Source: a virus
Direction: 5' to 3' (one strand)
IMG/VR virus record: IMGVR_UViG_3300035208_006812
DNA length: 26,606 nucleotides
The notes below the pieces were generated by a model. The model did not search any database and was not told the origin of the DNA. It saw only the letters and a list, made by a program, of their open reading frames with translations. Shown here piece by piece: positions 1 through 26,606 of the stretch. Position 1 is the first letter of the stretch, and every line of letters begins with the position of its first letter. The position numbers were made by a program, and so were the translations under genes.

Positions 1-2
1 CT

Positions 3-2387
3 TGTTCCCAGAACGGGACCCAACAAATCATGACATGTGCCGACGGTATAAGCCCGTGGACACTTCAAACAACCCCATACGCTGACGCTGTAACGTCCGG
101 TGGGTCTAGTACTGTCGTTCGTACTCTTGCCGCTCAGTCAAATGTAGGATGGAATTACACTACGTTAGCGACAGATTACAGCGCAAGTGTAAACCCAATG
201 ATTGAATTTGTCCTGCCTGCCTCCGGGCTTACTGCCGGGAATCATTACCGTATAGATAATGTACATGCAAGACTTCGGATAGTTAGCGCAGGTCCAACAG
301 CGTACTTAAAAGTAACTGCTCAGACAGCGACTATATCCGAAACAACTATTAAAGAATGGACCGAAACCTCAACAGTTTACCAGGACAAAAGCTATGATTG
401 TGTTTTCGAAGGAGCAGCAGACGAGGCCGTAACAATCAGGTTTTATCTTAAAACTTCCAATGCATCAATTAGAGCCGGAGCCGATAACATGGGTTATGAC
501 GCTTCGGAAATGACAAGCGGCTCATCTACGATAACATATTCCCGTAATCTATGGCGAGATATTTGTTATTCGGATGAGTTGAACCTCGCGGTAGTTGTCT
601 GCTATGACACATCATTAACTAATAATGTCATGTATTCTCAGACCGGGACTAATTGGTATATGGTCCCTTCGATAGCTGCAAATCAGTGGTGGTCAGTTGA
701 ATATTCACCGGAAACTAGAACATTCATTGCAGTAGGTCAAACAGGCTCAGAAAGGGTTATGTTAGCCAGGGGTTACGGTGAACTTGTTGATATAGCGCCA
801 GACAACTGGACAAAGGTAACCGACGGCCAGGAAGCAAGCGACGAGCATACAAATGGCAGTGTTTATACTTACATGATTAAAGGTAATGGAGTAGACGAAA
901 ACCCAGGATACATTTATCAAAAATTACCGTTTGACTCCATGTATGACGCAGGCGAGCTTTATATTTTAAAATCGTCGGCTTATGTAGAGGGTTTGACCTC
1001 CGGAGCTTTCGCGGTTGACATCTTTGCAGGTGGAACAATCGTAAAGGAATTGATATGGGACGCTAACACCAGCGAAATAGACACAAAGGAAATACGGTTT
1101 ATCTTTGATACCATACCGCTAAATGTTTATGCCCGGATACGTGGAATAAATACACCAAATGACGGAGCGTATTTTTATAACTCGAACATTATAGTATCAA
1201 AGGTTCAGGAATATGAAAATGACCAGGTCGGCGCACCAATAGCGACCTTTGGATATAGGGACGCAACACCAAATATTAAATTAAAGGGTGTGGGCACTAA
1301 TACAATGTCCGCAGACTCAAACCGGATAATATCAGACAAGGATTACGATACTTATACAACTACCTCAACAAGTTATGGAGATCCAATAAAAACAATAACC
1401 TTGCCTGCCCTTACAGGCGGCTCTAAATATCAGTTAGATGCTTTATCATTTGACTTTAAAACCAATAGCACGGGAGCGTATATATATTGTAAAACTACAA
1501 TTCAGGCACCTTCGCTTTTTGGTGGAGCTGAGCGCGATATAAGCATGTATACAACCAACGGGACCAGCTATGAATATAGGCGTTACAAACTGCCTTATCC
1601 TTTGATCTCAGAGACTAACGAGCAGGTAATATTTAGGTGGTATATCCGGATCTCAAAAACCGGTTACACTGGATATGTCAAAAATGCATGGTATCAGTTT
1701 ACAGAGTTGCTAGATGTAAACACTACTAAAAATGTTCCAATCTACCTATATAATACGAATGATTCCCGGATAGTTTTAACATGCTGTGATAGTCTCCCGC
1801 CAGGTTACCAGGTAGAAATAAATAAAAACGGTACCGGTAGCTATAGGTATATAGAATCATTTGCAGATGATAATTTCATATCAAATGCTTATGAGGTAGT
1901 AGGTGGTGTTTCCAGAGACGAAACAGAACAAACGCTTTATATACCCGATGGAGGTTCAATAACATTTCCAATGAGTACCTATTATCCTGTTTCCGGAGTT
2001 CCGTTTATAAAAATGCTCGTTGTATCGGGAATACCTCAGATTTCTATAGCTGTGGATACTGGAAGCGGACCCGGCACTTTTTACGAAGTTGATTCTAACA
2101 CTTCTGTATCTGTAGAGAATGCCGAAGTTATCAGACTTCTTGACAATGCAGCAGACTTAACACTGAGGGGTGAAAGGAAGTTCTATGTAAAGATATCCAA
2201 CTTGTCCGGGGCTTCTTGTACATTCGGTCAAATGCTTATTTACTCAACTCTTGACACTATCGACGCAAGAAGGTTAAAAATATATTCTGCAATTAATCCC
2301 AATGCAATAGCGGTAGAGGTCGGCGGTGATGGTAAATGCAGTGCCGTATTATCAATAGACTACAGGGATACCCAAATAATAACATGA
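3..2387 (+). CDS. Tail protein, probably a distal tail (Dit)-like protein with inserted beta-propeller blades and carbohydrate-binding-like beta-sandwich domains; 5'-truncated by the window
   Basis: The frame is open from base 3 (CSQNGTQQI before the ATG at 30), and this stretch continues a propeller-type repeat also seen as WRDICYSDEL...MYSQTGTNW and WWSVEYSPET...GSERVM. Directly upstream of the hub gene, where Dit sits in siphoviruses. FGYRDATPNIKLKG and the C-terminal N-AI-V...LSIDYRD resemble Dit. Two internal ~120-aa repeats (aa 41-158 and 438-559 from the ATG at 30). Confidence 0.7.
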   Translation, partial: CSQNGTQQIMTCADGISPWTLQTTPYADAVTSGGSSTVVRTLAAQSNVGWNYTTLATDYSASVNPMIEFVLPASGLTAGNHYRIDNVHARLRIVSAGPTAYLKVTAQTATISETTIKEWTETSTVYQDKSYDCVFEGAADEAVTIRFYLKTSNASIRAGADNMGYDASEMTSGSSTITYSRNLWRDICYSDELNLAVVVCYDTSLTNNVMYSQTGTNWYMVPSIAANQWWSVEYSPETRTFIAVGQTGSERVMLARGYGELVDIAPDNWTKVTDGQEASDEHTNGSVYTYMIKGNGVDENPGYIYQKLPFDSMYDAGELYILKSSAYVEGLTSGAFAVDIFAGGTIVKELIWDANTSEIDTKEIRFIFDTIPLNVYARIRGINTPNDGAYFYNSNIIVSKVQEYENDQVGAPIATFGYRDATPNIKLKGVGTNTMSADSNRIISDKDYDTYTTTSTSYGDPIKTITLPALTGGSKYQLDALSFDFKTNSTGAYIYCKTTIQAPSLFGGAERDISMYTTNGTSYEYRRYKLPYPLISETNEQVIFRWYIRISKTGYTGYVKNAWYQFTELLDVNTTKNVPIYLYNTNDSRIVLTCCDSLPPGYQVEINKNGTGSYRYIESFADDNFISNAYEVVGGVSRDETEQTLYIPDGGSITFPMSTYYPVSGVPFIKMLVVSGIPQISIAVDTGSGPGTFYEVDSNTSVSVENAEVIRLLDNAADLTLRGERKFYVKISNLSGASCTFGQMLIYSTLDTIDARRLKIYSAINPNAIAVEVGGDGKCSAVLSIDYRDTQIIT

Positions 2388-2396
2388 GGTCATAAC

Positions 2397-3566
2397 ATGA
2401 TAAGATTTTATGACTACTCAGCAAGAATACAGAAGCTCACAGGGGAGGTTTATTATCCTCCTGTAGTTTCATTTAGTACAGTCGATAACCTGCCATTTCA
2501 GAACTCTCCGGAGGCATCTATAGAGGTCATAGCGAATGAGAATTTATCAGGCATACAAAACATTACCCCAATAGAATTTGATGATATCATAAGGCTGAGC
2601 GTATCTATCAGGTATCATCCGAAGGATGTACCAGTATATGTTAATCTATTTGAGGGAAAAGTTCAGAACATATCTAAAAATTATGGAGAACTGAACACGG
2701 TAACACTTCAATGTGTAGGCCATATTTATGAAGTGTTCGACACTCTGGAAGTATTCGGCCATTCATGGACAAGTACAGTAGACGCAAAAACAATTATATC
2801 AACCCTTATGAGCGAGTCTCATAAGCTCAGCCGGGTAGAGTATGACGCTTCGTATGTTGATTCCGGTGTGACACTTCCAGAATTTAACGTCGAAGCTGAA
2901 AAAATGTTTCTGAATCAGGTACTTTCTAAAATAGAAGAAATATCCGGGTATACAAAATACTTCGATACTGTCCAAATATACGATAGATGGGGCATACTGC
3001 AACATATTTACCTTACATTTAAATCAATATCAGCAGCGGTAACGCATAAATACGAAATTAACGAAGGTTCTAACAGGCTTATTGCTGCCTCGGTTGACTC
3101 CATAGGCGAGGATGTAAAAACCTTTAGGTATGTCGTTGGAGGAACCGACGAGGTAACGGGGACCACATACCACGCCGACGTATCAGACTCGGTGGCAGTT
3201 TCTATACATGGTCCTCGTTATGCTCTTGATACCTACTCGTGGATCATGTCAAACTCATTATGTACTCAGGTAGCACAGGGTTTACTAGATGGTTCAAAAG
3301 ATCCATATGTCTCTATATCATGCACTTTAGAGGGAACACCAGACGCGCACAAGGGAGACCTTGTTAAAGTTGATTTTCACACACTGGATTTAAAGGGAGT
3401 TGCAGTATCCGGGAATTACCGCGTCGCAAAGGTGCAGCATCGTTTATCTGAAACAGGAGCTTATACAACTCAGTTAGACCTGAACAGGGTAAAAATGACT
3501 CCAACGGAATATACGATAAAGTACATTTCACAGAAATTAAATACTGTATTGACAAACCAGGCATAA
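2397..3566 (+). CDS. Baseplate hub / Tal-like tail protein (gp27/GPD-like fold)
   Basis: 389 aa, RBS GAGGT. Motifs LFEGKVQNISK...VTLQCVG, DSVAVSIHGPR, VSISCTLEGTPDAHKGDLVKV and GNYRVAKVQHRLSETGAYTTQLDL are typical of hub proteins. Follows the Dit-like gene. Confidence 0.75.
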   Translation: MIRFYDYSARIQKLTGEVYYPPVVSFSTVDNLPFQNSPEASIEVIANENLSGIQNITPIEFDDIIRLSVSIRYHPKDVPVYVNLFEGKVQNISKNYGELNTVTLQCVGHIYEVFDTLEVFGHSWTSTVDAKTIISTLMSESHKLSRVEYDASYVDSGVTLPEFNVEAEKMFLNQVLSKIEEISGYTKYFDTVQIYDRWGILQHIYLTFKSISAAVTHKYEINEGSNRLIAASVDSIGEDVKTFRYVVGGTDEVTGTTYHADVSDSVAVSIHGPRYALDTYSWIMSNSLCTQVAQGLLDGSKDPYVSISCTLEGTPDAHKGDLVKVDFHTLDLKGVAVSGNYRVAKVQHRLSETGAYTTQLDLNRVKMTPTEYTIKYISQKLNTVLTNQA

Positions 3567-3567
3567 C

Positions 3568-3662
3568 ACAAAAAGGAAAGAAAAGTTGCTGCAGTCACTC
3601 GAAGGATAGTACAAAAAGGAAATTATAGGTATTTTCTATATTTTATAAGAAGGTACCTATAA
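3568..3662. terminator. Bidirectional terminator region between converging tail and minus-strand operons
   Basis: ACAAAAAGGAAA twice (3568-3579, 3611-3622; T-tracts on the minus strand) and a 9-bp inverted repeat TTATAGGTA (3623-3631)/TACCTATAA (3654-3662). Confidence 0.5.
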
Positions 3663-3740
3663 TACAAGTATGCAATTGGATCATGTAACCAAAAAACTAC
3701 TTTTTCTTGAAAGGTCCAGGAGCTGTAATTTAATAAGTTT

Positions 3741-4001
3741 TTATGGTCTTGCAAGCTTCACATCCTCCACAGGTACCCATAGATCAGACTCGATATTAAC
3801 AAATCTTACCCGGATATGTTTTATAGGGTTCTTATTGACGGTTAGGGTCATAGGCTTTGAAATAATCATCACATAAGTTTCTTCCAGGGAATCAAGGTGA
3901 TTTTCTTTTACAAACTCCTCTCTTATATTCATAATTACGCCAGGGCTAAAAGAGGACAACCGCGACACGTTGAACGATACATATTTTTTAGCTTTGCTCA
4001 T
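3741..4001 (-). CDS. Hypothetical protein, 86 aa, possible SH3/KOW-like beta-barrel
   Basis: RBS GGTGA 4 nt upstream; last gene of a tightly packed operon; HIRVRFVNIESDLWVPVEDVKL is SH3-like. Confidence 0.6.
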   Translation of the reverse strand: MSKAKKYVSFNVSRLSSFSPGVIMNIREEFVKENHLDSLEETYVMIISKPMTLTVNKNPIKHIRVRFVNIESDLWVPVEDVKLARP

Positions 4002-4005
4002 ATAC

Positions 4006-4263
4006 TCACCTAAACTTTTTATTGGCTTCTGCTTTAGTTTTTATCCGGTCTAATGTATCCCACCAGGATACCGGCAATAACTCCAACTCTTTAAAGATGT
4101 CAATTTCCGGGCTATCATCCGCCCTGATGCTGTCATTTATGCCTTTCTGAGACACAGGCAACCATTTATTTTTATCCTCATTGAAATCTATTTCAATCCA
4201 TAAATGAGATAAGGGAGGTAAAAATACCTCGGGTTTATCTCTTTCTGGCTGGTATTCGTTCAT
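4006..4263 (-). CDS. Hypothetical protein, 85 aa
   Basis: TGATG stop/start overlap with the upstream gene. Confidence 0.65.
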   Translation of the reverse strand: MNEYQPERDKPEVFLPPLSHLWIEIDFNEDKNKWLPVSQKGINDSIRADDSPEIDIFKELELLPVSWWDTLDRIKTKAEANKKFR

Positions 4264-4997
4264 CAGATCGCTATTTCAAATGTTCGTCCGGCTTTCTTTT
4301 GGACCTCAGCAATTTCTTTACGGGCAGCTACCAGGGCGTTACCTGCTGCTTTCATAGTGGATATAATCCACTTGAGGTCTGAGCCGTCAAACAAGGAAGA
4401 ACCGATAACAAGCCACTTTGTACGAAGGTTTGTACGTATGCAAAGTTCTTTTCCATTATCCGGGGACCTCTTGACAGTATAGAAGGCTACATTTCCATAT
4501 CTGTAAATGTCCGGGAGCTCTTCGAAAGGCAATACATTATGTACTGATTTAACCCTGAACAGCAGGTTACTTTCATGAGGGACCATTTCAAAAGTAATCT
4601 TACATACCGAATGATCATTTGATAACTGATTTCTCAGTTCTGCATTCCTTGAGAGCCCTTTAGGACCGCATGAATCGGCAGATACGACGGAGCCAGGTGA
4701 ACCAGTTGATTTACTTTTATCTTTTGCTGTAGCTTCTCTGAGTGGTCCGAGCGGTGACACGGTGAGATACTTGTCCATGAGTTCTAAAGTCTCATCCGCC
4801 AGGACCGGAACAAACATAACCTTTGGTGAAGGGTTTAAAGCTACATTAACCTGAGAGCCTTCGAGTTTGCTCACGAAATCCCGAGCCTGCTTTACCATTT
4901 CATCAAATGGGTTATTTTCCTCTAATGTAACCTGTCCGGTTAAAAGTTTGTTGTTGTTCTCAAGAAGTTCTTTAATGATTGTGTCTATACCATTCAT
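4263..4997 (-). CDS. Hypothetical protein, 244 aa
   Basis: Long ORF coupled to the downstream gene; no motif recognised. Confidence 0.7.
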   Translation of the reverse strand: MNGIDTIIKELLENNNKLLTGQVTLEENNPFDEMVKQARDFVSKLEGSQVNVALNPSPKVMFVPVLADETLELMDKYLTVSPLGPLREATAKDKSKSTGSPGSVVSADSCGPKGLSRNAELRNQLSNDHSVCKITFEMVPHESNLLFRVKSVHNVLPFEELPDIYRYGNVAFYTVKRSPDNGKELCIRTNLRTKWLVIGSSLFDGSDLKWIISTMKAAGNALVAARKEIAEVQKKAGRTFEIAI

Positions 4998-5057
4998 ATA
5001 TTATCATATCCTCGATTTTTTGTTTATTTCAGTTGATTTTCTGTTATTTTTCATCAA

Positions 5058-5711
5058 TTAATTGAAGTTTTTAACTAAAAACTCTTGTATTTTGCAATGT
5101 TCTGTTTTTATGCCATTGCCTGAAGAAATAAGTTTAGAGACATAAAGCTCATTTTTACTTATTACCTCTGGCGGGATAGTGTCCAGGAAGTCTATAAACT
5201 CCCTCTCAGTACTGCATCTACGTACACTAACATCGAGGCAGTTAAGGGACCAGCTTTTACTAATCGGCTTGTAATACTGCCAATACTTAGACATTCCGGA
5301 ATTACCGGGCACTGGATCATGTGTTTTTTGTCTGCTCAGTGCGTACCTTATTTCGTGTTTAACCTTCGGTCTTTGAAGCTTAATAGCGTTTTGGGTAGTA
5401 TCAAGACTGCTTTTACAATAGGAATACATCCTATTGAACAACTCATCCGGAGTATGTAAACTTCCGCTGTCCTGCCCATCCGGTGTATATATTTCGATGC
5501 TGTCAACTATGCAAGAATCGCTTATAACATAAGATTCTGAAAACATAGCTACGAAATACTTTTCGAAATTCTCAACGGGCTTTATAAACCAGTCAAAGAA
5601 CTTGAACTTTCTTAAATTAAGTTCACCATCGGGCTGAATCAATACTATCTGAAGGATAGTTAAATTAGATCCGTCGGACGGTGGTTTTATTATTCCTTTG
5701 TATCGGTCCAT
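5058..5711 (-). CDS. Hypothetical protein, 217 aa
   Basis: Strong RBS AAGGTGAT upstream of the ATG; first gene on the left arm of a divergent promoter. Confidence 0.7.
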   Translation of the reverse strand: MDRYKGIIKPPSDGSNLTILQIVLIQPDGELNLRKFKFFDWFIKPVENFEKYFVAMFSESYVISDSCIVDSIEIYTPDGQDSGSLHTPDELFNRMYSYCKSSLDTTQNAIKLQRPKVKHEIRYALSRQKTHDPVPGNSGMSKYWQYYKPISKSWSLNCLDVSVRRCSTEREFIDFLDTIPPEVISKNELYVSKLISSGNGIKTEHCKIQEFLVKNFN

Positions 5712-5754
5712 GATATCACCTTTTAATACTACAAATACCTATTAAGTATACATG

Positions 5755-5791
5755 TATATATACCTTATCATCAGATGATTAAGTATATATA
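5755..5791. promoter_or_regulatory. Symmetric divergent promoter: two TATA boxes around a central palindromic operator
   Basis: TATATATA-CCTT-ATCATC-A-GATGAT-TAAG-TATATATA; arms match at 16/18 positions around centre 5773; lies between divergent genes starting at 5711 and 5825. Confidence 0.75.
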
Positions 5792-5824
5792 GGTCTGGTT
5801 CTATTGTTATTATGGTGAATACCT

Positions 5825-5947
5825 ATGCAGAATTTGAAGAAAATCACTATAGGCAAATATGCCTTTGAAATGCCGACAGAATCAATAACAGGCTGGCTTA
5901 TTTTCGGGCTGGCTGCATTGGGTCTAGGATGTTTCATTTTATCATGA
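5825..5947 (+). CDS. Small membrane protein, 40 aa (not in ORF track)
   Basis: MQNLKKITIGKYAFEMPTESITGWLIFGLAALGLGCFILS; RBS GGTGA; one C-terminal hydrophobic helix; ends 6 nt before the next gene. Confidence 0.65.
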   Translation: MQNLKKITIGKYAFEMPTESITGWLIFGLAALGLGCFILS

Positions 5948-5953
5948 GGTACT

Positions 5954-6244
5954 ATGACCACGAACAGCTATAACGATACCCTGAATATAATTTTCGGGGA
6001 TAACCGACGGGTAAACATCTTGCGTTTACTTTATGAAATGAGTACGCAGGGAGACCCAATATATATAAGAAAAATAGTTACGAGGACGGGATACACTCCC
6101 CAGACAGTTACAAATCATATAAACGAGCTTGAAAAGTATGGAGTGATAAAACGAACACAGCGCGAAGGTTCGCCGACAAAATACATAGACCTCAATGAAA
6201 ATGTTGAGGGCGTGATAGATCTTATTCAAGGTTTGAAACTATGA
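5954..6244 (+). CDS. Winged helix-turn-helix transcriptional regulator (ArsR-like)
   Basis: RRVNILRLL...IRKIVTRTGYTPQTVTNHINELEKYGVIKR matches the wHTH pattern; RBS GAGGT. Confidence 0.85.
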   Translation: MTTNSYNDTLNIIFGDNRRVNILRLLYEMSTQGDPIYIRKIVTRTGYTPQTVTNHINELEKYGVIKRTQREGSPTKYIDLNENVEGVIDLIQGLKL

Positions 6245-7578
6245 TCGACTGTTCAGGCATCTCCACAGCTTCACAACTTCAAAAGTACTTTGATAAATAC
6301 GGAGCTGAAACATATCAATTTAGTAAGAATCAAAAGATTGCTGTAGATACTCGGATGAATATAAACGGGGCGTATAACCTAAAGGGGTTTTCTGCATATG
6401 CAGATATGCCCATTTTCAAGTTAAACCCGAGAGTATCCGAAAAAGACTTCGGTATACAGGAAGCAATTATAACCATCAATGGGGCAGGACCTTCTATAGA
6501 AGGTATCCGCTTTGATGGGAATGACGTAAACCAACTATTTGAAAGAGGAGATGGTTACCACAACTTCATAAAACTATACAAGACTACAGGCTTCAGAGCA
6601 GACCGGTTATATGTCGAGAACTCACTCGGGGATGGAATCCGGGCACAGTTTGCGGATGATACCGAAATATCAAGAATGGGAGTTCATCAATGTGGGCATG
6701 ATGGAATATACTTGCAGGAATCTAAAAATGTAATTGTTTCGGGATGTGTGTTTCATATCCGGACCAATTGTGCTACAAGGTTCAGAGCTTGTGAGAATGC
6801 CCAATTTTATAATAATTGGGTTGAAAATCAAATCCATACAGGCATAAGCACAGGGCCAGGTCTCCAACTTGAGAATTCAACAACCTCGACAACTGCAAAA
6901 GATTACAGCATATTTAACAACTACTTCAAAAACACTGATGGTCCGGGAATATGGGCTATTAATACATATGCTGCAAGTCCGGACGCTGCAACAGGCTTGA
7001 ACATCTACCAAAACACGTTTGAGAATTGCGGCCAGGGAGGGCACTATAAGAATGTCACAAGTACAGGCGGTATTTGTGTCGATGGTTGGAAGGCAGGAAT
7101 CTATCAAAACCTTTTCACGGGTTGCAGCTCTGGCGTGACTATAGGTCCTTGGGTTTCAATAACTCCGGCTGGTTCCGGGTATCAAGTAACAGTTAAAAAT
7201 AATATGTTTGCTCACTGTGCAGCAGGCAAGCAGGTCTATTCATCGGCTGGTACAGGCATAGACAAAACTTCTAAAGTTAATACAAAAGTTTCATGTTCTG
7301 AAAATTGGTTCTATGAAAATAAAAATGACTATTTCGGGACGGGAGAGACGACACAGATAAACCCATACCTAACGCTAAATAATCATCTATATGTAATAGG
7401 TGATAAATCAAGCGTCGAGGGAAGGGGTATAGGCGCAAAAGATGTAAACAACACATATGAGTCAACTGGTGTTGAAAAGGTCGAAATTAGAATATCAAAG
7501 ATTCTGAAGGTAAGATACTCGGATAAATACCCGAATGTTCTTCCTGAAGGTGTGATAATATGGAAGCGTAAATCATGA
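6241..7578 (+). CDS. Right-handed parallel beta-helix protein resembling the Methanosarcina disaggregatase family; putative polysaccharide-degrading enzyme
   Basis: Repeated N-x-F/I-x-N-N beta-helix rungs. Ordered motifs FDGN, GDGYHN, GDG, GHDG, RTN, GPGLQLE, NTDGPGIW, GGI match those I recall from Methanosarcina disaggregatase-related proteins. ATGA overlap with the wHTH gene. Confidence 0.75.
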   Translation: MIDCSGISTASQLQKYFDKYGAETYQFSKNQKIAVDTRMNINGAYNLKGFSAYADMPIFKLNPRVSEKDFGIQEAIITINGAGPSIEGIRFDGNDVNQLFERGDGYHNFIKLYKTTGFRADRLYVENSLGDGIRAQFADDTEISRMGVHQCGHDGIYLQESKNVIVSGCVFHIRTNCATRFRACENAQFYNNWVENQIHTGISTGPGLQLENSTTSTTAKDYSIFNNYFKNTDGPGIWAINTYAASPDAATGLNIYQNTFENCGQGGHYKNVTSTGGICVDGWKAGIYQNLFTGCSSGVTIGPWVSITPAGSGYQVTVKNNMFAHCAAGKQVYSSAGTGIDKTSKVNTKVSCSENWFYENKNDYFGTGETTQINPYLTLNNHLYVIGDKSSVEGRGIGAKDVNNTYESTGVEKVEIRISKILKVRYSDKYPNVLPEGVIIWKRKS

Positions 7579-8144
7579 ACGAAGAGAAAACATATAGTTC
7601 TGACCCAAAATATGTATTCACAACTAAATACAGTGATTTTGAGCTAGATACTAATAGACATCCAGAAGCTACGGTTACCTTACCGGCAAAAGACGGTTAC
7701 GACCTTAAATTGTTAGAACTGACTGTAAATATGTGTACTCAGTCAATAGGTAATACTGCATATTGTACATATCTTTTAAAAATCGATGGTGCAATATTTA
7801 ACCCCAATTTAACACTAAAGACTACCTCAACTGGATACACTCCGATAAAAGCTTCAATTAGTAAGCAGATCAGGACCTCAAATGATGTAACCTTTTATTT
7901 ACATCTCAAAACCTCAAACTCTGCTTCTAAAGCTATGGTAAAAAACTTTCAGATAAAATACAAATATGTAGCAAAAACCGTAAACGTGGCACCAGTCACA
8001 CCAGAACAGGACACAAGCGAGGCGGAAAATTTGGAATATATATTATATATTTCCGGATCAGAAACGGATGTGGAAGCGGCAATTTCTGAACTTAAAAAAG
8101 AGTTTGGAGATAAAGCCACAGTGGAAACATATTCAAAAAAGTGA
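7575..8144 (+). CDS. Beta-sandwich protein homologous to the repeated domain in the tail protein; putative glycan-binding module
   Basis: TVTLPAKDG..L..L....TQSIGNTAYC and TTSTGY...VTFYLHLKTSNSASKAMVKN align with repeats in ORF 30-2387. ATGA overlap with the beta-helix gene. Confidence 0.7.
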   Translation: MNEEKTYSSDPKYVFTTKYSDFELDTNRHPEATVTLPAKDGYDLKLLELTVNMCTQSIGNTAYCTYLLKIDGAIFNPNLTLKTTSTGYTPIKASISKQIRTSNDVTFYLHLKTSNSASKAMVKNFQIKYKYVAKTVNVAPVTPEQDTSEAENLEYILYISGSETDVEAAISELKKEFGDKATVETYSKK

Positions 8145-8148
8145 TTCA

Positions 8149-8394
8149 ATGGCAAAGGACAGGTACAAATTTAAAAGGGATAAATCAAATATGGCTCCGG
8201 GTTGTAACGTGCCCGGATACAAGCCAAAAAGGAATAAAAAACGGAGCAAGACCAATATAAACACAGAAAAGGTGAAATATATAACTCCAATCTGTCCCTT
8301 GGGTGGTAAATGTATTCAACCCCCAGGAGAGGACGGTTATAACCCTGCAAACTGTAAGAAATGCTCTAAGATGATCGAGGGTTTATCATGGTAA
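8149..8394 (+). CDS. Basic protein with C-terminal Cys cluster (putative Zn finger), 81 aa
   Basis: Start moved to the ATG at 8149, 4 nt after the upstream stop; CPLGGKC...NCKKC; Lys/Arg-rich. Confidence 0.6.
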   Translation: MAKDRYKFKRDKSNMAPGCNVPGYKPKRNKKRSKTNINTEKVKYITPICPLGGKCIQPPGEDGYNPANCKKCSKMIEGLSW

Positions 8395-8798
8395 CGGCAG
8401 AAAAATTACCTGTAACTGAGATATCAGTTAAGCAGCGCGGCAGAAGGATTAAAACGGGTCTCATTCTAAAGGTCCCCATATGCCACTTAGGACAGTCAGA
8501 GTTTAACGAGCTCGTCAAACATAACCCAATGTACACTCAGGTACCTTTGTCTTATATACGCGAGCCTGAGAAGCTTAAAAAGGTCATTCCAGAAAAAGGC
8601 TTTGATGAGTATAGCTTATGGGACATTCAAAGATATATACACATTTGGAAATTCACAAGTAAAAAGGGTAATAAGTCAACTGTAATTGCTCCAAACAAGA
8701 AAGAGGCTATCAAGGCTTCCAGACTTCCAAAACACGAAATATTATTCTTGACCAGGTATAACAGAAACGGAAAAGCATTTCCGATTAAAAGATGGTGA
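8388..8798 (+). CDS. Hypothetical basic protein, 136 aa
   Basis: RBS GAGG; overlaps the upstream stop; no family recognised. Confidence 0.65.
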   Translation: MVTAEKLPVTEISVKQRGRRIKTGLILKVPICHLGQSEFNELVKHNPMYTQVPLSYIREPEKLKKVIPEKGFDEYSLWDIQRYIHIWKFTSKKGNKSTVIAPNKKEAIKASRLPKHEILFLTRYNRNGKAFPIKRW

Positions 8799-8807
8799 GG
8801 CGAGTAC

Positions 8808-9263
8808 ATGAGTTACAAATGCACAGACAGACTTAACGCGGACGAGAACGGAAATATCACATGGAAAAATCAAGATAAGGTTTTTCTTTCTAAAAATCTT
8901 GCATACCGAGACCAATTTGTTAAAAAAATAGTATCGGGTGCTACAAAATCCAAAACGAATAAAAAAACTTACATTGACCGGGAAGGCCGGCCATTTGTAC
9001 TTAAAATGACTAATGATTACATCAGGCAAAACCCGACTACTTTTAAGAAGGGTAATTTCTTCCTGTATAGGGACCAGCATAAAAAGCTCAAAACCGAGAA
9101 AGGCTATTATGTGTTCATAGTCTTTAAAACACCTTCCGGATATGACCAGATGAAAATTGATTCAGATGCTTTCTTTGTTCGTGAGCACATGGAATGTATA
9201 TGTTGGCAGAGTGTTCAACACCTGGCCGAGGAAAGAGGCACTGTGGAGGCGTTCGAGGAATGA
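8808..9263 (+). CDS. Hypothetical protein, possible PD-(D/E)XK-like fold
   Basis: RBS GGTGAGG. D-REGRPFVLK...GNFFLYRDQHKKL...GYYVFIV resembles archaeal PD-(D/E)XK-like proteins; the CDS is solid, the function weak. Confidence 0.55.
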   Translation: MSYKCTDRLNADENGNITWKNQDKVFLSKNLAYRDQFVKKIVSGATKSKTNKKTYIDREGRPFVLKMTNDYIRQNPTTFKKGNFFLYRDQHKKLKTEKGYYVFIVFKTPSGYDQMKIDSDAFFVREHMECICWQSVQHLAEERGTVEAFEE

Positions 9264-9751
9264 GTAAGAACACTAATAACGGCCATATAAAGTCTAATTA
9301 CTACAGGAACTTATATAACACAACTGCAAAAGAAACAGGGTTATATCAAGTTGAACTTAGCGAGATCTTACTCAACGATCTCGTTTTTAAAGCTAATTAT
9401 TCATTAGATAACTTGATTCCCGAGTTCAAAAAAATATATACCCATGTTCAGGACCCGGTTAATAAACAAAAGCTTGAGCAATACGCGGAGGCAGATAAAA
9501 CCGTTAATATTGCTATCCGGGTTTCCTCACTTAGTTTAGTAAGATACATTGCCAGCAAAGCAAACGTGACTCATGAAAGTGTTATCATTTCCTTATTAGG
9601 TGAGAACATTATAAACTGTGATGACTTCGATACTCACCTATGGAACATTTTAGACTACTATTATTATATGTACACTTTGAAAAAATGGCAGTACATAGAA
9701 TTCCTAACTAAGATACCAGGCTACAGCGAATATAGGAGTAACAGGAGATGA
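9260..9751 (+). CDS. Putative ribbon-helix-helix DNA-binding protein, 163 aa
   Basis: Start moved to the ATG at 9260 (ATGA overlap). KTVNIAIRVSSLSLVRYIASKANVTHESVIISLL fits the RHH pattern. Confidence 0.55.
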   Translation: MSKNTNNGHIKSNYYRNLYNTTAKETGLYQVELSEILLNDLVFKANYSLDNLIPEFKKIYTHVQDPVNKQKLEQYAEADKTVNIAIRVSSLSLVRYIASKANVTHESVIISLLGENIINCDDFDTHLWNILDYYYYMYTLKKWQYIEFLTKIPGYSEYRSNRR

Positions 9752-9753
9752 TA

Positions 9754-9781
9754 AACTATATATAATAGTATGATTAATTAG
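9754..9781 (+). promoter_or_regulatory. Conserved viral promoter, copy 1 (TATA box plus downstream ATGATTAA element)
   Basis: AACTATATATA-ATA-GTATGATTAATTAG; 25/28 identical to 20034-20061 on the minus strand. Confidence 0.8.
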
Positions 9782-9799
9782 TATATGGTGATAAAACAA

Positions 9800-10111
9800 A
9801 TGGCTGAACTTAACTTAGGAACACTTGACCGGATGTATGGATTAAAACCTTTCCAGGGTTTTTTTGTAAAGTATAGAAATCAACCCTATAAAGGTACTCT
9901 CCATTATTATAATGAGACTGAGAAAACGGCTTTGGTATCATTCCAGGAAAGAAACGGAGAATGGGGAAATCCTGAGGAATGCGATATTTCAGACCTTTAC
10001 CTATGGACTGAAGGTAAAACGCAAGTTAGAGTAATAACTCCATGCATAACCCTCTTTCAATGCTGGAAAAGTTTTAAGTGTTTTGACTGTCCGTACAAGG
10101 ACGACAACTAA
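9800..10111 (+). CDS. Hypothetical protein with SH3-like N-terminus and C-terminal Cys cluster, 103 aa
   Basis: RBS GGTGA at 9787-9791 favours the ATG at 9800; C-terminal C-x5-C-x5-C-x2-C. Confidence 0.65.
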   Translation: MAELNLGTLDRMYGLKPFQGFFVKYRNQPYKGTLHYYNETEKTALVSFQERNGEWGNPEECDISDLYLWTEGKTQVRVITPCITLFQCWKSFKCFDCPYKDDN

Positions 10112-10173
10112 TTTATTTTTTTACAAATATGATATAATATAAGTGTAATATGTTATAACGGAGGTTTTTATAA

Positions 10174-10434
10174 ATGTCGTGTAATACAAAAGTAAACAGA
10201 TTGCCTAGATTCAAAAGGCTGTATCCAAATGTATATTCGTATCGCGCAGAGCTGTTATATGGTAAGAGGTTCCAGCAAAAACTAAGAACCTCCAAAACAT
10301 TTAACCAGGTAAAAAGCACATTTGAGGAAGTAAACCCGGATTATTTCAACCGGCAGGACAGTATCATAATTACATATGGGACCCGTGCAGGCGGGACCCA
10401 GAAACTTAGAACCAGAAAAGCAGGAGTGATTTAA
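10174..10434 (+). CDS. Hypothetical basic protein, 86 aa
   Basis: RBS GGAGG; preceded by a T-tract (10112-10122) and an AT-rich promoter-like stretch. Confidence 0.65.
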   Translation: MSCNTKVNRLPRFKRLYPNVYSYRAELLYGKRFQQKLRTSKTFNQVKSTFEEVNPDYFNRQDSIIITYGTRAGGTQKLRTRKAGVI

Positions 10435-10435
10435 G

Positions 10436-10537
10436 ATGGAACAGGTCAATTATTCAACCCCTATAAGTAACTATGAGGAACAGCTCGAAGAAAAAGGTTT
10501 TGTAGTAGTCGAATTTGAGTACAATGGAGGTTACTAA
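10436..10537 (+). CDS. Small acidic protein, 33 aa (not in ORF track)
   Basis: MEQVNYSTPISNYEEQLEEKGFVVVEFEYNGGY; RBS GGAGTGA; exactly fills the gap between neighbours with 1-nt spacing on each side. Confidence 0.6.
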   Translation: MEQVNYSTPISNYEEQLEEKGFVVVEFEYNGGY

Positions 10538-10538
10538 A

Positions 10539-11129
10539 ATGATTAATGCCGGAACATATCGTTTAAACAGAAGGACAGGAAACAGTTTCTTTTTCAGAGA
10601 CTTCTCTTTTTTGGAGTCTGATATCCAGGGATTTGCCGTTACTTACCTTCCAGATGGTGTAACCCTTCTTCATGGAGATATGGGTTACCTTGTATGGAAA
10701 CGAAATGTTAACGGGTATGATTATGGATTCCCAAGCACAGACACATCTATAAGCTATTTTGCGGAGAAGGTCCAGAACTCCGGGTTAGATGATAAAGTCT
10801 ATGTCTGGAACGCTGAAGACGCTATACAAGAGCTCAGGACCACCTTTAAAGAGAACTATGAGCCCGAGGAGCTGGAAGAACTCGAAAGCCTGATAGATTC
10901 CCAATGTTGGGCAGATGTGCCGCCAGAGGTAGGAAGGTACCAGATGTTCCAGGACTTAGAGGAGAGGTTCCCGGATCTTGAAGACTGGTTTGAAACTGAC
11001 TTTGGGACATCTATAAGCCCATTCTTTAAGTATAGATTCGAGATGTTGGTATCTGTTTCTGGAATCATACTTAATACTGTGAAAAACTGGCCACGAGTTC
11101 CGACTTATACCCACCCGAGGCGCGGATAA
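10539..11129 (+). CDS. Hypothetical acidic protein, 196 aa
   Basis: RBS GGAGGT supports the ATG at 10539. VTYLPDGVTLLHGDMG...SYFAEKV resembles uncharacterised phage proteins; C-terminal half is very Asp/Glu-rich. Confidence 0.7.
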   Translation: MINAGTYRLNRRTGNSFFFRDFSFLESDIQGFAVTYLPDGVTLLHGDMGYLVWKRNVNGYDYGFPSTDTSISYFAEKVQNSGLDDKVYVWNAEDAIQELRTTFKENYEPEELEELESLIDSQCWADVPPEVGRYQMFQDLEERFPDLEDWFETDFGTSISPFFKYRFEMLVSVSGIILNTVKNWPRVPTYTHPRRG

Positions 11130-11269
11130 TGGCTTATACATTATGCCAGGACTGTAAATATAAAAACCGTCCATCTCCTTTTTGTTGGTTTTGGATGCGT
11201 ACAATAAAAAACCCGGTTTATGTATGTGAGCACAGGGTGACAGAAACTAGGAATGGGCTGATAAGGTGA
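11129..11269 (+). CDS. Small putative zinc-finger protein, 46 aa (not in ORF track)
   Basis: MAYTLCQDCKYKNRPSPFCWFWMRTIKNPVYVCEHRVTETRNGLIR; TAATG overlap; its stop is part of the GGTGAGG RBS of the next gene. Confidence 0.65.
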   Translation: MAYTLCQDCKYKNRPSPFCWFWMRTIKNPVYVCEHRVTETRNGLIR

Positions 11270-11273
11270 GGTT

Positions 11274-11513
11274 ATGATCAGGGTTATAAGGGGGCTGTCT
11301 GCCCATTTCGAAGGGCAGGTATTCAAGCGTGAAACGGAATGCTGTTATAAGTTTGTATTGATCGGGAAAAAGGACCAAGAAGCTGAATGGATAGACATTT
11401 CATGGCATTATACTATTAGTCTCGCCCGGGCTTCTATGCAGAGATGGGAGAAACTTTATCCTCTCTGCCGGGTCATTCCTGTAACATCTAACGAGTACAT
11501 CAGGAGGACGTAA
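11274..11513 (+). CDS. Hypothetical protein, 79 aa
   Basis: RBS GGTGAGG; operon packing. Confidence 0.65.
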   Translation: MIRVIRGLSAHFEGQVFKRETECCYKFVLIGKKDQEAEWIDISWHYTISLARASMQRWEKLYPLCRVIPVTSNEYIRRT

Positions 11514-11516
11514 ATT

Positions 11517-11759
11517 ATGGATTCAACGGAGGACATACGGGAATCACTTTTAAAATTGGATTTAGAAAAGCTCGAGACAGTAGAGCTGTTCAAGCTGCGA
11601 GAAGTCTTAAACCAGTTTTTCGCCGACGAGGCAGATTACTGGTATAATTACATGGCCGACGGTGAAAAACTCGAAGGCAGAGCACATTATATTTGTGCTC
11701 TTTTATTATGCAAGTATATTGAAGACATTCATAAAATACTACTATCACGGGCGATATAA
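11517..11759 (+). CDS. Hypothetical helical protein, 80 aa
   Basis: RBS GGAGG; TAATG overlap with the next gene. Confidence 0.65.
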   Translation: MDSTEDIRESLLKLDLEKLETVELFKLREVLNQFFADEADYWYNYMADGEKLEGRAHYICALLLCKYIEDIHKILLSRAI

Positions 11760-12256
11760 TGGCTAAAAAAGGCGGGGCTAGCGTTTACATCGATCTTCAA
11801 TTAAAGCAAATGGTTGACGTAATCGCGCCAATAATGGGAACCAGTTTATCGGAGTTAATAAACTCTAAAATGGAAGAGTATCTTTCAGAAAACTCCCCAC
11901 TTGAAATTATAGACATGCAGATTCTTAAATTAGAGTCTGAACTTGCAGAGCTCCGCCTCGAACGCGAAAAGGTAGCAGGAGCCTTAAAAATACACGAAGT
12001 TATATCTAAGCATGACCAGGAAAGCCGAGCTAATAAAGAGAAGGCCGAGCGTGAAATACTCAAATTCAGAGAGGAAAAACTAAGCGACCCGGAGGCCATC
12101 AGGAGCTTAACTTACCAGGTAAAGCACAAAACGATTGATTGGAACGTCATAAAGACCAACATGTCTTTTGATACCGCCATAGATGCAAGAGAGGCGGTAT
12201 TAACTTATTTATTAGACATTGGTAAAATTACATCAGATGAATGTAGAAGCGTGTGA
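11759..12256 (+). CDS. Ribbon-helix-helix regulator with coiled coil
   Basis: ASVYIDLQLKQMVDVIAPIMGTSLSELINSKMEEYL is an RHH pattern, followed by heptads ILKLESELAELRLEREKV. Confidence 0.75.
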   Translation: MAKKGGASVYIDLQLKQMVDVIAPIMGTSLSELINSKMEEYLSENSPLEIIDMQILKLESELAELRLEREKVAGALKIHEVISKHDQESRANKEKAEREILKFREEKLSDPEAIRSLTYQVKHKTIDWNVIKTNMSFDTAIDAREAVLTYLLDIGKITSDECRSV

Positions 12257-12262
12257 TATCGT

Positions 12263-12310
12263 TTTCCAGTGGAAACTAAGCTATTTATATACTAAAAGTT
12301 CCAGTGGAAA
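12263..12310 (+). promoter_or_regulatory. Promoter with TATA box flanked by two palindromic operators
   Basis: TTTCCA-G-TGGAAA (12263-12275), TTTATATA (12284-12291), TTCCA-G-TGGAAA (12299-12310). Confidence 0.8.
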
Positions 12311-12353
12311 TGGGAAATGACAAGCGGCAGAACTTATAAAAGGTTTAGTGTAG

Positions 12354-13133
12354 GTGGATGAAATGATAAATCGGCAACCGTTGAGCGAACAGTTAAGATT
12401 GGACCCAGGGAGGGCACGGTTTCTAATGGAGCCTATTTTCGATCCTCGGGTAATACAGACAGATCCAGAGCTTAGAAGATTTCTGCAATATCTTAGAACA
12501 GACATTCCTACATTTCCAGGACCGAGAGTAGAGTACATAAAACATGATATCAATTATCTTGTTAAAGTTTCTAAGATGGTATTATTAGAATGTGCTCTTA
12601 TACTCGAGAATGAAGACTACGATGTAAAAGCTTTGATTCCTGATATTGGCAGTACGTTGTTTTTATACAGCCGAACATTACCGGGTATTGATGAGATATT
12701 CGAGCCGGGGACCTTTAGACCGGTATGCAGTCTATTTGATTATATAGTATCCTTTGCTATTGAAACTAAAGTAATCCACATGAATTCTGATATGGTGCCT
12801 AGAATCACTGATAGAGGTTTACAGGTCTTATCTATGGAATGCCATGAATATTATCCTCTTGAAAAGGATTATAAGTTTCATCCTGAAGCTGTAGTCGAGT
12901 TTCTAAACATGGTTCTAAGCATGAATCCTGATGAGCTCATGCTATACTTTATAACAGACTATCCGGATTTAATCAGATCTAGCCTTCATAGACATATAGT
13001 TGAGAAAAAGAGGCGCAGTATTGCAGCATCGGTTTATAAGAAGGAAATCGTATCTTTAGAGAAGGGCGCAGAAATGGCCGGAGAATGTATTGAGACTTTC
13101 TTACAGTACATTCAAGCACAAAGCTATTTATAA
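12354..13133 (+). CDS. DNA-binding protein with C-terminal UPF0175-like HTH, 259 aa
   Basis: C-terminal IAASVYKKEIVSLEKGAEMAGECIETFLQYI resembles UPF0175; the start may be the ATG at 12363; has its own operator-flanked promoter. Confidence 0.65.
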   Translation: MDEMINRQPLSEQLRLDPGRARFLMEPIFDPRVIQTDPELRRFLQYLRTDIPTFPGPRVEYIKHDINYLVKVSKMVLLECALILENEDYDVKALIPDIGSTLFLYSRTLPGIDEIFEPGTFRPVCSLFDYIVSFAIETKVIHMNSDMVPRITDRGLQVLSMECHEYYPLEKDYKFHPEAVVEFLNMVLSMNPDELMLYFITDYPDLIRSSLHRHIVEKKRRSIAASVYKKEIVSLEKGAEMAGECIETFLQYIQAQSYL

Positions 13134-13223
13134 GAATAAGTAACTTGTTGATATTGTACTCAGTCCTTTAAAGACGGTCTGCCGTTACCGTCGTGTCTGA
13201 CATATAAACCTGTATACCTCCGG

Positions 13224-13271
13224 ACTTATTGAGTTTGTTTATCACCTTTCAAGCTCAATAAGTATTTTTTT
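13224..13271 (+). terminator. Hairpin plus T-tract (terminator or small RNA)
   Basis: 14-bp stem ACTTATTGAGTTTG (13224-13237)/CAAGCTCAATAAGT (13250-13263) with one G-U pair, 12-nt loop, then T7 (13265-13271). Confidence 0.7.
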
Positions 13272-13325
13272 CACATCCTTTTTTAACAGCGTTAACAAAT
13301 ATTATTTATACCATAGTGTCTTTTT

Positions 13326-13401
13326 AAGAGTGTACAAGAATCGTGTTGTTAACTCCTCTTTAGCCTGTCTGGTTATACCTTTCCAGACAGGCTTTTTTTT
13401 T
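13326..13401 (+). ncRNA. Putative small RNA (two hairpins ending in oligo-U)
   Basis: TTTATA at 13305-13310 upstream; imperfect 5' hairpin; perfect 11-bp stem AGCCTGTCTGG (13362-13372)/CCAGACAGGCT (13383-13393) then a T-run to 13401; no ORF terminates here. Confidence 0.5.
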
Positions 13402-13451
13402 GACTTTAGGACGAGATACAAAGATTTATATGTGTGACATATAATATACAT

Positions 13452-13589
13452 AGTAAGGGGTTTTGGCCGGCTAACCGTCTATGAGTTATGCCGGTATAGC
13501 TGAGGCTATATTTTACATACTCACTGACTAACAAGGAAGTGAGTTATAAAGCGTTCTTGAATTATTTAAATAGTTTTCGTCTCTTTTTT
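13452..13589 (+). ncRNA. Putative structured small RNA (three hairpins)
   Basis: TTTATAT at 13425-13431; stems CCGGCTAAC/GTTA(T)GCCGG (13467-13494), TATAGC/GCTATA (13495-13510) and ACTCACT/AGTGAGT (13519-13544); T-tract near 13584-13589. Confidence 0.4.
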
Positions 13590-13603
13590 ATACTCTCTAA
13601 ACT

Positions 13604-13701
13604 TATAATATATTACAACTATAATATATTGCAACACATCATTACATCTTGATATAATAAACCGTTATCAGTAGACAATATACTATATTAATATATTACA
13701 A
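13604..13701. repeat. AT-rich direct repeats (iteron-like)
   Basis: Tandem 16-mers TATAATATATTACAAC (13604-13619) and TATAATATATTGCAAC (13620-13635); third partial copy TAATATATTACAA (13689-13701). Confidence 0.7.
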
Positions 13702-13770
13702 GTTAGATGATATATTAGTTATATATTATAGTAAAGACTAACATAGTTAGTACGTTTTACAAAATACAGC

Positions 13771-13969
13771 TCCACTGGAAGCCAGGTGGGGGGTCTAAAA
13801 TAGTAACTATCTTATTGATACTATGTCTCTCGAAGCTTATTAAGAAACGTATAGCAAAGAAAAAACAGTCCATTGGAAACGGAGGTTTAAACGGTGATAA
13901 TCCCGATAAAAGCAAATAATACAATAGTATATGTAAAAACAAGGATGTTTATAACCTATTTCCAATGGA
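13771..13969. promoter_or_regulatory. Three further TCCA-N-TGGA palindromic sites upstream of terS
   Basis: TCCACTGGAA (13771-13780), TCCATTGGAAA (13869-13879), TTTCCAATGGA (13959-13969). Confidence 0.65.
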
Positions 13970-14034
13970 GAAAAACAAGCAAACATATAATAATCTATTG
14001 ATGTATTAACATTTTTAATAGGTTCGGTGGTTAC

Positions 14035-14571
14035 ATGGGTAAAATATTAACTACGAATATGCGCCGAAAAATGGAAAAGGAAGCAAGAAGAAGAGAAGCA
14101 GTTAGGCTATATTTCGACGAAAATAAAAATCAAAAAGAAATAGCTCTGGAATTGGGTATATCAGTACCTACAGTTTCAGTATATCTTAAACAGACCCGCG
14201 AAGCATGGGCAGAAAGGGCAAACGTTACAATCAATGACCATGTTAACCGGGAGCTAGCAAATATTGAAAAGCAGGAAGCTAATATATATCAATGGCTAGA
14301 CTTCTTTAAGCTGGACCCGGACGACCCACAACAAACATCCAGAAACTCACCCGAGGCGAGGAAATGGCTTGAGTTATGGATCAAGTTAGCAGCCAGAAAG
14401 GCCGCGTTATTAGGATTAGATAAGGCTAAAAAGTTCGAAGTTGAATCCGGGCAACCTGTAATAATAAACCTGCTTCCTGTAGATGGAAGCCAGGACGACA
14501 GGCCGGAAATAATAGAGGGTAAATTTACGGAAGTAGACGAAGAAACAGAAGGGGACGAAGAGGACTATTAA
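14035..14571 (+). CDS. terS: Terminase small subunit
   Basis: N-terminal HTH (NQKEIALELGISVPTVSVYL), C-terminal ARKAALLGLD and acidic tail; TAATG overlap with terL. Confidence 0.8.
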   Translation: MGKILTTNMRRKMEKEARRREAVRLYFDENKNQKEIALELGISVPTVSVYLKQTREAWAERANVTINDHVNRELANIEKQEANIYQWLDFFKLDPDDPQQTSRNSPEARKWLELWIKLAARKAALLGLDKAKKFEVESGQPVIINLLPVDGSQDDRPEIIEGKFTEVDEETEGDEEDY

Positions 14572-15896
14572 TGAATAGTGAGCTTGAAAGTTTCAAAGGT
14601 GGATTGCCAGGGCACAGGTATATTCAAAGGAATACTTGTTTCTGGAAACACTTTGAAAAACCACAAAAAACAAAAATATTTTACGGTGGGGCGGGCTCCG
14701 GTAAGTCCCTTTCAATAGCTCAATATTTTTTAATGAAACTGTGCTCAAACGATGGCCGAAGAAGGGCAATATTAAGAAAGACATTTCCCTCAATGGCTAC
14801 TACTACATATTTAGTCTTGAAAGATATATTGACTGATTGGGGAGTTCCTTATAAGGAAAATAAAACAAAGCATTTTTTCGAAGTAGGCAGGAATAGACTT
14901 TATTACCTATCCCTTGACAATCCGGAGAAAATAAAGGGCGGCGAGTTCGAAGACATATGGTTAGAAGAAAGCACGGAATTTACAAAAGATGATTATCTTC
15001 AGCTTAACATCAGGCTATCCAGGGACCGCCTAAGCGAAAATGTACATTTGTTTATGTCCTTTAACCCCATAGATGCTAATCATTGGTGTGTGAAGCTTGT
15101 CGAAGAGGCATTAAACGATAGGAAAAACTTTCTGGTAATGCATTCGACTTATCATGATAATATCAAATTCCTGAGTAATACATTCATAAGAAGTCTTGAA
15201 AAGCTCATCAATACCGATGATAATTATTATAGGATTTATTGTTTAGGCGAGCCAGGTATTCTTAAAAATATCATATACTCAAATTATATAATTGAAAATC
15301 CTGTAGAATGGCCGGATTATATCTATTCGGCTCCTACAGCTTATGGTCTTGACTTCGGGTTTAACCATCCTACGGTATTATCTCAGATCTATATGTTTGA
15401 TGGGGTCCCTTACATTATTGAAAAGTACTGTAGGGAGCAGAAAACAACCGAGGACCTTTATATTTGGATGAATGAAAATGAAATTTCACATACTTCCGAA
15501 ATATGGGCAGATTCGGCCAGACCGGACCAGATAGAATATCTATGTGAAAGTAGGGAAATTGGAGGAATTCAATATCAGGGCTTCAATGTTCTGCCAGCCA
15601 AAAAAGATGTAATAGCAGGCATTGACTCGGTAAAGTCTCGGAGGCTCCATATATCGTCAGAGTCTCCTAGGATCATATCCGAAATAAAGGGCTATAAATA
15701 CCGCGAAAATAAAGATGGTGTGGTCCTCGAGGAGCCAGTAAAGTTTAAGGACGATGCAATGGACAGTATTAGATATTGTATCTTTTCTGCCGATTGGATA
15801 GAGGGCGATATAATTACAGAAAACCGTCCAAAAATGAAAAATTCACCTTCAGATGTTTACCAAATCGATAGCGGGAAAGGCGTTTACCAAATGTAA
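14571..15896 (+). CDS. terL: Terminase large subunit (PBSX-like family)
   Basis: Walker A GGAGSGKS, Walker B IWLEESTE, SFNP coupling motif, nuclease motifs GLDFGFNHP, WADSARP and DDAMDSIRY. Confidence 0.95.
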   Translation: MNSELESFKGGLPGHRYIQRNTCFWKHFEKPQKTKIFYGGAGSGKSLSIAQYFLMKLCSNDGRRRAILRKTFPSMATTTYLVLKDILTDWGVPYKENKTKHFFEVGRNRLYYLSLDNPEKIKGGEFEDIWLEESTEFTKDDYLQLNIRLSRDRLSENVHLFMSFNPIDANHWCVKLVEEALNDRKNFLVMHSTYHDNIKFLSNTFIRSLEKLINTDDNYYRIYCLGEPGILKNIIYSNYIIENPVEWPDYIYSAPTAYGLDFGFNHPTVLSQIYMFDGVPYIIEKYCREQKTTEDLYIWMNENEISHTSEIWADSARPDQIEYLCESREIGGIQYQGFNVLPAKKDVIAGIDSVKSRRLHISSESPRIISEIKGYKYRENKDGVVLEEPVKFKDDAMDSIRYCIFSADWIEGDIITENRPKMKNSPSDVYQIDSGKGVYQM

Positions 15897-15944
15897 CAAA
15901 TATATACTATGAAGTCATATTATTAATAGTAAGGATGTGAACTT

Positions 15945-16250
15945 ATGGAAGTAAAATTAACCGAGCAGAGTATTATAAATATCATATCTATGGCGGGCTT
16001 TATAGCGTGTGTTATCGCCTTTATTATAAAGGGGTCTCTAACTCCGGAGTATGTGTTACCCTTGTTCCTGACCTATGTATTACCGTCGCCAATAAGTGAC
16101 AGGATGAAGAACACAAAGATATCAAAAAACACATCAGAAGCCTCTACAGCTTCAGGAGTTAACCAGGTAACAACCAACAATAATGAAGTTGAAATCGAAA
16201 GCGGAGTAATTGAAATTACCGACGGCTCTTTTGAGGGAAAGGCAGAATAA
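15945..16250 (+). CDS. Small membrane protein with two N-terminal hydrophobic segments, holin-like topology
   Basis: IINIISMAGFIACVIAFII and YVLPLFLTYVLP followed by a hydrophilic tail; own TATA-like box near 15899-15907. Confidence 0.55.
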   Translation: MEVKLTEQSIINIISMAGFIACVIAFIIKGSLTPEYVLPLFLTYVLPSPISDRMKNTKISKNTSEASTASGVNQVTTNNNEVEIESGVIEITDGSFEGKAE

Positions 16251-16350
16251 CCGCTCTTTCCCGACTAACCCAAAAAGGTAAAATGTCAGCTGTGCATATG
16301 CACCTATTTTATCACAAAACGGACATCTATTTTATTAGATTCGCTCTTAT

Positions 16351-16377
16351 TATAGGGGTAAAGCGTAAACCCCTATA
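16351..16377 (+). promoter_or_regulatory. 9-bp inverted repeat covering the portal translation start
   Basis: TATAGGGGT (16351-16359)/ACCCCTATA (16369-16377); the last base is the A of the portal ATG. Confidence 0.7.
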
Positions 16378-17978
16378 TGAGTAAATTGGTCAATGTAAAA
16401 GTGTCACCGGAGACCAGGGACATAATCAGAGAGGCTAAAAGCGAGGGTCAAACCTACGATGATTTATTAAAGGATAGGTGCCAGACATCGGACCGCCTCA
16501 ATAAGTCCTCATCCTCCGGAGGCAGGGAAGAAGGTATAGTCTATTTATCAACTTCTGGAACTTCATTCGAGGCAGAGCCTTTTAATATCCAGACCTTAAC
16601 ACGAATGGTAGAAAATACCTATATCGCTATGAAATTGAACTTAAATAACGTTCTATATTTCCCTAGCGCGTTAAAGGTCGAAGCAAGAAACCCTGAGGAT
16701 AAAATAGACGAAGATGTAACCAACGATATGAAAAATATGGTGGGGGTTATTGGTTGCATAGTCTCTGAAAAGATCAAGCAGGCTAAATATGATACTGATT
16801 GCTACGGTATAAGCCTATTTAATCCAGTATGGGAAGTTGTCAATGGAGTAGATACTCTGGTATCTATCAGGCATTTGCCGGCGTGGTCCTTTTCTAGGGC
16901 TCCCTCAGGTTACAATAAAACCTATTCTCATCTCCTGCCAGGAGTTACTATAAACCCGAAGTCCGGAGAAGTGGAATATTGGCAGATCCAGGAAGACGGG
17001 GAACCAATCCAAATAAATAACATCATGACGGTTAAAAACCCAAGGGATGAAGGTTTAGCCGGGGACTCAAAGCTTGCGCCTCTTTATGACTTCATAAATA
17101 TGGCAAAATTTGGCTGGAATGTAGAATTACAGGCAATTGCCAGGGCCGGGGCTCCAATCTTCTTTTTAAAGATAACTAAACCTAAAAAGGCAACCGATCA
17201 GGGTACCGGTGGAGTTTCAGATATCTCCCTCGGGAATAAGATATTATCTTCGTGGAGCACATCAAAACAACATCTACTTAGGGAAAATATGGAAGTCGTC
17301 GGTCTACCGATGAACCAGAAGATAAACGTAATTGAAGCCATTGAGCGCATAGAGGCTGTAATAGATAATTACTTTTCAGTAACAAACGAAATCAAATCCG
17401 ACGGTAACAGGATCGGAGGCTCTGACCTTTCGGAATTGAAGTTATTAAACCGAGCTATTCAAGGCGCGCATTCGTGGTTAATACCTCCATTCGAAGCCCT
17501 ATGTAATGAGTATTTTGTAAGAAACGGTTTTCCGGAAGGCTGGCATGTAAAGCTTTCATATGATGTATGGGAAAGTGACGACAGGGAAGTAAGAATACAG
17601 CAGGTGTTAGCCGGTCTTCAGGGTGATGCTGTGGACCTTGCAGACATCCGGGAAAAACTGGACTTTGATCCAGCCGACGAGGAAAAATTAAAAAGTATTG
17701 CAGAATACAATAAAACAAGGTATTCTTATAAATCGTCAGGTATCCAAACCGAAAACAGCGTTTCAACAACCTCCGGAGACGGCACACCAGATGCGAAAGC
17801 CTCCGATGCAAACAGGAAGAAAGTAAAAGGCACAAATTCAGGCTCGGGAGCCATACTAAATAAACTACCTGTCCAGGGAAACAATGATCTTGATGAGCTA
17901 GGCCAGAAGCTCTATAATGACATAACCGGGGACTTTGAAAAGATGATAGACAGGCTGTCTAAAGTGCTTTCCAAATGA
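16377..17978 (+). CDS. Portal protein with N-terminal RHH-like extension
   Basis: 533 aa between terL and MuF; portal-like features (DCYGISLF, IPPFEALCNEYF...WHVKLSY, DLADIREKLDF); aa 4-36 fit an RHH pattern. Confidence 0.85.
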   Translation: MSKLVNVKVSPETRDIIREAKSEGQTYDDLLKDRCQTSDRLNKSSSSGGREEGIVYLSTSGTSFEAEPFNIQTLTRMVENTYIAMKLNLNNVLYFPSALKVEARNPEDKIDEDVTNDMKNMVGVIGCIVSEKIKQAKYDTDCYGISLFNPVWEVVNGVDTLVSIRHLPAWSFSRAPSGYNKTYSHLLPGVTINPKSGEVEYWQIQEDGEPIQINNIMTVKNPRDEGLAGDSKLAPLYDFINMAKFGWNVELQAIARAGAPIFFLKITKPKKATDQGTGGVSDISLGNKILSSWSTSKQHLLRENMEVVGLPMNQKINVIEAIERIEAVIDNYFSVTNEIKSDGNRIGGSDLSELKLLNRAIQGAHSWLIPPFEALCNEYFVRNGFPEGWHVKLSYDVWESDDREVRIQQVLAGLQGDAVDLADIREKLDFDPADEEKLKSIAEYNKTRYSYKSSGIQTENSVSTTSGDGTPDAKASDANRKKVKGTNSGSGAILNKLPVQGNNDLDELGQKLYNDITGDFEKMIDRLSKVLSK

Positions 17979-17987
17979 GGGTATTAT

Positions 17988-18701
17988 ATGCCGGAAGAAT
18001 TGACCGCTGAGGAGCTGGAAGAGCTCACAGAAGAACAAAGGGACTATATCGAGAAGGTTGTAAGCCTGTTCATAATTGCCTATGCAGGCCGGCTTATAGC
18101 TGGTCATGGAGCCAGGATAATTAAGACTGTTCGTGAAGAGCTCCCAATTATAAAAAGTGTCCAGAAAAAAGCAGGAGTTGAAATTACCGATTTTAAACCA
18201 GGTGATATATCCGGTTGGTCTGCAAGCGAAGTAGAATTCTATAGAAGAATGCTGTTAGATTATGGAGGTACTTATATTGTAAAAAACGGGATATTAGAAT
18301 TCAAAGATTGGATGCGAGATCTACAGCCGGCTTTAATCGAGTCAGCCGAAAAAGTAATTATCCAGGCTAAGCAATTCGGATATACTCCTCAGGTACTCAG
18401 AGAGGAGCTTTTAAAGGCATTGGGGAATGAATATAACAATAGGCTATATGTAGGTGCTTATGTAGAATCCAGAGTAATAGAGGACCGGACAAAGCGTGAA
18501 TTATACGCCGATACCGGAATTAATTATGTAGTATGGTACACTCAAAAAGATTCAAGAGTAAGGCCAACTCATCAAGAAAGGCAAGGGAAAATATATTTAT
18601 TAGCCGAATGTCCGAGTTTAGGAGAACCGGGCTGTAGATGTTGGATTTATCCTTACACATCAAAAAACAGTCTAATGATTTCTACGGGCGGTCCAGAATA
18701 A
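17988..18701 (+). CDS. Head morphogenesis protein (Mu gpF / SPP1 gp7 family)
   Basis: C-terminal VVWYTQKDSRVRPTH...GEPGCRCWI; directly after portal. Confidence 0.9.
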   Translation: MPEELTAEELEELTEEQRDYIEKVVSLFIIAYAGRLIAGHGARIIKTVREELPIIKSVQKKAGVEITDFKPGDISGWSASEVEFYRRMLLDYGGTYIVKNGILEFKDWMRDLQPALIESAEKVIIQAKQFGYTPQVLREELLKALGNEYNNRLYVGAYVESRVIEDRTKRELYADTGINYVVWYTQKDSRVRPTHQERQGKIYLLAECPSLGEPGCRCWIYPYTSKNSLMISTGGPE

Positions 18702-18729
18702 AAAAGAATTAAAAAATATATAATTGAGA

Positions 18730-18831
18730 TCAATACTGTTTTTCAAAGAGCTCTTTAAGCTCCTCACTTTTTTTATGTCTCAATGCATCATACACGATAT
18801 AAGCCAGGAACATTACGTATTTAATGTTCAT
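18730..18831 (-). CDS. Small protein, 33 aa (not in ORF track)
   Basis: MNIKYVMFLAYIVYDALRHKKSEELKELFEKQY; ATGA overlap with the upstream zinc-ribbon gene. Confidence 0.55.
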   Translation of the reverse strand: MNIKYVMFLAYIVYDALRHKKSEELKELFEKQY

Positions 18832-19031
18832 TCCAAAACCGACTCCTCGAATTTTTTAAAAGGTACAATTTTATTTGGATCTATGTGTTTGAATATTGGC
18901 CGTTTAAAGGTTCTCCCACAGCAGATACATTTATAATTATGCTGCCGGGGAGAATGTGCAACATTGACAGACCCGCAAACGGGGCACGTTTTTCTATCCC
19001 GTTCGCTGTCGTCTTTCCGTATACCTCGCAT
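18828..19031 (-). CDS. Zinc-ribbon protein, 67 aa
   Basis: CPVCGS...YKCICCGRTF; RBS GGTGA. Confidence 0.8.
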   Translation of the reverse strand: MRGIRKDDSERDRKTCPVCGSVNVAHSPRQHNYKCICCGRTFKRPIFKHIDPNKIVPFKKFEESVLE

Positions 19032-19035
19032 AATA

Positions 19036-19203
19036 TCACCAATTAGGACAGGTTACAAAACAAGCCTCATCATCACAGTCTATTTTCTCGATACCTGCCT
19101 CAGTAGGTGGAACATAAAGCCCTAGTTTTCGGCGATACCCTGCACATCTTTGGTTAAAAGGCTCGTATTCCTTTTCACTATCGGTTAACTCGAATTCACT
19201 CAT
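19036..19203 (-). CDS. Small protein, 55 aa (not in ORF track)
   Basis: MSEFELTDSEKEYEPFNQRCAGYRRKLGLYVPPTEAGIEKIDCDDEACFVTCPNW; RBS GAGGT; ATGA overlap. Confidence 0.65.
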   Translation of the reverse strand: MSEFELTDSEKEYEPFNQRCAGYRRKLGLYVPPTEAGIEKIDCDDEACFVTCPNW

Positions 19204-19373
19204 GATCTAACCTCTTTAATTTTCTCAGCGGCGTTTCTATATGCCTCTTCACGTCCAACATTTAAATAAAATTGTTCGGTCCCTTCAGACAGTTTAGAGG
19301 CTTCTTTCATCAGGTCGGCCATTCTTAAAAGCCAGCTTTGAAAGTCATACATATCCATTATTTCAGTCTCCAT
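19200..19373 (-). CDS. Small helical protein, 57 aa (not in ORF track)
   Basis: METEIMDMYDFQSWLLRMADLMKEASKLSEGTEQFYLNVGREEAYRNAAEKIKEVRS; stop overlaps the next start. Confidence 0.6.
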   Translation of the reverse strand: METEIMDMYDFQSWLLRMADLMKEASKLSEGTEQFYLNVGREEAYRNAAEKIKEVRS

Positions 19374-19459
19374 CTTCTGTAACTATCGGTAACCATTTGG
19401 GACAGTTTCCAACCGATCACAATACCAGTAGAACACACCAGGCAATATATAAAGCTCAT
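19358..19459 (-). CDS. Small membrane peptide, 33 aa (not in ORF track)
   Basis: MSFIYCLVCSTGIVIGWKLSQMVTDSYRRWRLK; RBS GGTGA; TATA-like TTTATATT upstream. Confidence 0.55.
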   Translation of the reverse strand: MSFIYCLVCSTGIVIGWKLSQMVTDSYRRWRLK

Positions 19460-19505
19460 AAAATCACCATTATAATTTACGTCCCATTAATATAAATGGT
19501 TCTGC

Positions 19506-19730
19506 CTATAGTATCATGTCTGTAGTTTCCGGGTTATTCATCCTCTTTGCAAAGTTATAACTCTGGATTGCCGGGAATACAAAGCAGCACGGCAAGAACA
19601 ACCAGAGCAAAGGTATGGTCAAGCACATTAGAAAGCATATGAACGTCATAGCGGCTTTTCGAGGGAATCCCAGGGCAAGTAGTCCAAGACCGGGAATAAT
19701 GTTCATTAGAGAGGCTGTCAGTGGCTTCAT
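19506..19730 (-). CDS. Membrane protein, 74 aa, TM2-like
   Basis: NIIPGLGLLALGFPRKA motif followed by hydrophobic helices; only TAG-terminated gene found. Confidence 0.65.
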   Translation of the reverse strand: MKPLTASLMNIIPGLGLLALGFPRKAAMTFICFLMCLTIPLLWLFLPCCFVFPAIQSYNFAKRMNNPETTDMIL

Positions 19731-19749
19731 TATTTATCAGCTCCATATA

Positions 19750-19998
19750 TCACACGTTGAATTTTTCTTTCAGTTTAAAGACTATGTCTTTATCCTTTTC
19801 CATAATTGTAAGTTCAGTGGTTCCAGTCGGCCAATCATCTGCAGAAACTTCGTAAAAAATATCTGCAAGCTTCAGAGCACAGTAAAACTCATCTACACAA
19901 GGATTGATAGAACTAACCCAACAAGAAATTAAAGGCTGGTCCTTGCAATTCGCTCTTTTATGTGGTCTAAATCCTGAACAATTGGGTTTAAGCATCAT
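19750..19998 (-). CDS. Hypothetical Cys-containing protein, 82 aa
   Basis: First gene after the conserved promoter copy 2; RBS GGAG. Confidence 0.6.
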   Translation of the reverse strand: MMLKPNCSGFRPHKRANCKDQPLISCWVSSINPCVDEFYCALKLADIFYEVSADDWPTGTTELTIMEKDKDIVFKLKEKFNV

Positions 19999-20033
19999 AT
20001 CGCTTTTACTCCATTATACCTTACTACTATATT

Positions 20034-20083
20034 CTAATTAATCATACACGTATATATAGTTAACTAAACGTCTATGATTAATT
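20034..20083 (-). promoter_or_regulatory. Conserved viral promoter, copy 2, with inverted ATGATTAA sites flanking the TATA box
   Basis: Minus strand 20061-20034 reads AACTATATATA-CGT-GTATGATTAATTAG; AATTAATCATA (20036-20046) and TATGATTAATT (20073-20083) form an 11-bp inverted repeat. Confidence 0.8.
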
Positions 20084-20635
20084 GCTTTTGGCCGTATTAC
20101 CTGTTAGAATATCCAGGATTTTAATTATGTTCCCCAGGTGGTCTAAAGCGTGTAATGTTGCTTCATGAGTACCTTTTAAGGGACCTGTAAGTCCTTCCTT
20201 TATTCCGTAAGATTCGCGTAACAGCTCATCAAATACTATTTTTAAGAGCTTCGGGTCAATACTCGGAGTATGAGCGATTTCTAATATTTCCTTCTTATAA
20301 TGCACCAGGGCTTCTTTATGGCCGTACATTTCATTTTTACTATACTCAGCTATTCGGGTATCAAGGATATCAAGAACTTTAATTATAATACCCGTGTCCG
20401 GATCAATTGGCAAGTGAGGGAAATCATTTTCATATTCCGCCATTATGTCGGCAGCTTGATAAAGCCTTATATCTGGCTGGTAATAACAACCCTTACGTTT
20501 TTCCCATCGGTTGAAGTTCTCCCGCGTATTCTGCCCTAAATCAATAATCAGGATATTATCATTTGATCCTACAATACCAACTAGCTGGTTAGTCTCAGTC
20601 AGGGCAACAGCATTAAGCTTCCGGGTATCTCTCAC
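20078..20635 (-). CDS. Hypothetical protein, about 185 aa
   Basis: Probable GTG start at 20635 (GTGA overlap with the upstream stop). Confidence 0.65.
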   Translation of the reverse strand: MRDTRKLNAVALTETNQLVGIVGSNDNILIIDLGQNTRENFNRWEKRKGCYYQPDIRLYQAADIMAEYENDFPHLPIDPDTGIIIKVLDILDTRIAEYSKNEMYGHKEALVHYKKEILEIAHTPSIDPKLLKIVFDELLRESYGIKEGLTGPLKGTHEATLHALDHLGNIIKILDILTGNTAKSN

Positions 20636-20829
20636 TGTTTTCGCCTCCATATCTCGTCAATAATTACTACACTTTCGACCAAATAGGCGATACAAACCCC
20701 TATAAAAATAGGCTCTAAAGGATAGTTCAAAAACGCTGCAGAAACTATAACAAAAATACACGAAAGTATGTATTTATATACAATTTCTGAAAGGTGGTTA
20801 ATCAAATCATCGTTTATTTTCGTGTTCAT
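20632..20829 (-). CDS. Two-helix membrane protein, 65 aa
   Basis: YILSCIFVIVSAAFL and PIFIGVCIAYLVESVVII; RBS GGAGGGA. Confidence 0.7.
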   Translation of the reverse strand: MNTKINDDLINHLSEIVYKYILSCIFVIVSAAFLNYPLEPIFIGVCIAYLVESVVIIDEIWRRKQ

Positions 20830-20862
20830 CCCTCCGGCTTTAAAAAAATAAGAGGTCTAAAA

Positions 20863-21300
20863 TTAGATCCTCGAAGTAAAATTACTGTATTCGGTTATAA
20901 ATGCCCGAGTAAGTGCTCTTACCTTTCGGTTTATTCTGGACCTTTCAAGATTCAAAACTTCAAGATCACTTTTTGACTTTGTATATTGTTCATCCTGAGA
21001 TAATATCTCATCTGCCTTCTGCTTGCGTTTAGTGGCGTTTGATAGTGATTTATCAGGATTAAGCTCATTAGCTTTTTCGAGGTCGCTCATGACAGTAAAC
21101 TCAGCATTATCTATTATCTGCATAAGTTCACGGGTTTTAATGGCAAACAGGCTTTCAATAACCTCAAAGGCTTCGATATCATCTGAAGTGATCTTTTTTA
21201 GTTCCTGCCAGTTGGCTGCATCATAGTAAACTTTTCCATCGGCTATCCGATATTTAACCGTGAAAGAGTCAGTACGGCTTAACTTTACGAAATCTGCCAT
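20863..21300 (-). CDS. Hypothetical coiled-coil protein, 145 aa
   Basis: Start moved to the ATG at 21300, 1 nt after the upstream stop; helical C-terminus SNATKRKQKADEIL...LNLERSRINRKVRAL. Confidence 0.65.
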   Translation of the reverse strand: MADFVKLSRTDSFTVKYRIADGKVYYDAANWQELKKITSDDIEAFEVIESLFAIKTRELMQIIDNAEFTVMSDLEKANELNPDKSLSNATKRKQKADEILSQDEQYTKSKSDLEVLNLERSRINRKVRALTRAFITEYSNFTSRI

Positions 21301-21301
21301 A

Positions 21302-21520
21302 TTAAACACCTTTTGATTTTCCGCTGAAATTTGGTTCGCTGCCTTCGTGAGCTTCAATTACCTTGATATCATCAATAACCTTCCTTTCGGCAGGTGAGGC
21401 AGTACTCTTTATTGAAACACTGCATTGAGTGAAAGCCAGGATAAGCCAGCCGGCAAACAGTCCCAACAAAAAAACCATGAAAATGAAGGCTGCCCAAAAA
21501 AAGGAAGTAGGTTCAAACAT
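21302..21520 (-). CDS. Single-pass membrane protein, 72 aa
   Basis: N-terminal FFWAAFIFMVFLLGLFAGWLILAF; RBS GGAGG. Confidence 0.7.
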   Translation of the reverse strand: MFEPTSFFWAAFIFMVFLLGLFAGWLILAFTQCSVSIKSTASPAERKVIDDIKVIEAHEGSEPNFSGKSKGV

Positions 21521-21521
21521 T

Positions 21522-21653
21522 TTACTTCCTCCATGTCCAGGTATCTAGTCTCAGGTCATAAAGGTCATATTCCTGTATGTCCTCAGTCGGTGCTTTAATA
21601 GTGTAGTCCTCAACTTTAATAAACGGGTCTTGTGTCATTTTAGCCATACTCAT
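21522..21653 (-). CDS. Small acidic protein, 43 aa (not in ORF track)
   Basis: MSMAKMTQDPFIKVEDYTIKAPTEDIQEYDLYDLRLDTWTWRK; RBS GGTGA; fills the gap between neighbours. Confidence 0.6.
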   Translation of the reverse strand: MSMAKMTQDPFIKVEDYTIKAPTEDIQEYDLYDLRLDTWTWRK

Positions 21654-21657
21654 AATA

Positions 21658-21906
21658 TCACCATGAAAATACTATATGTTCAGTTCCAACAGGCAGAACG
21701 GTTTTAATCCTTCTTCTAAACGTTTTACCTGTCTCGACGTTCTTAATTTCGATATACTTACAAGATCTTAGAGTAGTTACCGTTATTCCATCATGAGACA
21801 ATTCGGATCTTTCGCGGGCAGTATACCTTTTAACTCCCATTTGTTCAGCAATGAAATGGACGGGATAACTCTTAAATTTTATAATGTCTCCTTCGATATC
21901 CGCCAT
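21658..21906 (-). CDS. Possible ASCH/PUA-like domain protein, 82 aa
   Basis: IIKFKSYPVHFIAEQMGVKRYTARE resembles the ASCH N-terminal K-x-x-P-x-x-F...G-x-K-x-x-x-x-R pattern; start at the ATG 1 nt after the upstream stop. Confidence 0.5.
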   Translation of the reverse strand: MADIEGDIIKFKSYPVHFIAEQMGVKRYTARERSELSHDGITVTTLRSCKYIEIKNVETGKTFRRRIKTVLPVGTEHIVFSW

Positions 21907-21907
21907 T

Positions 21908-22351
21908 TTAACCACGATTTTCTTTATAATTAACCGATTTTTCGCCAGAATTCACTGTTTTTCCCATCATATTGGAGCCCGAACAGGCTTTTATGCTTCG
22001 AAATTTCGGGTTAAAATCGGGGTTATATTTCGATTCCGGGGTTTTTGTCTCGGGTTTTCCGTTCAAAGACGGGCTACTAGACCTTAGTCTATGATCCATC
22101 TCTTTTAACATGTCACCGGTACAGGTGCAATAGTCCGACAGGTCACAAAAAGGAATACATACTGATTTGTACATATCGAATTTAAATTCAATAATTGGAA
22201 TAATACTTTTGTTTTCCTCCGGTGCCTGTGCCGTTATTTCCTGAACCTTAATTGGGACATTTCGCAGAGATCCTGCTCTCGGATCATCAATAACGAGAAA
22301 GAGCTCTGCCTTGACTGGCATCTGTACATCTCTTCTGTTTATTGGAGCCAT
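21908..22351 (-). CDS. Hypothetical protein with Cys cluster, 147 aa
   Basis: RBS AGGTG supports the ATG at 22351; CIPFCDLSDYCTC. Confidence 0.6.
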   Translation of the reverse strand: MAPINRRDVQMPVKAELFLVIDDPRAGSLRNVPIKVQEITAQAPEENKSIIPIIEFKFDMYKSVCIPFCDLSDYCTCTGDMLKEMDHRLRSSSPSLNGKPETKTPESKYNPDFNPKFRSIKACSGSNMMGKTVNSGEKSVNYKENRG

Positions 22352-22364
22352 AGTTAACACCTAT

Positions 22365-23102
22365 TCAAATATGATTTCTAGGTCTTATAAGTCGGTTTGA
22401 CTTAATGAACTCGGTCATGTCCTCCGGGACAATCGTATTATTGATATTCAGGATTATTTCATCCCGCCAGCAATAAGCCACAAAATCAGGACCGTTATAT
22501 ATTGGGAAATGCTCGTTTGTCACTCTATACCAATTAGATAGCTTTGAATATCCATAACTCGGGTATTCTGCAAACTGTCCAGTTTTCCGGTTAAATATGA
22601 ATCCAGGTTCAAAAGGTCTTCCATAATCCCTTATGGCGTTCTTAACCAACCGGTTCATATTTTCAGCTTTCAACACAGTGAGCATTAAACCCTCATGTGG
22701 TTCTATGAAAGGAACTGTACTCATATGACTTCCTCTACTTGTTATTTCAAACACAACTTTGAAAGTATGTATAATAAGTTTAGGTATTTTAGACTGATCT
22801 AAATACACACTATTTTCTGTTTCATCATCGATTGACACGATTTTACAAGGTAGGTGTATTATACGTGCTGTCTCGAAGTTGATAACTTTAAGAACTCCAA
22901 AACCATCCGTTTCAAAAAAACACCTTTTAAGATTGTTCAGTCCCTCGCCTCGGTCTATAAATTCCTCAGTTATGTATCTGCACAGACCCGCTGAAAGTTT
23001 CTCAAACTCATCAAAAAACCTTATAATCGTGAGCTCTCTTAAAGGAACATGAAACACTTCATTTTTTAGCTTGTTCGGTGCATATATATCTTGAAATCCC
23101 AT
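22365..23102 (-). CDS. Hypothetical protein, up to 245 aa
   Basis: Long ORF in the operon; start uncertain (ATG 23102 or GTG 23057). Confidence 0.7.
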   Translation of the reverse strand: MGFQDIYAPNKLKNEVFHVPLRELTIIRFFDEFEKLSAGLCRYITEEFIDRGEGLNNLKRCFFETDGFGVLKVINFETARIIHLPCKIVSIDDETENSVYLDQSKIPKLIIHTFKVVFEITSRGSHMSTVPFIEPHEGLMLTVLKAENMNRLVKNAIRDYGRPFEPGFIFNRKTGQFAEYPSYGYSKLSNWYRVTNEHFPIYNGPDFVAYCWRDEIILNINNTIVPEDMTEFIKSNRLIRPRNHI

Positions 23103-23433
23103 CAGTCACCAGCTCTTTGTATTCGTCTCTTATTTCGATCCTCCCGAGTATTTTTATTTCTCCACCTGTCCCCTTTTGAGTGAAAAGTTTACAGGTTCCG
23201 ATCTCGACGGGCTTATGTAGACCCGTATCTAGAAACATGGGTACGGTCTGATCTTTTGGGACACAGCAACCGGCTTGAAGCCTTTCAAGGTCAACAATAA
23301 CATTGCTTAATACACGGTCCCAGGTCTGACCCATTTCACCATGGCTTTTAAGTTTCTCTTTCGTATCGCGGCTAACAGGCAGAGACGTTAATTCTCTTCC
23401 AGTATCCCGGTTACATTCATTACTTTTTATCAT
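23059..23433 (-). CDS. RHH-domain protein, first gene of the antisense cassette
   Basis: LTSLPVSRDTKEKLKSHGEMGQTWDRVL is the short archaeal RHH/antitoxin-like pattern. Confidence 0.75.
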   Translation of the reverse strand: MIKSNECNRDTGRELTSLPVSRDTKEKLKSHGEMGQTWDRVLSNVIVDLERLQAGCCVPKDQTVPMFLDTGLHKPVEIGTCKLFTQKGTGGEIKILGRIEIRDEYKELVTDGISRYICTEQAKK

Positions 23434-23569
23434 TAAAGCCAGATTGGTTTAATCATATTTATAGGTATCATCAACCTAACATATATGATTAAGATGATTA
23501 AGTTAATAGAAATAACCGTCGATAAATATACATAGTTGGACGTATTAAATAGAAAATAAAAAAACTAGG
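23434..23569. promoter_or_regulatory. Divergent promoter region between the antisense cassette and the capsid operon, with three ATGATTAA sites
   Basis: TTAATCAT (23449-23456), ATGATTAA (23485-23492, 23494-23501); TATA-like elements on both strands. Confidence 0.6.
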
Positions 23570-24697
23570 TTGGTGAGCTTGCCCGAACTACAAGACAGGG
23601 TTAACAATGGCTCTTTTATAAACCCGCGTGATCCTTCTTTACAAAATCGGGTTTATAAAAAGCATCGTGCCATATTGCAAACGCTTGACCGCATGACATA
23701 CGGCGTTAACTTTCCATCTGAACTATTCCAGAAATATGTTGATAGATGGGATAAAATACCGGTCCTTTACGGTCCACAACACCCAGACATAACCGAATTT
23801 ATAGAAAACCCAGAAGCAGAACTTAACAGAGTAGGAGCCAGGGTTGCAGGATACATAACTAACGTATCTGTAGACCAAAAGGGACATCCTCGTCTATACG
23901 CTGACGTGGTCTTAAATGATGAGTATGCAGAAGGGTTGATAACAGAAGGGCATTTAGGGCTCTCAACGGGCTTTAGATGCGCTGACGATGGGTATAGTCT
24001 GATAGGAGAAATCTATCCAAATCATGTCTTAGTATTTTATGAAGACATGGACAATTTGCCCGCCGATTTTGGAGCGGGTTTTTTGAATAAAAAGCCAATA
24101 ACTAAACCAGGTGAAAAGATGGCGACAAACACAACCCCAGGAGAGGGAAATGAACCAGGTAAGAACGTACAGGAACCAGCAAAGGCGGAGCCTGTGACAG
24201 AACCTATAAAGGTAAACCCAGAGGACAACCTCCCACCTTTAAGCACTTCAGGAGGAAACAAAGACTATCTGAACCTCAGAGAGCAGTATATAAGGGACAC
24301 TAATAAGCTGTCCTCGGTAAATGAAGCACTGGTAGCATCAAATAATGACCTCAAAGATAGACTACATGCATTTGAGGTCAGGGAAAGAAACCAGAAAATT
24401 GAAGGAGTAGTCGGAGCCATTCCGCGTGAAATGCTCAAGAGACTCGAGCCCGAGACAATCAGGGATAGGCTTAATAAGAATCCTCTGAGCGTCCTTGAGT
24501 CCATAGTAACGCTCTATAACGAGCAGATAAGCAGAATTACCCAGTCAAGCAGGCAGACAGAAGGAAACCAGTATCTAAACCAGGCTGTAACAGCTCGCCT
24601 GAATAACCAGCAGGCAGCCGGCGGGCGTGGAGGCTCTGACCTTTCCACAAATGGGCTATGCTCTAAAATCATAGTCGATGATACGGAGATTGATTAA
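23570..24697 (+). CDS. Prohead protease-scaffold fusion
   Basis: N-terminal IPVLY...HP and GLSTGF (S78/HK97 protease-like His and Ser), Pro/Glu-rich linker, coiled-coil C-terminus; upstream of decoration and capsid genes. Exact start uncertain. Confidence 0.75.
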   Translation: MVSLPELQDRVNNGSFINPRDPSLQNRVYKKHRAILQTLDRMTYGVNFPSELFQKYVDRWDKIPVLYGPQHPDITEFIENPEAELNRVGARVAGYITNVSVDQKGHPRLYADVVLNDEYAEGLITEGHLGLSTGFRCADDGYSLIGEIYPNHVLVFYEDMDNLPADFGAGFLNKKPITKPGEKMATNTTPGEGNEPGKNVQEPAKAEPVTEPIKVNPEDNLPPLSTSGGNKDYLNLREQYIRDTNKLSSVNEALVASNNDLKDRLHAFEVRERNQKIEGVVGAIPREMLKRLEPETIRDRLNKNPLSVLESIVTLYNEQISRITQSSRQTEGNQYLNQAVTARLNNQQAAGGRGGSDLSTNGLCSKIIVDDTEID

Positions 24698-24699
24698 AC

Positions 24700-25071
24700 A
24701 TGGCAGCAGGAGCAATAAAAGGACCGGAAGTAATCGTTATTAATGTTACTGCCGGAGCCACGGTTGCAGTAGGTGACGTGGTTCACCAGGAAACTGACGG
24801 TAAATACGATCCGGTAGTCGATGGGGACAAGGGCAAGTTTGGAGTAGCTCTCGACGCAGGAGGAGACGGCGACACTATCCGTATTGTTATATGGGGACGT
24901 GTGAGCGTTACAGCAACCGCCGCAACAATCCCAATAGGTTTGGTAATGGCAGGTGCAGGCGGGAAAGTTGCAACCTCTGACGCGGGAGCGTTTGGAGAGG
25001 TAGTTGGTACTGCTATGGAAGCTATCGGCTCCGGGGCAGTGGGCACAGTCTGGATAGGACTTGTTAACTAA
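24700..25071 (+). CDS. Capsid decoration/cement protein (DUF2190-like)
   Basis: Gly/Ala-rich 123 aa, VAVGDVV...FGVAL...GRVSVTA...VVGTAMEA; between scaffold and capsid. Confidence 0.85.
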   Translation: MAAGAIKGPEVIVINVTAGATVAVGDVVHQETDGKYDPVVDGDKGKFGVALDAGGDGDTIRIVIWGRVSVTATAATIPIGLVMAGAGGKVATSDAGAFGEVVGTAMEAIGSGAVGTVWIGLVN

Positions 25072-25090
25072 ATATATGGAGTTGTAATAA

Positions 25091-25933
25091 ATGGGTAATG
25101 GAATGACTACAGCCGGAGTTATTAGCGGATATTTAGACCGCGCGGATATACTCCGGGGTGTTCTTACAGAAGGCTTCGCACTTTCAAACGTGGTCAGTCT
25201 TCTTGATCAGGTGGACGTACCAAATCTTGACGGATCTATTCCGATCTACCACCCAGGCGGAGCAGATGAGGACCTCGACGAGTTGGAAACCTCCGATATC
25301 AACGGCGGATACTTTACCAATGTTGTTTTCAATCTGAAAAAGGACCGTGTCAAACTGGCTGCATCTGATGAGGCAAAATTCAGATCAAGGGGAGGCGACC
25401 CGCTCCAGATCCAGATCAGCGGAGCAGGCCAGGACCTTGCCGATAAGCTGGATAAGAAAACCATTGCAGCTTTCGACACAAGCCCACAGACCGGCTCAGC
25501 ATCGGCACCATGGAGTACCACGACCAATAGCATCTATTATGACTTGACAACCGCTATACAGGCTTGCAAGCCGTATAAAGCAAACTTTGTTGTTATGGCC
25601 GAAGATACCTTCTCTGCATACTGCCAGAATGAAACGCTCTTAAAGCTGAGCTATGGCACTCCGTCAGTACTTGCCGGAGCAGTTGGAAGAGTTCCAGGTC
25701 TCGGGCTGGATATCTTCACAGACTCCCGCGTTACTCCCGGGGCTGCCTTCGTTGGAGCTTCAAAGTACTGTGCCATTTTGGGCAAAGGTCCAGCAAAGAT
25801 AGGGACAACCGACGATAGGAACGCTGGTGCAGTGATCTACGTATCCGACGTATGGAGACAGGTTAAAGCACCGATTTACAAGAACGCGAACGGGCTTAAC
25901 AAAGCACTATATAAAATAACCGGTCTTGTGTAA
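25091..25933 (+). CDS. Major capsid protein, HK97 fold
   Basis: 280 aa; position; LKKDRVKLAASDE, GQDLADKLDKKTI, ANFVVMAEDTFSAY, GRVPGLGLDIFTDSRV, AFVG are HK97-type patterns. Confidence 0.85.
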   Translation: MGNGMTTAGVISGYLDRADILRGVLTEGFALSNVVSLLDQVDVPNLDGSIPIYHPGGADEDLDELETSDINGGYFTNVVFNLKKDRVKLAASDEAKFRSRGGDPLQIQISGAGQDLADKLDKKTIAAFDTSPQTGSASAPWSTTTNSIYYDLTTAIQACKPYKANFVVMAEDTFSAYCQNETLLKLSYGTPSVLAGAVGRVPGLGLDIFTDSRVTPGAAFVGASKYCAILGKGPAKIGTTDDRNAGAVIYVSDVWRQVKAPIYKNANGLNKALYKITGLV

Positions 25934-25942
25934 GGTGTGAGC

Positions 25943-26440
25943 ATGTCATTGTCTCTTGATATTCACTATTTGCAAGATGTTTCAAATGGGAACTATACCG
26001 TCGGGTCAGAGTCAACTGATACGTTGACCCTTGACAGGTTTAACAACCTAGTAAACAGTTTTGAACCTAAGTTAACATCTGACGGTTTAGCTCAGGCCGG
26101 GGTCTTTGTAAATAACGGTGAATGGGGGGCAGCTTATCTTATCGCTGATCTCTGCCTGCATAATGCCCTGATATCTGGCAATAGCGAAGTTAAAAAGGAA
26201 TCTTGGGGTAATGACTACTCGTATGAGTTGAGGGATAAAACCGTTTCAGAAGACTATTATAAACTAAAATATGAAGAATTGGTTGAATCCCTCAACCAGG
26301 ACGAATACGGGATAACCGAAGAAGTAACCGAAGGCGTAACCCGAGAGGATGCGGAGATCTGGTTTGCAGCAATGGACGGTAATCCACTTCCTAAAACCGA
26401 TGGGTCCGACGGAGAACTAATTATTAGACGGTGGTTATGA
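25943..26440 (+). CDS. Head-tail adaptor/connector protein
   Basis: Directly after the capsid gene; AAYLIADL...VKKESWGNDYSYEL resembles the adaptor V-x-S-E-S-x-G...S-Y pattern; RBS AGGTG favours the ATG at 25943. Confidence 0.7.
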   Translation: MSLSLDIHYLQDVSNGNYTVGSESTDTLTLDRFNNLVNSFEPKLTSDGLAQAGVFVNNGEWGAAYLIADLCLHNALISGNSEVKKESWGNDYSYELRDKTVSEDYYKLKYEELVESLNQDEYGITEEVTEGVTREDAEIWFAAMDGNPLPKTDGSDGELIIRRWL

Positions 26441-26606
26441 TGGTAATTGGTGTTATACCCTCTGGCAATTATGGCTATGCAGCATCTACAAAGACCTTCA
26501 CAATATCAGGGGCAGCCTTCCAGGGGCTAACAATTGAAAGCATTTTATTAATTTATAACCTGACCAAAAAGAGACCAGTGTACAACAGCAAAGACAAAAC
26601 GGTAAA
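26437..26606 (+). CDS. Virion structural protein, 3'-truncated
   Basis: ATGA overlap; MMVIGVIPSGNYGYAASTKTFTISGAAFQGLTIESILLIYNLTKKRPVYNSKDKTV runs off the window; resembles N-termini of phage fibre/structural proteins. Confidence 0.6.
   Translation, partial: MMVIGVIPSGNYGYAASTKTFTISGAAFQGLTIESILLIYNLTKKRPVYNSKDKTV

Follow-up and report, generated by a model that had tools for sequence, protein, structure and literature searches.

The window analysed here is a 26,606-nt stretch of viral DNA (IMG/VR record IMGVR_UViG_3300035208_006812). It contains a gene that the original prediction, made from the sequence, assigned to a disaggregatase-like (Dag) beta-helix enzyme. Disaggregatase dissolves methanochondroitin, the sugar matrix holding Methanosarcina cells together in aggregates. 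The features around this gene are as follows.

3..2387, plus strand: giant tail protein, C-terminal 794 aa of ~1870 aa; the N-terminal part is outside the window
2397..3566, plus strand: distal tail protein, 389 aa (PHROG tail proteins, 1e-6); left edge of the exchangeable block
5755..5800, no strand: divergent promoter/operator, read from the sequence, with the palindrome ATCATC-A-GATGAT overlapping ATGATTAA
Within 5755..5800: TATA-like box GTATATATAGG after the palindrome, ~30 nt ahead of the ATG that starts the rightward operon
5825..5947, plus strand: TM40, the gene that opens the operon; membrane protein of 40 aa, tail-anchored and single-pass; holin-like candidate
5954..6244, plus strand: MarR-type winged-helix (wHTH) regulator, 96 aa (Pfam MarR 1.3e-6, MarR_2, HTH_24)
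6241..7578, plus strand: Dag-family beta-helix enzyme, 445 aa (Pfam, signature residues, predicted fold)
6241-7410, plus strand: enzyme N-cap helix and right-handed beta-helix, aa 1-~390 (predicted structure)
6631-6633, plus strand: enzyme candidate catalytic residue D131
6697-6702, plus strand: enzyme candidate catalytic residues H153/D154
7462-7575, plus strand: enzyme disordered linker, then short conserved C-terminal tail, aa 408-445
7575..8144, plus strand: jelly-roll partner, 189 aa, translationally coupled to the enzyme (ATGA overlap)
7575-7973, plus strand: partner jelly-roll beta-sandwich, aa 1-133 (AlphaFold2, AF2)
8034-8141, plus strand: partner C-terminal strand-helix module, aa ~154-189, after a disordered acidic linker

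The enzyme gene lies behind the divergent promoter, 2.7 kb beyond the last tail gene and ~6.5 kb ahead of the terminase genes. The rightward operon has the order TM40, wHTH regulator, enzyme and partner, and runs on into nuclease-type genes. The ATG of the enzyme overlaps the stop codon of the wHTH gene (ATGA). The gene had been described as lying outside the structural operons. This is correct for the present virus; it fails for the distant relatives L016 and L022, in which the homologue closes the tail module. The place of the enzyme behind a regulator at the operon head is not a classical lysis position and counts against a lysis role. No tRNAs were found in the window.

The element ATGATTAA occurs 9 times against 2.5 expected, and 7 of these occurrences are in promoter regions, that of the head operon included. 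In the relatives L001, L002 and L014 the operon is likewise preceded by a GATGAT(T/A)A...TATATA element. TM40, two genes upstream of the enzyme in the same operon, has a hydrophobic C-terminal segment with a 19-residue Kyte-Doolittle mean (KD19) of 2.16. It is a conserved ORF (75% identity in L001, E 2e-18; 40% in L002/L005, E 4e-8; an equivalent ORF in L014), with a dN/dS of 0.12 against L001. The wHTH regulator has the same position in L001-L006 and L014. In L023, L017 and L018, small membrane proteins follow the enzyme, with the partner present or absent, and those of L023 and L017 (L023_101 and L017_100) are homologous (E 3e-9). No homologue of these holin-like genes was found in the window.

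The length of 445 aa and all eight motif positions given in the original prediction were exact when read from the sequence: FDGN at aa 91, GDGYHN at 103, GDG at 130, GHDG at 152, RTN at 174, GPGLQLE at 205, NTDGPGIW at 231 and GGI at 276. The ORF is a real gene and not a chance reading frame, because it has Pfam matches, homologues in 12 clusters (identity 27-99%), and a dN of 0.11 against saturated dS in comparison with its L001 orthologue. Neither tblastn with the enzyme, run on 50,697 deposited phage genomes, nor megablast with the whole window gave a match. PHROGs contained no family for the enzyme or for the jelly-roll partner.

The enzyme matched Pfam PF08480 (Disaggr_assoc) at aa 221-408 with 42.3 bits (E 1e-10), above the gathering cut-off of 22.6 bits, and the match spanned profile positions 3-188 of 194. 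It also matched Pfam Beta_helix (1.2e-12). The search for relatives gave 233 at E<1e-3. PF08480 was present in all eight of the top relatives scanned, and one relative, P0038, carries PF08480 together with Disaggr_repeat, which is the cellular architecture. The nearest atlas clusters were archaeal "disaggregatase-related" proteins, 99-100% archaeal. Across 160 family domains (66 from signal-peptide proteins and 94 from signal-less proteins), the signature D131, G152-H153-D154, R174/N176, R180, Q209, GPGxW238 and GGI276 is near-invariant, and the window enzyme retains all of these residues. The PF08480 score, its presence in the relatives and the signature residues make the enzyme a Dag-family protein and not a generic pectate-lyase look-alike. 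The affinity to Dag that had been proposed was therefore borne out, and the matches were not limited to pectate-lyase or tail-spike helices. The best explanation of the retained signature is a predicted catalytically intact Dag-family glycanase.

Like M. mazei Dag and the cellular "disaggregatase-related" proteins (PF08480 with or without PF06848), the viral enzyme has the family beta-helix unit and the signature residues, and it has an accessory binding-type domain beside the catalytic unit. Unlike them, it is virus-encoded and consists of a single short 445-aa unit without signal peptide or Disaggr_repeat, and its accessory domain is encoded apart, as a jelly-roll protein whose translation is coupled to that of the enzyme. 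Disaggr_repeat (DNRLRE, PF06848) gave no Pfam match in the enzyme or in its partner. In L015, PF06848 is a separate gene downstream of the enzyme, in place of the partner. The viral enzyme scored 42 bits on PF08480 versus 140-370 bits for cellular Dag proteins, and the viral clade is diverged from the cellular one. A literature search found no published disaggregatase-type enzyme of an archaeal virus, in agreement with the original prediction, which knew of no such lysis enzyme.

The fold was also as predicted. The AlphaFold2 model (pLDDT 82, pTM 0.85) shows a right-handed beta-helix at aa 1-~390 and a disordered tail after it; residues 10-20 form the cap helix and the coils start from ~24. 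The closest solved folds were the modules of the epimerases AlgE6 and AlgE4 (Z 36.8/36.0, rmsd 2.4/2.1 Å over 330/324 residues), ~4 Z above the remaining matches. In a profile search these two were also the only significant sequence relatives in the PDB (E 7.5e-6 and 1.2e-4); single-sequence phmmer of the enzyme against PDB sequences gave no match. Similarity to the mannuronan C-5 epimerase A-modules is thus weak but significant by profile, and the superposition covers the whole domain. The invariant GDGxR and GHDG coils of the enzyme align on the AlgE4 catalytic coils. In the HMMER alignment, the catalytic coil YG(F/I)DPH(D/E) of AlgE is SLGDGIR in the viral family, and the next coil is CGHDG. 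The viral enzyme is predicted to act through its groove on uronate-containing polymers, as AlgE4 and AlgE6 do, but it lacks the YG(F/I)DPH(D/E) coil and the RTX R-modules, and its chemistry is probably glycosidic cleavage and not epimerisation.

Phage tailspikes were also among the fold matches, with Dettilon TSP at Z 32.3, phi29 gp12 at 31.3, CBA120 TSP3 at 30.1 and Sf6 at 29.6, and many BFVD tailspikes. The enzyme shares the right-handed beta-helix with such tailspike/capsule depolymerases (Dettilon gp208, CBA120 TSPs, Sf6 TSP, KP32gp38; Z 29-32), the proposed role in crossing a polysaccharide layer of the host, and a gene position in a mosaic host-interaction block. In contrast to tailspikes, it has no N-terminal virion-binding domain, its gene is outside the tail module, and it has a C-terminal tail module that would be shared with the partner. 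No separate N-terminal particle-binding domain was found, as the AlgE-type alignment covers model residues 1-376. A soluble use of the enzyme is at least as likely as a tailspike-like one.

The stated lack of a hydrophobic signal peptide was confirmed. Neither a signal peptide nor a TM segment was found in 19-residue Kyte-Doolittle windows, the maximum mean being 0.88, whereas 63 of the 158 representative relatives have a signal peptide. The signal-less viral enzyme and its secreted relatives would parallel endolysin and autolysin. Among archaeal viruses, lytic enzymes are known only from those of Methanothermobacter and Methanobrevibacter: the pseudomurein endoisopeptidases PeiW, PeiP and PeiR (PMC10791045). 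Like these, the viral Dag is a signal-less, virus-encoded candidate enzyme against a methanogen-specific envelope polymer. They are peptidases on pseudomurein, whereas the viral Dag would be a glycanase-type beta-helix, unrelated in fold and chemistry.

The AF2 model of the partner (pLDDT 84) matched the Pgp3 C-domain (Z 10.9), the TNF-like lectin PLTL (Z 9.9) and CBM36 (Z 9.8), and also fibre tips and receptor-binding domains (lambda tail tip, cyanophage A-1(L) fibre CBD, Bd1399). A lectin/CBM-like binding subunit is the best explanation of this predicted fold. The partner adjoins the enzyme in L001, L002, L014, L018 and L023, and this adjacency is found in six lineages, down to ~30% enzyme identity. 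No longer protein containing the partner domain came up in a word-index search. Fused forms did emerge when the beta-helix relatives were scanned locally with an HMM: in P0111 the partner domain is fused behind the beta-helix in one protein, and P0105, P0138 and P0091 have one or two copies of it. Complex prediction for the full-length enzyme and partner, each with its own alignment, gave a score of 0.11 (mark 0.32) and no verdict either way.

A C-terminal tag of ~30 aa is proposed for the signal-less viral Dag enzymes and their partners; it would consist of a flexible acidic linker, a hydrophobic strand often ending xC[ST], a helix and ...[YF][RK][RK]. Statistical support for shared tails came from L018 (E 5.5e-4) and from profile-profile comparison (P 0.008). 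The homologues P0012 and P0019, which are in tail modules, are exactly those without the C-terminal module. An HMM of the tail module, built from distant beta-helix tails, misses the window's own enzyme and partner tails, and for the window virus the shared tail is therefore an idea drawn from layout. It is conceivable, though we regard it as doubtful, that viral signal-less Dag enzymes and their partners assemble non-covalently and dockerin-like via matching C-terminal tags, as a two-component "exolysin". In the same reading, the tag would be dispensable once the domains are fused, as in P0111.

The enzyme and its partner belong to a diverged exchangeable block, which extends from the distal tail gene through the partner stop codon. 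The dS of the distal tail protein against L001 is 1.7, compared with 0.02-0.4 for the genes flanking the block. Viruses that are 96-100% identical elsewhere swap the block as a whole, and dN/dS is low. A 96%-identical orthologue of the giant tail protein has a PF08480 domain at aa 275-431 and Laminin_G_3 in its N-terminal part; through this orthologue the window virus has a second PF08480 gene. The similarity between this Dag domain and the 445-aa enzyme is remote (BLAST E 0.02-0.1), and recent paralogy of the two was ruled out by these values. The coupled partner, TM40 with the wHTH regulator, the cassette exchange, the second Dag domain and a virion-borne alternative all go beyond the original prediction.

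Capsid and portal matched only two methanogen viruses among the 50,697 phage records. The closest deposited virus is labelled Methanomicrobiales, and the MCP identity to it is 46.5%. The terminase, used as a host marker, matched only distant bacterial-phage TerLs and gave no host signal. The GC content of the window virus is 40%, and Methanosarcina genomes have ~39-43% GC. In comparison, GC is 58% in vir524 and 53% in vir525, and PF08480 is absent from both. Among 14 control genomes, PF08480 was detected only in M. acetivorans. The family alone does not imply methanochondroitin, because it is abundant in a Paceibacterota MAG (six strong copies). The GC content of 40% and the Dag domains point to a Methanosarcina host. 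The virus was present in metagenomes of 11 studies, on landfill, manure, wastewater and hydrocarbon samples. One 228-nt metatranscriptome contig covers 6405-6631 inside the enzyme gene and is the sole piece recovered out of 20 kb of this virus, from a run chosen with the gene region. The RNA-labelled runs X13 and X16 showed even, DNA-like cover, and raw-read run X21 had no trace of the virus.

The reading that we favour, with slightly less than even confidence, is that the enzyme would act together with its co-translated jelly-roll partner as a two-protein depolymerase on the host matrix, released at lysis and helping exit and spread. Its target would be an extracellular, uronic-acid-containing heteropolysaccharide of the host, most likely Methanosarcina methanochondroitin. 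Both proteins would be made in the cytoplasm and would gain access to the matrix only through a breach of the cell envelope. Dissolving this matrix around the lysed cell, they would let virions leave the aggregate and reach neighbouring cells otherwise shielded by the matrix. The distantly related Dag domain of the giant tail protein may serve entry. Because its target would be the outer matrix and not a load-bearing wall, the enzyme would aid release and spread, not burst the cell. Cells inside methanochondroitin aggregates resist the virus MetSV, and aggregation is a response to MetSV (PMC12369344, PMC13437554).

A virion-borne accessory depolymerase is the alternative that we take most seriously, while considering it on balance unlikely. 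Here the enzyme and partner would form a side-spike or receptor-binding unit, docked by the C-terminal modules and serving entry instead of exit. Virion-borne use of the fold clearly exists in related viruses, because the tail module of L016 and L022 closes with a homologue and L019 has a triple unit within a structural module. The closeness of the enzyme to tailspikes (Z 29.6-32.3), the resemblance of the partner to fibre tips and receptor-binding domains, the shared divergence of the enzyme gene and the distal tail gene within a single mosaic block, and the ATGATTAA element common to the enzyme-operon and head-operon promoters all agree with it. However, the window enzyme has no separate anchoring domain at its N-terminus, a divergent promoter and leftward genes separate it from the tail genes, it shares a transcript with a regulator, a Dag domain is already present in the giant tail protein, and P0012 and P0019, the homologues in tail modules, lack the very module proposed for docking. 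An enzyme of the same family with another substrate or host seems a little less probable again. It would cut the S-layer glycan, sheath or EPS of another methanogen or low-GC anaerobe. The Methanomicrobiales label of the nearest deposited virus, the Paceibacterota copies, the silent terminase and the divergence of the viral clade on PF08480 are in its favour, but the GC content and two PF08480 genes of the window virus set it apart from vir524 and vir525, the only control genome with PF08480 is M. acetivorans, the nearest atlas clusters are archaeal, and in L015 the gene that accompanies the enzyme encodes Disaggr_repeat, which is the second domain found in cellular Dag proteins.

Host conversion or exclusion, in which a resident carrier or lysogenic virus would remodel the matrix and so disperse cells or remove superinfection receptors, is improbable in our view. 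The enzyme is directly behind a dyad-operator switch and the wHTH regulator, the L018 pair adjoins an integrase, and a 2026 preprint on a plasmid-borne Dag-related gene in Methanosarcina proposed effects on aggregation; the lone metatranscriptome contig within the enzyme gene adds very weakly to this. Yet an enzyme with neither signal peptide nor known export route has no way to the matrix while the cell lives, and no integrase or repressor was recognised within the window. Very improbable indeed is a non-catalytic beta-helix that would simply bind glycan, as an adhesin or scaffold. Adhesins with this fold, PfbA for one, did turn up in the structure comparison (Z 29.7), but every acidic, basic and His residue that the family keeps invariant in its groove coils is present in the enzyme, and the gene is under purifying selection.

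For tailed archaeal viruses, whose hosts here have no peptidoglycan, the sole lytic enzymes characterised are the pseudomurein peptidases of Methanobacteriales viruses (PMC10791045). Methanosarcina is the driver of methane formation from acetate in digesters, landfills and paddy soils. The viral Dag enzyme with its dedicated partner is a clonable candidate for how viruses defeat the methanochondroitin shield, and would be a reagent for dispersing Methanosarcina aggregates. We know of no solved structure for the Dag family, and the viral enzyme may offer a first handle on its catalytic mechanism. The fused, split and replaced partner forms are a ready-made test of enzyme targeting. If the reading of the C-terminal tails as assembly tags is true, archaea with an S-layer and a polysaccharide matrix would have their first described enzyme system for egress and spread, and the tag would be a new protein-protein assembly module.

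The putative enzyme, a member of the disaggregatase (Dag) family, is encoded together with a jelly-roll partner and a small membrane protein, TM40:

6241-7578, plus strand: open reading frame of the Dag-like enzyme, 445 aa
7575-8144, plus strand: partner, 189 aa, its start codon overlapped by the enzyme stop codon
5825-5947: TM40, a 40-aa tail-anchored membrane protein, first gene of the enzyme operon

All eight enzyme motifs listed in the original prediction were present at exactly the residues given. As it also stated, a hydrophobic signal peptide is absent; a Kyte-Doolittle scan with 19-residue windows found no membrane segment (maximum mean 0.88). Pfam matched Beta_helix (1.2e-12, aa 77-243), NosD and, over aa 221-408, Disaggr_assoc PF08480 (1e-10; 42.3 bits, cut-off 22.6). 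The AlphaFold2 model, built from an alignment of 12 homologues (pLDDT 82, pTM 0.85), predicts a single uninterrupted right-handed beta-helix with an N-terminal cap helix at aa 10-20; its coils extend as far as about aa 390, and aa 408-445 are disordered.

An exhaustive phmmer search returned 233 relatives at E<1e-3. PF08480 was found in 8/8 of the best matches scanned, and the relative P0038 carries Disaggr_repeat besides PF08480, which is the cellular Dag architecture. We aligned 160 domains from 158 representative proteins, 63 with an N-terminal signal-like segment and the rest signal-less. Near-invariant positions were D131, G152-H153-D/E154, R174-x-N176, R180, Q/E209, N227, G-P-G-x-W238, G264 and G-G-I276-278, kept alike in signal-bearing and signal-less proteins. 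This invariance indicates that the predicted motif series is a true family signature, which is intact in the window enzyme. With PF08480 in all eight best relatives, the proposed Dag-type identity holds at family level.

Foldseek with the enzyme model returned PL6 lyases, RbmB, GH28 enzymes and tailspikes, and a model-based search of this kind is not discriminating by itself. Structural re-alignment of the model placed the A-modules of the mannuronan C-5 epimerases AlgE6 and AlgE4 first (Z 36.8 and 36.0; rmsd 2.4 and 2.1 Å across 330 and 324 residues), the next-best structure having Z of about 32. When the viral-family profile was compared with PDB sequences, AlgE6 and AlgE4 were the only significant relatives (7.5e-6 and 1.2e-4). 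In the profile alignment, the catalytic coils of AlgE4, YGFDPHE and NGLDGF, lie opposite two coils that are invariant in the viral family, SLGDGxR and CGHDG. This places the histidine and the conserved acids where enzymes acting on uronate polymers have their canonical groove. The residues in the AlgE4 catalytic coils differ from those of the viral family, so that the reaction would more likely be cleavage than epimerisation. That the beta-helix is non-catalytic seems highly improbable.

The partner model (pLDDT 84) predicts a jelly-roll at aa 1-133, which an acidic linker without order joins to a C-terminal helix. The modelled jelly-roll matched the Pgp3 C-domain (Z 10.9), the TNF-like lectin PLTL (9.9) and CBM36 (9.8), and also resembles fibre tips of phage or Bdellovibrio. 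The enzyme-partner pair occurs in the same gene order in related loci L001, L002-L006 and L014. It was also found in L023 (partner E 4.6e-16) and in L018, a distant locus with an enzyme of about 30% identity and a partner matching at pairwise E 6e-5; in L018 the pair adjoins an integrase gene. The relative P0111, a signal-less protein of 569 aa with the same N-cap as the enzyme, joins a beta-helix (E 9e-87) through a Ser/Thr linker to a partner-type jelly-roll (E 6.8e-12), a fusion that serves as Rosetta-stone evidence for the enzyme-partner link. P0105, P0138 and P0091 have one or two such jelly-rolls behind the beta-helix, and in L015 a Disaggr_repeat protein gene (1e-17) takes the partner's place. 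Thus, whether fused, split or swapped, the catalytic unit is consistently accompanied by a binding-type module.

The C-terminus of many signal-less relatives consists of a linker, acidic or rich in Pro, and a module of about 30 aa in which a hydrophobic strand (often with xC[ST]) precedes a helix and ...[YF][RK][RK]. This tag was detected in 17/95 signal-less and 0/63 signal-bearing representatives (Fisher P 1e-4). With an HMM from beta-helix tails only, the C-terminus of the L018 partner was the best match outside beta-helices among 703 ORFs (E 5.5e-4; next match 0.83), and profile-profile alignment of enzyme and partner tails was collinear (P 0.008). Neither the fusion protein P0111 nor the homologues P0012 and P0019 from tail modules carry the tag. 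The window's own enzyme and partner tails have a tag-like layout, but are too diverged for HMM detection. We hypothesize that the tag mediates association of enzyme and partner.

The enzyme operon starts with TM40 and a MarR-type wHTH gene. TM40 is 75% identical in L001 and 40% identical in L002/L005, with an equivalent in L014. A conserved GATGATTAA with a TATA element lies upstream. ATGATTAA is enriched in the window (9 copies observed, 2.5 expected):

5775, 9770, 20038, 20074, 23449, 23485, 23494; also 873, 10539: copies of ATGATTAA

Seven of the nine lie in promoter regions, joining the enzyme operon, the antisense cassette and the head operon, and ATGATTAA may be a shared regulator site.

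Terminase is represented in the window by a small subunit (TerS-like HTH) and TerL (PF04466, 1e-36). Since the window also has a gene of portal size, a Mu-F-like head protein, a candidate capsid protein of HK97 type and tail proteins, it is from a tailed virus. Among 50,697 deposited phage genomes, portal and capsid matched only two records, Caudoviricetes sp. vir524 (host field Methanomicrobiales; MCP 46.5% and portal 30.5% identity) and vir525 (host field Methanosarcinales), both from a methanogenic alkane-degrading enrichment. Neither has a PF08480 gene, compared with two in this virus, and their GC is 58% and 53% versus 40%. The viral DNA was found again in 11 studies, in metagenomes of landfill, groundwater, manure, hydrocarbon and wastewater origin. 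Among 14 control genomes, PF08480 was found only in Methanosarcina acetivorans, and the closest protein-atlas clusters are 'disaggregatase-related' proteins, 99-100% archaeal. The family is not confined to Methanosarcina: the Paceibacterota MAG G001, a CPR bacterium (loci L007, L010-L013), has six matches of up to 212 bits. Taken together, capsid and portal matches, GC, PF08480 distribution and atlas clusters support a methanogen host well, and this host is probably Methanosarcina.

Two reviews name only PeiW, PeiP and PeiR as lytic enzymes of archaeal viruses and present methanochondroitin aggregation as a reaction to MetSV (PMC10791045, PMC13437554). A 2026 preprint reports a Dag-related gene on a plasmid. 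Full-text searches found no paper in which an archaeal virus is linked with disaggregatase or the breakdown of methanochondroitin, in agreement with the statement in the original prediction that a lysis enzyme of this type is not known for tailed viruses of Methanosarcina.

Small membrane proteins directly follow the enzyme or pair in L017, L018 and L023; these are holin-like candidates, and an exit cassette would fit. L023_101 and L017_100 are homologous. L023:8000-8305 and L017:11910-12212, from two unrelated viral contigs, encode a family of about 100 aa with an N-terminal TM segment (pairwise E 3e-9), and L018:12000-12512 has a similar C-terminal region. The window has no homologues of these post-enzyme proteins; it has TM40 upstream of the enzyme, and more small membrane proteins in the antisense cassette (19.5-21.5 kb). 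Between TerL and the portal gene, 15945-16250 encodes a protein of 101 aa that has a TM segment at its N-terminus; the gene keeps this position in L001 and L002. DUF1699 (PF08004/PF28505) proteins lie a few kb from a signal-less Dag-like gene at L017:6100-6513, L022:9385-9789 and L023:5458-5868. One 228-nt contig (6405-6631, depth 2.2) inside the beta-helix gene was recovered from sludge metatranscriptome X19, the only piece of 20 kb of virus in a run selected with the enzyme gene region, and is at most a hint of expression.

Virion-borne use of the fold exists: homologues lacking the C-terminal tail close the tail modules of L016 and L022, and L019:10001-14926 encodes a 1641-aa protein of three tandem Beta_helix+PF08480 units, its gene lying within a structural module and flanked by Mu-gpT-like capsid genes on one side and a TMP-like gene on the other. 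This triple-unit protein is the best non-orthologous match of the window enzyme (E 1e-65). Window 3-2387 encodes the C-terminal 794 aa of a giant tail protein, which in the 96%-identical orthologue bears a PF08480 and a Laminin_G_3 domain as well; its relationship to the 445-aa enzyme is remote. A virion-docked accessory depolymerase is possible, if rather unlikely. We tentatively rank first a soluble two-component matrix depolymerase of enzyme and partner, freed at lysis. Host conversion by a resident virus is improbable. Independently of this ranking, a substrate other than methanochondroitin is unlikely.

Window genes were compared with L001 orthologues by identity and dN/dS. Flanking genes are 96-100% identical (TerL 99%), whereas a mosaic block at 2397-8144, containing a distal tail gene, leftward genes, TM40, wHTH, enzyme and partner, is 40-92% identical (enzyme 83%, partner 81%, wHTH 85%, TM40 75%, leftward gene 40%). 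On the right it ends precisely with the stop codon of the partner gene. Directly beyond, 8149-8394 encodes an 81-aa basic, Cys-rich (zinc-ribbon-like) protein, 100% identical in L001 although the adjoining block has diverged. Values of dS within the block range from high to saturated, and those of dN/dS that could be computed are low. The block is an exchangeable host-interaction cassette under purifying selection.

What the first reader, a model, noticed from the sequence alone, without database searches (positions are those of the whole stretch)
7575..8144. Free-standing copy of the tail protein's repeated domain, translationally coupled to the putative matrix-degrading enzyme
Seen: the 189-aa protein aligns by eye with two repeats in the tail protein. 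TVTLPAKDG-YDLKLLELTVNMCTQSIGNTAYC matches TITLPALTGGSKYQLDALSFDFKTNSTGAYIYC (tail aa ~457-489). TTSTGY...VTFYLHLKTSNSASKAMVKN matches ETSTVY...VTIRFYLKTSNASIRAGADN (tail aa ~112-153). It starts by ATGA overlap on the enzyme's stop. Inference: one glycan-recognition module is used both on the tail for adsorption and as a soluble partner. That partner could target the enzyme to the matrix (split catalytic plus binding system) or mask the receptor to block superinfection or re-adsorption.
Basis: partly seen in the sequence, partly recalled or inferred. Interest (0 to 1): 0.75.

Follow-up and report, generated by a model that had tools for sequence, protein, structure and literature searches.

The report
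Jelly-roll partner of viral depolymerase
A small protein of a tailed virus, probably of methane-producing archaea, has the same sugar-binding-style fold that occurs twice in the virus's giant tail protein and is always encoded directly behind a matrix-degrading-type enzyme, so it is most likely that enzyme's non-catalytic binding partner, though nothing has been tested at the bench.

Summary
ORF 7575-8144 (189 aa) overlaps the stop of the beta-helix/disaggregatase-related enzyme gene (6241-7578) by ATGA.

A profile built only from free-standing relatives hits the tail protein twice:
- aa 42-156: 61 bits; hhalign 97.6%.
- aa 433-570: 37 bits.

The protein has three parts: a confident jelly-roll (aa 1-133), a disordered acidic linker, and a 37-aa C-terminal mini-domain that the tail copies lack. 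The free domain and both tail domains share the same top PDB neighbours. These are TNF/C1q-like lectins, CBMs and fibre-tip heads, but the hit list is flat, so no ligand can be named.

The enzyme-then-partner pair is kept, 4 nt overlapping to 9 nt apart, in all nine informative lineages, down to about 25% identity. The flanking genes differ between them.

The copies are old paralogues. The two tail domains group together, away from the window's own free copy. "One shared module" and receptor masking are therefore not supported.

The "tail protein" is cut by the window edge. Relatives have about 1,870 aa, with their own disaggregatase-related part.

Best reading (about 0.5): the non-catalytic binding subunit of a two-gene depolymerase module. 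The family is unnamed. The scan noted a similar cassette earlier on other DNA. The host is inferred, not shown.

The parts
7575..8144 (+). Gene of the 189-aa free-standing protein (P0001), a member of an unnamed family of 164-193 aa proteins
   Evidence: Translation. Homologues. No Pfam or PHROG family. No signal peptide or membrane segment.
7575..7973 (+). Jelly-roll beta-sandwich domain, aa 1-133
   Evidence: AlphaFold2 pLDDT is 87-97 per 10-residue block, with ten strands. VIA-align gives Z 10.8 to the Pgp3 C-terminal domain (rmsd 3.3, 127 aligned), 10.0 to the PLTL lectin and 9.8 to CBM36.
7974..8030 (+). Acidic, Pro/Thr-rich linker, aa 134-152, predicted disordered
   Evidence: pLDDT is below 50 for aa 138-150. 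Length and sequence vary across the family.
8031..8141 (+). C-terminal mini-domain, aa 153-189 (extended segment, helix 163-177, extended segment). It is conserved in all free-standing members and absent from the tail copies.
   Evidence: An HMM of this part hits only the free-standing family among all ORFs of the window and loci.
7575..7578 (+). ATGA start/stop overlap of enzyme and partner genes
   Evidence: Junctions in relatives are -4, -1, 0, +1, +2 and +9 nt.
6241..7578 (+). 445-aa right-handed beta-helix enzyme with a disaggregatase-related domain and no signal peptide
   Evidence: Pfam Beta_helix 1.2e-12 and Disaggr_assoc 1e-10 (42.3 bits against a cut-off of 22.6). Hydropathy.
3..2387 (+). 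C-terminal 794 aa of a giant tail protein, cut by the window edge. Relatives have about 1,870 aa with an N-terminal Disaggr_assoc part and a Laminin_G_3 domain.
   Evidence: It lies directly before a tail/baseplate-hub-like gene.
153..497 (+). Tail copy 1 of the jelly-roll (aa 42-156 of the ORF that starts at 30)
   Evidence: 61.4 bits to the family HMM. hhalign 97.6%. 40% identity to P0014. VIA-align Z 9.3 to 8okw_C. It is flanked on both sides by homologous repeat segments.
1326..1739 (+). Tail copy 2 of the jelly-roll (aa 433-570)
   Evidence: 36.8 bits to the family HMM. pLDDT 63-84. VIA-align Z 10.6 to 4jdn_A and 10.1 to 9ib6_A, the same top hits as P0001.
7936..7996 (.). Mosaic breakpoint against relative L001. 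DNA identity is about 75% to the left (from about 5650) and 98-100% to the right. It falls at P0001 aa 121-141, at the end of the jelly-roll.
   Evidence: Sliding identity. dS is 1.11 for aa 1-133 against 0.00 for aa 134-189.
5954..6244 (+). 96-aa MarR-type winged-helix gene that heads the operon. It is not conserved with the pair in distant relatives.
   Evidence: Pfam MarR 1.3e-6. Relatives have a DUF1699 or RyR-domain gene in this position.

Best explanation
P0001 is the non-catalytic partner subunit of a two-gene depolymerase module.

- **Enzyme.** The upstream gene makes a beta-helix, disaggregatase-related glycan-degrading enzyme.
- **Binding part.** P0001 supplies a jelly-roll domain of the CBM / TNF-like-lectin / fibre-head kind, which binds a host envelope component.
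- **Handle.** Its flexible linker and 37-aa C-terminal mini-domain serve as the handle for docking or oligomerisation. The tail copies do not need one because they are built into the tail polypeptide.
- **Production.** The overlapping or abutting stop and start codons give both proteins from one mRNA in a fixed ratio.
- **Site of action.** Neither protein has an export signal, so they would act after lysis, or on the particle, on the matrix around neighbouring cells.

**What is shown and what is inferred**
- Shown: homology of the three domains, the fold, conservation of the pair, the free-form-specific mini-domain, and one block exchange of enzyme plus jelly-roll.
- Inferred: binding, the ligand, physical contact with the enzyme, the timing of action and the host.
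For: **1. The pair is conserved.** The order enzyme then partner is kept in nine of nine informative lineages, while the neighbours differ. The junctions run from -4 to +9 nt.
- window/L003/L004/L010
- L001 (81% identity)
- L002 (56%)
- L011 (48%)
- L008 (47%)
- L005/L006, L007, L017 and L018 (about 25-28%)

Sources.

**2. A natural fusion exists.** The giant tail protein carries a Disaggr_assoc part and two copies of the same jelly-roll in one chain.

**3. The fold fits a binding role.** The model is confident (pLDDT 87.5). Its neighbours are lectins, CBMs and phage fibre tips: Z 10.8, 10.0, 9.8 and 9.0, Foldseek 2e-5, and collagen-repeat/C1q-type phage fibre proteins in BFVD.

**4. The C-terminal mini-domain marks the free form.** It is conserved across the family and found nowhere else in these genomes.

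**5. Enzyme and jelly-roll travel together.** Between the window and L001, the promoter region, regulator, enzyme and jelly-roll are about 75% identical. The linker, mini-domain and downstream genes are 98-100% identical, and the break lies at the domain boundary.

**6. The gene is under purifying selection.** dN/dS is 0.19 overall and 0.13 in the jelly-roll, so it is a working gene.
Against: - No binding, ligand or contact with the enzyme is shown, and no complex could be modelled.
- The structural hit list is flat: 32 chains reach Z 8 or more, so the fold alone assigns no function.
- In this lineage the pair sits at the head of an operon with nuclease- and replication-type genes, not with late or lysis genes. 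No membrane proteins follow it here.
- The block exchange is a single event. A second pair of relatives (L011 against L008) showed no breakpoint.
- The host is not identified, so "methanochondroitin" as the target is a guess.
- The enzyme shows no BLAST similarity to the tail protein's own disaggregatase-related part.
Confidence: 0.5

Rival explanations
1. Virion-bound receptor-binding tip. The beta-helix protein is a side tailspike on the particle. P0001 sits on it, or on the baseplate through its C-terminal mini-domain, as a trimeric adhesin head. This would resemble small adhesins encoded directly after fibre genes.
For: - The nearest folds include trimeric TNF/C1q-like heads and phage or predatory-bacterium fibre tips.
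- The same domain is part of the tail protein.
- The mini-domain stays with the conserved genome backbone when enzyme plus jelly-roll are exchanged. That would fit docking to a conserved virion part.
- In L007 the pair lies next to head genes.
Against: - The pair is not in the tail module in any locus, and its position varies like a mobile cassette.
- The enzyme has no recognisable tail-adaptor N-terminus and no PHROG tail family.
- In the window it is co-transcribed with a regulator and nuclease-type genes.
Confidence: 0.2
2. Assembly factor. P0001 is a dedicated chaperone needed to fold or trimerise the beta-helix enzyme, like the fibre-assembly proteins encoded after phage fibre genes. It has no role in binding the host.
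For: The gene order and tight junction are strictly conserved. Stoichiometric co-production is plausible.
Against: - The protein has no hit in Pfam or PHROGs, which include the known phage fibre-assembly families.
- The same domain is a permanent, twice-used part of a structural tail protein.
- The fold is that of binding modules.
- Other beta-helix proteins in the same elements have no such partner.
Confidence: 0.1
3. Receptor masking. Soluble P0001 coats the receptor that the tail domains recognise. It blocks superinfection or re-adsorption of progeny.
For: It is homologous to the tail domains. It lies in an early-type operon next to the regulatory switch.
Against: - It shares only about 25% identity with either tail copy and is not their closest relative.
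- It has no export signal, so it cannot reach the surface of a living cell.
- This idea does not explain the strict pairing with the enzyme, or pairs in elements whose tail proteins lack the domain.
Confidence: 0.05

Closest known systems
Carbohydrate-binding modules carried by phage baseplate proteins: 'evolved' distal tail proteins of lactic-acid-bacteria phages, and the separate accessory protein BppA of lactococcal phage Tuc2009. This is from my own knowledge and was not checked in a paper here.
   Same: Beta-sandwich binding modules are inserted into a large tail or baseplate protein. In the BppA case there is also a separate small protein that adds a second binding module.
   Different: No sequence relation was found. 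P0001 is paired with an enzyme gene outside the tail module and has its own C-terminal mini-domain. The Dit nature of the giant protein rests only on gene order, since it has no PHROG hit.
TNF/C1q-like jelly-roll lectins and heads: Chlamydia Pgp3 C-terminal domain (4jdn), Photorhabdus lectin PLTL (9ib6), Bdellovibrio fibre tips (8okw, 8okh), and the cyanophage A-1(L) short-fibre CBD (8ke9)
   Same: They are the best structural neighbours of P0001 and of tail copy 2. Z is 10.8 and 10.0 for P0001, and 10.6 and 10.1 for tail copy 2.
   Different: Sequence identity is 8-12% and no sequence-level hit to any PDB chain was found. Trimer formation and sugar sites were not tested. Many unrelated jelly-rolls score nearly as well.
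CBM36 / CBM6-type modules of glycoside hydrolases (7ay3, 1ux7, 8j3x)
   Same: They share the jelly-roll fold, Z 8.5-9.8 with rmsd 2.3-2.6. They are non-catalytic modules that accompany polysaccharide-degrading enzymes.
   Different: Those modules are fused to their enzyme. Here the module is a separate polypeptide. There is no CAZy or Pfam membership, and the calcium or ligand sites were not examined.
Methanosarcina disaggregatase and disaggregatase-related proteins (Pfam PF08480)
   Same: The partner enzyme and the N-terminal part of the giant tail protein both pass the Pfam cut-off. Among 14 control genomes the family rings only in Methanosarcina acetivorans. The characterised enzyme cleaves methanochondroitin (PMC12369344).
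   Different: The viral enzyme is short (445 aa), has no signal peptide and has no solved relative. No free-standing partner is described for the cellular enzyme in the papers found.
   Same: It has the same kind of pair. In L007 two small membrane proteins do follow the partner.
   Different: In the window's lineage the next genes are a basic Cys-rich 81-aa protein and a basic 136-aa protein, not membrane proteins. The four-gene block is therefore not general.

Membership tests
Unnamed family of free-standing jelly-roll partners (defined here: P0001, P0005-P0008, P0010, P0011, P0013-P0017, P0019-P0021) | 164-193 aa with an N-terminal jelly-roll carrying the H-L-K-T-S strand motif, a variable acidic linker and a C-terminal mini-domain | tested here: met
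   Alignment A2. phmmer E from 1.6e-46 to 9e-4 against 1.8 billion representatives. Model.
Unnamed family of free-standing jelly-roll partners | Encoded directly after a beta-helix / Disaggr_assoc gene | tested here: met
   Nine of nine informative lineages. P0015's contig is too short to tell.
Carbohydrate-binding module (CAZy CBM families, e.g. CBM36/CBM6) | Beta-sandwich/jelly-roll fold | tested here: met
   Z 9.8 to 7ay3_A (rmsd 2.6, 107 aligned), 9.2 to 1ux7_A and 8.5 to 8j3x_A.
Carbohydrate-binding module (CAZy CBM families) | Sequence membership in a described CBM family | tested here: not met
   No Pfam family at E up to 1 except two sub-threshold chance hits. No PDB sequence hit with the family profile.
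Carbohydrate-binding module (CAZy CBM families) | Demonstrated carbohydrate binding or a conserved ligand site | not testable with these tools
   This needs binding assays or a ligand-bound structure.
TNF/C1q-like trimeric jelly-roll (Pgp3 C-terminal domain, PLTL) | Fold similarity over the whole domain | tested here: met
   Z 10.8 to 4jdn_A (127 aligned, rmsd 3.3) and 10.0 to 9ib6_A. Foldseek E 2e-5. However, the list is flat.
TNF/C1q-like trimeric jelly-roll | Homotrimer | not testable with these tools
   Only single chains can be predicted here.
Phage tail-fibre assembly / adhesin proteins encoded after fibre genes (Tfa, gp38 type) | Sequence membership in a known family | tested here: not met
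   No Pfam or PHROG hit for P0001.
Phage tail-fibre assembly / adhesin proteins encoded after fibre genes | Gene immediately downstream of the fibre or spike gene it serves | tested here: inconclusive
   It is immediately downstream of a beta-helix gene. That this beta-helix protein is a virion spike is not shown.
Disaggregatase-related proteins (PF08480), for the partner enzyme | Pfam score above the gathering cut-off | tested here: met
   42.3 bits against 22.6, plus Beta_helix at 48.2 bits against 25.9.
Evolved distal tail protein (Dit) with inserted binding modules, for the giant tail protein | Dit core recognisable, with the gene placed between the tape measure and the Tal/hub gene | tested here: inconclusive
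   The next gene hits tail and baseplate-hub PHROGs. The giant protein itself has no PHROG hit, and its model is poor outside the two jelly-rolls.

The most novel reading that the evidence does not exclude
The pair is a modular two-subunit depolymerase. Enzyme and jelly-roll form an exchangeable specificity cassette that swaps between viruses as one block. The conserved C-terminal mini-domain is a universal plug that docks the cassette onto a conserved viral (virion) component. That would be a detachable host-range module in archaeal tailed viruses, with the swap junction placed at the domain boundary.
Probability: 0.12. Interest if true: 0.7.

Novelty: new variant of a known kind. Interest (0 to 1): 0.5.

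Why it matters
Very little is known about how tailed viruses of methanogens get through, or out of, the thick extracellular layers of their hosts.

This finding defines an unnamed protein family with:
- a clear fold;
- a fixed genetic partner, a disaggregatase-type enzyme;
- paralogous copies in the tail.

That gives a concrete two-protein system to express and test for matrix binding and degradation. If the binding role holds, it would show that archaeal viruses use the same logic as bacterial enzymes and phages (catalytic module plus binding module), but split over two coupled genes. It would also supply reagents for dispersing methanogen aggregates.

Tried and rejected
- **Close-relative profile.** A profile of close relatives only (A1) gave only about 7 bits on the tail. 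The distant members were needed.
- **False positives.** Two hits of the wide search (P0012 at 408 aa, P0018 at 698 aa) are repetitive proteins matched by composition. I left them out.
- **Fused forms.** A search for longer proteins found nothing. It was crowded by chance candidates and even missed the known tail proteins, so it is weak evidence.
- **Family expansion.** A second profile search at near lengths added nothing new.
- **Host.** Two genome-contig scans found no relative. Alignments A2 and A3 were too diverged for pattern scans. No genome handle could be obtained. Cluster look-ups carried no names. The host stays inferred.
- **Annotated phage records.** There was no DNA or protein match for the region or the enzyme. 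The terminase is only about 30-35% identical to bacterial phage terminases.
- **Whole-tail model.** It was poor (pLDDT 41.9). Only the two jelly-rolls are usable.
- **Longer beta-helix proteins.** Those of L005-L007 have no related domain (hhalign probability 0.1%).
- **C-terminal mini-domain.** It has no relative in any other ORF examined.
- **Second breakpoint.** A comparison of L011 with L008 showed no breakpoint.
- **Other resources.** ESM Atlas gave only low-score leads. The papers found describe no viral disaggregatase or partner.
Full report
**What is in the sequence**

ORF 7575-8144 on the plus strand encodes a 189-aa protein, P0001. Its ATG overlaps the TGA of ORF 6241-7578 in the string ATGA. 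The upstream protein, P0003, has 445 aa. It matches Pfam Beta_helix (1.2e-12) and Disaggr_assoc (1e-10; 42.3 bits against a cut-off of 22.6).

Neither protein has a hydrophobic N-terminus or a membrane segment.

The window is most of a head-tail virus genome. It carries:
- small and large terminase, a portal-sized gene, a MuF-like gene, scaffold and major head protein;
- a tail/baseplate-hub-like gene at 2397-3566.

No whole genome is held for it.

**The "tail protein" is a fragment**

ORF 30-2387 is open at the window's 5' end. In close relatives the same gene encodes about 1,870 aa. Its N-terminal part is itself disaggregatase-related (PF08480, 2.1e-12). A Laminin_G_3 domain follows.

It sits directly before the hub-like gene, which is the usual place of a distal tail protein. 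It has no PHROG hit of its own.

**Is the similarity real?**

Pairwise evidence is weak.
- BLASTP gives E 0.008.
- Without composition adjustment, E is 1.4e-4 for copy 2 and 0.008 for copy 1.
- Two or three of 2000 shuffles reach the observed Smith-Waterman score.

The wide sequence search settled the matter. Ten further clusters of 164-193 aa proteins are related to P0001. Two longer hits were repetitive false positives.

A profile of 14 free-standing members, with no tail sequence in it, hits the tail fragment twice.
- aa 42-156 at 61.4 bits;
- aa 433-570 at 36.8 bits.

The same two hits appear in the tails of L001, L003 and L011.

Further support:
- hhalign of the family against the tail alignment gives 97.6% probability, E 3.4e-12.
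- Tail copy 1 is 40% identical over 87 aa to the distant free-standing protein P0014, E 1e-11.
- Copy 1 matches copy 2 of a relative at 27% identity, E 3e-6.

In fact the whole domain aligns to both.

**Structure**

With the 14-sequence alignment, AlphaFold2 gives a confident model (pLDDT 87.5).
- aa 1-133: a ten-strand beta-sandwich.
- aa 138-150: a disordered stretch.
- aa 153-189: a C-terminal element with a helix at 163-177.

The best solved neighbours are listed.
- Pgp3 C-terminal TNF-like domain: Z 10.8.
- Lectin PLTL: Z 10.0.
- CBM36: Z 9.8.
- Bdellovibrio fibre tips: Z 8.8-9.3.
- A cyanophage short-fibre binding domain: Z 9.0.

Among predicted viral structures, the neighbours are uncharacterised tailed-phage proteins and collagen-repeat or C1q-type fibre proteins. 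The list is flat, with 32 chains at Z 8 or more. It names a fold class (jelly-roll of the lectin, CBM or fibre-head kind), not a function.

The tail fragment was folded with tail sequences only. The model is poor overall (pLDDT 41.9). The two family-matching parts are its best parts and have the same strand order as P0001. They also find the same neighbours.
- Copy 2: 4jdn_A at Z 10.6 and 9ib6_A at Z 10.1.
- Copy 1: 8okw_C at Z 9.3 and 8xmz_B at Z 9.0.

**Conservation of the gene pair**

Every relative with enough upstream DNA has a 415-461 aa Beta_helix/Disaggr_assoc gene directly before the family member.

| Lineage | Identity to P0001 |
|---|---|
| window/L003/L004/L010 | 98-100% |
| L001 | 81% |
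| L002 | 56% |
| L011 | 48% |
| L008 | 47% |
| L005/L006 | about 27% |
| L007 | about 27% |
| L017 | about 26% |
| L018 | about 28% |

One contig was too short to tell.

The junctions are -4, -1, 0, +1, +2 or +9 nt.

The surroundings differ.
- The gene in front is a MarR-type, DUF1699 or RyR-domain gene.
- The pair lies beside a regulatory switch and nuclease-type genes here, beside head genes in L007, and near host-like genes in L005/L006.

The pair therefore behaves as a two-gene cassette. Only the window's group of viruses has the domain in its tail protein.

**History of the copies**

In a tree of the jelly-roll domain, the two tail copies are sisters (88/95). They lie among the distant free-standing forms. 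The free forms of the window's own group make a separate long-branch clade (100/100). The tree is unrooted and the alignment has only 125 columns, so no direction of transfer can be given. The free copy and the tail copies are nevertheless clearly old paralogues, not a recently shared module.

**A mosaic junction at the domain boundary**

Between the window and L001, DNA identity is about 75% from about 5650 to about 7936. It then jumps to 98-100%. The jump falls at about residue 121-141 of P0001, the last strand of the jelly-roll.

The synonymous rates agree.
- Jelly-roll: dS 1.11.
- Linker plus mini-domain: dS 0.00.
- Enzyme: dS saturated.
- The next gene is identical.

So the switch region, regulator, enzyme and jelly-roll were exchanged as one block, while the linker and mini-domain stayed with the backbone. 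This is one event. A second pair of relatives was uniformly diverged.

dN/dS is 0.19 for the partner and 0.03-0.06 for the tail genes.

**Reading**

Four things point to a non-catalytic partner of the enzyme that supplies a binding domain:
- the strict pairing with the enzyme;
- the natural fusion of a disaggregatase-related part with the same jelly-roll in the tail protein;
- the binding-type fold;
- the free-form-specific mini-domain.

I put this at about 0.5. Contact with the enzyme, the ligand and the time of action are all inferred.

The rivals are:
- a virion-bound adhesin tip (0.2);
- an assembly chaperone (0.1);
- receptor masking (0.05). This last is disfavoured by the lack of an export signal, the low identity to the tail copies, and the presence of pairs in elements whose tails lack the domain.

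**Host and literature**

PF08480 rings only in Methanosarcina acetivorans among 14 control genomes. A DUF1699 gene accompanies the pair in L007. The characterised disaggregatase cleaves methanochondroitin of Methanosarcina (PMC12369344).

A Methanosarcina-type host and matrix target are therefore plausible but not shown. Genome scans found no provirus. The papers found describe no viral disaggregatase-like enzyme and no such partner.

Such membrane proteins follow the pair in L007 but not in this window.

Noticed in passing
window 3-2387; L001 1-5474; L003 1-4813: The tail ORF is cut by the window edge. The full protein in relatives has about 1,870 aa. It carries its own disaggregatase-related N-terminal part and a Laminin_G_3 domain. 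The free enzyme shows no BLAST similarity to that part.
   Followed up: partly
window 546-761 and the corresponding upstream segment in L003/L001/L010/L011: Tail aa 173-244, just after jelly-roll copy 1, is 33-38% identical to the about 72 aa that precede the window's start of the protein. Copy 1 therefore looks inserted between two homologous repeat units, which by eye resemble propeller blades.
   Followed up: partly
window 8149-8394: This 81-aa basic, Cys-rich ORF lies 4 nt after P0001. It is 100% identical to L001 even at synonymous sites, while the genes to its left are about 75% identical. It has no family hit. A 136-aa basic protein overlaps its end.
   Followed up: partly
window 4012-5646: The minus-strand cassette between the tail genes and the regulatory switch is largely non-homologous between the window and L001. 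It is part of the same variable region that ends inside P0001.
   Followed up: no
L005 12428-14242; L006 12208-14061; L007 11100-13028: These elements carry a second, longer beta-helix/Disaggr_assoc protein (604-642 aa). It has a hydrophobic C-terminal anchor and is followed by a conserved block of three genes, including a 918-1016 aa protein with a faint AAA_10 hit. It has no jelly-roll of this family.
   Followed up: partly
L007 8778-8921 and 9153-9500: Two small proteins, each with one strongly hydrophobic segment, follow the partner gene in L007. This fits the four-gene cassette noted earlier by this scan on another genome. They are absent from the window's lineage.
   Followed up: partly
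L017 2328-3158: In the P0020 lineage a further 276-aa Beta_helix protein follows the partner gene directly.
   Followed up: no
window 6241-7578 against L001 8667-10004: The enzyme's synonymous sites are saturated between two viruses whose neighbouring genes are nearly identical. That points to allele replacement rather than fast local evolution.
   Followed up: partly
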